Of a stretch of 64,000 nt of DNA, positions 1-64,000 are shown one piece after another. The notes under the pieces were generated by a model. The model was not told where the DNA came from. It did not search any database and was given only the letters and a program-made list of their open reading frames with translations. This DNA is from Obrimoposthia wandeli (taxonomy: Eukaryota): the NCBI GenBank assembly GCA_977020255.1, contig CDROCS010003176.1, positions 124,001 through 188,000 on the forward strand. The letters are read 5' to 3'. The stretch's first letter is position 1, and every line of letters starts with the position of its first letter. The position numbers were made by a program, and so were the translations under genes.

Positions 1-12
1 AAAGAAAAAGTA

Positions 13-459
13 TTAATTCGTAGCGTGTGATAACCGAATACCATCACGAATATTTAACCCCAGTAAAATAGCATTCGTTGCCCCAGCAATTAATTCAATG
101 GCCTGTACCGTCCAATATACTGAGTCAAATTGACCCGTTGCCGACCAACGCGCTAAAAATATCGCAGCAGGTATAAGAATAACGACACCATTAGCAGCTG
201 CAATTTTCATTCTTTTTTGCTTAACCGCTAATACCCCCAAAACTTTCACGCCATACAGTTTGTTCGCAGTTATTCCCGTCGTCATCATTGCGATAACTAA
301 TAATCCAACACTATATAAAATAGTCTGTTTAACTTGTGCAATGACTTGATGATCACCAAATATATCGGCTAAAAGGCTACTTAAAAAAAAGGAAACGATT
401 AGAAGAAAAGCTATGATCGCTGCTGTTTTATGTATACGTTTCATTATTACCCTATTCAT
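13..459 (-). CDS. Hypothetical membrane protein (about 4 TM segments)
   Basis: 148-aa ORF with several hydrophobic stretches, downstream of and co-oriented with the cytochrome c' gene. Confidence 0.7.
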   Translation of the reverse strand: MNRVIMKRIHKTAAIIAFLLIVSFFLSSLLADIFGDHQVIAQVKQTILYSVGLLVIAMMTTGITANKLYGVKVLGVLAVKQKRMKIAAANGVVILIPAAIFLARWSATGQFDSVYWTVQAIELIAGATNAILLGLNIRDGIRLSHATN

Positions 460-527
460 AATATCCCCTTACTGTTTTGCCTTAATGTAAACCTTAGTAC
501 GACGCTTAAAATAAATTGAAATAAACC

Positions 528-1007
528 TTACCAAGCCGAACGATACTGCCTATGGCAACCTTTACACGTTCCATTTACTTGCTTTAATCCTCGCTTTACC
601 AATGTTGTATCTTCACGCACAACTCCATCAAGCATATCGGCGTACCCTTGTTCCATCTGTGCCATAAAAGTATTGAACTTTGCGGGTTTACTCCATATTG
701 ATGATTTGGCGCGGCTACCAGCATCACTCTCTTTTGGAAACGCGCCTTGTAACTCGATAGCAGCCTGATGACTACTAACAGCTAATGCACTTACTTGGCC
801 CCAATCGACAATATCGGCATTTAAAGTGCTATTAAGCGGCTTCATATTTTGGTCTATCGTTTTAAAATTTTGCTGACGAGCTTCGATTACTTGCTTATTA
901 CTTTCTTCACTATTCGCTATTGCAGCCACACTGACACTTCCCAGCACCATCGCGAATCCAAATTTGATAATTTTCGGCAGACACTTCGCTATTGTTTGAG
1001 TAGACAT
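528..1007 (-). CDS. Class II cytochrome c (cytochrome c'/c556)
   Basis: Signal peptide; C-terminal heme motif CKGCH; ARQQNF and SSIWSKPAKF segments typical of the class. Confidence 0.85.
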   Translation of the reverse strand: MSTQTIAKCLPKIIKFGFAMVLGSVSVAAIANSEESNKQVIEARQQNFKTIDQNMKPLNSTLNADIVDWGQVSALAVSSHQAAIELQGAFPKESDAGSRAKSSIWSKPAKFNTFMAQMEQGYADMLDGVVREDTTLVKRGLKQVNGTCKGCHRQYRSAW

Positions 1008-1075
1008 TTTTTATCCTCTTTTCGTAAATAATCAGTACATGTATTAGGAACGATTGGTTAATCCCTCGACTTGCT

Positions 1076-1127
1076 GTTAATTTACACTGCAACTGTTGCT
1101 CGAGCAACAGTTGCAGTGTAAATTAAC
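1076..1127. repeat. 52-bp perfect palindrome (26-bp arms, no loop) between divergent cytochrome genes
   Basis: GTTAATTTACACTGCAACTGTTGCTC|GAGCAACAGTTGCAGTGTAAATTAAC, checked base by base. Confidence 0.95.
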
Positions 1128-1153
1128 TGGGAATTCATTAACGGAACATTTTT

Positions 1154-1816
1154 ATGAAAGTATGGGATTTACCAACACGCTTATACCATTGGCTTCAAGC
1201 GCTATTATGCTTAGGGTTATTAATGTCAGGGTTTAGTGGAAATGGTCCACATGAAATGATCGGTATAGCGTTGCTTGTTTTAGTCTTGTGGCGTTTCTGC
1301 TGGGGAATTATCGGCAGTGACACGAGCCGGTTCAGGTACTTCTTACGCTCACCAATTACAGTGTGGTATTACTTAACTGGTAAATTTAAACATACCATTG
1401 GTCACAACCCTGCTGGCGGCTGGATGGTTATCACCCTACTAACCTTCTTATTAATTCAAAGCTTTACGGGTTTTATTCTGATGGGAGTATTCGAAATATG
1501 GATAAATGAATCGTCAATATTCGCTGATAGTGACTTGATAGGGTTTGTTCATGCATTATCGGCTCGTTTACTGATTGCTCTAATAGGCTTACATTTATTA
1601 GCAATCATTGCTTATAAGCTGAAACATGTTCCTTTAGTCAAAGCCATGTTTACAGGAAAGCAATCAACCAGCGCAGAGCTTAACAAGACAACAAATTCAA
1701 CCCAAGCAACAAGCTCAGATGGGGTTGTATTTAAACAAAATAGACTAGCATTTTGCTGCTTTTTAATCTGTATAGGGGTCGTGTATTCATTGTTACAGAT
1801 GACGGGGTTCGTGTAG
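1154..1816 (+). CDS. Cytochrome b/b6-domain membrane protein (Ni/Fe-hydrogenase b-type-like)
   Basis: KVWDLPTRLYHW start, GHNPAGGWMV, His ligands in TM helices, AMFTG motif. Confidence 0.85.
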   Translation: MKVWDLPTRLYHWLQALLCLGLLMSGFSGNGPHEMIGIALLVLVLWRFCWGIIGSDTSRFRYFLRSPITVWYYLTGKFKHTIGHNPAGGWMVITLLTFLLIQSFTGFILMGVFEIWINESSIFADSDLIGFVHALSARLLIALIGLHLLAIIAYKLKHVPLVKAMFTGKQSTSAELNKTTNSTQATSSDGVVFKQNRLAFCCFLICIGVVYSLLQMTGFV

Positions 1817-1909
1817 TAATACGATGGCATTTAATATGGCTTATCATCCACTTATTCCTTATAGTACAGGTAGTGATTTCACCTATAACTCAGAAGATAG
1901 AACATAATA

Positions 1910-2344
1910 ATGAGTACATCATTCGAACGTGAATCAAGCCTTGGTTGGCTCATTAATGTGGTTGCCAACAAACTAAAAAATGATTTTGATACTGAGCTCA
2001 AAAAACACGGTTTAACCATCGCACTCTGGCCAACACTTATGTGCCTATGGGAAGAAGAAGGTATAACTCAGCGAGAAATTGCCATCAAGTCTAAAGTTGA
2101 AAGTTCGACAACAACACGTACTATCGACAAACTTGAACGACTAAATTTAGTCGAACGCCGAAATGATCCATTAAGTCGTCGTTCATTTCGTATTTATCTA
2201 ACAGATGAAGGTCGTGCGTTACAAAGCACACTTATCCATATACCCGTTGATATAAATGAATCGATATTGTCATCTCTGAATAGTGAAGAGCAACAACACA
2301 TGCTCAACATACTTAAAAAGCTAGTTAACAATATTGATGTTTAA
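1910..2344 (+). CDS. MarR family transcriptional regulator
   Basis: wHTH segment TTTRTIDKLERLNLVERRNDPLSRRSFRIYLTDEGR. Confidence 0.9.
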   Translation: MSTSFERESSLGWLINVVANKLKNDFDTELKKHGLTIALWPTLMCLWEEEGITQREIAIKSKVESSTTTRTIDKLERLNLVERRNDPLSRRSFRIYLTDEGRALQSTLIHIPVDINESILSSLNSEEQQHMLNILKKLVNNIDV

Positions 2345-2494
2345 TCGGTGTGAATAAGGTAGTCGTAAGTCACTGATTTGAAATTACACTGTTTATTTTT
2401 CAACCACCTAAATAGCCTGAATATAGTATTGCTTTAAACAGCCTCACCGCTACTTTATGATGCCCTACTCTGAAACCCCAAGGACAAACACTCG

Positions 2495-2860
2495 ATGAAA
2501 CAAATCAACATTGCACCTAACTCACAAATTGCAGTAATTTTCAAAGGCTGGGCGGCTGATTGGGCTAAAGATGTTCAATCCGATAAAAAAGATATGGCGA
2601 AGAAGTTTCATACTGTTTACAACATTGCAGGTGAGCTATTTACTAAAGGTGGCGAAGTAGAAGCATCATTTGTTTCTGCGCTATTTAACGACTGTAAGAA
2701 AAAATCAGATATGGCGGAAGCCATGAACCAAAAAGTAGTCGCAAGCCTTCAAGATGATGATGAGCTCGCTCAAAAGATCATCGCCAAAGTGAATGCCGCA
2801 GCACAAGATGCAGCCTTTGTTGTAAACCATCTTGGGCAGATTTTACTTCAATCGGCTTAA
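2495..2860 (+). CDS. Hypothetical protein
   Basis: 121-aa ORF with AAGGA RBS; helical, no recognised motif. Confidence 0.65.
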   Translation: MKQINIAPNSQIAVIFKGWAADWAKDVQSDKKDMAKKFHTVYNIAGELFTKGGEVEASFVSALFNDCKKKSDMAEAMNQKVVASLQDDDELAQKIIAKVNAAAQDAAFVVNHLGQILLQSA

Positions 2861-3064
2861 CCAATACTGGCATTGCATCACACTAGCAAATGCCACGAAA
2901 GCCAAGTACAGCGGTAGTTATTATATCCCCCTTCAAACACAAGAAGGCACAGACTACGCACTACCGCTGTTATCCCTGCTGCATTCACTTTTTCTTTGCT
3001 TGCTATCACTCGAATATACGCGGTAACTTATCTTTATAGGCTCGTTTATAAATAGGATAAGTGC

Positions 3065-3592
3065 ATGTCGGCATCTCTCGAAATTATTCAACTCGGTAAT
3101 CCGCTTTTACGCGTTCCAGCCGAAGCCTTATCAGCAACAGACATTAACGTCGCATTACCTCTGCTTGCATCGCTTGAACAGATTATGCTTTCACACCAAG
3201 GCGTAGGTATTGCTGCACCACAAGTTGGTGAGCCACTTCGTGCCTTTATTGTCGCATCTCGCCCTAATGATCGTTACCCACATGCGCCATTGATGGAACC
3301 AACCATAATGATCAATCCTGAACTATTATGGCATAGTGAAGAGATGAAAAAAGACTGGGAAGGTTGTTTAAGCATTCCGGGAATTAGAGCAAAGGTAAAT
3401 CGCTATACACACATACGAGTACGTTATCTAACTATCTCTGGTAATGTCGTTGAAACAGAATTTACTGGCTTTATTGCGAGAATATTCCAGCACGAGCTCG
3501 ATCATTTAGAGGGTATTGTCTTCCTTGATCGAGCAGACAAACTCGATGTCGCAACAGAGGCGGAATATAGAAAAGTGATGGGCCTAGATTAA
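3065..3592 (+). CDS. def: Peptide deformylase (stand-alone paralog, no fmt)
   Basis: All three PDF motifs: GVGIAAPQ, EGCLS, QHELDH. Confidence 0.95.
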   Translation: MSASLEIIQLGNPLLRVPAEALSATDINVALPLLASLEQIMLSHQGVGIAAPQVGEPLRAFIVASRPNDRYPHAPLMEPTIMINPELLWHSEEMKKDWEGCLSIPGIRAKVNRYTHIRVRYLTISGNVVETEFTGFIARIFQHELDHLEGIVFLDRADKLDVATEAEYRKVMGLD

Positions 3593-3651
3593 TGACAGTC
3601 GGTATATTCTTATAACCTCAATCGCTGACTATTGCGTTATTTATCAGTTTA

Positions 3652-3667
3652 TGTGAAATGCATTACA
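3652..3667. promoter_or_regulatory. Putative CRP site upstream of rihA
   Basis: TGTGA-AATGCA-TTACA vs TGTGA-N6-TCACA; a second half-match lies at 3721-3736. Confidence 0.45.
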
Positions 3668-3806
3668 TAACGTAAGATCGAAAATGCATCTCTAACCCCA
3701 TGATTTAAATGATGTGTTATTGCTAATTAGATCACAGTAGATTTAATTATTCTCGATATAGTGATGTCATGATTTATTTATAATTTCGCTTAAAAAGGAA
3801 AATAAC

Positions 3807-4739
3807 ATGTCTCGCCCTATCATTATCGATTGTGATCCTGGTCATGACGATGCGATCGCACTTATTCTGGCTTGTGCTAGCCCAGAGCTTGATATAAAAG
3901 CGGTTACTACCAGTGCTGGTAATCAAACCCCCGAAAAAACCCTGCATAATGCATTACGCATTCTTACGTTAGTGGGCAGAACAGACATTCCCGTCGCCGG
4001 TGGTGCGCTACAGCCCCTTTCTCGTGATTTAATTATTGCAGATAACGTACACGGTGAAACCGGATTAGACGGGCCAATATTACCTGAACCTGCATTTGTT
4101 CCACAGTCCTGCCACGCCGTTGAGCTAATGGCTAAAATACTGGCAGAAGCAACAGAACCCGTCACGCTTGTACCTACTGGCCCTCTTACTAATATTGCCT
4201 TATTACTGGCGACCCACCGTGAACTGCACAGTCAAATTGATAGCATTATATTAATGGGTGGCGCAGCGGAAGTCGGTAATTGGACCCCAGCAGCTGAATT
4301 TAATATTTACGTTGATCCCGAAGCGGCCGATATCGTTTTTAAATCAGGTATTCCCATCACGATGTGCGGGTTAGATGTTACCCACAGAGCGCAAATCATG
4401 GATGAAGATATCGAGAGAATTCGTAAGATAAACAATCCAGTCGCTAGAGTGACTGCTGAATTACTTGATTTCTTTATGATTTATCATCGCGATCCAAAAT
4501 GGGGATTTGAAGGGGCGCCTTTGCATGATCCTTGCACCATTGCTTGGCTACTAGAACCAGAATTGTTTGCATCTATAAATTGCTGGGTAGGCATCGAAAC
4601 ACAAGGAACCCATACACTAGGTATGACAGTCGTCGATCGCTATCAGCTAACCGATAACCCAATAAATACAACAGTGCTGTTTGATGTGAACCGTCAAGGT
4701 TTTGTCGACTTATTAGCAGAACGTCTGGCTAACTACTGA
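3807..4739 (+). CDS. rihA: Pyrimidine-specific ribonucleoside hydrolase
   Basis: [33 protein letters not shown] and PLHDPC motifs. Confidence 0.9.
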
Positions 4740-4838
4740 TTAAGCATCAAGAAGGAAAATGCCTCTGCTTAATCATTTATAATAAAAAATAGCAGAGAGC
4801 TTTTCTTTGAAAAAATCAGGGTACAAGGCATCTGAAAA

Positions 4839-5453
4839 TTAATACACAACGCTTAAATTACTGGCTTTAAAATCAGTGATGTTTTGCACGGCTTCAGCAC
4901 CACAGTCGCAAGCATTATTATTTAAATGGCCTGTCGGTTTAACTTCGTTACAGCTTGCGCAGTAACTAAAATATTCATTAGAGCCTAATGATACTATCAA
5001 AGCATTGATTGCCTCTAATATCTCATGTTCTTGATAACGCCCAATGGTTTTCCAACGATAAATAGGTTTTGATAAATGAGTTCCAACAACAGAACAAATA
5101 CGTATATCGATGGTATTGAAACGATCGCCAATAAACGGCTTATCCTCTTTCGTCAGTTCCTGACCGTTGAAGAAGTCAATATCTGTTGCAGAGCCCATGC
5201 GGGCATAGGGATAATCGCAGTGGAAAAATTCTAAAGACAAGTATTGATCCCTTTCAACCGTTTGCTCTATCAACTGACTTTCAATATAAACCAATGCACC
5301 CAGCCTTAGATTTTCATCTAAACAGACATAGCCTTGGCTCAATACATCTAACGTCTGCTTCAATTGGTTGCGAGATATTTCCACACTTGTTCCTATTTTG
5401 TTATGCCCATCCTTGAATAAGTCATGCGTTATTTCTTCCAATGGAATAAGCAT
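4839..5453 (-). CDS. Hypothetical protein with C-terminal CxxC...CxC cluster
   Basis: 204-aa ORF ending ...YCASCNEVKPTGHLNNNACDCG; divergent from the WYL gene. Confidence 0.7.
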   Translation of the reverse strand: MLIPLEEITHDLFKDGHNKIGTSVEISRNQLKQTLDVLSQGYVCLDENLRLGALVYIESQLIEQTVERDQYLSLEFFHCDYPYARMGSATDIDFFNGQELTKEDKPFIGDRFNTIDIRICSVVGTHLSKPIYRWKTIGRYQEHEILEAINALIVSLGSNEYFSYCASCNEVKPTGHLNNNACDCGAEAVQNITDFKASNLSVVY

Positions 5454-5481
5454 TCACCGACGTAAAGTAACACTTTTTAAG

Positions 5482-5507
5482 TTGACACTTTAAGTCAATA
5501 TATTGAC
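5482..5507. promoter_or_regulatory. Overlapping inverted repeats, candidate WYL-regulator operator
   Basis: TTGAC-N7-GTCAA (5482-5498) and perfect GTCAATATATTGAC (5494-5507), overlapping two TTGACA hexamers. Confidence 0.45.
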
Positions 5508-5693
5508 AATCTTGAGTTTGTTAATTATATCATATTCTTAATATAATATAACTTCTATAAGCATTTGTAACAATTTTTTGAACATCATATTGGCAATAAA
5601 TAATAACAAAGAAATTTTTGAATTTTTTACAGTATTGCATCTACTGATTTTAGGTATATAGTGGCGATTAACAAAACCACTGGATAAATAACC

Positions 5694-6605
5694 ATGACTT
5701 TTCAACGTCACGAACAGCCGCGAGATATTCTTCAAAAGCTAAACACCATTGGTTCAGCTCAACGAGAACGTTTGGCATTTATTGATTTTGCATTGTATTT
5801 TTTTGGTGAGGTCACACGTAAAAATTTGATAGACAGGTTTGCAGTGGGTCACGCAGCAACAACGCGTGATTTAGCCTTATATAAAGAAATTTTGCCAGAC
5901 AATCTAAAGTTAGATATGCGATCGAAGAAATACTATAAACAAAATGCCTTCTCGCCAATGTTTACACTCGATCTAGAAAAAACGCTAGCGACAGTGTCTT
6001 TAGGTTATGGTGATGGATTTTCTGGCCATCAAGCGTTTCCAATCTGCTGTGAATCACCCCAATTACTCACCCTACCAAAAACACCAATTATGGCGGTATT
6101 ATGTGAAGGGATTTATAGAAACAAATTAATTGACGTAGAATACATTTCAACTTCCAGTGGTAAATCACGCCGTATTATCGCGCCACACAGTCTTGTTGAT
6201 TCGGGGAATCGCTGGCATGTGCGTTCGTTTGATCGCAAAAATGAGCGCTTTATGGATGTGGTATGTAATCGTGTTGTCAGTGCAAACATACTCATTGATG
6301 AACCACATAACCACGAGCTGATTACTGAAGATCGCCAGTGGCAAAAATTTATTGACCTAGAATTAACCCCCCACCCTGAGCAAAAAAACTCTGAAGCTAT
6401 CGAGCTAGATTATGAAATGGTGGATGGAAAAAGAGTCATTGAAACTCGCGCAGCTTTAGCGGGTTATTTACTTCGTAAATGGGAAGTAGATTGCAGTAAA
6501 GATAGAAGCTTGCATAAAACCGTAGGATACCAGCTGGCATTAGGAAATCATCAAGCCTTATACCAAGTTAATAGCGCAACATTAGCTCCAGGGTATACCG
6601 CTTAA
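5694..6605 (+). CDS. WYL-domain transcriptional regulator (CapW/BrxR-like wHTH-WYL-WCX)
   Basis: RLAFIDF...TRDLALYKE wHTH; RIIAPHSLVDSGNRWHVRSFD WYL; LAGYLLRKWEVDCS WCX. Confidence 0.9.
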   Translation: MTFQRHEQPRDILQKLNTIGSAQRERLAFIDFALYFFGEVTRKNLIDRFAVGHAATTRDLALYKEILPDNLKLDMRSKKYYKQNAFSPMFTLDLEKTLATVSLGYGDGFSGHQAFPICCESPQLLTLPKTPIMAVLCEGIYRNKLIDVEYISTSSGKSRRIIAPHSLVDSGNRWHVRSFDRKNERFMDVVCNRVVSANILIDEPHNHELITEDRQWQKFIDLELTPHPEQKNSEAIELDYEMVDGKRVIETRAALAGYLLRKWEVDCSKDRSLHKTVGYQLALGNHQALYQVNSATLAPGYTA

Positions 6606-6644
6606 ATAAAGTTAGTTAATCAGCCAAAGGCCAACCAATATAAA

Positions 6645-6671
6645 TAAAAAAGCCGCTAAAAAAAGCGGCTT
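6645..6671 (-). terminator. Rho-independent terminator between convergent genes
   Basis: AAGCCGCT/AGCGGCTT stem; the A-run gives a U-tract on the minus strand. Confidence 0.7.
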
Positions 6672-6700
6672 GATTAAGGCAAATTTATAACATTGAATGA

Positions 6701-7030
6701 TTATTTTGGTATGTTGAAATTTTTATCGTTTGAGCAAGTAAATGTATAATAATTACTCCGCTCGGTGAACACAGCAAAACCTAGTCCTAAACAATAAGCA
6801 CCGTTTAATTCATGCATATAAGCTAATGTATCTTGATTTTTTACCACAAAATAGCTGTCGTTTTCACAGATAACACGGATTTTACCATCATCACCTTGAG
6901 AAAATGCCTTAACCTTTGTACCGCATAAAGTATAGCTTACATCAACGTAATCATCTGCTTGCTGATCAACCGACTTGGAACAACCTGTAAGTACGAATAG
7001 CGCAACAATAACACTGAGCAATGATTTCAC
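6701..7030 (-). CDS. Lipoprotein of unknown function
   Basis: GTG start with GGAG RBS; lipobox LTGC; two further Cys pairs. Confidence 0.8.
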   Translation of the reverse strand: MKSLLSVIVALFVLTGCSKSVDQQADDYVDVSYTLCGTKVKAFSQGDDGKIRVICENDSYFVVKNQDTLAYMHELNGAYCLGLGFAVFTERSNYYTFTCSNDKNFNIPK

Positions 7031-7052
7031 TGACCCTCTCCTAATTATCTAA

Positions 7053-7114
7053 TATCCCAAGTTACTTCAAGATGTAGGATAATAAATCCCCACAGAACAA
7101 GTCTCTTAGGTATA
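7053..7114. mobile_element. Short (about 62 bp) degenerate ERIC-like MITE derivative
   Basis: TATCCCAAGTTACTTCAAGATGTAGG matches the left TIR of the 50292 element; ends TTAGGTATA. Confidence 0.55.
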
Positions 7115-7182
7115 AGTGTAATAGCAGAAAAAACTTTCGCAAAAAAATACTGTTAAGCTTCACTTTTTTATCACTTTTTTGC

Positions 7183-7671
7183 TTAACCATTCATCTTACG
7201 TTTTTCATCAATACGTCGACGATGCCAAATGGAATAATGGCGCAAACCAGCAGGACCATGAGAGATAAAAACTGACATCACTAATATAGTGATAAAAAGC
7301 TCAGGCTTGTGTTGTGGTATTACCCAAAAAGACGCTAACAAAATTAGCTTAACAAAGGTAAGCACCCCTTTTAACTGAATAAGCCACAATCGAGAACGCA
7401 AGATCTCCATTAACATCATGATCATGCCTGTCGACATCGCAAGCATCCACCAGCCAACCCATAACGCTTTATCGACACCATACAGAATACCGCCACTAGA
7501 GGCTGCGATTCCTAAAATGTGTAATGCTCTTATCCCCGTTTTCCCTAAACGTTGGGTCCAAAATCGCGCTTCTGACATATCATGTTGTTCATCTTTTCGG
7601 TTACCTTTTCTATGGCCATCAGACGATAAATTACTGTGGCGAGGTTCCTGCTTATTATCTTTGTTTGTCAT
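7183..7671 (-). CDS. Hypothetical membrane protein
   Basis: 162 aa; hydrophilic N-terminus then about 4 TM helices. Confidence 0.75.
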   Translation of the reverse strand: MTNKDNKQEPRHSNLSSDGHRKGNRKDEQHDMSEARFWTQRLGKTGIRALHILGIAASSGGILYGVDKALWVGWWMLAMSTGMIMMLMEILRSRLWLIQLKGVLTFVKLILLASFWVIPQHKPELFITILVMSVFISHGPAGLRHYSIWHRRRIDEKRKMNG

Positions 7672-7780
7672 TGCATCATCATTGCTGGTTGTTGAGCGCT
7701 AAGAATAACGGATAGCGATAAAAGTTGCGATAGGCCTGTATGATCACAAGCTCGCTATGCTTTGACTTAGTATTAAAAGG

Positions 7781-8395
7781 TTACTTATCTGAATTACCTT
7801 GTGCAGATTTAAAATCAGCAATCTGACCGTCGGTAACTAAATAGCAATCCATACCTGCTGCAATAGCGGCAGATCGACCTAATTCTGTATCTTCAAAGAC
7901 AATACAATCTTTGGGTTCGATTCCAATACGCTTAGCGGCTTCTAGAAATGTATCTGGATTGGGCTTATGATTTTCAACATCATTAGACGTAACCACGGCA
8001 TCAAGGTAAGGCATTAGACCCGTTACTTCCAATAACTCATCAGCATGACGACGTTGGCAACCTGTACCAATAGCAATCTTTTTAGATAATGCTTTTTGTT
8101 GCTTTAGCACGTTAAACGTTGCAGGAATGACATCTCCTTTATGGGGAATATCATCAAAAACACGCAGCTTACTTTCGGCTAATAATACCGGATCGCACTC
8201 TAATTGGTATTTCTCATTAATTGCATACGCTGTTTTAATGGTTGGCATTCCGCCTAAGGTATAAAACCATTCCCGATCAAATGGAATATCAAACGCTTCA
8301 CATGTCTCTTTCCATGCATTTAAGTGTGCCGGCATTGAATCGACTAACGTGCCATCCATATCGAAAATAATGCCTTTGTATTTAGCTAAATCCAT
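7781..8395 (-). CDS. HAD-family phosphatase (YqaB/beta-phosphoglucomutase-like)
   Basis: FDMDGTLVDS, HKPNPDTF and VFEDT motifs. Confidence 0.9.
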   Translation of the reverse strand: MDLAKYKGIIFDMDGTLVDSMPAHLNAWKETCEAFDIPFDREWFYTLGGMPTIKTAYAINEKYQLECDPVLLAESKLRVFDDIPHKGDVIPATFNVLKQQKALSKKIAIGTGCQRRHADELLEVTGLMPYLDAVVTSNDVENHKPNPDTFLEAAKRIGIEPKDCIVFEDTELGRSAAIAAGMDCYLVTDGQIADFKSAQGNSDK

Positions 8396-8544
8396 TTATG
8401 TACTCCTCTGCCATTTTGTTTATAGAAACACTTTTCTATAAACACTATGCCTGACTTTACCAACATAACTCAATAAATGTATTTAATATCTTTTTGCTCG
8501 ATTTCACTTATTGTATTGATCCAACACCTGTACAGCTAATGTCA

Positions 8545-8622
8545 TCACCAATTCGATGCTTGCCCCTTTACCGTATCGATAAAGTCTTTTGTTAACTGAT
8601 AACTATAAAAATTTGGCTTCAT
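8545..8622 (-). pseudogene. Fourth, truncated T6SS immunity paralog (25-codon stub)
   Basis: Hand translation MKPNFYSYQLTKDFIDTVK-GQASNW*; first 19 aa match the paralog at 10571; same upstream spacer; homology stops at about 8564. Confidence 0.85.
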
Positions 8623-8688
8623 TGGTCCTTCGAATACAATGTGAATATGATTATGGATATTTTCTATAAAACAGCTGTGCTAGAGCGA

Positions 8689-9598
8689 TTATGCATATTG
8701 ATCATACGCTATCGTATCAGCTGTCATTTCTAGGCTTTTCTTATCGATGGTTACACGGTTAAGTTGAATACCTAACCCTCTCGCTTTATGAAAGAGATTT
8801 ACACCTTCATCGTGCTTTTCTGATACAAACATTTCAATTTCATAACCTACTTTTTTATTAATAAAATCGGTCACATCTTGCATTGAATTATCATTGATAA
8901 TATAAACTAACACTTGAAATAGTTTCAGATATACGTACGATTTCTTTGTTATCATTAAAAACTTGTTCTTTAACAATAATACAAAGCTCATTAGTTTCTT
9001 TAATGACTTCAACGTAAGGTATTGCATCGTAGGGTATTATTTGGTAATAAATATCTCGTTTTACATTTGTTAGATAAAAGCTCATTAATGCGAAGCCACC
9101 AGCGGCAATAAAAATAGCGGGGCCAAAAAATAAGGCTAAGACTATACAGGTAATTGAACCCACCCATCCAACAACTCGTCCTAGCTTGAATAGGAAATCA
9201 GGTTCATTTTTATACCTTTTCGATGCCATGGCCTTATCATCAAAACGATAAAAAAAAATAAATTCAGCAAAAGTCACCCAAACCATAAACCCCATAAAAA
9301 GGGCGGGTATAAGTGAAAAGAAGAACACGGCATCCCAGGCTGGAATAACATTGCCCCAATTGTCTTTATATAAACCACCGCCCCCATACATAAATAAAAA
9401 CGCTAATAAACCTGCTATGTGTTTCATGTATTTAGATGGGCCGTAAAAGGGGGCATCCCAATTTAACGGGTTTTGTGATGATTCAACTTCATTAAACTGA
9501 CCATCTTTTAATTCATCTGTCGCCGCGACGGTGGGGTTGGCCTTTACCGTTTCGATAAACTCTTTTGTTAACTGATAGCTATAAAAATTTGGTTTCAT
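8689..9598 (-). pseudogene. Third T6SS immunity paralog, frameshifted by +1 nt at about 8894-8901
   Basis: ORF 8891-9598 plus the C-terminal half in ORF 8689-9027; 13 nt where the second paralog has 12. Confidence 0.85.
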
Positions 9599-9674
9599 TG
9601 GTTCTTCGTATATTACATGATTAATATTATGGATATTTCTCTATAAACAATCAGTACTAGCGCGATTATGAGCA

Positions 9675-10571
9675 TTAATAATCTATCGTATCAGCTGTCA
9701 TTTCTAGAGTTTTCCTATCAATGGTGACACGGTTAAGTGGTATACCAAACGCTCCCGCTTTAAAATAAAGATCCACACCGTCTTCATGAGTTTCTGAAAC
9801 AAAAAACTCAACATCATAACCGACTTTTTCATTGATAAAATCAATCACTTCTTGCATTGAATTATCGTGAAAATATAAATTAACACTTGAAACTTTTTCA
9901 TATATATATATATGCTCTTTGTCATCTCTAAACACTTGTTCTTTAACAACGACACAAAGCTCATTCGTTTCTTTAATTACTTCAACGTAAAGTATTGCAT
10001 CGTAGGGTATAATTCTGTAATAAACATCTCGTTTTATATTTGTTAGGTAAAAGCTCATTAATGCGAAGCCACCAGCGCCAATAAAAATAGCGGGGCCAAA
10101 AAATAATGCTAATACTACACAGGTAATTGAACCCACCCACCCAACAACTCGACCTAGCTTGAATAGGAAATCAGGTTCATTTTTGTATCGTTTTGATGCC
10201 ATGGCCTTATCATCAAAACGATAAAAAAAAAGAAATTCAGCAAAAGTTACCCAGCCAATAAACCCCATAAAAATGGCGGGAATAAGAGATGTGAAATAAT
10301 AAATATCCCATGCTGGAATAATGTTACCCCAGTTGTCTTTAAGTAACCCCCCGACCCCATACATAAATAAGAACCCTAATAAACCTACTATGTGTTTCAT
10401 GTATTTAGTTGGGCCGTAAAAGGGGGTATCCCAATTTAACGGGTTTTGTGATAATTCTATTTCATTAAATTGACCATCTTTTAATTCATCTGTTGCCGCG
10501 ACGGTGGGGTTAGCCTTTACCGTATCGATAAAGTCTTTTGTTAACTGATAGCTATAAAAATTTGGTTTCAT
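9675..10571 (-). CDS. T6SS immunity paralog 2 (membrane protein, 298 aa)
   Basis: Near-identical to the gene adjacent to the effector; TM helices. Confidence 0.8.
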   Translation of the reverse strand: MKPNFYSYQLTKDFIDTVKANPTVAATDELKDGQFNEIELSQNPLNWDTPFYGPTKYMKHIVGLLGFLFMYGVGGLLKDNWGNIIPAWDIYYFTSLIPAIFMGFIGWVTFAEFLFFYRFDDKAMASKRYKNEPDFLFKLGRVVGWVGSITCVVLALFFGPAIFIGAGGFALMSFYLTNIKRDVYYRIIPYDAILYVEVIKETNELCVVVKEQVFRDDKEHIYIYEKVSSVNLYFHDNSMQEVIDFINEKVGYDVEFFVSETHEDGVDLYFKAGAFGIPLNRVTIDRKTLEMTADTIDY

Positions 10572-10647
10572 TCGCCCTTCGTATATTACATGATTAACAT
10601 TATGGATATTTCTCTATAAACAATCAGTACTAGCGCGATTACGAGCA

Positions 10648-11544
10648 TTAATAATCTACCGTATCAGCGGTCATTTCTAAGGTTTTCTTATCAATGGTGA
10701 CACGGTTAAGTTGGGTACCCTCTTCACTCGCTTTCTGATGTAAGTTCACACTGTCTTTATACGTTTCTGATACAAACATTTCGACTTTATAACCGACTTT
10801 TTTATTGATAAAATCGATCACTTCTTGCATCGAATCATCGTGGAAATATAAATTTACACCTGAAATGTTTTCAGATATACGTACGATTTCTTTGTTGTCA
10901 TTAAAAACTTGTTCTTTAACAAGAATGTAAAGTTCATTCGTTTCTTTAATTACTTTTAAATAAAGTATTGCATCGTAGGGGATAATTCTGTAATAAACAT
11001 CTCGTTTTACATTTGTTAGGTAAAAGCTCATTAATGCGAAGCCACCAGCGCCAATAAAAATAGCGGGGCCAAAAAATAAGGCTAACACTATACAGGTAAT
11101 TGAACCCACCCATCCAACAACTCGACCTAGCTTGAATAGGAAATCAGGTTCATTTTTGTATCGTTTTGATGCCATTGCCTTATCATCAAAGCGATAAAAA
11201 AAAAGAAATTCAGCAAATGTTACCCAGCCAATAAACCCCATAAAAAGGGCGGGAATAAGAGATGCAAAATAATAAGCATCCCATGCTGGGATAATATTAC
11301 CCCAATTGTCTTTATATAAACCACCGCCCCCATACATAAATAAAAATGCTAATAAACCTGCTATGTGTTTCATGTATTTAGTTGGGCCGTAAAAGGGGGC
11401 ATCCCAATTTAACGGGTTTTGTGATGATTCTATTTTATTAAATTGCCCATCTTTTAATTCATCTGTCGCCGCGACGGTGGGATTAGCCTTAACCGTATCG
11501 ATAAACTCTTTTGTTAACTGATAGCTATAAAAATTTGGTTTCAT
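10648..11544 (-). CDS. Probable cognate T6SS immunity protein (membrane, 298 aa)
   Basis: Starts 8 bp after the effector stop; GGGGGA RBS; start moved to MKPNF by paralog comparison. Confidence 0.8.
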   Translation of the reverse strand: MKPNFYSYQLTKEFIDTVKANPTVAATDELKDGQFNKIESSQNPLNWDAPFYGPTKYMKHIAGLLAFLFMYGGGGLYKDNWGNIIPAWDAYYFASLIPALFMGFIGWVTFAEFLFFYRFDDKAMASKRYKNEPDFLFKLGRVVGWVGSITCIVLALFFGPAIFIGAGGFALMSFYLTNVKRDVYYRIIPYDAILYLKVIKETNELYILVKEQVFNDNKEIVRISENISGVNLYFHDDSMQEVIDFINKKVGYKVEMFVSETYKDSVNLHQKASEEGTQLNRVTIDKKTLEMTADTVDY

Positions 11545-11552
11545 TGGTCCCC

Positions 11553-14489
11553 CTAAATAAGTAAACATTGCTTAGCGTCTGAAAAATACGTTTCTTCTAT
11601 TGGCTTGCCATGTAAGTGTAAACAAATATCTTTGCTGTTTTTTTCTTGAAGATCTTTAAAGTGTACTGCTTTTTGATCATCATCAAGCGGCGATATTCGA
11701 GTCTCTAGATCACCAAACATCGTATAATCAAACACATACCGATAAAACACTTCTTTGAATAATTGATTGTTTTCATCAGCAACAAAAAACAGACCGATTT
11801 CGATATCAATATTTTGATGTTCTTGAGAAAAGTCTGCTTGCAATGTATAAGTTGGTATGAAGTTTTTTACAATTATCGGATCTTTTACTCTTGTCCATAT
11901 TCCATCATCTGAATTTATATTTATTGGTTCAATGAACTTAATATCCACATGGTTTGGCGTTATGTCATGGGATAATTCAAGTTTAAGCGTGAACCCCGTT
12001 ATTCGCTTGTATACAGCAGGGTAATCTTTTCCAGACGGTACTATTACCGTGTTGTGCTTAATTGTTAATTTTGGTTGTAGCGAAATGGTTCGCAGTGCCA
12101 ACAGTGCATTGATAACCCCTTCAGAGCTATCTATAGACCAACTTTTATTGGGTTTATTACCCCACGGGGTTTGCTGTAACCATTTTTGATAATCATCTTT
12201 TTTTAATGCATTTAGCACGATTGTCGTAATTATGTAAACCACGCCAACCACCGCCCCCGCAATTAGCATACCGGTTAACGAAAAAATACCAATAATAGCA
12301 GATGCTGGGAATAATGTAGCACCAAGATGAACGGATGAAATTATAGCCATTCCAAATAAGCTACCAAACTTTCCTCGTTGAAGCCATTTCTCTATTCCTG
12401 TTGATTTTTTCACATCATAGTAGGTGTAATACATTTCACTGCCTACTGCCAATAAACTTAAAATTGATACTGCTCGGGTGATTTTTAAGAATTTATTTAT
12501 ATTGTTGGCATTTTTTAAATTATTTGCAGATTTTAAACTAGAAGAATCTTCAATAGCTGCAGTAATGGATAGTTTGTAAAATTGCCTATCAACAACATTT
12601 TTTGTTACATTACTCCACGCTTTCGCCTGAAATATTGCAGTAAATGCACTTAGGGTGTAACCCATTTTTTGTAATACTTCGACGCGTTCACGATCTGATA
12701 CTACGCGCTTCGTTTGCATTGCACCAAATGCTAACCTAAAGTCGTTAACATTCAATAAAAACACCAAAAAGCCGAAGCCGCCAAGTTTATTATATGAACT
12801 AGAGGTTATTTCCATCCCCATTTTAATGCGAGTTTGTATGCCTTTACGGAAATCCTTCGCTAAATCATTAACATTCCCCTTAGCAACAACGAGTGCCGAA
12901 GGATTGTCATAATAAATATCATCTAAGTCAGACAATTTTACCTGCGCTTCGCGCTGCAGATCTGACATTTTTTTCTTTTGGCTTTTTATTCGCTCACTAT
13001 CTCGCTCATCAATACCTGCAATTGAAACATTGTGCTTTCTTGATGCTTTTAGATGGTCAAGCTCTTGTTCTATCCACTTCAATTCTTGGGAAGCATTATT
13101 ATAACGGGCTCTCCATTTCTGAACATCTGCTTTATAGTTATCTGCAATACGAATAGATGCATTAAGCGCAATCTTCTGGCCAACAATATTTAAGTGCAAA
13201 AAGTGATGATTATCGGCTAATACCAGCAGCGACGCACTTTTATGTGCAATGCTAGATACCGCAGCATCTGAAGTAACTTGTATCGAACTGCTGAAAGCCG
13301 TTAATACGTTTTGTAATGGTGCCGTTACTGCTTTAAAAAAGGGCGAATCTTTAATGAGTTCTGTCGATAATAGAGAATCTAGCTCATTAGCACGGTTTGC
13401 AACATCATCATAATCGTTGCCTGTTAGATACTCTGTTGGTTCTGGTAATTTTTCTTGTATTGCGTCGTAGAGTTCTTTGCTGTAGCCAGACAAATATAAT
13501 GGTATTAGTGTGCTTGGCGAGTCAAACTCATCTTTCATCCACTGTATAGCGTTATCATCTAAAGCTTTACTCATTGGTTCAAGAAGGAAGTAATGCACTT
13601 CACTTAAAAAATCTTGCCCTTCACGGGTTTCACTATCAACAAAACCACGTTCGGGATCCCAGCCAAATGCACGGCAAGCGGCTTGCAGTTGCGAACGGTA
13701 TCGGTGCACGCGTCTTGCTTGTGCTTCGATAATAAGGGCTTCGTTTTGAGCAAACTCGTCTATATCTGCCCGAAGGGCATTGTCATCTATTTCATCTCGC
13801 CATTTTTTAGTCTCTTGCCAACGTGCAAAATACGCATCATCATTTGGCTCAATATCGCTATAATGTTGCTTAAATTTTTCAGACAGCGTCTCGAATTTAC
13901 GCTTCAATCGGTAATAATTGGATGAGTGGATATCGTAGGTGTTGCTGGCGCTAAGATTTGGGCGATTACTTTGGAGTATAGCTAATTGTGCTTTTAATGC
14001 TGCTTTCGTATCGTAGTAATTAGCTAAGTCTTTATAGTATTGTTCTTTTTCGGCAAGTGTCTTAACAGATTTTGGATGGTTTAGGTGTTCAATAGTATGC
14101 AAGCCTGTTACTTGTGCCGTTGCTTCTAACAATAACCGTTTGGGGCTTTTATTATTATTAAGAGATTCAAGCCGTAATAGTTCACGGCTTAATGCCAAGC
14201 CTAAATCTTGCAAATCTGTATAGGGATCGTCAAGGGCAACAAAAAATGCCGATTCCTCATTCATCCCCCCTGTTACCACGCCTTTTGATAGCACAGGTTT
14301 GATTTCGAGATCGATCCCGTCGCCTTCTGTATTTTCAGATTGAGCGGTTTGAGCCATATGCCCTTCGAATAGAAGATCATCAGAAGCGCTATGGCTAATA
14401 TCTGCGACGGCATCTGCTATCTTCTCTGCTTGCCCTGCATGGCTGGCCTGAAGGCTGCGGCAATATTGATTCAGTGAAACTCGCCTCAT
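11553..14489 (-). CDS. VasX-like T6SS pore-forming effector, C-terminal part (978 aa)
   Basis: C-terminal hydrophobic helices followed by KDDYQKWLQQTPWG; context PAAR-DUF4123-effector-immunity. Confidence 0.75.
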   Translation of the reverse strand: MRRVSLNQYCRSLQASHAGQAEKIADAVADISHSASDDLLFEGHMAQTAQSENTEGDGIDLEIKPVLSKGVVTGGMNEESAFFVALDDPYTDLQDLGLALSRELLRLESLNNNKSPKRLLLEATAQVTGLHTIEHLNHPKSVKTLAEKEQYYKDLANYYDTKAALKAQLAILQSNRPNLSASNTYDIHSSNYYRLKRKFETLSEKFKQHYSDIEPNDDAYFARWQETKKWRDEIDDNALRADIDEFAQNEALIIEAQARRVHRYRSQLQAACRAFGWDPERGFVDSETREGQDFLSEVHYFLLEPMSKALDDNAIQWMKDEFDSPSTLIPLYLSGYSKELYDAIQEKLPEPTEYLTGNDYDDVANRANELDSLLSTELIKDSPFFKAVTAPLQNVLTAFSSSIQVTSDAAVSSIAHKSASLLVLADNHHFLHLNIVGQKIALNASIRIADNYKADVQKWRARYNNASQELKWIEQELDHLKASRKHNVSIAGIDERDSERIKSQKKKMSDLQREAQVKLSDLDDIYYDNPSALVVAKGNVNDLAKDFRKGIQTRIKMGMEITSSSYNKLGGFGFLVFLLNVNDFRLAFGAMQTKRVVSDRERVEVLQKMGYTLSAFTAIFQAKAWSNVTKNVVDRQFYKLSITAAIEDSSSLKSANNLKNANNINKFLKITRAVSILSLLAVGSEMYYTYYDVKKSTGIEKWLQRGKFGSLFGMAIISSVHLGATLFPASAIIGIFSLTGMLIAGAVVGVVYIITTIVLNALKKDDYQKWLQQTPWGNKPNKSWSIDSSEGVINALLALRTISLQPKLTIKHNTVIVPSGKDYPAVYKRITGFTLKLELSHDITPNHVDIKFIEPININSDDGIWTRVKDPIIVKNFIPTYTLQADFSQEHQNIDIEIGLFFVADENNQLFKEVFYRYVFDYTMFGDLETRISPLDDDQKAVHFKDLQEKNSKDICLHLHGKPIEETYFSDAKQCLLI

Positions 14490-14983
14490 CCAACTTTTAC
14501 TGTTGGATTTGTTTTCAATTCAAGCACAAAGTTAAATAACCGCCAACTCCAGCGTTCTTTTGACCATGCTAAATAAAGGGTATTATTCTGATTATAGGTA
14601 ATAAATGGACTTTGGTTACCGGGCTTTCCACGGTCTGTTTTACCTTGCTCTTTTACCCATGAATCAAGATTATACTTAATAAATTGACTGCCCTTTACCT
14701 CGTATTCATGAAAGGTTTGATCATGATCGGCGATAACATACAACCAGCCATCTCTTAGCTGCCGTAGGGTATAGTCTGATTCTATTAAACTTCCTTGAAA
14801 AATAGCATTACCTTGCCATTGTTCGGGTAAACCAAACGTTCCCAAACCCTCATCATCTTCTTGATCAATCGCATAGCGAACAGGCACAATATCGATGCCA
14901 AGCGCTTGCATGGGGCACTGGCCAGAAAGTGCACCCGCTTCATTTTGAGATTGTTTTGATGCGTCGACATTAGCGTTAGCCAT
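14486..14983 (-). CDS. MIX-domain N-terminal part of the same effector (165 aa, frameshifted)
   Basis: MIX motifs IVPVRYA and LRDGWLYV; joins in frame with 11553-14489 if one TTGAA copy is removed. Confidence 0.8.
   Translation of the reverse strand: MANANVDASKQSQNEAGALSGQCPMQALGIDIVPVRYAIDQEDDEGLGTFGLPEQWQGNAIFQGSLIESDYTLRQLRDGWLYVIADHDQTFHEYEVKGSQFIKYNLDSWVKEQGKTDRGKPGNQSPFITYNQNNTLYLAWSKERWSWRLFNFVLELKTNPTVKVG
14514..14523. repeat. 5-bp tandem duplication TTCAA-TTCAA that splits the effector
   Basis: Deleting 14514-14518 restores ...VLE-NKSNSKSW-MRRVSL, giving a 1141-aa ORF. Confidence 0.85.
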
Positions 14984-15866
14984 TTTGGGTTCCTTGATGA
15001 TATTGATAGGCTAGTTGTGCGGCTTTTTCTGCTCTTTGTTCGGGGGTTAATAGGCTTGTTTTTGTCAGTAATTGATGAATATCTTGATAGTATTGGTTTT
15101 TAATGACGCTTTCACCCAAATAACCCAACACATTGGTAAAAAATAAAATAGCGCGCTCTGAAACAAATCCGAGTTGTTTCGCTAGTTTTATAAGGTTATG
15201 GATTGGCGTTCGGTTTTTGTCTTCATACCACTCGGGAAAGTGAGTATTAATATGACGATCTAACTTGTTAGCAAACGTCGCCATCGTAACATCAGATAAA
15301 ATCACTATATCTTGGTCGGTTAGGCAGTACGGGGGCTGTAAGCTTTGGGGTTTTTCTACTTGCCAAGATGTAAAGTCGATCGACATCCAGCGGTTTTCTT
15401 TATAAAACCACGCGGTATTTAAAGGCTCTGCAAGATTATTTTGCCCAAGCTTGTAATGTGATTGAATGAGCGCCGTGGCGATTCTTGGATCATGAAAGCG
15501 AAAAATATGCTCGCCACCGTTGGGGTGTTTTACAAATAATAATGAGCGAAAGTGTTGTACGATATCTGCATGCTCATTGTTTGAACTAAACAACCAAGCT
15601 GCATTGTCGAAATATTGATTTTCTAAGGCCCAGTTAATTAATGGCACTTTGTCGTCTGAAGATAATTCTACTATCCAAGGCGAAATGGCATCGAGGTGAT
15701 CTAATGTTGTGCTTTTATACAAGGACGTGGCTTTTAAATGACTGCCCATTGCATTGATATGGTCGCTCAAGTTCTCGATGAGATTACCATCCAAAATAAT
15801 ATAAAGGTGCTCGGGTTCAGTGAGTGCCAAAAACTCAAAACTATGCGAAAAACTATGCGACGTCAT
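14976..15866 (-). CDS. DUF4123 T6SS effector chaperone/adaptor
   Basis: LYIILDG, SPWIVEL and HIFRFHDPRI motifs; start at MTSH with GAGG RBS. Confidence 0.85.
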   Translation of the reverse strand: MTSHSFSHSFEFLALTEPEHLYIILDGNLIENLSDHINAMGSHLKATSLYKSTTLDHLDAISPWIVELSSDDKVPLINWALENQYFDNAAWLFSSNNEHADIVQHFRSLLFVKHPNGGEHIFRFHDPRIATALIQSHYKLGQNNLAEPLNTAWFYKENRWMSIDFTSWQVEKPQSLQPPYCLTDQDIVILSDVTMATFANKLDRHINTHFPEWYEDKNRTPIHNLIKLAKQLGFVSERAILFFTNVLGYLGESVIKNQYYQDIHQLLTKTSLLTPEQRAEKAAQLAYQYHQGTQNG

Positions 15867-16371
15867 TTTCAGCCTCTTCGCAAACCTGACAAATCCCTTG
15901 TGCGCTCTCGGCTGCATTTTGCAATGCTGCCATTTGCTGTGCAATAACCACAGGGGTAGCTGATGTACGGCTATCTGAGTTATTTGAACGTTCCTCGTTT
16001 TCAGAACTCCCACTTTCAGAGCTCCCGCCTTCAGAACTCCCTCTTTCAGAACTCGTAATGGCGGGTGGCACGACTATTCCAGCATCGCCTATCAGCACAC
16101 TGCCTTCGCCGGAAATGATCACTCCGTTGTGTGAGCTTTTATCGCCCATTCGAGCGGCGGGCTTGCCATTAATGAATACCGATGCCGACCCTTTGGCGAT
16201 GGAATCTGGCGGGCCGATACATACCATTTTGTCTCCAACTCTGGCTGCGGGCAGGCCACCAATAAATACATTGGGCGAGCCAGCAGCTATGGGCCCCCCA
16301 ACATGGGGGATTTTCCCTGTTCTGTCTGGGCAGAAGTGGTTATCACTGATTCTTGCAGCTGGCTTACCCAT
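15853..16371 (-). CDS. PAAR protein with C-terminal extension (172 aa)
   Basis: Three PAAR motifs (KPAARISD, LPAARVGD, KPAARMGD), Cys/His Zn ligands; AAGGA RBS before MGKP; tail ends GICQVCEE. Confidence 0.92.
   Translation of the reverse strand: MGKPAARISDNHFCPDRTGKIPHVGGPIAAGSPNVFIGGLPAARVGDKMVCIGPPDSIAKGSASVFINGKPAARMGDKSSHNGVIISGEGSVLIGDAGIVVPPAITSSERGSSEGGSSESGSSENEERSNNSDSRTSATPVVIAQQMAALQNAAESAQGICQVCEEAENDVA
16000..16054. repeat. About 4 x 15-bp in-frame repeat (SSE(R/G/S)G) in the PAAR linker
   Basis: TTCAGAACTCCC-type units at 16000, 16015, 16030, 16045. Confidence 0.85.
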
Positions 16372-16598
16372 GACGTCCTTGTATACAATTTGGCTAATGA
16401 TGGTTGCGGTGAGTGAATATATCGAGTCAATCAATGCATTGAGCACATTATGGTATTGCGAGTTGGGGGTGGTCGCATCTGGCTTTTTCAGCTGCAGGGC
16501 GTACAACAAATAAATAGTTGTAACGATGTAACTAACAGGGCTATTGATTGGAAAATAAACTATTTCAATAAAGACACTGCAATGTGCGCGCCCTCATG

Positions 16599-16621
16599 CC
16601 TTATTCCTTATTCCTTATTCC
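16599..16621. repeat. (CCTTATT)3 heptamer upstream of the PAAR gene
   Basis: Read directly from the sequence. Confidence 0.85.
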
Positions 16622-16968
16622 ACGCAGTAAATAAATATTCATTTCGTAATAATTAACACAAACCATGCACAAAAACTTTATTGTTATTATTCGGTCAGTT
16701 ATAAACATTGACAATGCGTACTCCCTTTCTAAAAAAGACTACATAAATGCATGAGTTTTCTTACCGTGAAATCACAATCATATCTTACACTAGCAATAAA
16801 CGTATAAATAACGCCCAAAATAGCAGGTTAAACCAGTAGATAAACCCAAAAAACCGATAAAAATAGAAACAATAATTTAACAAAATGGATTTTTTATACA
16901 TTTTACTTGCATAACAACCCACCATGGGTAGTATAAGACTCCAGTGACGATTAATGCAGTAAGTCAGC

Positions 16969-17697
16969 ATGAGTATTCAAGTAAGCGGTATCAATAAATT
17001 CTACGGCAACACACAAGTTCTTCACGATGTGAACTTCACGTGTAATACAGGTGAAACCCTTGTGTTGCTAGGCCCAAGCGGTGCAGGTAAAAGCTCTCTA
17101 CTACGTATATTGAACCTGTTAGAAACGGCAGATAGCGGTGAATTGAATATCGCTGATGCGTTTTTTAACTTCGCCACTGAAGTACAAGAAAAAGACGGAC
17201 TCAAATTACGTCGTAAAGTCGGTATGGTTTTCCAGCAATACAATCTATGGCCACACATGACAGTTATAGAGAACCTTATCGAAGCACCCGTTAAAGTTGC
17301 AGGGCTAAATAAAGAACAAGCAATAAAAGAAGCCATGCAAATTCTTGAAACATTGCAACTGGCAGATAAAGCAGATGCATGGCCAATGCAATTATCGGGT
17401 GGTCAGCAACAACGTGTCGCCATTGCTCGCGCATTGATGATGAAACCAGACGTATTACTATTTGATGAACCAACGGCGGCACTTGACCCTGAAATTACCA
17501 ATCAGATCGTCAAGATCATTAACGAATTAAGCGAAACTGGCATCACACAAGTTGTTGTGACCCATGAAGTCGATTTTGCGAAAAAGATTGCAAGTCATGT
17601 TCTATATCTTGAAAAAGGATACATCGTGGAACATGGCACAAAAGAGGCGTTCATTACTCCGGCTACCACTGAGTTTGCAGAATACCTAGCCCACTAA
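16969..17697 (+). CDS. artP: Arginine ABC transporter ATP-binding protein
   Basis: [22 protein letters not shown]; [13 protein letters not shown]; first gene of the art operon. Confidence 0.9.
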
Positions 17698-17774
17698 TTA
17701 CCATTTTTAATTTACCATTTTATTTCGGCAGAAAGCCTTTCTCTGCCTAAAAAACGAATACACGGAGTATCGCG

Positions 17775-18506
17775 ATGAAAAAGATTTTACTGGCTTCTCT
17801 TATTGGTCTTGCTTCAGCAAATGCAGCTGCACAGGAAGAAATTAAATTCGCGATGGAAGCAACTTATGCTCCATTTGAATACGTAGACGAAAATAATCAA
17901 ATTCAAGGTTTTGACGTTGATTTAGCCAATGCGCTTTGTAAAGAAATGGACGCTAAATGTAGCTTTCACAATCAAGCATTCGATAGTTTAATTCCGGCCC
18001 TTAAATTTAAACGTTACGATGCAGCTATCTCTGGTATTGATATTACTGAAGCACGTCAAAAGCAAGTCAGCTTCTCTAACCCGTATTACGATAACTCAGC
18101 AGCATTCGTTGCCGTTGAAGGAAAAGTCGCAAACCAAGCAGCACTAAACGGTAAGCGTGTAGGCGTACAAAATGGTTCAACACACCAGAGCTATTTAATC
18201 GACCAAATGGCAGACGTAACAACGGTGCCATACGCAAGCTACCAAGATGCATTTATTGATATGCAAAATGGTCGTATCGATTCTGTATTTGGTGATACCG
18301 CTGTAGTCGCTGAGTGGTTCAAAAAGAACGACACACTGACTTATGTTGGCGACCAAGTCACTAACCAAGAATACTTTGGTAATGGTTTTGGTATTGCCGT
18401 AAACAAAAAGAATGAAGAGCTGGTTAACCAATTAAACGCTGCACTTAAAACAGTGAAAGCGAATGGCCAGTACCAAGAAATTTTCGATAAGTACTTCGGT
18501 AAGTAA
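17775..18506 (+). CDS. artI: Arginine ABC transporter substrate-binding protein (ArtI/ArtJ)
   Basis: Signal peptide; ATYAPFE, GFDVD, FDSLIPAL and QNGSTH motifs. Confidence 0.85.
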   Translation: MKKILLASLIGLASANAAAQEEIKFAMEATYAPFEYVDENNQIQGFDVDLANALCKEMDAKCSFHNQAFDSLIPALKFKRYDAAISGIDITEARQKQVSFSNPYYDNSAAFVAVEGKVANQAALNGKRVGVQNGSTHQSYLIDQMADVTTVPYASYQDAFIDMQNGRIDSVFGDTAVVAEWFKKNDTLTYVGDQVTNQEYFGNGFGIAVNKKNEELVNQLNAALKTVKANGQYQEIFDKYFGK

Positions 18507-18507
18507 T

Positions 18508-19197
18508 ATGGTTTTTTCGGGTTACTCAATGTCACTCGTAGAAGCAAGCTGGATAACAATCCAGCTGGCTTTTACCAGTTTATTAGTCGGTTTGGTTTTA
18601 GCGGTTATTTTTGCAAGTGGTGAGATGTCTCGTAGCCGTCTTATCGCTTGGCCGACAACTGCATTCGTTACAATTCTTCGTGGTTTACCTGAAATATTAG
18701 TGGTGCTGTTTATCTTTTTCGGCTCTGGTCAGGTGCTCTTTATGATCACGGGCGACTATGTCGATATCAGTCCATTTATATCTGGAGTTATAGCCTTATC
18801 ACTCATCTTTGCTTCTTATGCCGCCCAAACGATACGTGGCGCATTAAAAGCGGTGAATAATGGTCAACGTGAAGCAGCGAGTGCCCTTGGTATAAGCAAA
18901 GCACATAGTTTCTTTCGTATTATTTTGCCACAAGCGGTTAGGCATGCCCTGCCCGGTTTGACTAACCAGTGGTTAGTATTGCTGAAAGATACGGCTTTAG
19001 TGTCGTTAATTGGCGTAACCGATTTACTTAAACAAGCACAGCTAACGTCTGCCGCAACACATGAAGCCTTTACTTGGTATGCCACTGCTGCTGCTATTTA
19101 TTTAGTGATTACGCTGATTACACAACGTGCGGTTAAAGTGATTGATAAGAAATTTACAGTTCAAGGTCTTAGCGTACCACAAGGGGCAACCGCATGA
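18508..19197 (+). CDS. artQ: Arginine ABC transporter permease
   Basis: RGLPEILV and EAA loop GQREAASALG; start placed just after the artI stop. Confidence 0.85.
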   Translation: MVFSGYSMSLVEASWITIQLAFTSLLVGLVLAVIFASGEMSRSRLIAWPTTAFVTILRGLPEILVVLFIFFGSGQVLFMITGDYVDISPFISGVIALSLIFASYAAQTIRGALKAVNNGQREAASALGISKAHSFFRIILPQAVRHALPGLTNQWLVLLKDTALVSLIGVTDLLKQAQLTSAATHEAFTWYATAAAIYLVITLITQRAVKVIDKKFTVQGLSVPQGATA

Positions 19198-19865
19198 ATG
19201 AACAACATGTTTGGCAAATGCTAGGTGGTTTGGCAACAAGTCTTGAACTGACAATCGCTTCTCTATTAGTGGGTTGTACGCTTGCATTATTAATGACATT
19301 AACACTGATCATGCGAACAACGGGTTTACACTGGATCAGCCGTGGCATTATTACGTTGTTTACAGGTACACCGTTGCTGGTTCAAATATTCTTGATTTAT
19401 TACGGCCCTGGGCAATTTGAAGCAGTACGCGAAAGCTTTCTTTGGAATGGGTTAAGCCAACCTTGGTTCTGTGCGATGTTAGCCTTGGCATTAAACACGG
19501 CAGCATACAGCACGCAGTTATTTAAAGGGGCTTTCAACGCTATTCCTTCTGGTCAATGGCAAGCATGTCGTGCACTTGGTATGGATAAATTCGCGACACT
19601 ACGCGTATTATTACCGTTTGCCATTCGTCGTGCCGTGCCTGCTTATTCAAATGAAGTTATCTTGGTCTTTAAAGGCACTTCGCTTGCCAGCACTATCACT
19701 ATTATGGACCTGATGGGTTATGCGCAACGTATTAACGCTCAGACCTATGACACTTTGGTCGTATTCAGTATTGCAGGCGTATTCTACCTTGGTGTGAATG
19801 GCATTTTAACGCTGATTTTCCGCCAAGTTGAAAAGAAAGCCTTGGCGTTTGAAGTTGCTCATTAA
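19194..19865 (+). CDS. artM: Arginine ABC transporter permease
   Basis: FTGTPLLVQ, GQWQACRALG, KGTSLASTIT. Confidence 0.88.
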   Translation: MNEQHVWQMLGGLATSLELTIASLLVGCTLALLMTLTLIMRTTGLHWISRGIITLFTGTPLLVQIFLIYYGPGQFEAVRESFLWNGLSQPWFCAMLALALNTAAYSTQLFKGAFNAIPSGQWQACRALGMDKFATLRVLLPFAIRRAVPAYSNEVILVFKGTSLASTITIMDLMGYAQRINAQTYDTLVVFSIAGVFYLGVNGILTLIFRQVEKKALAFEVAH

Positions 19866-19894
19866 TCGAAATATACCCTCAAAAATCTGATACC

Positions 19895-19932
19895 AAAAAA
19901 GCCCCTCAGAACAAAACTGTAGGGGCTTTTTT
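19895..19932 (+). terminator. Rho-independent (bidirectional-type) terminator after artM
   Basis: AAAAAAGCCCCT...AGGGGCTTTTTT. Confidence 0.8.
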
Positions 19933-20171
19933 GTGAAATACGGTATGAGCTTAGATTATTCCACCTGAACATTGCCACCCTGCGTATTATGCCCCTCAAA
20001 TATGACAAAACATAAGCTTGAATCACATACATTGTTATATTTATCATCTAGCATGACACGTTCGAATTTGAAGTGATTACGGGTCATTTCGAAAGCAAAG
20101 ATGATTGATGAGTCTATTTTACCTTCATATGAGACTCAAACGACCATCTTAATACAACAATAATTATCAGG

Positions 20172-22196
20172 TTGACTGCAGATAGGAATAAAAATGAGGA
20201 CAAGAACATGAGGTCTATTCGATATATATACCCACTTTATTTTACTGCATTTATGCTGTTTATCGGGTTAGTCACCACATTGGGCATCAACTACTGGGTT
20301 TCACCGAAGTTAGTCACCAATGAAGAAACTATTATAACAAACACACTCCAAGACCTTAATAGTGACATTTTCACTGAGCTCGAACAGGTTCAAGCACAAC
20401 AACGTACTATCACCCAAACCATTCCATTAGTTTCAAGTGAACAGATCGATCAAATTCTACCGGGATTAGTTGATCAATACGGAAAAACTCAAGTATTTGG
20501 TGGCGGTATTTGGCCGTTACCAGAGCAGCGCCAGCAAGGGATTGATAAATACAGTACCTTTTATCACCGTGACGCCAGTAATAAGCTAATTGAAAATACT
20601 TACTGGAATTCTGCTGATTCGCTTAATTACTACGAGCAAGGCTGGTACAAAAATGGCTTAAACGCACCACAAGGACAATGTGCTTGGGCACCCGCTTATA
20701 AGGACTCGGCCAGTGCAGAGGCAAGAACAAATTGCGCTATGTCTATTTTGAAAGAAGGTAAACAATACGGCATTGCAACAATTGATCTAACATTAGGTTT
20801 CTTCAATGACCTTGTCGAAGAAAAAGAACGGGCATTAAATGGTGATATTCTCATCATCGAATCTGACGGTAAAATACTCAACAATACACGTAGTATTAAC
20901 CGCTCACTCATACTTGACAATCTTTCATCTATTGCTCAAGAGTCACCCTTTGCTGCGAATATTAGCCGTAACCTTTCTCAGGTAACAGACAATAAACCAC
21001 TGCAGATTCGTTATGATAATAACGGGGTTAATTATACGTTATTCATGCATCGAATTTCAGGAACGCCATGGACCGTTGCATTTAGCACTCAAACGACCCT
21101 ACTCGAATCAACGACTCACTCAATTCTAGTCACTCTGGCTTCAATTCAACTTCCTATTGCTGCTGCTATTATTCTCTTTTGCTTTATTGCATTCTCACAA
21201 CTAGCCCGACGGCTCGAAGCATTAAGGAATAATATTGAAGCTCTATCATCGGGCGACGCCGATTTAACCGCTGAAATTAAAATTAATAAAAATGACGAAG
21301 TTGGAGGTATTGCAGTATCCGTTAACCATTTCATTATCTATCTACGAGAGATGATGGGGTCTGTATCCAATTCAAGTCATCAAATTTCAAACATTATCGA
21401 CGAAGTCAAAAATCAAAGCCAAATTAACCACGATATTGTTGATCGCCATGCCAATGAAACAATGCAGGTTATTACAGCTATTAATGAAATGGCTTCTACG
21501 GCAGAAGAAGTTGCACGTAATACCACCAATACCGTCACCAATACCCATAGCGCCACAGTTGCTGCCGATCAATCAAAAGCAGCGGTTAACAAAGCAACAG
21601 ACAGCGTTGCTTTATTAATGACGCAAATTGAAACCGCATCAGAAAATGTGACCGAGATGAGCAATGAAACTCAGAAAATAAGTACAGTACTTAATGTGAT
21701 TCGTGATATCGCAGAACAAACCAATCTATTGGCGCTTAACGCTGCCATTGAAGCCGCACGCGCCGGCGATCAAGGTAGAGGGTTTGCGGTTGTTGCTGAT
21801 GAAGTACGTGCACTTGCTGCTCGTACACAAAATAGCACCGCTGAAATCAATGAGATGTTAACCCACCTTCAAGCTGGGGTTACAACCGTTGTAACAGCCA
21901 TGAACAACACAAAAACACGTTGTGAGGTCGTTGTTGATGATACAGAGCACGTCAATGGGGGGCTAGATGAAATGATGATCTCTATAAATGAAATCAACGA
22001 CTTAAACTCGCATATAGCAACAGCAGCGGAAGAGCAGAGTTCTGTTACTGAAGAAATAAACCACAACATGAGTCAGATTCAAAATATGATTCAAATGCTA
22101 ACAGAAAGCGCTCAACAAACGACAACATCCAGCCATTCGTTATCTGAAGCCAACAACCAACTAAATAAATTAGTTAGTCGCTTCAAGTTATCCTAA
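20172..22196 (+). CDS. Methyl-accepting chemotaxis protein with Cache-type sensor (start may be 20208)
   Basis: Two TMs, HAMP, signalling domain [34 protein letters not shown]. Confidence 0.93.
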
Positions 22197-22288
22197 CGTT
22201 CAACGTTACCGGTATAAAATAACAAACAATAAGTGGTCACTTCAGGCTACTTATTGTTTCTGCCCACCTATGGGTCCAACAGGTTTCA

Positions 22289-22304
22289 TTGGTAACGATT
22301 ACAC
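22289..22304. promoter_or_regulatory. Putative GalR operator upstream of galR
   Basis: TTGGTAACGATTACAC vs GTGNAANCGNTTNCAC (2 mismatches). Confidence 0.55.
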
Positions 22305-22438
22305 GGCCTTTCAGTACTGATTTACAAGGAATACTATACAACCAGCCTATCAATTTGATGATCTCTATTTGCGTTATTTTCACAACCGTTGTTAAATGGC
22401 ATAGGTAAAAAGAATAGTAGTATTTATTAGGATAATGT

Positions 22439-23461
22439 ATGGCAACGATTAAAGATGTAGCAAAGGAAGCAGGTGTTTCTATCGCTACGGTTTCACGTGT
22501 TATTAACAAGTCACCCAAGGCAAGTAAATCTGCTATTGATGCTGTTAGTACTGCCATGCGCAAACTGGGTTATCGCCCTAATGCCAATGCTCGAGCACTG
22601 GTTAGTCAATCGACAAATACATTAGGCGTATTAGTTGGCGATGTATCCGACCCTTTCTTTGGTTTAATGGTTAAATCCATCGATAATATAGCGCGTAATA
22701 ACGGTAAACATATTCTTATTGGTAATGGCTATCACGATGCAGATACTGAACGTGATGCAATCGAGTTATTGATAAACAGCCGTTGTGAATCATTAGTTAT
22801 TCACAGTAAAGGCTTATCGAATGAAGAACTGATTGCCTACGCAAAGGAAGTACCAGGGCTAGTACTGATTAACCGATATATACCTGAAATTGCCGAAAAG
22901 TGTATAGCGTTAGATAATCACAAAGGGGCTTATCTTGCGACTGAATATTTGATTCGTCATGGCCACCAGCATATTGGCTATGTCTGTTCAAACCACAAAA
23001 TTGAAGATGCGGAACAGCGAAAAGCTGGCTACCAGGAAGCACTTAAAGCGCATGGCTTACATCAGCCTGAGAGCTATATTGAATATGGCAGCCCAGATGA
23101 GCAAGGCGGTGAACAAGCAATGACTAACTTGATTGCTAAAAACCTACCAATTACTGCAGTAGCCGCTTATAACGACTATATGGCTGCAGGCTCGCTGTCT
23201 ATTTTGGAAGAAAATGGGATTCAAGCACCTGAACACATGTCGCTAATTGGTTTCGATGATGGATTAATAGCAAAATACTTACATCCAAAATTAACCACCA
23301 TTCGCTACCCCATTCAAATGATGGCTGAGCATGCTGCCCAATTATCACTGAAATTAACCAATAAAAATCAACCGCTCGAACAAAAACAAACAGACACGGA
23401 AACACATATGTTTATGCCGACATTAGTGCGCCGCTTATCTGTCAATAAAATAAAAGACTAG
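22439..23461 (+). CDS. galR: GalR/GalS LacI-family repressor
   Basis: MATIKDVAKEAGVSIATVSRVIN HTH; adjacent to the gal operon. Confidence 0.9.
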   Translation: MATIKDVAKEAGVSIATVSRVINKSPKASKSAIDAVSTAMRKLGYRPNANARALVSQSTNTLGVLVGDVSDPFFGLMVKSIDNIARNNGKHILIGNGYHDADTERDAIELLINSRCESLVIHSKGLSNEELIAYAKEVPGLVLINRYIPEIAEKCIALDNHKGAYLATEYLIRHGHQHIGYVCSNHKIEDAEQRKAGYQEALKAHGLHQPESYIEYGSPDEQGGEQAMTNLIAKNLPITAVAAYNDYMAAGSLSILEENGIQAPEHMSLIGFDDGLIAKYLHPKLTTIRYPIQMMAEHAAQLSLKLTNKNQPLEQKQTDTETHMFMPTLVRRLSVNKIKD

Positions 23462-23469
23462 TTTTTTAT

Positions 23470-24570
23470 TTACACAACCGAAAATCGATACGTTGTTTGA
23501 TGCTCATACGTTTGTTCAGGTTGTACAATACAAGAAGGTTGCTGCCACTCAGGATGATTAGGGGAATCAGGCAAAAATTGGGTTTCTAACGCAAAACCTG
23601 CATGGTTTACGTATTCACCACCTTCTCGATTCGGACAACCCGCTAAATAATTACCGGTATAAAGCTGTATAGCAGGTTTAGTTGTCTGTAGTTCTAATCG
23701 TAATTTTCCATCTGGCGAAGTCACGCTTGCTGCTGTTACATTGCCTTGATGACATACTGTTTCCAGTAAAAAAGAATGATCATAACCCGCTGCTAATTGC
23801 TGATCATGGTCTGCCATAAAATCTTGCTTCAATTCCTTTGATTGCATGAAGTCAAAACTTGTACCCTGCACTTCTTTCAATTCACCAACCGGAATGCCAC
23901 TTGCGTCAGAAGGTAAATACTGTGAAGCATTCATCGTAAGCGAATGGTCAAGACAATCTGACTGTGAATCTGCCCCCAATAAATTGAAGTAAGCATGATT
24001 CGTCAGATTGATCGGACATGCTTTATCTGTGGTTGCACTATACGCAATAATCACTTCATTTTTGTTTGTCAGGGTATAACTAACAGACGCATTAACCTTA
24101 CCAGGAAAACCTTGGTCACCATCGGGTGATTCAAGTGTAAAGACTATCGTTTGCTCACGGCTTTCCTCAACTACCCCTTCAACCAACTCTTCAACTAACC
24201 CTTTAACTAACCAACGACGATGAGTAAAACTATCAGGCCCTCCGTGTAAACAATTACCCGCTTGATTCGTCAACACTTGGTGCATTTCACCATTAATCAC
24301 AAACCTGCCAGATTCAATGCGATTTGCATAACGACCAACCGTTGCCCCTAAATAGGCTTGTTGCTGTTGATGCTGCTTCATTGTTGCAACACCCAGTAGT
24401 ACTTCGCGGGTCGTTTCACCAAGGTGTACACAACAACTTAGCCATGTAGCGCCAATATCCATAAACGATACCGACATACCATTACGGTTTGTTAACGTAA
24501 AAATCTTCGCAGGACTGCCATCAAAGGCAATATCTTGTGTCATAGATTGATGCAATGTATTACTCATCAT
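23470..24570 (-). CDS. galM: Aldose 1-epimerase (mutarotase)
   Basis: GRYANRI, LHGG, NLTNHAYFNL and ETQFLPDSPN motifs. Confidence 0.93.
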   Translation of the reverse strand: MMSNTLHQSMTQDIAFDGSPAKIFTLTNRNGMSVSFMDIGATWLSCCVHLGETTREVLLGVATMKQHQQQQAYLGATVGRYANRIESGRFVINGEMHQVLTNQAGNCLHGGPDSFTHRRWLVKGLVEELVEGVVEESREQTIVFTLESPDGDQGFPGKVNASVSYTLTNKNEVIIAYSATTDKACPINLTNHAYFNLLGADSQSDCLDHSLTMNASQYLPSDASGIPVGELKEVQGTSFDFMQSKELKQDFMADHDQQLAAGYDHSFLLETVCHQGNVTAASVTSPDGKLRLELQTTKPAIQLYTGNYLAGCPNREGGEYVNHAGFALETQFLPDSPNHPEWQQPSCIVQPEQTYEHQTTYRFSVV

Positions 24571-24579
24571 CAGTCCTTA

Positions 24580-25782
24580 TTAAGCCGTTACTGATTCAAG
24601 TGCTGTTATACCGACGATTTCACCAGCACCAGACATGGCTTTACACACGTAAATAGATTCTTTCAACCCTGTTTCTGCTTCATATTTTGCTTCTACAACC
24701 GCTTTAACACTATCCACCATGGCTGGTGGCATAATCGCGACAATACAACCACCAAAGCCACCGCCAGTCATACGAACGCCACCTTCTTCACCAATGCATT
24801 CTTTAACCATATCAACCAATACATCAACTTCGCGTACTGTAATTTCAAAATCATCACGCATAGAGGCATGAGAATCTGCCATTAAACGGCCCATTTGTTT
24901 GATGTCATCAGCACTCAATGCCAGCGCGGCTTGTTCAGTACGATCGTTTTCAGTAATCACGTGACGCGCACGCTTCGCCACCATTTCATCAAGCTCATTC
25001 ACACGTTCATTAAATTGATCGATAGTGACATCACGTAATGCTTTTACACCAAAAATACGCGCAGCTTCTTCACATTGTTCACGACGCGTATTGTATTCAC
25101 TGTCTACTAAGCCGCGTTTTTTGTTCGAGTTAATAATAACCACAGCCATATCTTCTGGCATTGAAACAGGCGTCGTTTCAAGCGAACGACAATCAATTAA
25201 TAGTGCGTGGTTTGCTTTACCTTCTGCAGAAATTAATTGATCCATGATGCCGCAGTTACAACCCACAAATTGGTTCTCAGCTTGTTGGCCATTTAAGGCA
25301 ATATCTTGCTGCGTAATGGTTAAGTCATAAAGCGTTTTGAATGTCTGACCAATGACGACTTCAAGCGCAGCAGATGAACTTAAACCCGCCCCCTGAGGAA
25401 CATTACCGCTTACCGAAATATCTGCACCATTAAATTCATAACCACGCTCTAATAGGCATTTCACTACACCTTTCACATAGTTAATCCACATGCAGTCTTG
25501 ATCAAAGGTGATCGGTTGAGATAAATCAAACTCTTTTATTTCATTGCTGTAATCAACGGCAACAACACGAACGATACTATCTTCACGGCATGAAGCCGCA
25601 ACAATAGTTTGATAATCAATAGCACAAGGTAATACAAAGCCATCGTTATAATCTGTATGTTCACCGATAATGTTTACACGACCCGGTGCTTGAATAATCT
25701 TGTTTGGTGCATATCCCAATACATCAGTGAATACAGACGTTACGCGATGAATTAAGGCTTGAGATTTATTATTAATTGTCAT
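24580..25782 (-). CDS. galK: Galactokinase
   Basis: [37 protein letters not shown]. Confidence 0.96.
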
Positions 25783-25833
25783 GTTCTTACTACCTAATAA
25801 TCTGTTGAAAATAATTAACGTTGCTATTCACTG

Positions 25834-26925
25834 CTATTGTTCACGAAAATGAATATCACTCAGTGCGCGTAATTTATCAGCTGCTTGTTCTGCGGTTAAA
25901 TCGCGTTGGCTTTCAGCCAGCATTTCGTAACCCACCATGAATTTACGCACGGTCGCAGAGCGTAAAAGAGGCGGATAGAACAATGCGTGAAGCTGCCAAT
26001 GCTCGATATTGGTGTCGTCATCCTGACCTTCTTTAAAGAAGGGTGCGTAATGCCAACCCATCGAATACGGGAACGAACACTTGAACAGATTGTCGTAACG
26101 GCTAGTCAGCTTTTTCATGGCTAGCGCAAGATCATCACGCTGCTCATCCGTTAATTCATTCATACGGCGTACATGTGTTTTTGGCATTAACATTGTTTCG
26201 AATGGCCATGCAGCCCAATAAGGCACCACAGCAATCCAATGTTCGGTTTCAACCACAGTGCGAGAGCCGTCTTTCATTTCACTGTTAACGTAATCAACCA
26301 GTAAATTCGTGCCGTTTTTCTGATAGTACGCTCTTAAATTGTCGTCTTTACGGGCAATTTCATTCGGTAAAAAGCTGTTCGCCCAAATTTGTCCATGCGG
26401 ATGAGGCTGAGAGCAGCCCATGGCTGAGCCTTTATTTTCAAAAGCTTGAACCCAAACATAATCTTGCCCCAACTCTTCAATCTGTTCGTTCCATGTATCA
26501 ACAACGCTACGAATAGCTGACACAGATAATTCTGGTAATGTCTTACTATGGTCAGGGGAGAAACACACGACGCGGCTAAGCCCTCGAGCACTCTCGCTTC
26601 GAAATAATGGGTTATCAGATTGCGGTGCGTCTGGTGTATCAACCGTTAACGCTGCATGATCATTATTGAATACGTAGGTGCCGGTATAATCTGGGTTTTT
26701 ATCACCAGACACGCGCGTATTCGTTGGGCATAAAAAACATCCACTATCATATTGTGTCTCAACTGCAGGCTCTGGTGTTTCATCCGCCCCCTGCCAAGGA
26801 CGTTTTGCCCGATGAGGTGAAACTAAAACCCATTGACCCGTTAAAGGGTTATAACGACGATGCGGATGATCGGTCGCGTCAAAAGTATCGTTATTCAAAT
26901 TTGTACTCGAATCCATATTCGACAT
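25834..26925 (-). CDS. galT: Galactose-1-phosphate uridylyltransferase
   Basis: [19 protein letters not shown] active site, VRKFMVGYE. Confidence 0.96.
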
Positions 26926-27084
26926 AATTAAAATTGCCTATTCAAAGTTGTACGAAGCAGGGCTTCAATTCATACATTCAATGCGATTCACGCATCTAAC
27001 CATGCTGCTTAAATATATTGTTGTATTAAATATATTGCCTTATTAAATACACTGTTTATTAAGTGCATTGATGGAAATGAGTGT

Positions 27085-28095
27085 TTAATAACCCTGAGGA
27101 TTTTCTGACTGCCAACGCCACGTATCTTGTGCCATATCGGTAATCTTGTAGTGAGCTTTCCAACCTAATTCTTGTTCTGCTTTTTGCGTATTCGCCCAAC
27201 ACTCTGCAATATCACCTGAACGGCGAGGACAAATCTTATAAGCAACATCATGACCACACGCTAGGCTGAATGCATTCACCATTTGTAATACGCTACTGCC
27301 CTGTCCTGTGCCCAGGTTGTAGATGTGCAAACCTGATTTTTGTCCAACAACATTTAGCGCTGCTACGTGACCATCCGATAAATCCATAACATGAATATAG
27401 TCACGCACGCCTGTACCATCGGGGGTGGGATAATCATCACCAAATACAGATAAGTACTCACGGCGACCAACAGCAACTTGCGCAATAAATGGCATTAGAT
27501 TATTGGGAATGCCTTGTGGGTCTTCGCCCATCGTGCCAGATGGATGTGCGCCAACTGGATTAAAATAGCGCAGTAACGTAATGCTCCATGTCGGATCAGC
27601 AAAGTGGATATCACGCAAGCATTCCTCAACCATATATTTACTACGACCATATGGGTTTGTGACATCACCTGTCGGAGTAGATTCGTTAATAGGCATTTCA
27701 GCCGGATCACCATAAACCGTTGCCGAAGAACTAAATACGAGGCTTTTTACATTCGATTTTGCCATTTCACCGACAAGCACAAGCGTACCGTGAACGTTGT
27801 TATCGTAGTATTCAAGCGGCTTTTCTACCGATTCACCAACCGCTTTCAAACCCGCAAAGTGAATAACAGAATCAATTTTTTGCTCGCTAAAGATTTGCGA
27901 AAGTATTGTCTGGTTACGAACATCACCGTCATAAAATAGAGGCGTTACACCTGTTAATGCATGCACTCTTTCAAGTACTGCTGAATTACTGTTCGATAAG
28001 TTATCGAGAATAATCGGCTCTAACCCTGCATTAATCATTTGCACACATGTATGGCTGCCGATGTAACCCATTCCACCAGTGACTAATACCTTCAC
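27085..28095 (-). CDS. galE: UDP-glucose 4-epimerase
   Basis: GGMGYIGSH, YGRSK, LRYFNPVGAH; GTG start. Confidence 0.96.
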   Translation of the reverse strand: MKVLVTGGMGYIGSHTCVQMINAGLEPIILDNLSNSNSAVLERVHALTGVTPLFYDGDVRNQTILSQIFSEQKIDSVIHFAGLKAVGESVEKPLEYYDNNVHGTLVLVGEMAKSNVKSLVFSSSATVYGDPAEMPINESTPTGDVTNPYGRSKYMVEECLRDIHFADPTWSITLLRYFNPVGAHPSGTMGEDPQGIPNNLMPFIAQVAVGRREYLSVFGDDYPTPDGTGVRDYIHVMDLSDGHVAALNVVGQKSGLHIYNLGTGQGSSVLQMVNAFSLACGHDVAYKICPRRSGDIAECWANTQKAEQELGWKAHYKITDMAQDTWRWQSENPQGY

Positions 28096-28162
28096 AATTT
28101 ATCTCCAAATCTTGATAACGATTAACTGCTAAAAAGTGTATCAAGCAAGACACCCTGAGATC

Positions 28163-28178
28163 CGTGATCAAAACCACA
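28163..28178. promoter_or_regulatory. Putative CRP site upstream of galE
   Basis: CGTGA-TCAAAA-CCACA. Confidence 0.5.
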
Positions 28179-28181
28179 CTT

Positions 28182-28197
28182 GTGTAAACGTTTCCAC
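28182..28197. promoter_or_regulatory. GalR operator upstream of galE
   Basis: GTGTAAACGTTTCCAC fits GTGNAANCGNTTNCAC exactly; a weaker second site lies at 28313-28329. Confidence 0.75.
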
Positions 28198-28644
28198 TAA
28201 ATAAAAAATGCATGAATCCCAAGGAAAAGCGGGATAGTTCTCTAAAATAAAGGGACAAGAAAGAAAGGTGTAAAAAGACGAAGAATCAAAATCCAATTTA
28301 TTTAGACAGATAATGTAAACGATTAACACTATGGTGACTGAGTCGTTATGCTAATTTGGTACGAAACACCGTAATGGAATAATCAGACCAATATGCATGG
28401 TAAATTAGACAATAAAGCTCTGTGAATTTAATAACATACCGATTAAATAAAATTCAGAGGTAGTAAATTTGAGGTTACCCCTGTAAAAAATAATGATAAA
28501 AAAGATATAATTGACATTAAAAACAATAGGTAATAAACAACCTTCATCACAACTATAAAATAAACCGTTTCAACTTAAAGCACTATGCCATCACATGTAT
28601 ATACTGTATACAAATAGGGGCAGTTTCAATTTTATGGATGATAT

Positions 28645-31600
28645 ATGAAAAAAACTTTACTTCGTTTTATTATATTGCTGTTACCCCTTCTATCAATTAT
28701 GACGGTAGCGACACTGTACATATATCATGAAGATGCTAACCAACTAGAGCTACGCATTCAGGAAAAAGAGCTAACTAAACACCAATCAGTCCTTCATATC
28801 ACCCGATTGCACTTCACACCGATCATTAATGATTTACGCTATTTAACAACAAAATCTCAAGAACTCGATTTCACTCCAGCGTTAACACCAAACCAAAAAG
28901 ATCGAATGCTAGAAACCTTTATTCGTATTATGAAAACAAGGAAACATTACGATCAAATACGTCTTATTAATGCTAATGGAATGGAAGTACTACGGGTTAA
29001 TAAAAAAGATGACGATATTGTTTTAGTACCCAATAATGAACTTCAAGATAAAAGTAAGCGACCTTATATTCAAAGAGGCCTACAAGTACCAGTTGGCAGT
29101 TTTTATACCTCCCAATTCGATCTTAATGTTGAAAATGGTGAGATTGAAACCCCCATTAAACCCATGCTGCGCTTTGTTAGCCATTTCAAATCAAATGGTG
29201 AATCTTGGTTAATCACATTAAATTATTTAGGTGACGAGTTTTTAGACCAAATACAGCAAGAATATAACTGGGGGCAAGGTGACGGAAACTGGCTCGTCAA
29301 TAACGATGGACAATGGCTTCTAGGTCCAAATAAAGGCAGTGCTTGGCAGTTTAATTTAAGTAATAACACCGGAACCAAAGACTTCTTTCAGCAGTATCCT
29401 GATATTTGGAATGAAATAGGTAAAAAGAAACACGGGCAAATACGTGCTGGTGATTACCTTTATACCTATTCTCGCTTCTTTTCTAGCAAAGAATTAACTA
29501 GCACCAAGTTATTTGTTCTTCCTTTTGAGGGCGCTGACTTACCTTGGACCATCATATCAAGAGTCAATATGCCAAATTTAGTGACTGAACTGTCCTTTTC
29601 TCAACAACGTATTATCAAATTTGCTACCTTTGGCATACTTCTAATGGCGTTAGTATCTGGCTGTATTGTGCTTGCTTGGCACCTGTACCAACAATTAATT
29701 AATGAAAAACAGCTAAAACAAGAAATTGATGACAACGCCCAACGTTACGCTTCGGTATTAAAAAATGCGCCAGATGGTTTAATAACGTTAAACAATAATT
29801 TAGAAATTACGGCTTTAAATCATTCTGCTGAACGTATTTTTAATATCACTGATACGACAGAAACCATCGGAAAAAATATTAATGACATTATTCATGATAC
29901 AAAAGCAAAAAACGCCCTGAATACACTCATTTATCAAGTTCAGCTTGCTATGGCAGATGGTAACAATACCCCAATCAAGGCTAGTATCCAGCTTCCAAAT
30001 CATGCGAACATAAAATATGTTGCTCTTATTGCGAGCGAAACAGTTTTCAGCTCAACCAGTGAAATTTTACTTCATATTAGTGATGTAACTGATTGGATTG
30101 AAAGAGAGTTAAAATTAAAAAGCCTATCTCGTGCAGTAGAGCAAAGTGACGATGCCGTTCTGATTACAGATAACAACGGCATTATTGAGTACGTAAACCG
30201 CTCTTTTGAGACATTTACTGGCATCACTTCAGAAGAGGCCTTAGGACGAAATTCGAGCACTTTAATGAAGGGTGCTAATGAAAAAAACGGTGAAATCAAA
30301 CATATCCAGCAGCAATTAAAAGCAGGAAGAACAATTAACCGCGTTATTACACGGAAGAAGCCTGATAATACAGTTTGCTATGAAGACGAAACTATTTCAC
30401 CGATACGTAATGATAATGGAAAAATAAGTCACTATATTTCAACAGGAAAAGATATCACTGAGCGCGTGTTGTTTGAAAGTAAACTTCATAAACTCGCCCA
30501 TTACGATCTTTTGACTGAGCTTCCTAATCGTCTGCTGCTTCAGCAGTACATTGAACAAGCAATCATCAATGCAAAAGAAAATAAAACATCGGTTGTCGTA
30601 TTAAACATAGACCTCGATTGGTTTAAAAAGATAAACGATTCTCTTGGTCATGATGTTGGTGACAAAGTCTTGATCACCATAGCTAAACGTATTACTCGTT
30701 CGCTTCGAGATGAAGACGTTCTTGCTCGTTTAGGAGGCGATGAGTTTGCCATTCTAATTCAATCAGATACTTCTTTTCAAAGTATCGCAGCACTTGCTGA
30801 CCGTATCATAAATAATATTTGTGCCTCTTTATCTATAGAAGAAAAATCATTATCGATTACAGCAAGCATGGGTATTGCTGTTTATCCTCAAGATTCTTTA
30901 GATAGTGATGCCTTATTAAAGAATTCTGATAATGCACTTTATCACGCTAAAGATCAGGGCCGTAATCGATATTGTTTTTTCACGCCCAAAATGGGTATAG
31001 AAAGTGTACAACGCCTTCAACTTGAATCTGACCTACGTAAAAGTCTAGGTACCGAACAGTACACGTTTTTTTATCAACCTAAAGTGAATGCAAAAACCCA
31101 TGAAGTCTGTGGTATTGAAGCGTTATTGCGCTGGAAGAACGAAGCAGGGCAAATACAATCTCCATTAGGGATCATCCCGATTCTAGAAAATTCCGGGCTT
31201 ATCATCAATGTTGGCGAAACGTTGATCAATCAAGCCTGTGAACAGTTAGCAATTTGGCAAAGCAACGGGTTAGACCTACACTTTGCATTGAATATATCTG
31301 CACGCCAATTATTGCATTCAGACATAGTGGATACCGTGTATAAAGCAGTTACTATGTCAGGCTGTAACCCCCACTATCTAGAGTTAGAAATAACGGAAAG
31401 TGTTGTCATGGCTGATGTGAAATTAGCCTTCGATAAGCTCATAAAATTAGAAGCTCTCGGTGTGAAAATTGCCATCGATGATTTTGGGACTGGATATTCT
31501 TCACTCGCCTACCTCAGTCGATTCCCAATACATATACTGAAGGTAGATAGAGAGTTTGTTCAAGACCTGCCAATGAATAAAGATAGCGTTACAATCACAC

Positions 31601-31806
31601 GTTCTATTATTGAACTTGCACATAACTTAGACATGCTTGTTGTGGCTGAAGGTGTCGAAAATGAAGATCAAATTAAATTTTTGACCAGCATTGGCGTTGA
31701 AGAATTTCAAGGCTACTATTTTGGAAAGCCTATGCCAATAGATGAATTCGAACTAAAATTTATCACTGATACTACAAGTGCTGAAAGTATTCTGGATGAA
31801 AGCTAG
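28645..31806 (+). CDS. Membrane sensor diguanylate cyclase/phosphodiesterase (Cache-PAS-PAS-GGDEF-EAL)
   Basis: Intact LGGDEF, IEALLRW and IDDFGTGYSSL; two TMs flanking a periplasmic domain. Confidence 0.93.
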   Translation: MKKTLLRFIILLLPLLSIMTVATLYIYHEDANQLELRIQEKELTKHQSVLHITRLHFTPIINDLRYLTTKSQELDFTPALTPNQKDRMLETFIRIMKTRKHYDQIRLINANGMEVLRVNKKDDDIVLVPNNELQDKSKRPYIQRGLQVPVGSFYTSQFDLNVENGEIETPIKPMLRFVSHFKSNGESWLITLNYLGDEFLDQIQQEYNWGQGDGNWLVNNDGQWLLGPNKGSAWQFNLSNNTGTKDFFQQYPDIWNEIGKKKHGQIRAGDYLYTYSRFFSSKELTSTKLFVLPFEGADLPWTIISRVNMPNLVTELSFSQQRIIKFATFGILLMALVSGCIVLAWHLYQQLINEKQLKQEIDDNAQRYASVLKNAPDGLITLNNNLEITALNHSAERIFNITDTTETIGKNINDIIHDTKAKNALNTLIYQVQLAMADGNNTPIKASIQLPNHANIKYVALIASETVFSSTSEILLHISDVTDWIERELKLKSLSRAVEQSDDAVLITDNNGIIEYVNRSFETFTGITSEEALGRNSSTLMKGANEKNGEIKHIQQQLKAGRTINRVITRKKPDNTVCYEDETISPIRNDNGKISHYISTGKDITERVLFESKLHKLAHYDLLTELPNRLLLQQYIEQAIINAKENKTSVVVLNIDLDWFKKINDSLGHDVGDKVLITIAKRITRSLRDEDVLARLGGDEFAILIQSDTSFQSIAALADRIINNICASLSIEEKSLSITASMGIAVYPQDSLDSDALLKNSDNALYHAKDQGRNRYCFFTPKMGIESVQRLQLESDLRKSLGTEQYTFFYQPKVNAKTHEVCGIEALLRWKNEAGQIQSPLGIIPILENSGLIINVGETLINQACEQLAIWQSNGLDLHFALNISARQLLHSDIVDTVYKAVTMSGCNPHYLELEITESVVMADVKLAFDKLIKLEALGVKIAIDDFGTGYSSLAYLSRFPIHILKVDREFVQDLPMNKDSVTITRSIIELAHNLDMLVVAEGVENEDQIKFLTSIGVEEFQGYYFGKPMPIDEFELKFITDTTSAESILDES

Positions 31807-31923
31807 GCTTTTATTAACGAGAACCGTCTTAAATGTAAAAAACGTCCATACTTAAGCTATTAAAGCTTCTATTCAGCAAGAGGCTGACTTAATATATCCA
31901 AGATATAATAAAGGGGCAGTATT

Positions 31924-32271
31924 ATGAGCTTTAGTGATTATTTAGATGATTTTATCAAACAACGCGATCAAGGCCCTCAAACACCAGCTCGTCAACAATT
32001 TAGACGTCAACCTGCACCATCAATGCAAGATGCGACAAATCAGAGCAAAGCGCGTGAAGCAATGGCGAGAGAGCAAGAAGAAGCATCAGAACGTGCAACA
32101 GAAGAAACAAAGCAACCTCATACGCGCATTCATGGTCGTTGTATGACAGCCCAAGAAATATATGCACTAGACCAACAAAAAGTGCAGGCGATACCCGTTA
32201 GTCAATCACGTTTAGACTACATTCAGAAATTAAAGAAAGACCTTAAGCTGAAAAAAAACTCAGAAGCTTAA
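31924..32271 (+). CDS. Hypothetical protein
   Basis: 115-aa charged ORF with GGGG RBS. Confidence 0.65.
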   Translation: MSFSDYLDDFIKQRDQGPQTPARQQFRRQPAPSMQDATNQSKAREAMAREQEEASERATEETKQPHTRIHGRCMTAQEIYALDQQKVQAIPVSQSRLDYIQKLKKDLKLKKNSEA

Positions 32272-33033
32272 TTTAATGTCTTTTATAGTGACAAAAACTC
32301 AAAAAAACAAAGCGTATAGGTTTAGCACGTTCAGCTGGTTTAACACCAGCTCTCTATCTCTAGAATAACATCCAATTTCGTTATTTATAATTAACGTTAA
32401 ACTGACAAAATAATTCACAGTATCTTTATTATTGATAACCCTGCCCCCACTTATATAACAAAAATTATCGTACAAACTGCTTTCTAAACTTGGCCTATTA
32501 CCTTCAAACCCCCCAATTAGCACAAAAAACGAACGACTTTCTATCGTTAAATAGTTTATCGATTAAAAGATGAAATTAAATTTAATAAATATTGCTGAAT
32601 CTCCCCCAAAATAAACCATAAATACTCTCTGCACATTTCACTGTTTATTTTTCATACTATATCACTGCAAATTTAACTGATTTCTTACACAACAAAGGAT
32701 ATATAAAGCATATTCCACAACACTCACAAAATGGTATGCACATGATTAATATTACTTTTTAGTATTTAACACTCATAATTCACTTATAAAGCATCGTTTA
32801 TTCAACATATATATCCATATGGAACCAACACATCAGACCAATCTTACTTTCCACATGATTATCACAAAAGAGTCGATTTCAATAAGCCAAAGAAAAGAAG
32901 CCAACAAACAATCAACATTTGAAACATTAAAGCTCGATGATGCCTACACTATTAGAGCGCTTAGCACAATATAGGCACAAGAGGTTTTAGCGGTTAATAT
33001 TGGCCATTAAGAAAAGTATGAAAAGACTAAATC

Positions 33034-34257
33034 ATGAATACTACAATTCAAATAAACGAGCTGGAATCTTTGCTCATTGCGATTATTGTGCTTTTTCTTG
33101 GCTATTTCATTAATACAAAAGTAAAGGTTCTTCGGAAGTATAATATCCCAGAGCCTATTGTAGGTGGCCTAATAGTCGCGATTATAATCGCTTTAATACA
33201 TCAGCAAGGCATCGACATTACTTTCAAACTCAGTATTAAAGACACTTTAATGCAGATGTTTTTTGCTACCGTTGGCCTAGCCGCAAGCTACAAGCTACTG
33301 GCACAAGGTGGTTCACGCGTATTTTTATTTTTAGGGTTAGCAACGGTTTTCATCATCATCCAAAATGCTGTTGGTGTAACACTAAGTACCTTACTTGGCT
33401 TAGACCCTATTATTGGCTTAATAGTGGGCTCAATAACACTGTCTGGCGGACATGGTACAGGTGCTGCTTGGGCACAAAGCTTTGCAGCAGATTACAATCT
33501 ACACGTTCTTGAACTGTCTATGGCCTCTGCAACATTTGGCTTAGTGATGGGCGGAATTATTGGTGGCCCTGTTGCACAGCGCCTGATTAACAAACACAAA
33601 TTGAAGTCATCGTTCGGTGATGGTCAACATCACCATATTGAACATCCAGATCTGATTACTTATAGCGATAAAGAAGAAGATCGTATTACGTCAAAGAACA
33701 CCATTGAAGTACTGTTCATCTTGTTGATCTGTGTTGCAGGTGCTGCACATGTGAAAGAACTTGTTGATAGCTTTGGTATTTCTTGGCTTCGTATCCCTGA
33801 CTTTGTTTATGCATTGTTTATTGGTGTATTTATCACCAATATTTGTGAAACTACAAAAGTTTATAAGATCAACAGTGAAACGGTTGATGCATTGGGTACC
33901 ATTTCATTATCACTCTTTTTGGCAATGGCCTTAATGAGTCTTAAATTGTGGGAATTACTTGAATTGGCTTTACCAATGCTGATGATCCTAACAGTACAAA
34001 CAGTTGTGCTTGCTGCGTTTGCATATTTTGTTACCTTCCGTGTTATGGGTAAAACGTATGATGCTGCGGTTATTGCAGGTGGTCACTGTGGTTTTGGTAT
34101 GGGTGCCACGCCAACGGCAGTGATGAACATGGGGTCTTTAGTGTCACGTAATGGACCATCACCTCAAGCTTTCATGGTTGTTCCTATTGTTGGTGCTTTC
34201 TTTATCGATATTGCAAATTTGATTGTTTTACAAGGCTATTTAAGTTTTATTCAGTAG
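33034..34257 (+). CDS. gltS: Sodium/glutamate symporter
   Basis: NIPEPIVGG, GSITLSGGHGTG and GHCGFGMGATPTA motifs. Confidence 0.93.
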   Translation: MNTTIQINELESLLIAIIVLFLGYFINTKVKVLRKYNIPEPIVGGLIVAIIIALIHQQGIDITFKLSIKDTLMQMFFATVGLAASYKLLAQGGSRVFLFLGLATVFIIIQNAVGVTLSTLLGLDPIIGLIVGSITLSGGHGTGAAWAQSFAADYNLHVLELSMASATFGLVMGGIIGGPVAQRLINKHKLKSSFGDGQHHHIEHPDLITYSDKEEDRITSKNTIEVLFILLICVAGAAHVKELVDSFGISWLRIPDFVYALFIGVFITNICETTKVYKINSETVDALGTISLSLFLAMALMSLKLWELLELALPMLMILTVQTVVLAAFAYFVTFRVMGKTYDAAVIAGGHCGFGMGATPTAVMNMGSLVSRNGPSPQAFMVVPIVGAFFIDIANLIVLQGYLSFIQ

Positions 34258-34309
34258 CACTTTGCATTAATGCTAAATCGCGTGACTGACAAATAGCGGT
34301 ATATCAAAG

Positions 34310-34336
34310 GGGATGACATTGTCATCCCTTTTTTTT
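34310..34336 (+). terminator. Rho-independent terminator after gltS
   Basis: GGGATGACA/TGTCATCCC stem plus T8. Confidence 0.8.
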
Positions 34337-34538
34337 GAGTTGATATTTCGTGATATAGCACTCATCACGGAAGATGTTGGTCAATAACGAACAAACGGTA
34401 CACAATGAAAGCCATAAATTTCATACCTCATTTGTTACGTTTGTTGTAATCTAGTCTTAGTGTAGAAATGAGATACAGCACGCATCCATTGTCATTATTT
34501 GGACACAACTTTTACGCATTCATAGGTAGAGATGAACA

Positions 34539-34811
34539 ATGAAAAAGAATAAAAACAAGAACAACAATGACGCAAAATTACTGAAGAAAGCCATGGAACT
34601 AGGTTTTTTATTCGCTAAAAAGCAAGGATATGGAGACTTAGAGAAAACCGTTTCATCCACAGAACGTGTTGAATGTATTTATCGTTTACTTATCCAAAGT
34701 AAACAAATTACCCCTCTTGCCGTTGATCAAGAAAATGGCGTGAATATGAAGCATAAGTTGGTGCTTTGGATCACTCGTCTTCTCCCACCGGATCACGAAT
34801 TACTACAATAA
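34539..34811 (+). CDS. Small hypothetical protein (DUF5062-like)
   Basis: 90 aa, LLKKAMELG...YRLLIQ...KHKLVLW pattern recognised from memory. Confidence 0.6.
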   Translation: MKKNKNKNNNDAKLLKKAMELGFLFAKKQGYGDLEKTVSSTERVECIYRLLIQSKQITPLAVDQENGVNMKHKLVLWITRLLPPDHELLQ

Positions 34812-34998
34812 TTGCCATAAGACTAACCGGTATTATCAGCTATATCATTTAGCGCACAGAAATCAGCAAGCAGGTTTTTACACTGGTTGCTGATTTTTTG
34901 TATCTAGCTTTTTATAACAACACGTTACCTAATTCTTTGCCTTCGTTGCAATTACAACAAACAAATATTGCCACCTTGTTTACAGCCATGTAACTTGT

Positions 34999-35061
34999 TA
35001 TACACAAGTAACCTCAAGGTGCAGAAAAGTCTCTCTAACACACTGAGATAACTTGGGTATA
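34999..35061. mobile_element. Short (63 bp) ERIC-like MITE derivative directly upstream of the ParA-like gene
   Basis: TATACACAAGTAACCTCAAGGTGCAG...TGAGATAACTTGGGTATA; both ends match the TIRs of the 50292 element. Confidence 0.75.
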
Positions 35062-35092
35062 TCACCAATCAATAATATTAAGGATGGTCATA

Positions 35093-35890
35093 ATGCGTCG
35101 TGTCGTGTTTAATCAAAAAGGTGGGGTCGGAAAATCCAGCATTGCAGCTAATTTAGCAGCCTTAAGCGCGGCTAAAGGGTATAAAACATTATTAATTGAT
35201 CTGGATGTTCAAGGTAACAGTAGCCACTATTTAGGCTACGACGTTAACTCTGAGAGTAAACAAACCATAGCAGATCTATTAAACCAAACTGTTGGCTGGT
35301 TTAGTGTTTCTACCCCTGTGATTGAGTTCCCCCAACCCACGTCGTTTACTAACCTTGATATTATTCCATCTAGCCCACGATTAGACAAAATCGAATCGGA
35401 ATTAGAACGCCGCTATAAGATCTATAAGCTTCGCGATGCGCTAGATGTATTAGACAAGCGGTATGAGCGTATTTATATCGATACCCCACCCAACCTAAAC
35501 TTTTTCAGTAAAGCCGCCTTAATTGCCGCTCAGCGCTTACTTATCCCCTTCGACTGCGATAGCTTTTCACAGCAAGCACTCTTAACGTTACTCAATAATG
35601 TCTCTGAATTGCGAGAAGACCATAATCCAACACTCGAGGTTGAGGGGGTTATCGTCAATATGTTTAATGCTCAGGCTAACTTCCCAAAAAAAATCATTGC
35701 TGACTTGAAAGATCTCGGATTACCGATTCTTGAACCTTATCTGCCTCAGTCGATAAAAATGAAAGAGTCGCATTACTATCAGAAGCCACTGATCCATTTA
35801 TTACCCACACATAAACTCACGAAAAGTTTTGAGCAGTTATTCATGACACTTGAAAAAAGTGCGCCCGTGCTAGCTGAAGTAGAAACATAA
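35093..35890 (+). CDS. Orphan ParA/Soj family ATPase
   Basis: Deviant Walker A QKGGVGKS, IDLDVQGN, IDTPP; no parB; start chosen from the AAGGA RBS. Confidence 0.88.
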   Translation: MRRVVFNQKGGVGKSSIAANLAALSAAKGYKTLLIDLDVQGNSSHYLGYDVNSESKQTIADLLNQTVGWFSVSTPVIEFPQPTSFTNLDIIPSSPRLDKIESELERRYKIYKLRDALDVLDKRYERIYIDTPPNLNFFSKAALIAAQRLLIPFDCDSFSQQALLTLLNNVSELREDHNPTLEVEGVIVNMFNAQANFPKKIIADLKDLGLPILEPYLPQSIKMKESHYYQKPLIHLLPTHKLTKSFEQLFMTLEKSAPVLAEVET

Positions 35891-36022
35891 CATTACCGTC
35901 AAATAATCATTGATGACAACGGGTGGATTACTAGAAAAGGGATTTTGTCGCAAAGTCACCGAAAAGTGAAAGGTAAAATGCATCAGTGCCTAGAGTGGAA
36001 ATCTGATGATGTAGGCGCAATA

Positions 36023-36081
36023 GCTACCGAGTCGACTAACCGTATCAAAAGACCACGTAGCTTTAGTGCTGCAACAAAGCC
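36023..36081 (+). repeat. 59-bp imperfect direct repeat, copy A
   Basis: Ungapped match to 38823-38881, 51/59 identical. Confidence 0.85.
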
Positions 36082-36110
36082 GTAGTTATTTGAAATGGGT
36101 ATAACATTCA

Positions 36111-36713
36111 CTACTCATATAGTGACGGAAACGCTCCCACTACTGGGCTCATTGAATCGTACTTCTTCATGTTATGTTTAACCCGTTTGATGTATTGCTG
36201 GGTTTCTTTGTAAGGAGGAATGCCACGGTATTTTTTTACCGTGCCCTCGCCAGCGTTATAGGCCGCCAGTGCCATATCGATATTGCCCTGATACATTTTG
36301 AGCAACCGAGCCATCATTGCCGTCCCTACTTTGATGTTCTGCTCAGGTAAGAACGGATTGATCTGCCAATGACGGGAATTGCTATCCATCAGCTGCATCA
36401 AGCCTTTTGCCCCTTTGTGGCTCACTGCATTCGGGTTAAAATTTGATTCCGCTTTTATGATCCCTAGGATCAGAGCAGCTGGTACATTATATTGTCTGGT
36501 GTAACGCAAAACTAGATCATAAAATCGTATGTTTTTTTTCGTTTCTACGTCAGTGAACAGACCTATACCCCAACCAGATGGAACCTCTCCGACCAATGAA
36601 TGTGAAGACTGCGGCTGATTGCTGCCAATAAGATTCAACACAATGTCGTTCTCTGGTATCGCATTCGATGCGTTAGAAAATAGTAAGAGGAGTAGGAATG
36701 CGTGCTTCCTCAT
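36111..36713 (-). CDS. Soluble lytic transglycosylase (SLT)
   Basis: Signal peptide; IIKAESNF (catalytic Glu), GAKGLMQL, AAYNAG, ETQQYI. Confidence 0.9.
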   Translation of the reverse strand: MRKHAFLLLLLFSNASNAIPENDIVLNLIGSNQPQSSHSLVGEVPSGWGIGLFTDVETKKNIRFYDLVLRYTRQYNVPAALILGIIKAESNFNPNAVSHKGAKGLMQLMDSNSRHWQINPFLPEQNIKVGTAMMARLLKMYQGNIDMALAAYNAGEGTVKKYRGIPPYKETQQYIKRVKHNMKKYDSMSPVVGAFPSLYE

Positions 36714-36950
36714 TGTTTGTTTACCTGTATGAATCGGAGCTGTTAGTACCACATAAATCGCCGCAGATTTTATAGCATTTGGGTATTATTCTCAATCAAT
36801 TTGGGCATTGAAGTCTGGCCATGCCAACCTGTATAAATAGATTGCCCATGATAACTGAACTCAGTGTTAATGGAATTATTGAGTATTATCTGAGTGTTTC
36901 AACAAAGCCGAGTGGGATGGTTCATTACATTACAACCCAAAATTAGGAGC

Positions 36951-36984
36951 AAGCGAGTACTGCAAATGCGGCACTCGCTTTTTT
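36951..36984 (+). terminator. Plus-strand intrinsic terminator with no annotated plus-strand gene upstream
   Basis: AAGCGAGT/ACTCGCTT stem followed by a T-run on the plus strand. Confidence 0.55.
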
Positions 36985-37045
36985 ATAGTGATTAATGAGG
37001 TCGTTGTGATGATCGCCCTCTTTCTTCTGTTAATTAATAACTATC

Positions 37046-38467
37046 TTATTTTTTTGGTTTCCACGCTTTGAGGTCAATATCTAGATCAGGGAAATCTTTG
37101 GGATCGAACTGTGGGTGTTCGATACCTGCTTTAAGTTGCTTCTTATAGTCTTTCAAAATACGGATGAGCGTAGGAAACAGCATTATAAGTGCTAACAAGT
37201 TAACGATAGCAAGGATGCCCATCATCGGATCTGAGAAGAAAAACACTGACGTTGCTCCCGGAGCAACTGCGCCCAAAAAGATAATCCCGATCACAACAAA
37301 GCGAAGAATGTGTACAGACAGTTTGCTCTTTGACATGAATGTGAGGGCGTTTTCTCCTAGGTAATAGTTGTAGATGATAGAACTAATAGAAAAGAGCAAA
37401 ATCGCCCCAGTCAGAAAGTACTGAGACCAAGCCCCTATATGTGAAACCAGTGACTGCTGAGTCAGAACTACACCGTCAATGCCTTCTGCGCCAGGAACAT
37501 AAACGTCACCCAGTAAGATAACAAATGCCGTACAGCTACAGATTAAGATTGTATCAATAAATACCGATAAAGACTGTGTGATGCCCTGGCTGATTGGGTG
37601 AGCGACATCGGCCGTGGCAGCGACATTGGGCGCCGAACCCAGGCCAGCTTCGTTTGAGAACAGGCCACGGCGCAAGCCTTGTGCCATCGCAGTTCCCATA
37701 CCGCCACCAACAGCTTCCTCCCAACCAAATGCGTTAGATACGATACTACCAATGACCGCTGGGATCTCAGTGATGTTGATTAGGATGACTAGAAGCGCCA
37801 TTGCGACATACCCGATAGCCATAATAGGTACGATAACATCCGCCGTTTTAGCGATACGTTTAATACCACCGTAAATAATAAAACCAGTAATAATAGCTAA
37901 CAGGCCACCAGTCCACATGCGGTCAATACCCAGGCTATCCTGCGCAGCCCCTGCAACTGTATTACCTTGAAAGGCATTAAAACCAATCGCAAAGGAAGCA
38001 ATCAAACAAACAGCATACAGGTAAGCCAACCACCTGTAGTCCTCACCAAGACCATGAATTATTGAACGTGCAGCACCTCCACGAAATGCATCACCTTCTT
38101 TACGCTTATAAAGCTGAGCGAGTGAACATTCCACCAGGCTTGTTGCCATACCAACCAGCGCAATTGCCCACATCCAAAATACAGCACCAGGGCCACCAAG
38201 AGAAATTGCAACAGCAACACCTGCAATGTTACCGCCACCAACACGACCACCAACAGATAATAAAAGCGCTTCACGACCTGAAATTGCGTTCTTGTCGGCT
38301 GTTTGGTTTTTGTTTAATAAGACACTGAACATACGTCCAAAGAAAGTAAATTGAACAAATCCGGTAACGACAGTAAAGAATAGACCCAATACGACCAGGA
38401 ATGGTATAAGTGCCCATCCCCAAGTGAGATCTCCAATTACACCAAAAAGGCCTTCTAACAATTCCAT
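37046..38467 (-). CDS. Alanine/glycine:cation symporter (AgcS/AlsT family)
   Basis: RVGGGNIAGVA, GGPGAVFWMW and RGLFSNEAGLGSAP motifs; AGGAG RBS before MELL. Confidence 0.93.
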   Translation of the reverse strand: MELLEGLFGVIGDLTWGWALIPFLVVLGLFFTVVTGFVQFTFFGRMFSVLLNKNQTADKNAISGREALLLSVGGRVGGGNIAGVAVAISLGGPGAVFWMWAIALVGMATSLVECSLAQLYKRKEGDAFRGGAARSIIHGLGEDYRWLAYLYAVCLIASFAIGFNAFQGNTVAGAAQDSLGIDRMWTGGLLAIITGFIIYGGIKRIAKTADVIVPIMAIGYVAMALLVILINITEIPAVIGSIVSNAFGWEEAVGGGMGTAMAQGLRRGLFSNEAGLGSAPNVAATADVAHPISQGITQSLSVFIDTILICSCTAFVILLGDVYVPGAEGIDGVVLTQQSLVSHIGAWSQYFLTGAILLFSISSIIYNYYLGENALTFMSKSKLSVHILRFVVIGIIFLGAVAPGATSVFFFSDPMMGILAIVNLLALIMLFPTLIRILKDYKKQLKAGIEHPQFDPKDFPDLDIDLKAWKPKK

Positions 38468-38486
38468 CTCGACTCCTAAAAATATC

Positions 38487-38565
38487 ATCCCGGAATAGAG
38501 GAACGAGATATCCGGGATCCAACTTTAACCGTGTACGCCTTAGATACCGTATAAGTTCGTTCCTC
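38487..38565 (-). promoter_or_regulatory. Structured 5' leader with alternative pairings upstream of the symporter
   Basis: 8-bp stem 38487-94/38511-18 whose loop (38498-506) is the exact 9-nt complement of 38557-65. Confidence 0.45.
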
Positions 38566-38822
38566 ACTTTACGGAATGATTAAGGGTTAAGTGTGGTGAC
38601 TGAATTCGTCAAAACTTCTGTTATGTGCAACCAGCCCTAATGATAGTTGAGGGAAGTATAGTCGGTCACAAGATCTTTAGTCGGAAACCTCTGAGACATT
38701 TTGGTTATTTCAATGCCAAAAGCGCTTGTGTACCTAAAGGTATTTTCTGTCCGATTGGAGTAACATCTATACCCAAACCTGAGGGGTCCCCACAAATTAT
38801 TGCAGCATAGTAGATCCGCTAT

Positions 38823-38881
38823 GCTATCGGGTCGCCTAACCATATCAAAAGACCACTTAGCTTTAGTATTGCAACAAAACC
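38823..38881 (+). repeat. 59-bp imperfect direct repeat, copy B
   Basis: Exactly 2800 bp from copy A; 8 mismatches. Confidence 0.85.
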
Positions 38882-39146
38882 ACTAGAAAACGATCAGTCG
38901 TCATCAGTGTCAGCGCACTAGCATTGTAGATTGAACATCAATAAAGTTATCTGCAATCTCTATCATCATGATAAATCTAAACAACTTTCACTCAATTAAT
39001 TCGTCTTTTCACGCTCATACGGCCATCAAACTGGTCACTCTGCGAGCAAATGAATGCAAATTAATAAAAAAGCGATCTCAAACACTTGCGCGAAATTCAT
39101 CGAATCGCTACTATTCTCTCGTTCCCCAAAACGGAACAAACAATTT

Positions 39147-39223
39147 GCTCGCTTAGCTCAGTTGGTTAGAGTACTTGCATGACATGCAAGGTGTCACTGG
39201 TTCGAGTCCAGTAGCGAGCACCA
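39147..39223 (+). tRNA. tRNA-Val(GAC)
   Basis: 77-nt cloverleaf; anticodon stem CTTGC/GCAAG with loop ATGACAT; TTCGAG T-loop; encoded CCA. Confidence 0.95.
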
Positions 39224-39268
39224 AATTTTAGATAGCACGCAATAGCTTGTTATCGCACAGTACAATTT

Positions 39269-39345
39269 GCTCGCTTAGCTCAGTTGGTTAGAGTACTTGC
39301 ATGACATGCAAGGTGTCACTGGTTCGAGTCCAGTAGCGAGCACCA
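39269..39345 (+). tRNA. tRNA-Val(GAC)
   Basis: Identical second copy. Confidence 0.95.
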
Positions 39346-39389
39346 GTTTTAGATAGCACGAAATAGTGTGTTATCACACAGTACAATTT

Positions 39390-39466
39390 GCTCGCTTAGC
39401 TCAGTTGGTTAGAGTACTTGCATGACATGCAAGGTGTCACTGGTTCGAGTCCAGTAGCGAGCACCA
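39390..39466 (+). tRNA. tRNA-Val(GAC)
   Basis: Identical third copy. Confidence 0.95.
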
Positions 39467-39486
39467 AATTCTCTTAGAGATACATC

Positions 39487-39511
39487 AAGCCTGCTTTTAG
39501 CAGGTTTTTTT
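39487..39511 (+). terminator. Terminator of the tRNA operon
   Basis: AAGCCTGCT/AGCAGGTTT plus T-run. Confidence 0.8.
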
Positions 39512-39656
39512 GTATCTGATGTTTATCTGCAATCACGCTTTGTCTGTTCTATCACTCAGCGCGAGCTAACTTGGGTGCTATATTATCTATTGAAAGATCG
39601 CTCCTCCCTAATCATTCGTATAATTGAACGGTGCGAATAAGGATCTGTATACTTGA

Positions 39657-40721
39657 ATGTCTGAATCGATCTTGCAATATCACATGCTTGGGCTGTTCTT
39701 CTCGATAGCGCTGCTTACAGGGTGCGAACGAAACAGTACTGAAATGGCTTTTAAACGCTATAATGACCGATTGGCAAGCGTTCTAGATGTCGACACTAAA
39801 CCTTCCCCTACAACATCCATGATTCCCTTGCCTGACGTTCGTGAGCTCACGCTACCAAACCCAGATGTACGCATAAGTTTACTGAACGCTTATGAGCTTA
39901 GAAAATGTGATTTATTCCACCTAATAGCCGAGCGCAATTCAATATTGGGAAAGGTGCAAGATAAAACCCACCAGCTACAATATGAACTCTTGTTAATTAA
40001 TGGGCTAAATCGCTGTATTGCTATACTCAATAACCAGTCAATACTCGATAACCAGTCAGCACTTCACGCTGAATTAGTCTTATTGGAAGCACAGAAGCAA
40101 CAACAATTACCTCAGCATCTATGGAATATGCTCGTCGCTGGCAAAGAATGGCGACAGCAATTATCTCCCGTTTCAGCAACCTTTGAATTAAATCACTTCC
40201 CTGGCTTTGTCGAAAACCAAGAAGCCTTTCGCAATATTGCAGGCATTACCACCAAGATTCTCACTAAAATATCGACATCAAAGCAATCAATCGATGCTTT
40301 GCTGTATCACCAGGAACAAATCCACCTGTTTCGCTATTACGGACAATTGTTTTACTCAATGACACGTGCCCGTGATTGGTTACTTGCCACAACAGCCTTA
40401 CTTGAATCACAAGAAAACACGATCAGCTGCGGTCCGAACCGTAATCAACAGAAAGCGACCTATTTACGTAATGTCTTCTTCAAATTCTTTGCTGAATCTA
40501 TTCAGCCTTACCTTGCAGAGTTAGATTCACAATACCAACAGCTTCAACCTGATCTTATTACAGCATTTTCAATTATCTCTCCGCCACTCGATGTGTTCAC
40601 GCCCTACCATCGCACCTATATCGAAGGGCAATTACATGCATCATTTCGTGCTGCCACTCTAAAACACGTCAAATTTTGGCAACGTACATTCAAACGTTGT
40701 GGCATAAAACTCGGAAATTAA
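39657..40721 (+). CDS. Lipoprotein, DUF3080-like
   Basis: Lipobox LTGC; IAERNSILGKVQD and FWQRTFKRC pattern recognised from memory. Confidence 0.7.
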   Translation: MSESILQYHMLGLFFSIALLTGCERNSTEMAFKRYNDRLASVLDVDTKPSPTTSMIPLPDVRELTLPNPDVRISLLNAYELRKCDLFHLIAERNSILGKVQDKTHQLQYELLLINGLNRCIAILNNQSILDNQSALHAELVLLEAQKQQQLPQHLWNMLVAGKEWRQQLSPVSATFELNHFPGFVENQEAFRNIAGITTKILTKISTSKQSIDALLYHQEQIHLFRYYGQLFYSMTRARDWLLATTALLESQENTISCGPNRNQQKATYLRNVFFKFFAESIQPYLAELDSQYQQLQPDLITAFSIISPPLDVFTPYHRTYIEGQLHASFRAATLKHVKFWQRTFKRCGIKLGN

Positions 40722-40947
40722 ATGCAGCTTTTTATATTACTCTAATCTAGATCTAGCAATATTTACACTAAAAAAAACTTAAAACTCTTACTTATTAAAT
40801 AGATATGGGGATATGAATAAAATAGTTAATTTTTGTTATTGACTAAACCCCACCGGAAGCATAAATTAATTACAGAAGTTGCCAGATGGAACTTCAAACT
40901 ACTTGTCTCGTTCGCCTCGTTAGAGGGAACAAAGAGAAAGTAAACTA

Positions 40948-40976
40948 CTTGAAATATTAGGCATCACGTCCCTGAA
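40948..40976 (+). promoter_or_regulatory. Putative sigma32 promoter for ibpA
   Basis: CTTGAAA-N15-CCCTGAA; good -35, imperfect -10. Confidence 0.45.
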
Positions 40977-41060
40977 CCCAAGGTGGTCTGTGGAGTGTAT
41001 GTTCTGATCCCCTTAGTGCCTAGTTACGTCTGATAACCTCATGCGTATTTATCACTAAGG

Positions 41061-41090
41061 CTATTGCTTATTTATGAGGATAGTTTTATG
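41061..41090 (+). promoter_or_regulatory. ROSE-like RNA thermometer hairpin occluding the ibpA SD
   Basis: CTA-TTGCT-...-AGGA-TAG: UUGCU motif opposite AGGA with a bulged G. Confidence 0.65.
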
Positions 41091-41522
41091 AGAAATGTCG
41101 ATTTTACTCCCCTATACCGTAGTGCTATTGGTTTCGACCGTCTGTTTGACATGATGGAATCGAACAACGCAAAAAATGCGAAGAGTACATCAAACGGTTA
41201 CCCTCCGTACAATATCGAGCAGAAAGATGAAAACAATTACCGTATCACCATGGCGGTAGCGGGTTTTTCTGACGATCAGATCGATATCACCCAAAAAGAA
41301 AATCTACTTATCATCACTGCTGAAAGTAAAAACAACGAAGACGCAGACAAGAATTACATTTATCAAGGCATTGCTGAGCGCGATTTCGAACGTAAGTTCC
41401 AATTAGCTGACTACATCAAAGTGTTAAACGCAACCATGAAAAATGGCCTACTTCATATTGATTTAGAGCGTGAATCACCAGACGTCATGCAACCACGTAC
41501 GATTGCAATCAGCCACAAATAA
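41088..41522 (+). CDS. ibpA: Small heat-shock protein IbpA/HspA
   Basis: MRNVDFTPLYRSAIGFDRL, GYPPYNIE, QGIAERDFERKFQLAD. Confidence 0.93.
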   Translation: MRNVDFTPLYRSAIGFDRLFDMMESNNAKNAKSTSNGYPPYNIEQKDENNYRITMAVAGFSDDQIDITQKENLLIITAESKNNEDADKNYIYQGIAERDFERKFQLADYIKVLNATMKNGLLHIDLERESPDVMQPRTIAISHK

Positions 41523-41755
41523 CAGCATGCAATTACGCTGAGAAAAACCGTATCGAAGCACGGTGAATAACATCAGGGCATTACCTATTTACATTGCCCT
41601 CGATTAAATACCACATTGCCCAATACGTTCTCACCGATAACACATTGATAAATAAATATATCTAACGGCTGATAATACACACTGAACGGCACAATACCCT
41701 CAAGGGTGCTGCGTTATAACCTTCAGCCGTCTATAAAATTCTTGGAGAAAAGATT

Positions 41756-43687
41756 ATGAGTAAAATTATTGGTATTGACCTAGGTACAACAAATTCATGT
41801 ATTGCCTTACTTGATGGCGATAAACCACGTGTTATTGAGAATGCTGAAGGTGAACGCACCACAGCCTCAGTTATTGCGTATACCCAAGATGGCGAGATAT
41901 TAGTGGGTCAGCCGGCAAAACGCCAAGCTATCACCAACCCAGAAAACACGCTATTTGCCATTAAGCGTCTGATTGGCCGTCGTTTTGAAGATGAAGAAAT
42001 CCAGCGTGATCTTGAAATCATGCCATTTAAAATTGTTGAAGCTGACAATGGCGATGCATGGGTTGAAGCAAAAGGTCAGAAAATGGCTGCACCGCAAGTG
42101 TCTGCCGAAGTTTTAAAAAAGATGAAGAAAACCGCCGAAGACTTTTTAGGTGAAGAAGTAACGGGTGCTGTTATCACCGTGCCAGCCTATTTCAACGATG
42201 CACAGCGTCAAGCAACCAAAGATGCAGGCCGCATTGCAGGGCTTGATGTAAAACGTATCATCAACGAACCTACAGCCGCAGCATTGGCGTATGGTTTGGA
42301 CAAACAAGGCGGCGATCGCACTATCGCGGTATACGACTTGGGTGGTGGTACCTTTGATATTTCAATTATTGAAATTGATGAAGTAGACGGCGAAAAGACC
42401 TTCGAAGTATTAGCAACCAACGGCGACACGCACCTTGGTGGTGAAGACTTTGATAACCGTATGATCAACTACTTGGTTGACGAATTTAAGAAAGACCAAG
42501 GCATTAATCTAAAGAACGATCCATTAGCGATGCAACGTGTGAAAGAAGCGGCAGAAAAAGCAAAAATTGAGCTTTCTTCCGCACAGCAGACCGATGTGAA
42601 CTTGCCTTACGTCACTGCCGATGCAAGCGGTCCGAAACACATGAACGTTAAAGTGACCCGTGCGAAATTGGAGTCACTGGTTGAAGACTTAGTCAAACGT
42701 ACATTAGAGCCATTAAAAGTGGCACTTACAGATGCTGGTCTTGGTATTAGCGACATCACTGACGTTATCTTGGTGGGTGGTCAAACCCGTATGCCAATGG
42801 TACAAGCAAAAGTGACGGAGTTCTTTGGTAAAGAGCCACGTAAAGACGTGAACCCAGATGAAGCCGTTGCTGTCGGTGCTGCTATTCAAGCTGGTGTCTT
42901 AGCTGGCGAGGTAAAAGATGTCTTGTTATTAGATGTGACTCCACTGTCTCTTGGTATTGAAACCATGGGCGGCGTGATGACCAAGTTGATTGAGAAAAAC
43001 ACCACGATTCCAACCAAAGCGAATCAAGTGTTCTCAACCGCAGAAGACAACCAAAGTGCAGTAACGATTCACGTGTTGCAAGGTGAGCGTAAACAATCAA
43101 GCTACAACAAATCGTTAGGGCAATTTAACCTTGAAGGCATTCAAGCTGGGGTACGTGGTTCAGCACAAATTGATGTGACCTTCGATCTGGATGCCGATGG
43201 TATTTTGCATGTATCTGCCACCGATAAAGCAACAGGCAAAGCACAGAACATCACGATTAAAGCTTCTGGCGGGTTAAGCAGCGAAGACATCGAGCAAATG
43301 GTACAAGAAGCAGAAGCCAACAAAGAAGTGGATAAAAAGTTCGAAGAGTTAGTGACAGCCCGAAACCAAGCCGATCAACTGGTACACAGTACCCGTAAGC
43401 AAGTTGAAGAGCTAGGTGATGCACTGCCTGCTGATGAAAAAGCAAAGATTGATACAGCAATAGCCGATGTTGATACTGCACTCAAAGGCGAAGACAAAGC
43501 TGCGATTGATAATGCAACACAAGCATTGATGACCGCTTCACAAGCCTTGGTACAAATGGCACAGCAACAGCAACAGGCCCAAGCCCAACATGCTCAATCA
43601 AGCCAGCAGGCGAATGACTCAACTGGTCAATCATCCGCTGATGATGATGTGTTTGAAGCTGAGTACGAAGAAGTTAAAGACAAATAA
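41756..43687 (+). CDS. dnaK: DnaK (Hsp70), not flanked by dnaJ/grpE; probably a paralog
   Basis: [25 protein letters not shown] and TIPTK motifs. Confidence 0.97.
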
Positions 43688-43733
43688 CAGTGTGTCGTCT
43701 TTCTTAACGAAAGCACACAGTCAATAAAACAAT

Positions 43734-43767
43734 AAAGCCCACTATCCATTTTGATAGTGGGCTTTTT
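43734..43767 (+). terminator. Terminator after dnaK
   Basis: 13-bp stem AAAGCCCACTATC/GATAGTGGGCTTT plus Ts. Confidence 0.85.
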
Positions 43768-43820
43768 GATGAAAGTAAAAATTTATTAGATTTTAAATCT
43801 TTCATCGTGCCCTTGAGTTT

Positions 43821-43976
43821 TTACTGCTTAAAAAAATACGAGATAAAATTAAATATTCTCAATGTTTCATGTATTTCAATCAGCGGGTGTTTTTCATCAT
43901 CCTGCTCGTTAGATTCTTCAGGTTGTGATGCACATGCGACTAACATAAGTGTCGTGATTATTATTAATTTCTTCAT
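43821..43976 (-). CDS. Small lipoprotein (51 aa), below the ORF-track cutoff
   Basis: Hand translation MKKLIIITTLMLVAC-ASQPEESNEQDDEKHPLIEIHETLRIFNFISYFFKQ*; lipobox LVAC. Confidence 0.65.
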   Translation of the reverse strand: MKKLIIITTLMLVACASQPEESNEQDDEKHPLIEIHETLRIFNFISYFFKQ

Positions 43977-44223
43977 TTTTAATCTAATTAAGATAAAGCA
44001 CGTGGCATTATTTATAAACTTGTAGGCCTAGTGTAACGTTCATTCCTTTAGCATCACTACCCGCATTTCTTCATTTCGATAATATTAATATAGATTATTA
44101 ATATTAATGGTTATTATATAATCACTTTGAGCGAAACCGAATAATTGTTATGTTCTAACAACATATCCCTTGCTTATTCCTATCTAAAAACACAAGGGAA
44201 ATAGTCTTTATCCAAGCCACGAT

Positions 44224-46167
44224 TCATGATGATGAAACAGTATCTATGGCTTGAGCAGCTTGCTCCAGCGAATCTTCTTTAGCTAACCCTTCCCAAAGAA
44301 TTGAAATTTCCCACCACAGCCCAACACCATTCAAGTTACCTTCTGCATGATATTCAGCAAGACGTTGATCAATGTGTGTTTGTACTTCAATTTCTTGAGG
44401 CGCAGTCAGATAACGCGCAGAGACCAACCACTCCATCCAATTCGTCACCGCAATTTCATCAGCATCGACCATATCAACACTACTCAATACTTTTGATAAA
44501 GCACTAATAAAAAGCATTTTATTTAGGTTATTAAGATCATTTTTACTCGACAGCATGTAGGGATAAATAGAGACAATAAAATCACTCGAGAACAATTCAC
44601 TGATCGACTTATCGTAGCGTTTAGTTTTTCTGATTCGCTTAATCACACGTCGAATCATACGGGTTGTCGTGATATTTTCACTGACTTCTGGGATCAATAC
44701 ATAAGCCAAAAACACTAATATCATTGCGAAGAAATTCGCCATGGTATTATTCAAAAAAGCAGCGGGATCAAACGTTGGCACATTAGTTAGCGGCGTATAA
44801 CTTGACCAGAAAACAAGCATGTACATGAAGATCATCTTATTTCCCGTCATACACTTATTAAACTGGTAAGTAACCATGTAGATATACAAAAAAATCATGG
44901 TAAATACACCGAGAGAGCTCAAATATGGCATGATCAAAAAAGTAATCACAAATCCAATACCGACACAGATCGTCATACTTTTCAGGCTACGTAATATCCC
45001 AACTTTAGCTCCAGGCATAGTGGCATTCATCGACAACAAAATACCCGCCATTAATGAAGCCCCCATACCTCCAGTCCAACCAACGCCTATCCATAGGAAC
45101 GTCAAAAGACCCAATACAATAGTAGCTCTTAAAGCATTGCCAATAATGACAAGGTTATCGCTGTACTTCACGAAATCACTGACCTGATAGCTATAGCGTG
45201 TTTGATTCAGTACGACACTCGATGAATGCAACCAAACAGCATTCAGGTATACTTCAACGACTCCATCTTTGATGATCTGACCTTCATTGGTATTAGCGAT
45301 ATCCAGTTGAGCCATTAATTTATCGCTGTCAGTTTCACCTTGTTCAATGGCTTCAATACCCATGTTGATTTGATTTAACAAATCTGCCCCACAAGCATCG
45401 CAAGACATAATCAATCGTTTGACTTTGATCGTCGCAATACTAACAGACAAGCAATGAAATAAGGCATCACGGCTACCCACTATAGTTTCTATTGATTCTC
45501 GGCTACTCAGCAAGCTTTGTAATGGCAATGCTTTATTACGCAGCACTACCGAAATCATGTGAGAAAATCCATCACGTACAGCATGAGGATCTCGCTCACT
45601 AATAGTAAATTTCATGAAATTAAATGCTTGGCGTTTAATCGGTAACAACCGCTGCGTTTCTTCCCCAAAGGGAATAATGGCATTCAAACTTTCACACACA
45701 ATAATGGCAATAATGATGCCAACACAACGAGCCTGCACACTATCAAAAACTTCTGCAATAGTAGGATTAAGACTGATAGGAAACCCGGCAATCGCAATGG
45801 TTAACCCCACCAACGCGAACATGTAGGCAACACTGTCATGATAGTAAGAGGCTAAAGTCACTGCCAACACGATGCCAAGAATCATAAAAAAGTTAAACAA
45901 CAAGGCATCCGTTAATCCAATACCGGAAATAAGCACTATGTACACTGCGCCCATTATTGTGCCACCAGCACGTGCAGCGGCTTTAATTAAGCTCGCTCCA
46001 CGGCTGGCCGTTAACATAATCATAATAACGGAAATCATCGCCGCACTTGTCGCGTCAGACCCCAATCGCAATGTAAGCAGCCAAGTCATTACCACACCCA
46101 AAGCCATTTTAAGGGCTAAATGGGCAGAGCGCGCATCCAACCAATAGTCGACAAAGGCTTTTATCAT
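44224..46167 (-). CDS. FUSC/AaeB-family efflux membrane protein
   Basis: Duplicated TM module; ARCVGIIIAI; downstream of the membrane fusion protein. Confidence 0.85.
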   Translation of the reverse strand: MIKAFVDYWLDARSAHLALKMALGVVMTWLLTLRLGSDATSAAMISVIMIMLTASRGASLIKAAARAGGTIMGAVYIVLISGIGLTDALLFNFFMILGIVLAVTLASYYHDSVAYMFALVGLTIAIAGFPISLNPTIAEVFDSVQARCVGIIIAIIVCESLNAIIPFGEETQRLLPIKRQAFNFMKFTISERDPHAVRDGFSHMISVVLRNKALPLQSLLSSRESIETIVGSRDALFHCLSVSIATIKVKRLIMSCDACGADLLNQINMGIEAIEQGETDSDKLMAQLDIANTNEGQIIKDGVVEVYLNAVWLHSSSVVLNQTRYSYQVSDFVKYSDNLVIIGNALRATIVLGLLTFLWIGVGWTGGMGASLMAGILLSMNATMPGAKVGILRSLKSMTICVGIGFVITFLIMPYLSSLGVFTMIFLYIYMVTYQFNKCMTGNKMIFMYMLVFWSSYTPLTNVPTFDPAAFLNNTMANFFAMILVFLAYVLIPEVSENITTTRMIRRVIKRIRKTKRYDKSISELFSSDFIVSIYPYMLSSKNDLNNLNKMLFISALSKVLSSVDMVDADEIAVTNWMEWLVSARYLTAPQEIEVQTHIDQRLAEYHAEGNLNGVGLWWEISILWEGLAKEDSLEQAAQAIDTVSSS

Positions 46168-47015
46168 TGGTGCACTTTAACGGTAACAGTCGTACCAGCA
46201 ATTAAACGGTGTGATTCGACGACATCTTTATTGATAGTGAAGCGCACAGGCACACGCTGCCCTAGCCGTACCCAAGGTACAGTAGGTTGCACATTCGGTA
46301 ATAAACCCGAATGGTCAGCGCTTTGATCAACGATCGCACGACCAATGCTTTCTACTTGAGCAATGATTTCTTCATTACTGGTGAAAGGCTGAATCACGGC
46401 CGAATCCCCTTTATTAATAAATCTAATCTTCGCTTCCGTGAAATAACCTAAGACGTAATACGATGACGATTCCACCAGCGCAACAAAAGTACCTCCTGTA
46501 TTAATATAATTCCCAACACGCTGATTAAGGTTGGTGATATACCCATCCGCAGGTGCAGAAATAACCGTGCGTGCTAGGTTAATTTCAGCCAACGATAAAT
46601 CACTTTTGGCCTGATTCACTTCAGCTTGGTTTAACGATACCTGCAATTTTTCATTAGTGACCTGTTGGGCTGGAATTAAATTTTTAGGCAGATTTTTATC
46701 GCGAGAATAAGTATTAATTGCTTGCTGTAACGCATACTCATTTTTATTTAAATTTGCTTTCGCGCTATTCAGATTCACGATGTAATTACTTTGATCAATT
46801 TCGAATAATATCTTCCCTTGTTTAACGAACTGGTTATCTTTTACATGAATCTTTATGATTTCGCCTGAAACTTTAGGCGCGATTTGAATGATCTCAGCCC
46901 GGACTTTTGCATCACGCGTCCAAGGAGTACTCATATAAACATTCCACGTCTGAGAGCCAAGAATTACGGCACACACAATCAGAATAATTGGAGTTAGATA
47001 TCGAAATAAACGCAT
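46164..47015 (-). CDS. HlyD/AaeA-family membrane fusion protein
   Basis: PWTRDAKVRA, IAPKVSG, WVRLGQRVPVR. Confidence 0.9.
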   Translation of the reverse strand: MRLFRYLTPIILIVCAVILGSQTWNVYMSTPWTRDAKVRAEIIQIAPKVSGEIIKIHVKDNQFVKQGKILFEIDQSNYIVNLNSAKANLNKNEYALQQAINTYSRDKNLPKNLIPAQQVTNEKLQVSLNQAEVNQAKSDLSLAEINLARTVISAPADGYITNLNQRVGNYINTGGTFVALVESSSYYVLGYFTEAKIRFINKGDSAVIQPFTSNEEIIAQVESIGRAIVDQSADHSGLLPNVQPTVPWVRLGQRVPVRFTINKDVVESHRLIAGTTVTVKVHQ

Positions 47016-47036
47016 GCATCCCTCTCTGTAAAAGCC

Positions 47037-47243
47037 CTAACGTGGACCTAAAAAATATTGCATAATGAAATATTGGATAATGATAAGGATGCAAAAATCA
47101 CAGAGCGATGGATGCCATACCTCCGTTTTATATAGTATTTTGTTGTAAGCCAGTCGCACTAAACCCCATAAGCCCAATGACATCATTAAAACACCGAGAA
47201 AAGGCGGAAAGTAATAACCATCAAAAAGAATTAGATCCTTCAC
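47037..47243 (-). CDS. AaeX/DUF1656 small membrane protein
   Basis: GYYFPPF...VWHPSL; first gene of an aaeXAB-like operon. Confidence 0.8.
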   Translation of the reverse strand: MKDLILFDGYYFPPFLGVLMMSLGLWGLVRLAYNKILYKTEVWHPSLCDFCILIIIQYFIMQYFLGPR

Positions 47244-47433
47244 CGTCTCTTCCTACATAGTCGCGTCATGTCATTCATTAACTATAAAACTAGACCTAAC
47301 GCCTTCAGAAATCGAAATTTAACATCAACAAAGCATAAAAAAGAAAAAGCCAGCAACGTTCGTCACTGGCTTTCTCTGAATCTAGATAAATCAAACTGGC
47401 GGAATATCGTATTTCATACGTGTGATTTGGTTA

Positions 47434-47850
47434 TTACAACCACTCACTCATCACCACGTGGGTTTTGATTTTGACAATATCACTGTGTGCATCCAAGGTT
47501 TCACGAATCTGGTGCAAGCGTTGGATTGAATCGGCTTTTACAAACACTAATAAATCCATATCGCCACTAACCCCATGACAAGATTGTACTTCCGGCAGAG
47601 CTTTAAACATTTCGACCACATCGGCACACCTCGCACATTGGTGCCGTATTTCAAAATAAGCCGATACACCCTCTTTCTGTGATTCTGACAGTAAGACTTG
47701 ATAGCCGCGAATCGTGCCAGTTTGTTCTAATTTTTTGATGCGCTCTGTAACTGCGGGACGAGACAGACTCACCGCCTCCGCAATAGCAGACACACTTTGG
47801 CGGGCATTTTTTCGTAATTCGGCAATGATTGCCTGATCAAATTTGTCCAA
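47434..47850 (-). CDS. Lrp/AsnC family regulator
   Basis: LDKFDQAIIAELRKNAR...LSRPAVTERIKKLE; TTG start after GAGG. Confidence 0.9.
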   Translation of the reverse strand: MDKFDQAIIAELRKNARQSVSAIAEAVSLSRPAVTERIKKLEQTGTIRGYQVLLSESQKEGVSAYFEIRHQCARCADVVEMFKALPEVQSCHGVSGDMDLLVFVKADSIQRLHQIRETLDAHSDIVKIKTHVVMSEWL

Positions 47851-48016
47851 GGGCGTCCTCTGCTCTTTTCGGTAAGTCTTTAGTGTTGTTGCATAAAACC
47901 TGCAAATTGTCGTGAGAAACTGCATATTTCAGGGGTGATCGGACAGATTGTCAGCACCGACCCCGTTATACTCAGCCTATCAACTAGAATATCACCACGA
48001 ATGGACAGGTTTAGCA

Positions 48017-49339
48017 ATGGATGACAGTTCAACAAAAATGGGACGATGGCAAGGCGCAGGCTTACTGGCCACTACACTGCTAGGTACTGGCGTGTTTATT
48101 TTACCGCAAATGACCATTGATATTGCTGGTTATGGTGCAATCTATACGTGGCTATTGTTAACATTGGCTATCATTCCTGTCACTGTTGTCTTTGGGGCGC
48201 TAACAGCCAAGTTCCCGCACGCTGCTGGTCCTGCTTATTTTGTCGAACAAGCCTTTGGTCAAGTCGCAGGCCGTTCCATCGGTTTACTTTTTTTGTTTGT
48301 GGTGCCGATTGGCGCGCCTGCTGCGATTTTACTGACCTTTCATTTTGTTCATGCTCTAATCCCTTTATCTGAACAAGGTTTGTTGGCAGCAGAGCTGGGA
48401 TCATTATTACTGCTGTTTGCGCTGAATTACAAAGGTATCCAGATATCTGCTAAGTTACAGTTTTTACTGACGTTAGCGATTATTATTGTTGTTATAGCAC
48501 TCTTTTCAGTCATACAGCTTGGGCTAACTACTGGGGAGGCGGCAGCACAGACTTATTCAACAGTATTATCTCAGGAAAAGATCCAACCTAATCTAATTAT
48601 GACAGCCGCAGGATTAGCATTTTGGAGCTTCCTTGGTGTCGAAGCTATGTCTCATTTAGCTAATGATTTTCGTAATCCCAAAAAAGATATGTTACCCGCA
48701 ATGATGATCGGCACTGTGTTAGTCGGCGGTATCTACTTCTTATGTACATGGGTGTTATTACGTATGCCAATTCCTACCGATGTCGTCGCGAGCAACTTAC
48801 AGAGCGGTCATATGCAGAGTAGTAATTTACCAAGCAGCAATTTAGCCATGATTAATGCATTTAACTATGGTTTTGGCGGTTTGGGGGCACAAGTCATTGG
48901 TATTCTGGGGATTGCTGGCGGGTTAGCCACCGTCAATGTGTATACCGCGAGTTTATCTCGCTTAGCGTGGAGTTTCAGTAAAGACGGCGTATTGCCGCGT
49001 TACTTGTCGCCCCTTAATCAACACAATGTACCATCACGTGCTTTGGCTGCCATATTGATCGTAATGGGCTTAGTGATTGTGCTGGCCTATGTGGCAAACC
49101 GAGAACTGGAAGATTTGATCGCATGGGTTAATGGTGTGTTTGTGGTGATCTATTTTGCCTCAATGATGGCTGCCGCGAAGTTGTTACCTAAGCGCTACCA
49201 ACCACTCATTTTTCTAGGCTGTTTGTTCTGTGCTCTTCTCGCCTATGGGTTAGGTTTGAAAATGGTGTATGCCTTATTGTTACTTTGCCTAACCCTCCCC
49301 TTTCTAAAATGGCAACAAATTCACCTCGCCCGTGAATAA
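48017..49339 (+). CDS. yjeH: L-methionine/branched-chain amino acid exporter (APC family)
   Basis: QGAGLLATTLLGTGVF and FWSFLGVEA; divergent Lrp regulator. Confidence 0.8.
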   Translation: MDDSSTKMGRWQGAGLLATTLLGTGVFILPQMTIDIAGYGAIYTWLLLTLAIIPVTVVFGALTAKFPHAAGPAYFVEQAFGQVAGRSIGLLFLFVVPIGAPAAILLTFHFVHALIPLSEQGLLAAELGSLLLLFALNYKGIQISAKLQFLLTLAIIIVVIALFSVIQLGLTTGEAAAQTYSTVLSQEKIQPNLIMTAAGLAFWSFLGVEAMSHLANDFRNPKKDMLPAMMIGTVLVGGIYFLCTWVLLRMPIPTDVVASNLQSGHMQSSNLPSSNLAMINAFNYGFGGLGAQVIGILGIAGGLATVNVYTASLSRLAWSFSKDGVLPRYLSPLNQHNVPSRALAAILIVMGLVIVLAYVANRELEDLIAWVNGVFVVIYFASMMAAAKLLPKRYQPLIFLGCLFCALLAYGLGLKMVYALLLLCLTLPFLKWQQIHLARE

Positions 49340-49473
49340 TAAACAAGGCGCATCATCACATTACTAGCCAGTATTACATCGCTGGCTTATTCCTCGACAA
49401 TAAACATGACATTAGTCACACTATTTTGCTAGAATCCCGCGGTTTTCTACTTACTTCCCACCCTGAGGATTTT

Positions 49474-50184
49474 ATGAGCAATAAAAGTCTAATAACCAAT
49501 ATTATTTCATTGTTGATTTTGCTTATTGGCTATCTCACAAACCAGCAAATTGTCATGTTCTGCGGTTTGTTTGCATTTTCTGGTGCGCTAACAAACTGGT
49601 TAGCTATTCACATGTTGTTTGAAAAAGTGCCCGGCTTATACGGTTCTGGGGTTATTCCTGCTCGTTTTGAAGATTTTAAATTAGGCATAAAAACCTTGAT
49701 GATGGAGCAGTTCTTCACTAAACAAAACGTTGACCGTTTCCTTAGCAATGAAATGGCTAGCCCTGCTCAACTTGATCTTAAACCTGTGATTGAGAAAGTA
49801 GATCTAAGCCCTACATTCGATTCTTTAATTGAAGTCATTATGAATTCTTCATTCGGAGGTATGCTGGTGATGATGGGTGGCGCAGAGGCATTACAGCCGC
49901 TAAAAGAACCTTTTATTGAAAAAATGCAAAATGCCATTTCAGATATCAGTCAGCAAGATGCTTTCAAACAAGCACTGAAAGATCAGATAGAACAACCTGC
50001 AATGTTCGATGAAATCCGAAGCACAATCGAAGATATTATCGATCAACGCTTAAACGAATTAACGCCGCAACTAGTGAAAGAAATGATACAAAAGATGATA
50101 GCGGCGCATCTTGGTTGGTTGGTGATTTGGGGTGGTGTATTCGGTGGTATTATCGGTATTATTTCAGCACTGATTACCGCATAA
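49474..50184 (+). CDS. DUF445 family membrane protein
   Basis: TNWLAIHMLFEKVPGLYGSGVIP and HLGWLVIWGGVFGG. Confidence 0.85.
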   Translation: MSNKSLITNIISLLILLIGYLTNQQIVMFCGLFAFSGALTNWLAIHMLFEKVPGLYGSGVIPARFEDFKLGIKTLMMEQFFTKQNVDRFLSNEMASPAQLDLKPVIEKVDLSPTFDSLIEVIMNSSFGGMLVMMGGAEALQPLKEPFIEKMQNAISDISQQDAFKQALKDQIEQPAMFDEIRSTIEDIIDQRLNELTPQLVKEMIQKMIAAHLGWLVIWGGVFGGIIGIISALITA

Positions 50185-50291
50185 CATTGAATGGACTGAC
50201 TGAATAATCCGTTACGTAAGATACAATACCGCTTTATACTTTCGCGAAATAATGACTATCGCGTAATAATAAGTATAAGGCGGCATGTATA

Positions 50292-50557
50292 TATACCCAA
50301 GTTACCTCAAGATGCTCGTTTCAGCGAGAATTTGTTGGGCTCTAGGCAAGGCACTTATTTATAAACCTAGTCTTTCTACGTTGAAAATAAGTAACACCGC
50401 ATAGAGCCCAACAAAACTCGCCCTTCGGGAGTGATTCAGCGTATCTACTTCTGCGTCAAATGTGTTTGAAAGGGAATGCCATTCCTACACACATTTTCCT
50501 TGAATTAAACACGCTGAGATCACTCTGAATCCTGCATCTTGAGGTAGCTTGGGTATA
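50292..50557. mobile_element. 266-bp ERIC-like non-autonomous element (MITE)
   Basis: 24-bp TIRs TATACCCAAGTTACCTCAAGATGC / GCATCTTGAGGTAGCTTGGGTATA (1 mismatch), TA termini, no ORF, between convergent genes. Confidence 0.85.
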
Positions 50558-50567
50558 ACACTTCTAA

Positions 50568-51293
50568 TTACAAAATTTTAGATAAGAACTGCTGTAAGCG
50601 CGGGTGTATTGTCGTATCGAATACATTTTCAGGCGTATCACTCACTAATAGCTCACCGTCTTCCATAAATAACACACGATCAGCCACTTCTCGCGCAAAG
50701 CCCATTTCATGGGTTACCACCACCATGGTCATTCCATCAGCAGCAAGTGCTTTCATTACGTCGAGTACTTCCCCGACCATTTCAGGATCGAGCGCCGATG
50801 TAGGTTCATCAAATAACATGACATCAGGCTTCATCGCCAATGCGCGAGCAATAGCCACACGTTGTTGCTGTCCGCCAGATAAATGAGAGGGGTACACATG
50901 CATTTTTTCGGCTAAACCGACACGGTAAATCAGATCTTCTGCGTGTTTTTCGACTTCTTTGGCATCACGGTTTGTGACCTTCAATGGCGCAAGCATGACG
51001 TTTCCCTTCACTGTTTTGTGAGGGAATAAATTAAAAGACTGGAACACCATACCTACGTTTTCACGTAACGCATTAATGTTGCTACCACGGGCGTACATAT
51101 CCATGCCATCAATCATGATGTCACCCGAATTAATCACCTCTAACTGATTCAACGTACGTAAAAATGTTGATTTACCAGAACCAGATGGACCAATAATAAC
51201 AACCACTTCCCCACGCTTTACGGTTGCACTGACTTTTTTCAGTGCATGGCATCCGTTGGGGTAGATCTTATCGACATTTGTAGCAACAATCAT
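50568..51293 (-). CDS. Polar amino acid ABC transporter ATP-binding protein
   Basis: [28 protein letters not shown]. Confidence 0.92.
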
Positions 51294-51312
51294 ATCGTCG
51301 CCTTGGTAATCT

Positions 51313-52260
51313 CTAGTCACTAGACGCTAACCTCTTCTCAATACGTTGCACTACCCATGATAGTGAAATAGTCAGTAATAAATACAAACCAGCAACCACA
51401 AACCACACTTCAAACGTTGCAAAGCTGCCACTAATTACCTCTCGCCCAGCTTTGGTTAAATCAGTAATAGAAATAACAGATACTAATGAAGAATCTTTAA
51501 TCAGCGTGATAAGTTGACCCGCCATTGGCGGTAATGTGCGCTTAAATGCTTGAGGTAAAATAACGTAAGCCATTGCCTTGGGGTAATTCATCCCTAATGA
51601 ACGTGCAGCTTCCATTTGCCCAGGGGGAATAGATTGAATGCCCGATCGAATGATCTCGGCAATATAGGCGCCAGTAAAAACAGAAAGCGCCACCACACCG
51701 GCCGTAAATCGTTCTAAATCGAATATTGTGCCTAAGAAAAAATAGACAATAAATATTTGAACTAGCAGTGGTGTGCCTCGAATAAGTTCAACGTATAAAA
51801 ACGAGAGATTTTTAGTCACAGGGTTATTTGAAATTCGCATCAAACCTGCAACTAAGCCGATAATAACGGCAAAGAATAATGATATAACCGATATTTTCAG
51901 GGTTACCCACAACCCTACAATTAAAGGACCGACAGACCAGTGTTCTGATTGGGCAAGAACATCACCCTCGAAAACAATATCGCTATCAGCAACAAACAGC
52001 TCGTCGTACTGAGTAACAACTTGTGGTTCATCATCGTAATCGAAATTAACAACCAATGAGCCATCATCGTTAATAACAACACTGCCATCCCCAGCGGCGA
52101 TCACTTCAAGTGGAGAAGTATCAAGCAAGAAAGGCGTCACCCTTTCCCATTGCCAGTTATAGTTTATTTGTTTTGAGGCTTGGTAAATACCAAAGATAGA
52201 CGACACGACGATAACTACAAAAATGCCGTGCCACAGCCAACGATTAGACGTCCTAAGCAT
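51313..52260 (-). CDS. Polar amino acid ABC transporter permease
   Basis: [25 protein letters not shown]. Confidence 0.9.
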
Positions 52261-52339
52261 AACTACTTCCATTAGGCGTATTGGATATTAAAACAAGAAG
52301 ACAAAAAATTGGCCAGACACTATGCCTAGCCAATAAAGA

Positions 52340-53137
52340 TTACTGTACTTGCTTTAACCAGCTGTCATTTTTAAACCACTTATCGTAAACACGATCATAA
52401 GTGCCATCGCCTTTAATCTGACGAAGGAAGTTATTCAAAAAGTTCAGCATGTCGCTATCGCCCTGCGCAATAGCCCACCCTAAAGGTTCATAAGTAAATG
52501 GTTGTTCTAGGTGAATAACTTTGCCGTCATTTTGTGACGCATAAATCGCGTTAAATGGCATATCGTAAATGAACGCATCCGCTTTACCGTTAGCCACTTC
52601 TAGTACAGCATCCGATTGCGTTTCGAAAACATTTAGCTTCGCTTTGCTGATCATGCGCTTAATAGCTTGCTCGCCCGTTGTGCCTAACTTGGTTGCAATC
52701 GTATATTTACTGTCGTTAAGATCTTTATAGCTAGTGATTTTACCCTCAAGCTCAGGGTTTATCAGAATAGACTGACCAATAACAATGTATGGGTCAGCAA
52801 AATTCACGCGCATATTACGCTGTGCATTGATTGTCATACCGGCATTGATCATGTGGCACTTACCCGTCAACAATGTTGGAATGATGCCATCCCACGCGGT
52901 ATTAATGGGTACATATTTAACACCCATTTGGCGAGCCATTTGCTTGCCAATATCAATATCAAAACCAATGAATGAGCCATTCTTACTCTTCATTTCAAAC
53001 GGCATATAACCCGCATCAAAACAAACACGTAGCTCGCCTGATTTAGCAATATCGTCAAGAATAGGACCCGCAGTAACAGCAGCAGAAGTACTCATTAGAG
53101 CTACAGCGGCAACTATGCCACCCAATAATTTACGCAT
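52340..53137 (-). CDS. Polar amino acid ABC transporter substrate-binding protein
   Basis: Signal peptide; YMPFE, GFDIDI, WDGIIPTL. Confidence 0.9.
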   Translation of the reverse strand: MRKLLGGIVAAVALMSTSAAVTAGPILDDIAKSGELRVCFDAGYMPFEMKSKNGSFIGFDIDIGKQMARQMGVKYVPINTAWDGIIPTLLTGKCHMINAGMTINAQRNMRVNFADPYIVIGQSILINPELEGKITSYKDLNDSKYTIATKLGTTGEQAIKRMISKAKLNVFETQSDAVLEVANGKADAFIYDMPFNAIYASQNDGKVIHLEQPFTYEPLGWAIAQGDSDMLNFLNNFLRQIKGDGTYDRVYDKWFKNDSWLKQVQ

Positions 53138-53639
53138 AAACATCCCTGTTATTTGTCGCTGTTTCAGTAATGAATCAAAACAATCAATTTGTTTTTAACA
53201 GCCTGCATCAAAAAAGATACTACCGTTTTATAGCAAATAAACCGCCAGTAACTCAAACATTCACAACACATAAAACAACAAAACCTTTAACATTAGATAC
53301 ATTAAAAACATACTAATGGTGGCTTTATAGCATTAGGTTAGTGGTAAGTACTGAATATATAGATAAAAGCATGATTACCTGTCACAGATGGATAAATATG
53401 CGAAACTTTAGAAAATATATTTAATTTATGTATTCATTCTATTTAATGCCTTTTTTCAATAATAATTGCCCCATGCTCGAAGCATAACGCTCAAAAAATC
53501 AGCCATTGATGTAATACATATGACCAATTCATGATTTTTCATTGATGTCGTCACAATTTGCACCATAATACTGGATATAAATACAGTTAATATTGATACA
53601 TAGGCGAGGCAGTGAAAATAACAAACCCTAAGAGCACCA

Positions 53640-54401
53640 GTGGCTAATTTCAATACACATTTGAATTATGCGGCTATCGCCAGTAGTTTAGCGGCCACCG
53701 CTTTATTATCGGCGGGAAACATACAGCCTATTACTGCACTATGGTTAACCTTTTTAGGTACTATTGGTGGGCTACTGCCTGATATCGATTCAGATAACTC
53801 AACCTCAATGCGCACCCTATTTAGTTTATTCGCTTGCGTATGCTGCTTTGTTTTAATTTGCCACCTCTATGCACAAGTCACGATGCTAGAGCTTGTTTTA
53901 GCGGCTGTGGCTTTTTATATCTTTATTCGCCATAGCGCAAAGTCGTTTTTTGAAAAACTCACCATTCATAGAGGCTGTTGTCATTCATTGGCTTTTATTG
54001 CATTACTGAGTATGTGCATTGTGTGTATGACCCACTATATGGGGTATAGCAATGCGACCAGTTGGCTATCTGGATTATTCATCGCTTTCGGTGGGGTGCT
54101 ACATCTTGCATTAGATGAATGCTATAGCGTTGATTTAGCGAACCGAAAACTAAAGTCCTCTTTTGGTACTGCGATGAAGGTCGTTTCATTTAAAAACCCT
54201 TTCATTAGCACGGCGCAATTGGCTGCGGTTGTCGCCTTATTCATTATTGCACCCCCCTTCAATTCAACAATAGATTTACTCTCTGATTGGCATCGTTTTC
54301 AGTTTCGACCTGAATGGCTTAATCTACAAGTCACTTCAAACTGGCTAAAAGATATTCTTAGTTCAACGGCGGGTATTTTTCGTGGTGAAGTCCCTTCGTA
54401 A
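53640..54401 (+). CDS. YdjM-like inner-membrane metal-dependent hydrolase
   Basis: N-terminal TH, LLPDIDSD, HRGCCHS and HLALDE motifs; GTG start. Confidence 0.8.
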   Translation: MANFNTHLNYAAIASSLAATALLSAGNIQPITALWLTFLGTIGGLLPDIDSDNSTSMRTLFSLFACVCCFVLICHLYAQVTMLELVLAAVAFYIFIRHSAKSFFEKLTIHRGCCHSLAFIALLSMCIVCMTHYMGYSNATSWLSGLFIAFGGVLHLALDECYSVDLANRKLKSSFGTAMKVVSFKNPFISTAQLAAVVALFIIAPPFNSTIDLLSDWHRFQFRPEWLNLQVTSNWLKDILSSTAGIFRGEVPS

Positions 54402-54730
54402 TAATGTCGAAACAAGAAAAATAAAGATGTAATTTCTTAACTGCGGAAACTGTACCACTACAAACAAACCCAACCATTTTTTGCCAAGTCTAAGGGCCGT
54501 GCTAGCTTTAATTGTTTAGCCACATGCCGGAAAAAACAATATGAGTGAAACCAAACAGGCATTATGTGATTACTGCTGCCCTATCTCAAATATGGACATA
54601 AATGGTTTAGAGGGAATGCTCTTTCCTAGTTAAGTTCAATTAGAAAAAGTAAGTCAAAACACTAGGAAGCCCAAGGCAAGACGCGACCCCGTCAATTTCT
54701 TCGGTTCATCTTTGGTTTCAACTGATAACG

Positions 54731-55096
54731 TTATTCAGGTATGGCTACTTCAACACCCATTCTTTTTCTAATATGAGCAAGAGATTTATTAACCGTATGT
54801 TTGAAATCCGAAAGGCTTCCCTTCTTGGCTCCGAATTCACATGCTTCATGCACTTGCTCTAGTGCTTCCGATAGATAACCGAGCGCATCTAACTCTTCAG
54901 AAAAGAAGGCTTCAATATTGTTAAAGTTATACCGTGCCGATAGAAATCTGTATAAATTGTAAACGTCTGTATTTTCCCAAGAGGTTAGTGCATGAATTAA
55001 TTCATCTTTCGTGAATTGTAGCGGCCAACAAATATTGGCCAAGATCTTAGAGTTTTGCGCAGAATATAACTGCGTTAGTGCATTTAATTGCCCCAC
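54731..55096 (-). other. Hypothetical ORF, possibly the C-terminal remnant of a larger gene
   Basis: 121-aa open frame with no evident RBS, inside a degraded region. Confidence 0.4.
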
Positions 55097-55142
55097 AGCA
55101 ATAAAGGAGGCTAGGTATAGAATATATGTAGGAGGGCGAAAT

Positions 55143-55535
55143 ATGAAAAATGGCGACGAAAAAGTAACTGTTTATTACGATGGCAGCTGCCCGCGTTGTA
55201 TTAAAGATCGTAATAATTATCAAAATCTGGCTGAAGAGAAAGGCGATTCGGTATGCTGGGTTGATATTACCGGGCAGGAAAAGTTGCTGCAGCAGCTAGG
55301 TATCGACCCCCAGAAAGCATTGACCGAACTGCATGTTAAAACAGCAAGTGGGAAAGTTTTGAGCGAACTTGATGCGTATATCCTGTTAATGAGCCGAGTC
55401 AGTCGTCTTAAACCGCTGGCTTTTTTTATCGGCCTGCCGTTTATTCGTCCACTTCTGGCCCGCTATTATCACTATAGTGTGGCTAAACGGCTGAAGAAGA
55501 GCGGCCGCTACCCGCAGCGTCAAAATCGGAAATAA
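55143..55535 (+). CDS. DUF393/DCC-family thiol-disulfide oxidoreductase-like protein
   Basis: YYDGSCPRC (DxxCxxC); GGAGG RBS before MKNG. Confidence 0.85.
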   Translation: MKNGDEKVTVYYDGSCPRCIKDRNNYQNLAEEKGDSVCWVDITGQEKLLQQLGIDPQKALTELHVKTASGKVLSELDAYILLMSRVSRLKPLAFFIGLPFIRPLLARYYHYSVAKRLKKSGRYPQRQNRK

Positions 55536-55674
55536 AAACCGCTTGCAGCTGCAAATTTTTCCATCTGCAATTGAACAAAAGAAAAGCTTATCAGCATTAA
55601 CTATCTGTCTGCTCGTCAAACACCTGCACCATATTGTCGACCACGCTGACCAGATAAGTCGCAATATCTTCAAA

Positions 55675-55791
55675 TGCCGTTCAAGTGTTTATAAGTATAT
55701 TTCGGAAGACTACCTCCCTAAACCAGTTTCAACAGGTGAACGTTAAGGCGCATGGTTAGACAGTGAGATTGATGAGTGGGTAACACTGTAG
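55675..55791 (+). pseudogene. AlpA-family excisionase/regulator remnant
   Basis: CRSSVYKYISEDYLPKPVSTGER*GAWLDSEIDEWV; in-frame TAA at 55744-55746; N-terminus missing. Confidence 0.75.
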
Positions 55792-56114
55792 ATTGAACAA
55801 CATAATAATGAAGAGGAGTTACAGGTTAAGAATAGATAAGACATAAAGACAAGGGTGTCTATTCCGTCATGTTATTTTTTTGAGTGGTACTAGTTGGTTG
55901 TTTAGGCTATGGGGCGAGTCAGCATAAATCTCGCTGACCCGATGGTGAATATTTCCGTGTTTCAAATTTTTCACAAAACACTACGGTCTAATACCATTAA
56001 TCTATAACAGCCAAGACCCTCTTTGCTGTCACTCACATGACTCTGAGCCTTAATCGCATTTAGATTCTCATGCTATTAAGACCATCAGGGTTCGGATAAT
56101 AGCCTCATAAACAA

Positions 56115-57611
56115 TCACGCATTAATAAGTACTAGAGAATCTAAGATCCCTTGACCGCTATGAATACCGCCTTCATTTTCACTGGCAGGCTTACTGCGGA
56201 TTAAGTAACCAGCATAGCCGTCTAGCTCCGTTACAGGCTCACCTTGATAATGGGCGGTAAACAAGCCGATTTCGCTCACAAGATCGTTCACCAACGCCTG
56301 CTTTCCATCACGAACCGCAATGGTTGGCGTATCTCGCTCATGCGGATACAAACGCTGCATCAATGCCCATGCGTCATACTCTTCTGGCTTCAATTTGGCT
56401 AATGTCTCACTGATCTGATCTCCGAATACGCAATGCCCACCACCTTCGCCTTGGTTCTTGAGTACCCACTCTTGCTTATCGGCAGAGGTATTAAACCATT
56501 CTATTGCCTCCTTCGAAATGGGCTTCATATCCGCCAAGACACTCTTGACTAATCGAGCTTCTTCTAGGGTTAACCCCCAACGGGCATACTCTTGTGCAGG
56601 CATCATGGTCAATAGCATCTGCATTGATTTACTCGTTGCAAGCTGCTGGCTGATGGTCGCGTTCATTGCTACGTAATGCATTTCAATAAACAGACGCGTT
56701 TGGCTTAATGTGTGACAGCAAATATCTTCATTCAACTCTGGTGCCCAGTAGTCTGAATATTGATAGCCCGCACGTAAGTAAACCGTGTCAATTGCGCCAA
56801 CATTTTCAAGAATTAAGCGCTGATTGTCACCACTAGAGAGCTGAGTGCTCAATTGCTCAAAGGTACGTCTTACTGTGCGAACCCCAATCTTTTGCAATGC
56901 AACTTCCAATAGGTGCTGATCGTAAACATTGTCTTCATCTTTCTGCACAATCATCAGGAAAGTTGGCTTTTGTTCGTTCGCACTATCACCCAGTTCAGCA
57001 AAGTGCGCCTTTACCTTTCTTGCTGAGGCAGCAATACCTATAGCGAGTTGTTCCATGCCGTGATTGTCTGCTGGCATTGCCGTATCGTCTTCTAACCAAT
57101 TACGGTAGACATCGTTCCATTGGTCTTGCACAAAGCAATGCAGCTCTGTAGCACGCTGACCAAATGGCCCCATACCTGCAGCAATACCATTGAATTCGAT
57201 CACTTTTGCCCCATGCTGGCGATCATCCATAAAATCGGTACGCATCAAAAGTAGTGGCTGGCGAGCAGCTTGCTGACGCTTAGATGCATCACCATGTGCC
57301 TGCTGATGTAGCTCCATCAAACGACCAAAAAACGGGTCAGCCTTTGCCATGGCACTAAGCGACTCTTGCAAGAAATCATGATCTTCAGACACGTTGCTTA
57401 CCAACTTAGCAATCAGTGGTGTAACAGAAAGCAGGTGTTGGTACACAGAGCGTTCCATCGTCATCGGTGCGATGCTGAATGGTACGTGCCTTGCCGTATT
57501 ATCGGCCTGACGAAACGCGACGCCGTGCATAATTTCCCACTCTAGGAGATCGTCAATGACTTCTTGAGGCATAAATTGCTTATTTTCGTTATTAATAGTG
57601 TCGTTATTCAT
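56115..57611 (-). CDS. Eukaryotic-type glutathione-synthetase-fold ATP-grasp ligase
   Basis: RTDF, IEFN, YLRAGY, VLKNQGEGGG, SEIG, GYLIRSK...EGG...LDS; 498 aa, unlike the shorter bacterial GshB. Confidence 0.85.
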   Translation of the reverse strand: MNNDTINNENKQFMPQEVIDDLLEWEIMHGVAFRQADNTARHVPFSIAPMTMERSVYQHLLSVTPLIAKLVSNVSEDHDFLQESLSAMAKADPFFGRLMELHQQAHGDASKRQQAARQPLLLMRTDFMDDRQHGAKVIEFNGIAAGMGPFGQRATELHCFVQDQWNDVYRNWLEDDTAMPADNHGMEQLAIGIAASARKVKAHFAELGDSANEQKPTFLMIVQKDEDNVYDQHLLEVALQKIGVRTVRRTFEQLSTQLSSGDNQRLILENVGAIDTVYLRAGYQYSDYWAPELNEDICCHTLSQTRLFIEMHYVAMNATISQQLATSKSMQMLLTMMPAQEYARWGLTLEEARLVKSVLADMKPISKEAIEWFNTSADKQEWVLKNQGEGGGHCVFGDQISETLAKLKPEEYDAWALMQRLYPHERDTPTIAVRDGKQALVNDLVSEIGLFTAHYQGEPVTELDGYAGYLIRSKPASENEGGIHSGQGILDSLVLINA

Positions 57612-57639
57612 AATGTAATGACTCTTTCTATTTTATCAC

Positions 57640-59529
57640 TTATGCCGCGCTCACAGCCGTTAGGCCTAGCGTGCTATTTTGATGTTCGTTTTCTTCTTGC
57701 GCTTTCTGTGCAAGGTATAAATCTCGGTAATCGCCATCTTGTTCGATTAGCGCCTGGTGTGTACCACTCTGTACCACCCTACCGCTGTTCATCACTAAGA
57801 TTTGATCGGCGTTTTGAATCGTCGATAAGCGGTGCGCAACGGTGATAACGGTTCTGCCGTCTTGGATATTCTCAAGAGCCTGCTTTACCGTTTCTTCCGA
57901 TTCACTGTCGATATTCGCCGTCGCTTCATCAAGCAGGAATATTTTCGGATCGTGAGAAATCGCACGCGCTAATGCCAATAACTGTCTTTCACCCACAGAA
58001 AGCGTAGCGCCGCCATTGCTTGGTTGATGATCAAAACCACCAGGTAAACGATGAATGAAGCGATCCGCTTTCACCATTTCGGCTGCTTGTATCGCTTTAT
58101 CACGGCTAGCTTTTAGTGCTTTATTGTCATTGTCATTGTCATTGTCATTAAGCGTACTGTCATCACTCGTATAGCCATGACTAAAAGCAGCATCATGAGA
58201 TAAATCGATATTATCAATAATTGAACCGCTAAAGATGGTTGGGTCTTGTGATACCAAGCCAAACAGCTTACGCAGTTGTGATTCAGGCAGTTTATTAAGC
58301 GGTTGTCCGCCAATAAGGATGTCGCCTTGCTGCTGTTGATAAAAACGCATCAACAGATTGATCACCGAACTTTTCCCGCTTCCGGTATGCCCAACAATCG
58401 CTGTAAACTCGCCACCTTTTGCCGTAAAGCTGACATCTTTGAGTACTGGCTTATCGACTTCGTATCCCATTGTTACATTACGAAACTCAATATCGTTGCT
58501 ATCATTTATCTTCACTTCCGGCATCGATTGATTATGAATTTCAGAATCATCGTCTAGCAGCTCAAAAATACGTTTCGAAGACACGGTTGCAACCTGCAAC
58601 TTGTGCAGTTCCATCGATAACTGTCGGAACGGGTCAAAGAAGCGCTCAATGTAATTCAAAAACGCATATAAAGTACCAATCTCAACAACGGTCGACATCG
58701 ATGCTCCTGCAAACCACGCTACAATGCCTGCTGCTGTCAACGTCGAAATCAAGCGTGTCAGTGGTAACAACATCAAGCTATCAATTGCGACTGACTTAGC
58801 ACGGAAGTTAAACCAGCTTTGGTTATCTTTCTCAAACTTAGTTTGGAACGCCTTTTCTTGACGAAACGCTTGAATCAACGCCATGCCTTGCAACGATTCG
58901 TTTATTTGCCCGTTAATATTACTGACTTGAACTCGAATACCATCAAACACTGACATTGAAATCTTGCGATACAAATGCATCGTCATCAACAAAATAGGAA
59001 TCAGCACCAAACTGAGCAACATCAAACGCCAATCCAATAATGCAATTGCGATGAAAATAGCCGTGATGCGCAATGCACCTTGAATCACGGTTGGAATCGT
59101 CGACACGTACATATTACGTAGCGATTCAGTATCGTTGGTAATGTAAGAGACCAGTTTACCCGTTGATAATTTATCGAACGTCGCGATAGGAAAGTTCAAT
59201 ACATGGCGGAATAGTTGTTCACGTACGTCTTTAACCACCAGCAATGCACTGTGTTTAAAGGTGACCGCTTGTAAATACCCAAACACCGCGGCAAACACAT
59301 AGAACAGCATCATAAGCCCGATCAATGTGATAAGTTGTTGCCATTCAAATTGCTGAGGCACAATGACCTCATCCAACACAATTTTAGCCAACCATGGAAT
59401 CGCCATCTCGGCACTGACCGCAAGCGCCAACATCAAAAAGGCAAAGCCAAACCGCGCTTTGTGCGGCAATGAGAAGGTCAATAAACGGCGATAAAGCGCA
59501 TTATCTTTCATTTGACGCTTACTCATCAT
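57640..59529 (-). CDS. Heterodimeric ABC exporter subunit (MdlB-like)
   Basis: TMD+NBD; GHTGSGKS, degenerate signature LSVGERQ, canonical LLDEAT and VAHRL. Confidence 0.9.
   Translation of the reverse strand: MMSKRQMKDNALYRRLLTFSLPHKARFGFAFLMLALAVSAEMAIPWLAKIVLDEVIVPQQFEWQQLITLIGLMMLFYVFAAVFGYLQAVTFKHSALLVVKDVREQLFRHVLNFPIATFDKLSTGKLVSYITNDTESLRNMYVSTIPTVIQGALRITAIFIAIALLDWRLMLLSLVLIPILLMTMHLYRKISMSVFDGIRVQVSNINGQINESLQGMALIQAFRQEKAFQTKFEKDNQSWFNFRAKSVAIDSLMLLPLTRLISTLTAAGIVAWFAGASMSTVVEIGTLYAFLNYIERFFDPFRQLSMELHKLQVATVSSKRIFELLDDDSEIHNQSMPEVKINDSNDIEFRNVTMGYEVDKPVLKDVSFTAKGGEFTAIVGHTGSGKSSVINLLMRFYQQQQGDILIGGQPLNKLPESQLRKLFGLVSQDPTIFSGSIIDNIDLSHDAAFSHGYTSDDSTLNDNDNDNDNKALKASRDKAIQAAEMVKADRFIHRLPGGFDHQPSNGGATLSVGERQLLALARAISHDPKIFLLDEATANIDSESEETVKQALENIQDGRTVITVAHRLSTIQNADQILVMNSGRVVQSGTHQALIEQDGDYRDLYLAQKAQEENEHQNSTLGLTAVSAA
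58123..58146. repeat. (ATTGTC)4 in-frame microsatellite (Asn-Asp run) inside the NBD
   Basis: Read directly; encodes NDNDNDND in an insertion before the signature motif. Confidence 0.9.
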
Positions 59530-61312
59530 CTTTTCCCTCAATGCCAGTACCTTGAATAGCAGCATCGCCACTTATGGACAGCCCCAACTGGCTTTGACGT
59601 TGATAAACCATTGAATACCAGCCTTGATTCGCCACAAGCGCATGGTGTGAACCACGCTCTTCTACTTGCCCATCATTGAGCACTAAAATATGATCAGCTT
59701 CGATAATATTGGTTAGACGCTGCGTTACAAGCAACATGGTTTTATGGGAATAATGCGCCTTTAGGTTTTGACGAACTTGCACTTCAGTCTTCATATCTAA
59801 CGCACTAAATGGATCATCCAACAAAAGGATATCAGCACCCGACAATAGAGCTCTAGCAAGAGTCAAACGCTGTTTTTGACCACCCGACAGATTCGTACCG
59901 CCCTCTCTAAGTGAAGTATCAAAGCCTTCAGGCATCGCTTCAATTTCTGCTCGAATACCCGCCATTTCAGCCACATGCTCGATTTCTGCTTGCGACGCAT
60001 CAGGTTTCGCCAACGCGATATTCTCTGCGATAGTGCCTGAAAACAAGTGCGGTTTTTGAGGAACCCAAGCCAGCTTACTGCGTAAGGAACCAAACGTTAG
60101 GCTGTCGCTTGGCATACCTGAAATGTGAATACTCGACGGCTTCTCAAGTTGAAATTGGCGCAGTGCCAAGTGCAATAGCGTACTTTTACCGCTGCCCGTT
60201 GGCCCAGTAATGCCGACCAACCCACCCGATGGCAAATCAAATTTCACTTTATCGAGCGCTTTACGATTCGCTTTTTGATAAGTGAATGATTTGATATCAA
60301 AAGACATACTTGCATCCGCTGTTTTCGGCAGTGTTATGTCACCTTCTACGACTTCAATATTTTCAGCAAATAACTGCTCTAGACGACGCCATGACGTCTT
60401 ACCTCGTTGAAATACATTGAACTGCCAACCAAACTGCATAAATGGCCCAAGTAGTTGCCCAAGGTAAAGTGTAAAGGTAGTAAACAATCCCACAGTTATG
60501 CCGCCTTGTTCTATCAACCATGCTCCGTAGCCTAGTGAGATGACGAACGACAGCCCATAGACTAATTGAATAGTGGGACCAAATGCCGCATCCACTTTTG
60601 CAACTAAAAGATTTGCATCTACCGTTTCATCTAAGGTTTTGCCAAAGCGCTGTTCTTGACGATCAGAAATGCCGTGTGAGCGAACCGCACGAATACCCGA
60701 TACCGTTTCACGAGTCTCTTCGGTTAGATCAGAAAACGCAGATTGCGCCTTACCGAACGCCTTATGTAGCTTGACACCATAGCGGCGAGTAATGAGTACT
60801 AATAATGGGAAGGGAAGCAATGCGACAGCGGTAAGTTCACCACTAACAACAAAGATCATTCCCAAAATGACCGTAATACCTGCGATCAAAGAGTCCACCA
60901 ATGTCATGACCCCCATTCCCATGGTTTCTTCCACCGCATTAAGGTCATTGGTCGCATGTGCCATCAGATCCCCTGTACTTCTGCGAGCATAGAATTCAGG
61001 TGACAATTGAGAGAACTTTTGAAACAACTCACTTCGAATCACACGCGTTATCGCAATAGAAGCACCATATAGTTTGCTTTGCCATACAAAACGCAAACCG
61101 TACATTACCGCGCCCGAGACAATAATCCCGGCAACATGGGTGATCATAGCTTGAGAGTCTAATGTTCCTTCACTAATGCCGTCGACAATTCGACCAATCA
61201 ACCATGAAGGAATCAAATTGACCAACGCAACCACCTGCAATGCCGCAAAGGCAATCAGATAGTGTCGGCCAAACATTTTAAGGTAGCCCTTTAATTTCCA
61301 AAGAATATTCAT
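59519..61312 (-). CDS. Heterodimeric ABC exporter subunit (MdlA-like)
   Basis: TMD+NBD; GPTGSGKS, canonical LSGGQ, degenerate Walker B LLDD and switch VTQRL. Confidence 0.9.
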   Translation of the reverse strand: MNILWKLKGYLKMFGRHYLIAFAALQVVALVNLIPSWLIGRIVDGISEGTLDSQAMITHVAGIIVSGAVMYGLRFVWQSKLYGASIAITRVIRSELFQKFSQLSPEFYARRSTGDLMAHATNDLNAVEETMGMGVMTLVDSLIAGITVILGMIFVVSGELTAVALLPFPLLVLITRRYGVKLHKAFGKAQSAFSDLTEETRETVSGIRAVRSHGISDRQEQRFGKTLDETVDANLLVAKVDAAFGPTIQLVYGLSFVISLGYGAWLIEQGGITVGLFTTFTLYLGQLLGPFMQFGWQFNVFQRGKTSWRRLEQLFAENIEVVEGDITLPKTADASMSFDIKSFTYQKANRKALDKVKFDLPSGGLVGITGPTGSGKSTLLHLALRQFQLEKPSSIHISGMPSDSLTFGSLRSKLAWVPQKPHLFSGTIAENIALAKPDASQAEIEHVAEMAGIRAEIEAMPEGFDTSLREGGTNLSGGQKQRLTLARALLSGADILLLDDPFSALDMKTEVQVRQNLKAHYSHKTMLLVTQRLTNIIEADHILVLNDGQVEERGSHHALVANQGWYSMVYQRQSQLGLSISGDAAIQGTGIEGKDDE

Positions 61313-61329
61313 AATTACACAGTTTTCTC

Positions 61330-62985
61330 TTAAGCTTGGTTTGCCTGAGTTTGGGGCGAATGGCACCGAATTGGCTGCAGACTCGTTGCATGCGAAAGAT
61401 CATCACAATCAATTAGGCTCTTTTGTGCAACATATTCCTCAAAACTCACTTCTTGAACTGCTTCTAGCTGTTTTTGCTTAAGCAAAGACGCCTTCGCAAG
61501 CGATTCTAGTTTGGTCATTTCATCCAAAGAAATAGTCTTATCTAAGTACCCCTGTATATGTTGCTGAAAGCATGCGTTAATAAATGCAGTATGGCTCTGC
61601 CTCTCTTGTTTCATACGGGTTAAAACCTGTGCCGATGGCGTTAATGCGCTGTCTTCAAACTTTGCTTTTTCACGCATCACAGCGCTCTCATAATCGTCAC
61701 TTTGATGGGGATTACTCATACCTTTCGCCATTTCAGCTAGCGCGTTCATTAATGGTGCGGCCAAATCAATAAGCGAAATATCTCCGTCCATAGTTGGCAG
61801 TATCAACCCCTGTTTTCTACCTTGCATGGCAACCAATTCTTGTCTTTCCATAATGAGTGTACTTTCCTGCTCACTCATTTTTGGGCTTGGTGCTAGTGCG
61901 CTATAAATCAGAAACAGATCAAGAAACTGGCTCTGCAACTCATCAATACCCAAAGGTAGCAAGGGGTTATTATCCAAACTGCGTAATTCAATGTATTGCA
62001 CACCGTAGTGGCACATCGCAACTAAGGGACGCATTTCTGCATTTACTATTTTAGGACGAACAGAACCATACAGTTCATTTTCTAATTGGAGAACAGATCC
62101 GTTCAATTGTTGGTCACTTGCCAAATGTGTATATCGCTTACTTGGTTTAGTCAACGCATTACATAGCCCAGTGAGGTATTCTTCTTTATTGTTAAAGCTC
62201 ATAGAGAAATGAGATTGCTCACTACTGCCATACCCAAGATTACTCAAGCGCAGCGATGTGGCCCAGGGTAAATAATCGGTAGTGTCGTCCCATTGCTCTA
62301 ATGCACGGGGCTTACCTTGTAGATAGCTCTTATCGACGACAGGTGAAGCTCCAAACAGATATGGAATAATCCAGCCATGGCGTAATACATTGCGAATCAA
62401 ATGAAAATAACGTTCAGAAATAAACGTTTCTAACGGCAACTTACTTTCAGTATGTACATGAAGCGCCTTCCAAAAACTGTCTGGTAATGAAAAATTGTAG
62501 TGAATGCCTGAAATGAGCTGCATCCGCTTTCCATAACGATTGGCTAGCCCTTCACGGTAGCGAGCCTTCACCATTCCAGCATTCGAAGTACCGTAACGAG
62601 CAATAGGAATATCGTGATCATCAGGCAATGCAGGGGGCATACTCGCAGCCCACATCGACTCACCCTCATTCAAATTAGTCGCAACAAAGTGGTGTAAAGA
62701 AGCCAGTGTTTCAAATGTCTCACTTCTCTCATTAACCGCAGGAGTCACTAACTCTAGCTGCGCTTCTGAAAAATCGGTGGTGATGTACGGATGAGTAAGT
62801 GCAGAGCCCAAAGATACGGGATGTGGTCGTTGAGAAAGCGCCCCATTGGGTGTAATTCGAACCATTTCACGTTCAATTCCACGGCGAACATCACGCAGGG
62901 TTTCTTTCACTTGATCGCTTGCTAAAAATTCCAGCATTTCTATAACTGGTGTCTTAACTTCAGAGGGGATAGCTTCATTTCTCAT
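61330..62985 (-). CDS. gshA: Glutamate--cysteine ligase
   Basis: RGIERE, GSALTHPYITTDFSEAQLELVTP, MQLISGIHYNFS, YIELRSLD. Confidence 0.9.
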   Translation of the reverse strand: MRNEAIPSEVKTPVIEMLEFLASDQVKETLRDVRRGIEREMVRITPNGALSQRPHPVSLGSALTHPYITTDFSEAQLELVTPAVNERSETFETLASLHHFVATNLNEGESMWAASMPPALPDDHDIPIARYGTSNAGMVKARYREGLANRYGKRMQLISGIHYNFSLPDSFWKALHVHTESKLPLETFISERYFHLIRNVLRHGWIIPYLFGASPVVDKSYLQGKPRALEQWDDTTDYLPWATSLRLSNLGYGSSEQSHFSMSFNNKEEYLTGLCNALTKPSKRYTHLASDQQLNGSVLQLENELYGSVRPKIVNAEMRPLVAMCHYGVQYIELRSLDNNPLLPLGIDELQSQFLDLFLIYSALAPSPKMSEQESTLIMERQELVAMQGRKQGLILPTMDGDISLIDLAAPLMNALAEMAKGMSNPHQSDDYESAVMREKAKFEDSALTPSAQVLTRMKQERQSHTAFINACFQQHIQGYLDKTISLDEMTKLESLAKASLLKQKQLEAVQEVSFEEYVAQKSLIDCDDLSHATSLQPIRCHSPQTQANQA

Positions 62986-63020
62986 TTGTCTTATTCGATA
63001 AAAATGTTATTCATTCTATT

Positions 63021-63048
63021 AAGACGCAGAGAAATGAAAAAAGACGCA
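63021..63048 (-). promoter_or_regulatory. Candidate ECF-sigma promoter for the gshA operon
   Basis: TGCGTCTT twice on the minus strand, 20 bp apart, 35-62 bp upstream of gshA; CGTC core as in ECF -10 elements. Confidence 0.4.
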
Positions 63049-63184
63049 ATTTTTTAAACAATTTTTCCAAAAAATTAAAATATAGATAGAGGCAAGGTGA
63101 AGAAGCTCTTCTAAAAGAAGAAAACGACCCAGAAAGTAAGTCGATTTATAGAAAAAAGTACCAATGAAATGTTAAAGATCAGGC

Positions 63185-63739
63185 TTAACCCACACCGTTA
63201 CTTTTAGCGAATTCAGCACACTCTGCTTTGGGATAGAAATCAATGATACCTTCGCGTCCCGTTTCCACATTACAGCAATTCGTTAGAATTTCTTTAAGCT
63301 TAACTCGGCCACGTTGAACCCGACTTTTCGTTCCGGATAATGACAACCCTAATTGTTCAGCGACTGCCTGTTGAGATAATCCATCTAATTCAGAAAGAAT
63401 CATTGCTTGGCGATATTTCTCTGGCAAACAATCAAACATCGGGCGTAAGCACTGCGCCATAGTTTGTAAATTGACAACTTCAGCAGGCACCTCTTCTTCT
63501 GTTAGGTTATCCATCAGCTCTTCATGGCTTTGGTGCGATCGGTAGAAATCCATAATCGTATTATGAGTAATGCGATACAGCCAATTTTTAAGTTTATCTT
63601 TAGCTTCTAGCTGATGAATTTTCTGGCTTGCTTTGATGTATACCTCTTGCAAGATATCGTCAGCTAAGTCTAGATCACCTGTTTGTTTCACTATGTAACT
63701 TCTTAATTGGTCTTTGTGTGTTAACCACTCCGCTAGCAT
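63185..63739 (-). CDS. sigZ: ECF RNA polymerase sigma factor, SigZ-like
   Basis: DDILQEVYIK, WLYRITHNTIMDFYR, region 4 LSLSGTKSRVQRGR, C-terminal NCC. Confidence 0.85.
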   Translation of the reverse strand: MLAEWLTHKDQLRSYIVKQTGDLDLADDILQEVYIKASQKIHQLEAKDKLKNWLYRITHNTIMDFYRSHQSHEELMDNLTEEEVPAEVVNLQTMAQCLRPMFDCLPEKYRQAMILSELDGLSQQAVAEQLGLSLSGTKSRVQRGRVKLKEILTNCCNVETGREGIIDFYPKAECAEFAKSNGVG

Positions 63740-63841
63740 AGCCTTTCCTCAATTTACGATGCTTACTTACTATATTTCGATGATAATAGAATTATAAGTA
63801 AATTTAAAGTGTCAAAGACCAAGTAAGTCGATTGTTAGTCT

Positions 63842-64000
63842 TTATGCAGGTATGGCGGTCACCACCCATCGCAAAGGGCCATTTACGCTAACAGTCGTAA
63901 AGGGATAACACGTAATTAAGGTTAACTGCGACCACGGCGTTTGTGCGGCTACCTTTGTCTCTTGTTGGTTCACAACCTGCAAACTTGTGACAATGTAACG
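63842..64000 (-). CDS. Sortase (marine proteobacterial type), C-terminal part; 5' end outside the window
   Basis: Hand translation ...SQLTLITCYPFTTVSVNGPLRWVVTAIPA*; TLxTC catalytic motif plus downstream Arg; absent from the ORF track. Confidence 0.85.
   Translation of the reverse strand, partial: RYIVTSLQVVNQQETKVAAQTPWSQLTLITCYPFTTVSVNGPLRWVVTAIPA

Follow-up and report, generated by a model that had tools for sequence, protein, structure and literature searches.

A marine Photobacterium carries an extra thiol-peptide gene set, in which a glutamate-cysteine ligase paralogue, both halves of an ABC exporter and a divergent glutathione synthetase (GS)-fold ligase of eukaryotic type follow one another on the same strand, with an ECF sigma factor gene and a conserved promoter-like motif directly upstream. 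The best reading, towards which the evidence leans slightly, is that the set is an inducible auxiliary module for thiol-peptide synthesis and export that stands apart from housekeeping glutathione synthesis, with product and cargo predicted from gene content; the module probably produces and exports glutathione or a closely related peptide. In Gammaproteobacteria, the synthesis of glutathione is regarded as a solved, constitutive two-gene pathway. The locus suggests an additional, inducible route, centred on a eukaryote-style ligase whose substrate loops are altered. In some lineages the gene for this ligase is directly linked to a dedicated pump and to a gamma-Glu-Cys supply of its own, and an ECF sigma factor that is rich in cysteines and free of an anti-sigma partner apparently controls the set. 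Full-text literature searches found no paper on a bacterial eukaryotic-type GS, on the four-gene operon or on SigZ-type sigma factors in Vibrionaceae, in agreement with an initial annotation of the locus, in which such a layout is not known from any characterized system.

Organization of the locus

The window, a stretch of 64 kb (64,000 nucleotides), holds four minus-strand ORFs at 56115-62985 in the ORF listing, which encode GshA, SmdA-like and SmdB-like ABC half-transporters and the eukaryotic-type GS-fold ligase (Table 1). Domain identities were assigned by Pfam and NCBIfam profile scoring with curated equivalog cutoffs. The half-transporter ORFs as listed span 59519-61366 and 57640-59571, and their likely true ATG starts are M19 (61312) and M16 (59526), respectively. 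With these starts, the first junction is 17 nt long, the second is an overlap of 8 nt and the third is 28 nt long, which agrees with the spacings (17 bp, an overlap, 28 bp) of the initial annotation, whose description of four minimally spaced minus-strand genes holds. The sigma factor gene and the promoter-like motif were absent from that annotation.

Table 1. Features of the thiol-peptide locus, listed from upstream to downstream on the minus strand.
Feature	Position	Strand	Basis
ECF sigma factor, SigZ/ECF238 type	63185..63739	-	TIGR02959, Pfam Sigma70_r2 + r4_2
Candidate terminator-like hairpin 3' of sigma gene	63125..63143	-	Consensus scan, weak evidence
Bipartite promoter-like motif	63013..63052	-	PWM match and conservation
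gshA paralogue, glutamate-cysteine ligase, 551 aa	61330..62985	-	PF04262, TIGR01434
ABC half-transporter 1 (SmdA/BmrC-like)	59519..61312	-	Profile scores, YheI match
ABC half-transporter 2 (SmdB/BmrD-like)	57640..59526	-	Profile scores, YheH match
Divergent eukaryotic-type GS-fold ATP-grasp ligase, 498 aa	56115..57611	-	PF03917 + PF03199, TIGR01986

Recurrence of the gene order

Relatives of the ligase were found at 269 places in a species-genome collection, and gene context was counted in the best 80 of these 269. Of the 80 species-representative loci, 19 have the full four-gene form in the same order, and in 31 the ligase is immediately preceded by the ABC pair. The arrangement is not due to chance, because the same order and the same ABC-ligase adjacency recur in these loci. 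The ligase occurs without gshA or ABC genes in 49 of the 80, standing alone in 36 and directly following an ECF sigma gene in 13, and some ligase loci have LysR or MarR neighbours in place of the sigma gene. Across the 80 species loci every gshA is accompanied by the ABC pair, and the exporter pair is nested between the two ligase genes, as originally described, in all 19 gshA-bearing loci. Ferrimonas pelagia possesses the same four genes with a Grx2-like gene adjoining. In four complete genomes the ligase is located on chromosome 2.

The conserved core of the module is the ligase and not the four-gene unit. The initial annotation, which had read the four genes as one dedicated pathway that makes and secretes a gamma-glutamyl peptide, is supported in part: the separation from the housekeeping pair, the eukaryotic type of the ligase and the nested position of the exporter pair stand, but the four-gene unit as a conserved entity, and product and secretion as it stated them, are not supported. 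The locus is a testable candidate for regulated export of thiols or conjugates by marine bacteria, among them Vibrio fischeri, V. harveyi and the oyster-associated Splendidus clade. Vibrio crassostreae and V. harveyi belong to the ligase-only species, and Aliivibrio fischeri and Photobacterium profundum are tractable carriers.

A divergent GS-fold ligase

The ligase possesses a PF03917 ATP-binding domain with an inserted PF03199 substrate domain (E = 2e-59 and 6e-19, respectively), scores 238.3 bits on TIGR01986, which is under the equivalog cutoff of 329.8, and matches plant, yeast and human GS in the PDB with E = 1e-43 to 1e-33. On a phylogenetic tree its clade splits from canonical GS with 100/100 support. 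The domains bear out the eukaryotic GS architecture that had been ascribed to the second ligase, and the tree, with the residue changes described below, places the enzyme in a clade that has diverged within this fold. It shares the two-domain ATP-grasp architecture of human (2HGS), yeast (1M0W) and plant (5OES) GS and of soybean homoglutathione synthetase (3KAJ) and keeps their Mg/ATP ligands and most of their gamma-glutamyl- and carboxylate-binding residues, whereas it is ~30% identical to them, is bacterial, forms a separate clade and is apparently under an ECF-type promoter.

The catalytic and gamma-glutamyl/carboxylate-binding residues R124, E139, N141, E226, N228, Q232, R280, Y283, K385, E389, R472 and K474 are retained in the ligase. 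Seven of them (R124, E139, N141, K385, E389, R472 and K474) are invariant and equal the Mg/ATP and acyl-phosphate machinery of HsGS (R125, E144, N146, K364, E368, R450 and K452), with residue roles as assigned in PMC2845819. By contrast, Ser149 and Ser151, which contact gamma-Glu-Cys and are strictly conserved in eukaryotic GS (PMC2845819), are replaced by A144 and G146, a change that is fixed across the clade. The G-loop reads GGGHC, as opposed to the near-invariant GGGNN of GS, and the A-loop GGIHSG, as opposed to the near-invariant GGVAAG. Even the acyl substrate of the ligase is not certain, because the two gamma-Glu-Cys-binding serines are replaced.

A tentative alternative, which we hold to be rather unlikely, is that the ligase uses a non-glycine acceptor for gamma-Glu-Cys, or for a different gamma-glutamyl acid, and that the resulting new low-molecular-weight thiol is the cargo of the ABC pair. 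The changes fixed throughout the clade (S149A, S151G, NN to HC in the G-loop and AA to HS in the A-loop) fall at substrate-contacting positions and argue for such a product, as do the strongly supported separation from canonical GS and the TIGR01986 score below the equivalog cutoff. An ordinary bacterial-type GshB is expected in these bacteria, and a second plain GS would need a reason. Swapping the A-loop pair shifts the specificity of the yeast and plant enzymes to Ser or beta-Ala (PMC3473041). However, the A-loop contacts glycine through main-chain amides, so the meaning of the change there is uncertain, and some true eukaryotic GS have His at the Ala462 position (PMC2845819); the GGIHSG loop was rejected on these grounds as proof of a new product or a non-glycine acceptor and is suggestive only. 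The Arg450 that binds the acceptor carboxylate is also kept (R472), and the Grx2-like gene beside the Ferrimonas cluster suggests ordinary GSH chemistry. The clade provides a natural set of GS variants for studies of acceptor specificity.

A SigZ-type sigma factor and a conserved promoter-like motif

The sigma factor scores 197.8 bits on the SigZ model, above the cutoff of 168.65. Four cysteines are shared by 28-33 of 35 orthologues, namely Cys97 in the linker, the pair Cys155-Cys156, and Cys174, and the last three lie in a short C-terminal extension, as is characteristic of ECF238. Members of ECF238 work independently of anti-sigma factors, via Cys-rich C-terminal extensions (PMC7826278, PMC8999054). 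No anti-sigma gene lies beside the sigma gene: there is no ORF between it and gshA, and its upstream neighbour is the end of another gene. Relative to CorE/CorE2 and SigZ (PMC7826278, PMC8999054, PMC4937300), the window sigma factor passes the SigZ model, likewise carries conserved cysteines in a short C-terminal extension with no adjoining anti-sigma gene, and has a conserved linker cysteine in addition. A CorE-like (former ECF44) assignment was rejected, since the CxC linker motif that defines this group is absent and Cys97 is the single conserved linker cysteine; a second linker cysteine, Cys104, seven residues from Cys97, is found in only 14 of the 35 orthologues.

A promoter-like motif, GCGTCTTTTT-N10-GCGTCTTA, stands ahead of the first gene of the cluster in 52 of 80 related loci. 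A regex search gave 78 matches, 75 of them on the ligase strand, compared with 0 in reversed and 0-2 in shuffled sequence. In the window, the motif consists of GCGTC at 63043-63047 and again at 63023-63027, 20 nt from start to start, with 37 nt between the second element and the gshA ATG. This site is the sole PWM match in the 64-kb window, with a score of 41.5 against at most 12 elsewhere, and the scan found no further regulon members there.

The position of the motif follows the composition of the cluster. In ligase-only species it lies directly upstream of the ligase, and in all 19 four-gene species it lies upstream of gshA only and is not repeated ahead of the ligase, which argues for a single transcript. 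Of the 13 sigma-ligase loci, 10 also have it ahead of the sigma gene, a placement that resembles the autoregulation typical of ECF sigma factors. Its absence at the Ferrimonas pelagia cluster and the LysR or MarR neighbours of some loci count against this regulation. Elsewhere, the motif lies ahead of genes for a PatB-type C-S lyase, an SDF symporter, an Ahr-like Zn-dehydrogenase (aldehyde-reductase-like) and an ArsP-type permease (ArsP/SO_0444-like), a putatively co-regulated group with a sulfur/electrophile/metal theme. The motif could also be a direct-repeat binding site for another regulator, because its -35 half (GCGTCTT) is identical to the -10 half and has no AAC, a feature typical of many ECF promoters. 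Together, the ECF sigma factor and the conserved motif form the strongest new evidence for what would be an inducible stress module, and they give one unstudied branch within SigZ/ECF238 a defined promoter motif and a candidate regulon.

A more specific proposal, which we regard as unlikely, joins this regulation to a new product: a Cys-sensing ECF sigma factor would induce synthesis and ABC export of a new gamma-glutamyl-cysteinyl-X thiol, distinct from glutathione, under metal or electrophile stress. If a new thiol were made, the locus would represent a new bacterial low-molecular-weight thiol system that spread laterally among marine Gammaproteobacteria.

The ABC half-transporter pair

Both half-transporters possess ABC_membrane and ABC_tran domains; the first scores best on SmdA, with 555 bits against a cutoff of 845, and the second on SmdB, with 457 bits against 746. 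The closest solved chains are those of Bacillus subtilis, YheI (BmrC) for the first subunit (E = 6.5e-122) and YheH (BmrD) for the second (E = 1.1e-119). The nucleotide-binding site of the first subunit is degenerate, with a Walker B of LLLDD and Gln in place of the H-loop His, whereas the second has a canonical Walker B (LLDE) and H-loop and a degenerate signature (LSVGE). The pair has the adjacent TMD-NBD half-transporter genes and the single degenerate ATP site of SmdAB/MdlAB, with scores short of equivalog level. BmrCD and enterobacterial SmdAB/MdlAB are the best structural and family matches and share this asymmetric design; the window pump differs from them in its position between two thiol-peptide ligase genes and in a low-complexity Asp/Asn-rich insert in the nucleotide-binding domain of the second subunit.

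CydDC of Escherichia coli, the one citable bacterial glutathione exporter, is reported to move glutathione and cysteine into the periplasm (Pittman 2005, as cited in PMC11719327). The window pump is likewise a heterodimeric ABC exporter built from fused TMD-NBD half-transporters, for which a thiol cargo is proposed, but, unlike CydDC, it is not linked to cytochrome bd genes. A CydDC identity was rejected: on the TIGR models the first subunit reaches 247 for CydD (cutoff 435) and 228 for CydC (cutoff 329) and the second 274 and 213, on the PRK models both are far under the cutoffs of 630-684, and the SmdA and SmdB models score higher for both.

The multidrug BmrCD/ABCB type of the pump is compatible with a role in detoxification, in which the ligases would only boost GSH supply and the ABC pair would act as a GS-X pump for conjugates or metal-thiolates and not for free peptide. 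The PatB-type C-S lyase family has cysteine-S-conjugate beta-lyase activity, and the putative co-regulation of such a lyase with an aldehyde-reductase-like dehydrogenase and an ArsP/SO_0444-like efflux permease fits this role, as does a sigma factor of the metal-sensing ECF238 kind (PMC7826278). Nevertheless, the window has no glutathione S-transferase gene in or beside the operon, most loci that keep ligase and motif lack the ABC pair, and cargo cannot be read from sequence. Detoxification of this kind is improbable.

A dispensable gshA paralogue

GshA belongs to PF04262, scores 489.6 bits on TIGR01434, above the cutoff of 393.3, and aligns to E. coli GshA (1v4g) over residues 27-460 with 362 bits, with the ERE, HYNFS and YIE(L/V)RSLD blocks conserved. 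Bacterial-type gshB and luxS-linked gshA are expected in the same genome. The window gshA is not beside luxS and does not behave as the universal luxS-linked housekeeping copy of Vibrionaceae: its family is patchily distributed and missing from most Vibrio species among matches of at least 47% identity, and a 1.13-kb deletion removes it from the nearest relatives with the remaining genes intact (Photobacterium frigidiphilum; loci L004 and L007). By this comparison the paralogue is dispensable, because it is deleted in the nearest relatives, and the claim that the genes are not the housekeeping pair is upheld. The E. coli GshA/GshB pathway shares the logic of a gamma-Glu-Cys ligase followed by a second ligase, and the window enzyme is a true GshA-family member, whereas in the window the genes for the two ligases stand together on either side of a pump, the second ligase differs in type from the short bacterial GshB and gshA is a patchy, dispensable paralogue. 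That ordinary housekeeping glutathione genes flank an unrelated multidrug pump by chance is very improbable, given a gene order shared by different genera in which the pump is always nested, the single conserved motif upstream of the whole block, the loss of gshA alone in the nearest relatives, its absence from most of those Vibrio species and the chromosome 2 location of the ligase in complete genomes, even though the families are well known and annotated as glutamate--cysteine ligase, ABC transporter and glutathione synthase.

Proposed mechanism and neighbouring features

In the favoured reading of an inducible auxiliary module, the SigZ/ECF238-type sigma factor, with its four conserved cysteines and no adjoining anti-sigma gene, would be switched on directly by a thiol-reactive signal, for example a metal or an oxidant/electrophile, and would then read the bipartite promoter ahead of gshA. 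One transcript would span the four genes. The gshA paralogue (gshA2) would make gamma-Glu-Cys, and the divergent ligase would add a C-terminal residue, for which glycine, giving GSH, is the default guess and another amino acid is possible. The heterodimeric BmrCD/SmdAB-type exporter, with its one degenerate ATP site, would be made from the same transcript and would carry the peptide out of the cytoplasm, either as such or as its disulfide, a conjugate or a metal complex.

Two neighbours in the window are a DCC1-like thiol oxidoreductase gene (55011-55535), which is convergent, and an amino-acid ABC importer (50568-53143); the PWM scan matched the gshA site alone, and neither neighbour is therefore assigned to the module. 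An Rfam scan of 53000-64000 found no riboswitch and no leader, and in a terminator/sigma-70 scan site counts in the region equalled those in shuffles, the sole noteworthy item being the weak hairpin after the sigma gene. Among public RNA data, relatives occur in one metatranscriptome only. Contigs of this sediment metatranscriptome cover parts of all four genes; none bridges a gene junction and they may derive from DNA carry-over. A metatranscriptome contig carries a 6-nt indel at 58131, within the Asp/Asn insert of the second half-transporter.

Gene organisation of the cluster

The initial annotation placed gshA, two ABC half-transporter genes (ABC1 and ABC2) and a eukaryotic-type glutathione synthetase (GS) ligase in tight succession, and this layout and spacing are borne out by open reading frames, Pfam and NCBIfam models, and junctions of 17 nt, an 8-nt overlap and 28 nt in the order gshA/ABC1/ABC2/ligase, computed from internal ATG starts that agree with homologues. 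The PF03917 and PF03199 domains of the ligase constitute the Pfam architecture of eukaryotic GS. On balance, the cluster is read as an inducible auxiliary module that would raise synthesis of glutathione or a close analogue and export the product or its derivatives. Every part of the module is a member of a known family, and no published description of the module was found in full-text literature searches; as far as can be told, what is new is the combination of genes, together with the divergent ligase clade and the proposed control by an ECF sigma factor.

Features of the cluster (window positions) and of related loci (L numbers, stretches from species genomes)
Feature	Position	Strand	Remarks
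GshA ORF	61330-62985	minus	PF04262; TIGR01434 489.6 bits, cutoff 393.3
ABC1 half-transporter ORF	59519-61366	minus	TMD-NBD fused; best model SmdA, 555 bits, under equivalog cutoff
ABC2 half-transporter ORF	57640-59571	minus	TMD-NBD fused; best model SmdB, 457 bits, under equivalog cutoff
Ligase, 498 aa	56115-57611	minus	PF03917 + PF03199; TIGR01986 238 bits, cutoff 329.8
Bipartite motif TTGCGTCTTTTT-N10-TGCGTCTTA	63013-63052		between sigma gene and gshA
PatB-family C-S lyase genes with motif	L052:11597-12769, L060:11548-12744, L074:11627-12802, L080:4516-5685, L084:11574-12740, L085:11584-12750, L034:13822-14997, L016:8735-9904		
468-aa SDF-family symporter genes with motif	L012:456-1859, L013:412-1821, L017:925-2328, L008:1894-3297		
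gshA deletion loci	L007:5511-6376, L004:5492-6349		against window 61380-62509

The ligase belongs to a divergent clade

In an alignment read with the residue roles of a structural paper on T. brucei, human and yeast GS (PMC2845819), the window ligase retains the residues for Mg/ATP and acyl phosphate, the contacts to the gamma-glutamyl group (Glu214, Asn216, Gln220, Arg267 and Tyr270), Arg125, which contacts the Cys carbonyl, and Arg450, which contacts the acceptor carboxylate. Ala144 and Gly146 stand in place of the strictly conserved Ser149 and Ser151; the G-loop, nearly invariant as GGGNN, reads GGGHC, and the A-loop reads GGIHSG instead of GGVAAG. These changes are fixed in the clade down to 37% identity. 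On a maximum likelihood tree of 26 representatives, this clade and its sister group, which carries GGGNV and GVH-x, split from the canonical GGGNN/AA proteins on a long branch with 100/100 support. In enzymes from yeast and legumes, swaps of the A-loop pair shift specificity for the acceptor (PMC3473041); however, GS contacts glycine via main-chain amides, with His at the A-loop position in a few true GS (PMC2845819). An acceptor other than glycine is therefore a possibility. The alternative that the ligase yields a new thiol, with an acceptor that is not glycine, is considered rather unlikely.

The exporter pair

ABC1 possesses a non-catalytic Walker B (DD) and an H-loop in which His is replaced by Gln, and the ABC2 signature is degenerate (LSVGE). 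Together, these residues leave the pair with one degenerate ATP site and one of consensus type, the arrangement of BmrCD, TM287/288 and SmdAB, and the nearest solved chains are BmrC and BmrD. An identity as CydDC was ruled out on scores.

Distribution and synteny

A pattern scan in which each species was represented by one genome returned 269 stretches with ligase relatives, of which the best 80 (68-98% ligase identity) were kept; these come from Photobacterium, Vibrio, Aliivibrio, Shewanella, Moritella, Psychromonas, Paraglaciecola, Ferrimonas, Endozoicomonas and other genera, and in all four complete genomes among them the ligase gene lies on chromosome 2. The window ligase shares 98% identity with its counterparts in Photobacterium profundum ATCC BAA-1252 and P. 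frigidiphilum, and cold-seep and sediment metagenomes also contain this stretch. Ligase identity across orders is unusually high, suggesting lateral spread. The ligase, pump and sigma proteins of Photobacterium exhibit 68-86% identity with those of other orders, represented by Shewanella, Paraglaciecola and Endozoicomonas (L008 from Shewanella sp. c952, L013, L059 and L073), far above the expectation for vertical descent, which suggests that the module was moved by lateral transfer.

When the window's proteins were compared with the best 80 loci by tblastn, the ligase was the constant element: it stands alone, without any of the other genes in its vicinity, in 36 loci, as sigma-ligase in 13, in the window's sigma-gshA-ABC-ABC-ligase architecture in 12, as gshA-ABC-ABC-ligase without an adjacent sigma gene in seven, as ABC-ABC-ligase in seven, as sigma-ABC-ABC-ligase in four and as sigma-ABC1-ligase in one. 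The ABC pair accompanies the ligase in 31/80 loci. In Ferrimonas pelagia (58% ligase identity), the order is MarR, gshA-ABC-ABC-ligase and a Grx2-like gene.

Sigma factor and candidate regulon

The ECF sigma gene directly upstream of gshA passes the SigZ family model. Across 35 orthologues drawn from the related loci, Cys97 in the linker, Cys155-Cys156 and one C-terminal Cys are conserved in 28-33, and no anti-sigma gene lies beside the sigma gene. Both features match the description of ECF238 (SigZ, CorE2), whose members carry a short extension rich in Cys and lack an anti-sigma factor (PMC7826278, PMC8999054). The CxC motif that marks the CorE-like subgroup (PMC4937300) is absent.

A PWM of the bipartite motif matches the 64-kb window once, between the sigma gene and gshA. 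A loose regular expression gave 78 matches in the best 80 of 269 loci, with 75 matches on the ligase strand, against 0 in reversed sequence and 0-2 in shuffles. The motif lies upstream of the cluster's first gene, whichever gene stands first: among these 80 loci, it precedes gshA in 19/19 four-gene loci, the sigma gene in 10/13 sigma-ligase loci and the ligase in 24/36 ligase-only loci, among them those of the Splendidus and Harveyi clades. Four-gene loci have no second copy before the ligase, which is comparative evidence for a single transcript. Co-location and a CGTC -10-like element suggest that the sigma factor reads the motif, which could instead be a direct repeat of another regulator.

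Elsewhere, the motif also stands before genes for a C-S lyase of the PatB type, which scores at the TIGR04350 cutoff, an SDF-family symporter of 468 aa, an Ahr-like Zn-dehydrogenase and an ArsP_1 permease; together these sketch a sulfur/electrophile/metal regulon. The PatB-family gene, probably a member of the same regulon, directly follows the ligase in seven of eight such loci (Shewanella, Psychromonas, Ferrimonas, several Vibrio species and Photobacterium kasasachensis) and is flanked by the sigma gene and the ligase in Aliivibrio kagoshimensis (L016). That the pump is a GS-X exporter of conjugates or metal is improbable. In several four-gene loci, the symporter gene with its copy of the motif is found upstream of the sigma gene, at a distance of ~3.4 kb; its product could import cystine or amino acids for the pathway.

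The gshA paralogue

Window GshA aligns well with E. coli GshA, with conserved catalytic blocks. Its close family (93% to ~47% identity) is scattered in Vibrionaceae and Ferrimonas only, and the next matches (41-45%) are GshA of other orders; this pattern would not be shown by a universal Vibrio housekeeping gene, and the operon gene is classed as a paralogue. It is present in 19/80 of the best loci, in none without the pump. The alternative of housekeeping genes in chance neighbourhood with a pump is considered very improbable. Photobacterium frigidiphilum (L007) and a second close relative (L004) have lost most of gshA through a clean 1.13-kb deletion with ~12 bp overlap at the joint, and in both the rest of the module, from sigma gene and promoter motif to ABC pair and ligase, is intact.

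Flanking genes and expression

The gene whose end lies a short way upstream of the sigma gene (63740-64000, minus strand), compared with L004:2114-4854, is probably the sortase of a VIT/VWA-protein and sortase pair, judging by the relative's gene table, and appears unconnected with the thiol module. A DCC1-like thiol-disulfide oxidoreductase gene (55011-55535, plus strand), convergent with the ligase, was left outside the module because it is a conserved neighbour only in P. frigidiphilum and has no motif match. A polar-amino-acid ABC importer (50568-53143, minus strand) lies 3 kb past the ligase and comprises a binding protein, a permease and a third ORF of 250 aa; it matches cystine and glutamine systems weakly and has no motif match.

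Contigs of a marine-sediment metatranscriptome match portions of each of the four genes at 95-99% identity, a weak hint that these are transcribed, and none crosses a gene junction. The ABC2 nucleotide-binding domain carries a low-complexity Asp/Asn-rich insert (DNDNDNDN, 58100-58200), in which a metatranscriptome contig has a 6-nt deletion at 58131, indicating that the repeat length is strain-variable.

What the first reader, a model, noticed from the sequence alone, without database searches (positions are those of the whole stretch)
56148..56174. Specificity loop of the GS-fold ligase reads GGIHSG rather than GGVAAG
Seen: the C-terminal segment is EGGIHSGQGILDS, with His484-Ser485 at 56157-56162. 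Established: in eukaryotic-type GS this loop is GGVAAG, and changing those two residues to Leu-Pro is what makes plant homoglutathione synthetase accept beta-alanine instead of glycine. Other motifs also deviate (KNQGEGGGHC for KPQREGGGNN; EFNGIA for EFNTIS). Inference: the enzyme may ligate an amino acid other than glycine, giving a new glutathione analogue.
Basis: partly seen in the sequence, partly recalled or inferred. Interest (0 to 1): 0.72.

Follow-up and report, generated by a model that had tools for sequence, protein, structure and literature searches.

The report
Bacterial glutathione-synthetase relative with His-Ser loop
A marine Photobacterium carries an extra glutathione-synthetase-like enzyme of the type usually found in eukaryotes; its unusual His-Ser loop is real and strictly conserved, but it marks a whole untested bacterial branch of the family and does not by itself show that a new glutathione analogue is made.

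Summary
ORF 56115-57611(-) encodes a 498-aa glutathione synthetase (GS) of the eukaryotic fold, and its alanine-rich loop reads GGIHSG (His484-Ser485 = 56157-56162).

- **Conservation.** The dyad is invariant in 119 of the 120 closest homologues (the exception ends inside the loop). Synonymous codon changes around it show purifying selection.
- **What the His marks.** In a tree of 138 family representatives, His at this position defines one well-supported branch of 38 rows. Every named one but a single protist transcript is gammaproteobacterial. This branch also differs from canonical GS in the glycine-rich loop.
- **What is unchanged.** All ATP/Mg, gamma-Glu-Cys and acceptor-carboxylate (Arg450-equivalent) residues are kept, so it is very probably an active gamma-Glu-Cys:amino-acid ligase.
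- **Why the analogue inference is weak.** Published structures show this loop binds glycine through main-chain amides. Proven GS enzymes vary at both positions (T. brucei Val-Met, S. pombe Ala-Thr, nematode clades) and still prefer glycine.
- **Context.** The gene ends a SigZ - gshA - ABC - ABC - GS operon. Relatives sit beside ArsR/MarR regulators, ArsP, Grx2 or GST genes, which suggests stress-induced thiol synthesis and export.

My odds are about 50% glutathione and about 33% another acceptor. No member of the branch has been assayed. The scan has already noted SigZ-linked glutathione-type modules on another piece of this genome.

The parts
56115..57611 (-). GS-like ligase gene, 498 aa, eukaryotic GS fold (PF03917 + PF03199)
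   Evidence: AF2 model pLDDT 94.9 with TM 0.83-0.89 to 3KAL/2HGS/1M0W/5OES
56148..56174 (-). A-loop, residues 480-488 EGGIHSGQG (canonical E/D-GGVAAG-x-A)
56157..56162 (-). His484-Ser485, aligned with human Ala462-Ala463 and soybean hGS Leu487-Pro488
56190..56198 (-). Arg472-Ser-Lys474 = human Arg450 (acceptor carboxylate) and Lys452 (ATP); invariant in 77 family members
   Evidence: role from PMC2845819
56430..56459 (-). G-loop, residues 385-394 KNQGEGGGHC (canonical KPQREGGGNN); Lys, Glu and the Gly triad are kept, while Pro365/Arg367/Asn372/Asn373 equivalents are changed
57171..57197 (-). Residues 139-147 EFNGIAAGM: Mg ligands Glu/Asn are kept; the two Ser that contact Cys by backbone are replaced by Ala and Gly; Phe152 is replaced by Met
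   Evidence: PMC5919673
57640..59571 (-). ABC exporter half-transporter, SmdB/MdlB-like (below equivalog cut-off)
   Evidence: conserved upstream of GS in 13 of 18 related loci and in Ferrimonas
59519..61366 (-). ABC exporter half-transporter, SmdA/MdlA-like
61330..62985 (-). gshA, glutamate-cysteine ligase (TIGR01434 489.6 bits, above the 393.3 cut-off); present in the operon in only some species
63185..63739 (-). ECF sigma factor SigZ (TIGR02959 above cut-off) with a Cys-rich C-terminal tail
   Evidence: ECF238 background PMC7826278
63134..63146 (-). AATCGACTTACTT, copy 2, upstream of gshA (candidate operon promoter element)
   Evidence: the pair is conserved in three Photobacterium loci
63821..63833 (-). 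AATCGACTTACTT, copy 1, upstream of sigZ

Best explanation
The gene encodes an active, accessory ATP-grasp ligase of a bacterial-specific branch (the 'His-clade') of the eukaryotic-fold glutathione synthetase family. It binds gamma-Glu-Cys in a canonical pocket, phosphorylates the Cys carboxylate, and adds a small amino acid whose carboxylate is held by the conserved Arg472. That amino acid is most likely glycine, giving glutathione. The gene is the last one of a SigZ-driven operon (gshA, two ABC half-exporters, GS). The operon probably raises thiol synthesis and exports the product under metal or thiol stress. The His484-Ser485 dyad is a lineage signature that changed together with the G-loop: the equivalents of Arg367 and Asn373 are lost, and His is gained on the facing loop. 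I read this as a different way of closing the two lid loops over the active site, not as a homoglutathione-type specificity switch. Shown: fold, conserved catalytic and substrate residues, clade structure, selection on the dyad, and operon conservation. Inferred: glycine as acceptor, export of the product, the stress trigger, and the compensatory reading of the loop changes.
For: - Both Pfam GS domains match (2e-59, 6e-19).
- PDB GS and hGS match at E 4e-43 to 1e-33 over the full length.
- The AF2 model has pLDDT 94.9 and best matches closed GS/hGS structures, TM 0.83-0.89.
- Invariant in 77 aligned family members: R124, E139, N141, N228, R280, Y283, K328, K385, E389, G390, G391, E447, R472, K474. 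E226 and Q232 are at least 90% conserved. These are the human R125, E144, N146, E214, N216, Q220, R267, Y270, K305, K364, E368, E425, R450 and K452.
- The two Ser-to-Ala/Gly changes are at backbone-contact sites where small residues are tolerated (PMC5919673).
- The A-loop binds glycine through main-chain amides, and GS enzymes with other dyads still use glycine.
- The residues before Arg472 are Leu-Ile, as in GS, not Met-Val as in hGS.
- Context: a bona fide gshA sits in the same operon. gshA-ABC-ABC-GS recurs in Ferrimonas at 58% identity with Grx2 next door. Grx2, NemA-like and GST genes lie nearby in V. owensii and a metagenome relative. ArsR/ArsP neighbours appear in 4 of 4 type-B loci.
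- Contigs 95-99% alike from a sediment metatranscriptome lie on GS and both ABC genes (a weak hint only).
Against: - No member of the His-clade has been assayed.
- The protein scores 238 bits against the TIGR01986 cut-off of 329.8. NCBI calls the named type-B relatives 'hypothetical'.
- His484 is 100% conserved on its branch. It co-varies with changes at positions that are 94-99% conserved in canonical GS (Arg367, Asn373), which is more than drift.
- Vibrionaceae, to my knowledge, already have a canonical GshB (not tested here). A second glycine-adding enzyme is then redundant except for its regulation, especially where the gene stands alone without gshA or an exporter (Harveyi-clade loci and Haliea).
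- A dedicated exporter could equally point to a distinct product.
- Loop mutations can broaden acceptor choice (PMC3473041).
Confidence: 0.5

Rival explanations
1. One reading: the enzyme uses gamma-Glu-Cys but adds an amino acid other than glycine (for example Ser, Ala, beta-Ala, Cys or Glu). The product would be a new glutathione analogue that the co-encoded ABC pair exports. His484/Ser485, together with the altered G-loop, would reshape the acceptor pocket.
For: - The dyad is strictly conserved with synonymous codon turnover.
- The A-loop and G-loop are remodelled together across the branch.
- The protein is below the equivalog cut-off.
- It is an accessory gene with a dedicated exporter.
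- Some copies stand alone, where a second GSH-making enzyme would add little.
- Precedents exist for acceptor switches in this fold: soybean hGS, the S. pombe LP mutant that accepts Ser, and rice OsGS2, which makes gamma-Glu-Cys-Ser (title and abstract).
- Arg472 is kept, so the acceptor is a carboxylate-bearing amino acid rather than an amine.
Against: - The loop contacts the acceptor through the backbone, and dyads other than Ala-Ala are compatible with glycine preference in tested enzymes.
- The position after His is free to vary (R/K/Q/S/A/W) in the sister type-B clade, which is unlike a specificity determinant.
- The neighbours are glutathione-dependent proteins (Grx2, GST).
- I know of no unexplained thiol reported from Vibrionaceae (own knowledge, not searched exhaustively).
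Confidence: 0.33
2. The enzyme has a different acyl donor (not gamma-Glu-Cys), as proposed for nematode clade-3 GS-like effectors or fungal Cp1B, or it is a non-catalytic paralogue.
For: The fold has been re-purposed before: Gpa-GSS22/30 (PMC5919673) and Cp1B of E-64 biosynthesis (PMC12568646; 9CJN is a distant fold hit). Ser149 and Ser151 equivalents are replaced.
Against: The whole gamma-Glu pocket (Glu, Asn, Gln, Arg, Tyr) and the Cys-side Arg are kept (the Asn, both Arg and the Tyr invariant, Glu and Gln at least 90% conserved), unlike in the nematode effectors, where all six positions vary. All ATP/Mg ligands and the Gly triad are kept. gshA is co-operonic.
Confidence: 0.07
3. The His-Ser dyad has no functional meaning at all: neutral drift frozen in one lineage.
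For: Both positions vary in canonical GS.
Against: His is invariant in all 38 rows of the branch, down to 25-30% identity. Ser is invariant in the window subclade down to 36% identity, with synonymous codon changes.
Confidence: 0.05

Closest known systems
Eukaryotic glutathione synthetase (human 2HGS, yeast 1M0W, potato 5OES, T. brucei 2WYO; EC 6.3.2.3)
   Same: Same fold and domain order (TM 0.8-0.89). All ATP/Mg ligands, the gamma-Glu-Cys pocket, and the Arg that binds the glycine carboxylate are kept.
   Different: 24-25% identity. A-loop is GGIHSG-x-G instead of GGVAAG-x-A. G-loop is KNQGEGGGHC instead of KPQREGGGNN. IAAGM replaces IS-x-SF. It is below the TIGR01986 cut-off. It is bacterial, accessory, and in an operon with gshA and an ABC exporter.
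Soybean/Medicago homoglutathione synthetase (3KAJ/3KAK/3KAL)
   Same: The deviation lies at the same two loop positions that set beta-Ala versus Gly preference. 3KAL is the best structural match.
   Different: The dyad is His-Ser, not Leu-Pro. The two residues before the Arg are Leu-Ile, not Met-Val. hGS keeps the canonical G-loop, whereas this protein does not (alignment).
Nematode GS-like proteins (Lilley et al. 2018, PMC5919673)
   Same: Family members that lack the Ala-Ala dyad. Clades 1 and 2 show that such enzymes can still prefer glycine.
   Different: Clade-3 effectors have lost the gamma-Glu pocket and canonical activity; here the pocket is intact.
Bacterial GshB (E. coli type, PF02955/PF02951)
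   Same: Same reaction class (ATP-grasp gamma-Glu-Cys:Gly ligase). It is presumably the housekeeping enzyme of the same hosts.
   Different: No detectable sequence match (only PF03917 and PF03199 hit). A different, non-permuted ATP-grasp family.
CydDC thiol exporter of E. coli (functional analogy for the operon)
   Same: A heterodimeric ABC exporter linked to glutathione/cysteine export. The two ABC proteins here hit the CydD/CydC models weakly.
   Different: Their best matches are SmdA/SmdB (MdlAB)-type models, all below cut-off. The substrate is unknown.

Membership tests
Eukaryotic-type glutathione synthetase (PF03917/PF03199, TIGR01986) | Both Pfam domains above the gathering score | tested here: met
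   PF03917 201.7 bits (cut-off 25) and PF03199 69 bits (cut-off 20.9)
Eukaryotic-type glutathione synthetase (PF03917/PF03199, TIGR01986) | GS three-dimensional fold | tested here: met
   AF2 pLDDT 94.9, pTM 0.93. Foldseek TM 0.83/0.88 to 3KAL, 0.83/0.87 to 2HGS, 0.80/0.89 to 5OES
Eukaryotic-type glutathione synthetase (PF03917/PF03199, TIGR01986) | ATP/Mg ligands (human E144, N146, K305, K364, E368, E425, K452) and the Gly triad | tested here: met
   All are present and invariant, except the third Gly of the triad (at least 90% conserved), in the 77-sequence alignment
Eukaryotic-type glutathione synthetase (PF03917/PF03199, TIGR01986) | gamma-Glu-Cys pocket (R125, E214, N216, Q220, R267, Y270) and Arg450 for the acceptor carboxylate | tested here: met
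   R124, E226, N228, Q232, R280, Y283 and R472 are present. The S149/S151 equivalents are Ala/Gly; these are backbone contacts
Eukaryotic-type glutathione synthetase (PF03917/PF03199, TIGR01986) | Canonical G-loop KPQREGGGNN (Arg 99% and second Asn 94% conserved in canonical members) | tested here: not met
   KNQGEGGGHC
Eukaryotic-type glutathione synthetase (PF03917/PF03199, TIGR01986) | Ala-rich A-loop GGVAAG-x-A | tested here: not met
   GGIHSGQG. However, the dyad is variable in accepted GS
Eukaryotic-type glutathione synthetase (PF03917/PF03199, TIGR01986) | NCBIfam equivalog score cut-off | tested here: not met
   238.3 bits against 329.8
Eukaryotic-type glutathione synthetase (PF03917/PF03199, TIGR01986) | Catalyses gamma-Glu-Cys + Gly + ATP to GSH | not testable with these tools
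   No assayed member of the His-clade was found in the literature searches
Homoglutathione synthetase | Leu-Pro dyad in the A-loop plus Met-Val before the Arg | tested here: not met
   His-Ser and Leu-Ile
Nematode clade-3 GS-like effectors | Diversified gamma-Glu pocket with loss of canonical activity | tested here: not met
   The pocket is canonical
Prokaryotic GshB (PF02951/PF02955) | Match to the GshB domains | tested here: not met
   Only PF03917 and PF03199 hit

The most novel reading that the evidence does not exclude
The whole bacterial His-clade (window subclade GG[IV]HSG + HC; sister clade G-V-H-x + N[VI]) makes a so far unknown gamma-Glu-Cys-X thiol in response to metal or metalloid stress (SigZ/ArsR/MarR control). 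In Vibrionaceae a dedicated ABC pair would export it. This would be a new low-molecular-weight thiol of marine gammaproteobacteria.
Probability: 0.3. Interest if true: 0.8.

Novelty: new variant of a known kind. Interest (0 to 1): 0.45.

Why it matters
Low-molecular-weight thiols (glutathione, homoglutathione, mycothiol, bacillithiol) define the redox and metal chemistry of whole lineages. Here a sizeable, untested bacterial branch of the GS family has both active-site lid loops remodelled. It sits in metal/arsenic/electrophile-stress contexts, and in Vibrionaceae (oyster and fish pathogens included) it is tied to its own gshA and exporter.

If it simply makes glutathione, it defines an inducible synthesis-and-export module. 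It would also show that the Ala-Ala dyad, Arg367 and Asn373 are dispensable for GS chemistry. If it makes an analogue, that is a new bacterial thiol. Either answer needs only one enzyme assay and one thiol profile.

Tried and rejected
- **Literature.** Four searches for an assayed bacterial eukaryotic-type GS or a named second GS found nothing relevant. A search for Vibrio LGP32 copper/glutathione data was noise. The rice OsGS2 paper gives no loop residues. The 2026 hGS preprint gives no roles for Asn373 or Ala462.
- **Signal scans.** The promoter/terminator consensus scan of the operon was at shuffle level.
- **Canonical gshB.** tblastn with E. coli GshB against the window and all held loci found nothing. 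Co-occurrence with canonical GshB therefore rests on my own knowledge.
- **Failed look-up.** The context look-up for the Aliikangiella protein P0158 found no record.
- **Model geometry.** Residue-level geometry of His484 in the AF2 model could not be examined, because coordinates are not exposed.
- **Rejected readings.** An hGS-type beta-Ala enzyme (no Leu-Pro, no Met-Val), a nematode-effector-like donor change (pocket intact), and a pseudoenzyme (all catalytic residues kept).
Full report
**1. The observation**

The ORF 56115..57611 on the minus strand encodes 498 aa. Its C-terminus reads ...NEGGIHSGQGILDSLVLINA. His484 is at 56160-56162 and Ser485 at 56157-56159. The protein matches both Pfam domains of eukaryotic glutathione synthetase (PF03917 2e-59, PF03199 6e-19). 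It scores 238 bits on the NCBIfam equivalog TIGR01986, below the 329.8 cut-off.

Against solved structures it aligns over its full length with potato GS 5OES (4e-43), soybean homoglutathione synthetase 3KAJ (7e-39), yeast GS 1M0T (8e-39) and human GS 2HGS (1e-33). GGIHSG lies opposite GGVAAG in the GS enzymes and GGVLPG in hGS.

**2. It is selected, not chance**

KNQGEGGGHC and EFNGIA are invariant in the 120 closest database homologues, and GGIHSG is in 119 of them; the one exception ends inside the loop. These homologues are 78-98% identical and come from Vibrio splendidus/crassostreae, Photobacterium, Aliivibrio, Shewanella and Thaumasiovibrio. Across 28 loci the His codon is CAT or CAC and the Ser codon AGC, AGT or TCT, while the amino acids stay fixed.

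**3. Where it sits in the family**

A search of 1.84 billion cluster representatives gave 1399 relatives. I aligned 138 full-length ones and built a tree. His at window position 484 marks one side of a branch with 98% local support: 38 rows against 100.

The His side has three parts:
- **The window subclade** (10 rows, support 96): GG[IV]HSG, KNQGEGGGHC and E-x-N-x-IAAGM. It includes Ferrimonas, Haliea and Aeromonas MAGs.
- **A sister 'type B' clade** (27 rows, support 100): x-G-V-H-[RKQSAW]-[GA] with K-x-x-x-EGGGN[VI]. It includes Aliikangiella and gammaproteobacterial MAGs, which NCBI calls 'hypothetical protein'.
- **One long-branch protist transcript**, from Dysnectes.

The other side holds canonical GS (KPQREGGGNN). 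It includes eukaryotes and also some bacteria, such as a SAR324 MAG with GGVSAG. Within it the first dyad position is Ala 74%, Ser 17%, plus Met/Asn/Cys/Ile. The second is Ala/Ser/Thr/Val/Lys/Gly.

Columns that are conserved on both sides but differ between them cluster in the two lid loops and the strand after the Mg ligands:

| Human residue | Window residue |
|---|---|
| Pro365 | Asn |
| Arg367 | Gly |
| Asn372 | His |
| Asn373 | Cys (Val in type B) |
| Tyr375 | Phe |
| Ala462 | His |
| Ala466 | Gly |
| Phe152 | Met |

**4. What is unchanged**

In a 77-sequence alignment spanning both sides, these columns are invariant: R124, D126, E139, N141, N228, D231, Y278, R280, Y283, K328, Q331, K385, E389, G390, G391, M418, E447, G449, G468, R472, K474 and G482.

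Using the human alignment, they include the Mg/ATP ligands E144, N146, K305, K364, E368, E425 and K452. They also include the gamma-Glu-Cys pocket residues R125, N216, R267 and Y270; E214 and Q220 are at least 90% conserved. Arg450, which salt-bridges the glycine carboxylate, is kept too (PMC2845819).

The two serines replaced by Ala144 and Gly146 contact the cysteine through their backbone, and small residues are tolerated there (PMC5919673). An AlphaFold2 model (pLDDT 94.9, pTM 0.93) best matches the closed, ligand-bound forms of hGS, human, yeast and potato GS (TM 0.80-0.89).

The protein is therefore very probably an active ligase. It most likely uses gamma-Glu-Cys and an acceptor that carries a carboxylate.

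**5. Does His-Ser predict a non-glycine acceptor?**

The literature I could read says not by itself.
- Fyfe et al. 2010 state that the A-loop binds the glycyl carboxylate through the main-chain amides of Val461/Ala462 (Val541/Met542 in T. brucei GS). They report that the first position varies among 23 eukaryotic GS from Ala to Ser, Ile, His and Met, and the second is Ala, Ser or Gly.
- Lilley et al. 2018 found that nematode clade 1 and 2 enzymes lacking the Ala-Ala dyad still strongly prefer glycine.
- S. pombe GS is naturally Ala-Thr. Changing that dyad to Leu-Pro alone kept glycine affinity and added serine. The beta-Ala preference also needed the two residues before the Arg. Those residues are Leu-Ile here, GS-like.
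- In the sister type-B clade the residue after His is freely variable, which is unlike a specificity determinant.

On the other side:
- The invariant His co-varies with the loss of two nearly invariant G-loop residues, which points to a real functional change at the lid.
- The same papers show that loop changes can shift acceptor choice.
- Rice OsGS2 makes gamma-Glu-Cys-Ser (title and abstract).

My reading is inference only: His484 on the A-loop compensates for the lost Arg367/Asn373 on the facing G-loop, giving a different closure of the two loops.

**6. Context**

The gene is the last of a tightly packed minus-strand unit:
- sigZ, 63185-63739 (TIGR02959 above cut-off, with a Cys-rich tail)
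- gshA, 61330-62985 (TIGR01434 above cut-off)
- an SmdA-like ABC half-exporter, 59519-61366
- an SmdB-like ABC half-exporter, 57640-59571
- the GS-like gene

An exact 13-mer, AATCGACTTACTT, lies upstream of both sigZ and gshA. The same pair is kept in three Photobacterium species, where the second copy precedes whichever gene follows sigZ. SigZ belongs to ECF238, the CorE-like metal-responsive group with a Cys-rich C-terminus (PMC7826278).

In 19 species genomes:
- ABC-ABC-GS is conserved in 13 of the 18 loci compared.
- gshA is inside the unit in only five (P. profundum, Vibrio sp. F74, V. jasicida, V. thalassae, Thaumasiovibrio) and absent in P. frigidiphilum and P. indicum. The operon copy is therefore accessory.
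- Five Vibrio copies stand alone: V. makurazakiensis, V. owensii, V. rotiferianus, Vibrio sp. WZ-1 and Vibrio sp. PID17_43. In V. owensii the neighbours are NemA-like, Grx2, MFS and LysR genes.

Other relatives show similar settings:
- Ferrimonas has MarR-gshA-ABC-ABC-GS with Grx2 next door.
- An Aeromonas MAG has ArsR, a phosphatase-like gene and an MFS gene, then GS.
- All four type-B loci examined have an adjacent ArsR-type regulator, and two have an ArsP_1 permease directly upstream.

The common theme is metal, metalloid or electrophile stress and glutathione-dependent partners. This fits inducible thiol supply, and it fits glutathione slightly better than an analogue.

Contigs 95-99% alike from a marine-sediment metatranscriptome lie on GS and both ABC genes. 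This is only a hint of expression, since RNA libraries can carry DNA.

**7. Organism**

The window's genes are 93-99% identical to P. profundum ATCC BAA-1252, P. frigidiphilum and P. indicum, so the window is a Photobacterium of that group. Earlier scan notes describe SigZ-linked glutathione-type synthesis and export on another piece of this 'genome' and call it Moritella-like. I did not resolve that discrepancy.

**8. Verdict**

The 'established' premise is overstated. The inference is open. My odds are:

| Reading | Odds |
|---|---|
| Glycine acceptor, glutathione product | about 0.50 |
| Another amino-acid acceptor | about 0.33 |
| Other donor or non-catalytic | about 0.07 |
| Dyad functionally neutral | about 0.05 |
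| Readings I have not named | the remainder |

What is new is the recognition that His-Ser belongs to a coherent, unassayed bacterial branch of the GS family with both lid loops remodelled. I searched for any biochemical characterisation and found none.

That Vibrionaceae also carry canonical gshB is my own knowledge and was not tested here.

Noticed in passing
window 63134-63146 and 63821-63833 (minus strand); L001, L002, L016: Two exact copies of AATCGACTTACTT, one upstream of sigZ and one upstream of the gene that follows it. The pair is conserved in three Photobacterium species, including those whose operon lacks gshA. It is a candidate SigZ-dependent promoter element. The spacing to the downstream GGTC differs by 4 nt between the two copies.
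   Followed up: partly
L001 vs L002/L016: The operon shows gshA presence/absence polymorphism within one genus. P. profundum and the window have sigZ-gshA-ABC-ABC-GS; P. frigidiphilum and P. indicum have sigZ-ABC-ABC-GS.
   Followed up: partly
L020, L021, L025, L026: All four examined members of the sister 'type B' clade sit next to an ArsR-family (HTH_20/HTH_5) regulator. Two have an ArsP_1 permease immediately upstream on the same strand. This suggests metalloid-responsive control of an uncharacterised GS-like enzyme.
   Followed up: partly
P0242: A protein from the EukProt transcriptome of the protist Dysnectes brevis carries the bacterial-type signatures (GGVHAG, KNQGEGGGYC, IAAGM). It falls outside the canonical eukaryotic clade on a long branch. 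This is either lateral transfer or bacterial contamination.
   Followed up: no
window 58123-58149 (minus strand, ABC half-exporter 57640-59571): An (Asn-Asp)n repeat, NDNDNDNDN, is inserted in the nucleotide-binding domain. A metatranscriptome contig of a close relative lacks 6 nt at 58131, so the repeat length is polymorphic.
   Followed up: no
window 55011-55535 (+): A DCC1-like thiol-disulfide oxidoreductase (PF04134) lies convergent with the GS gene. It is kept only in the closest Photobacterium loci (L002, L016), not elsewhere.
   Followed up: partly
window 39147-39466 (+): Three tandem tRNA-Val(GAC) genes.
   Followed up: no
earlier notes s1-244680 / s1-244667: The scan's notes call another piece of 'this genome' Moritella-like, whereas this window is 93-99% identical at protein level to Photobacterium profundum/frigidiphilum. 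The 'genome' may be a mixed bin.
   Followed up: no
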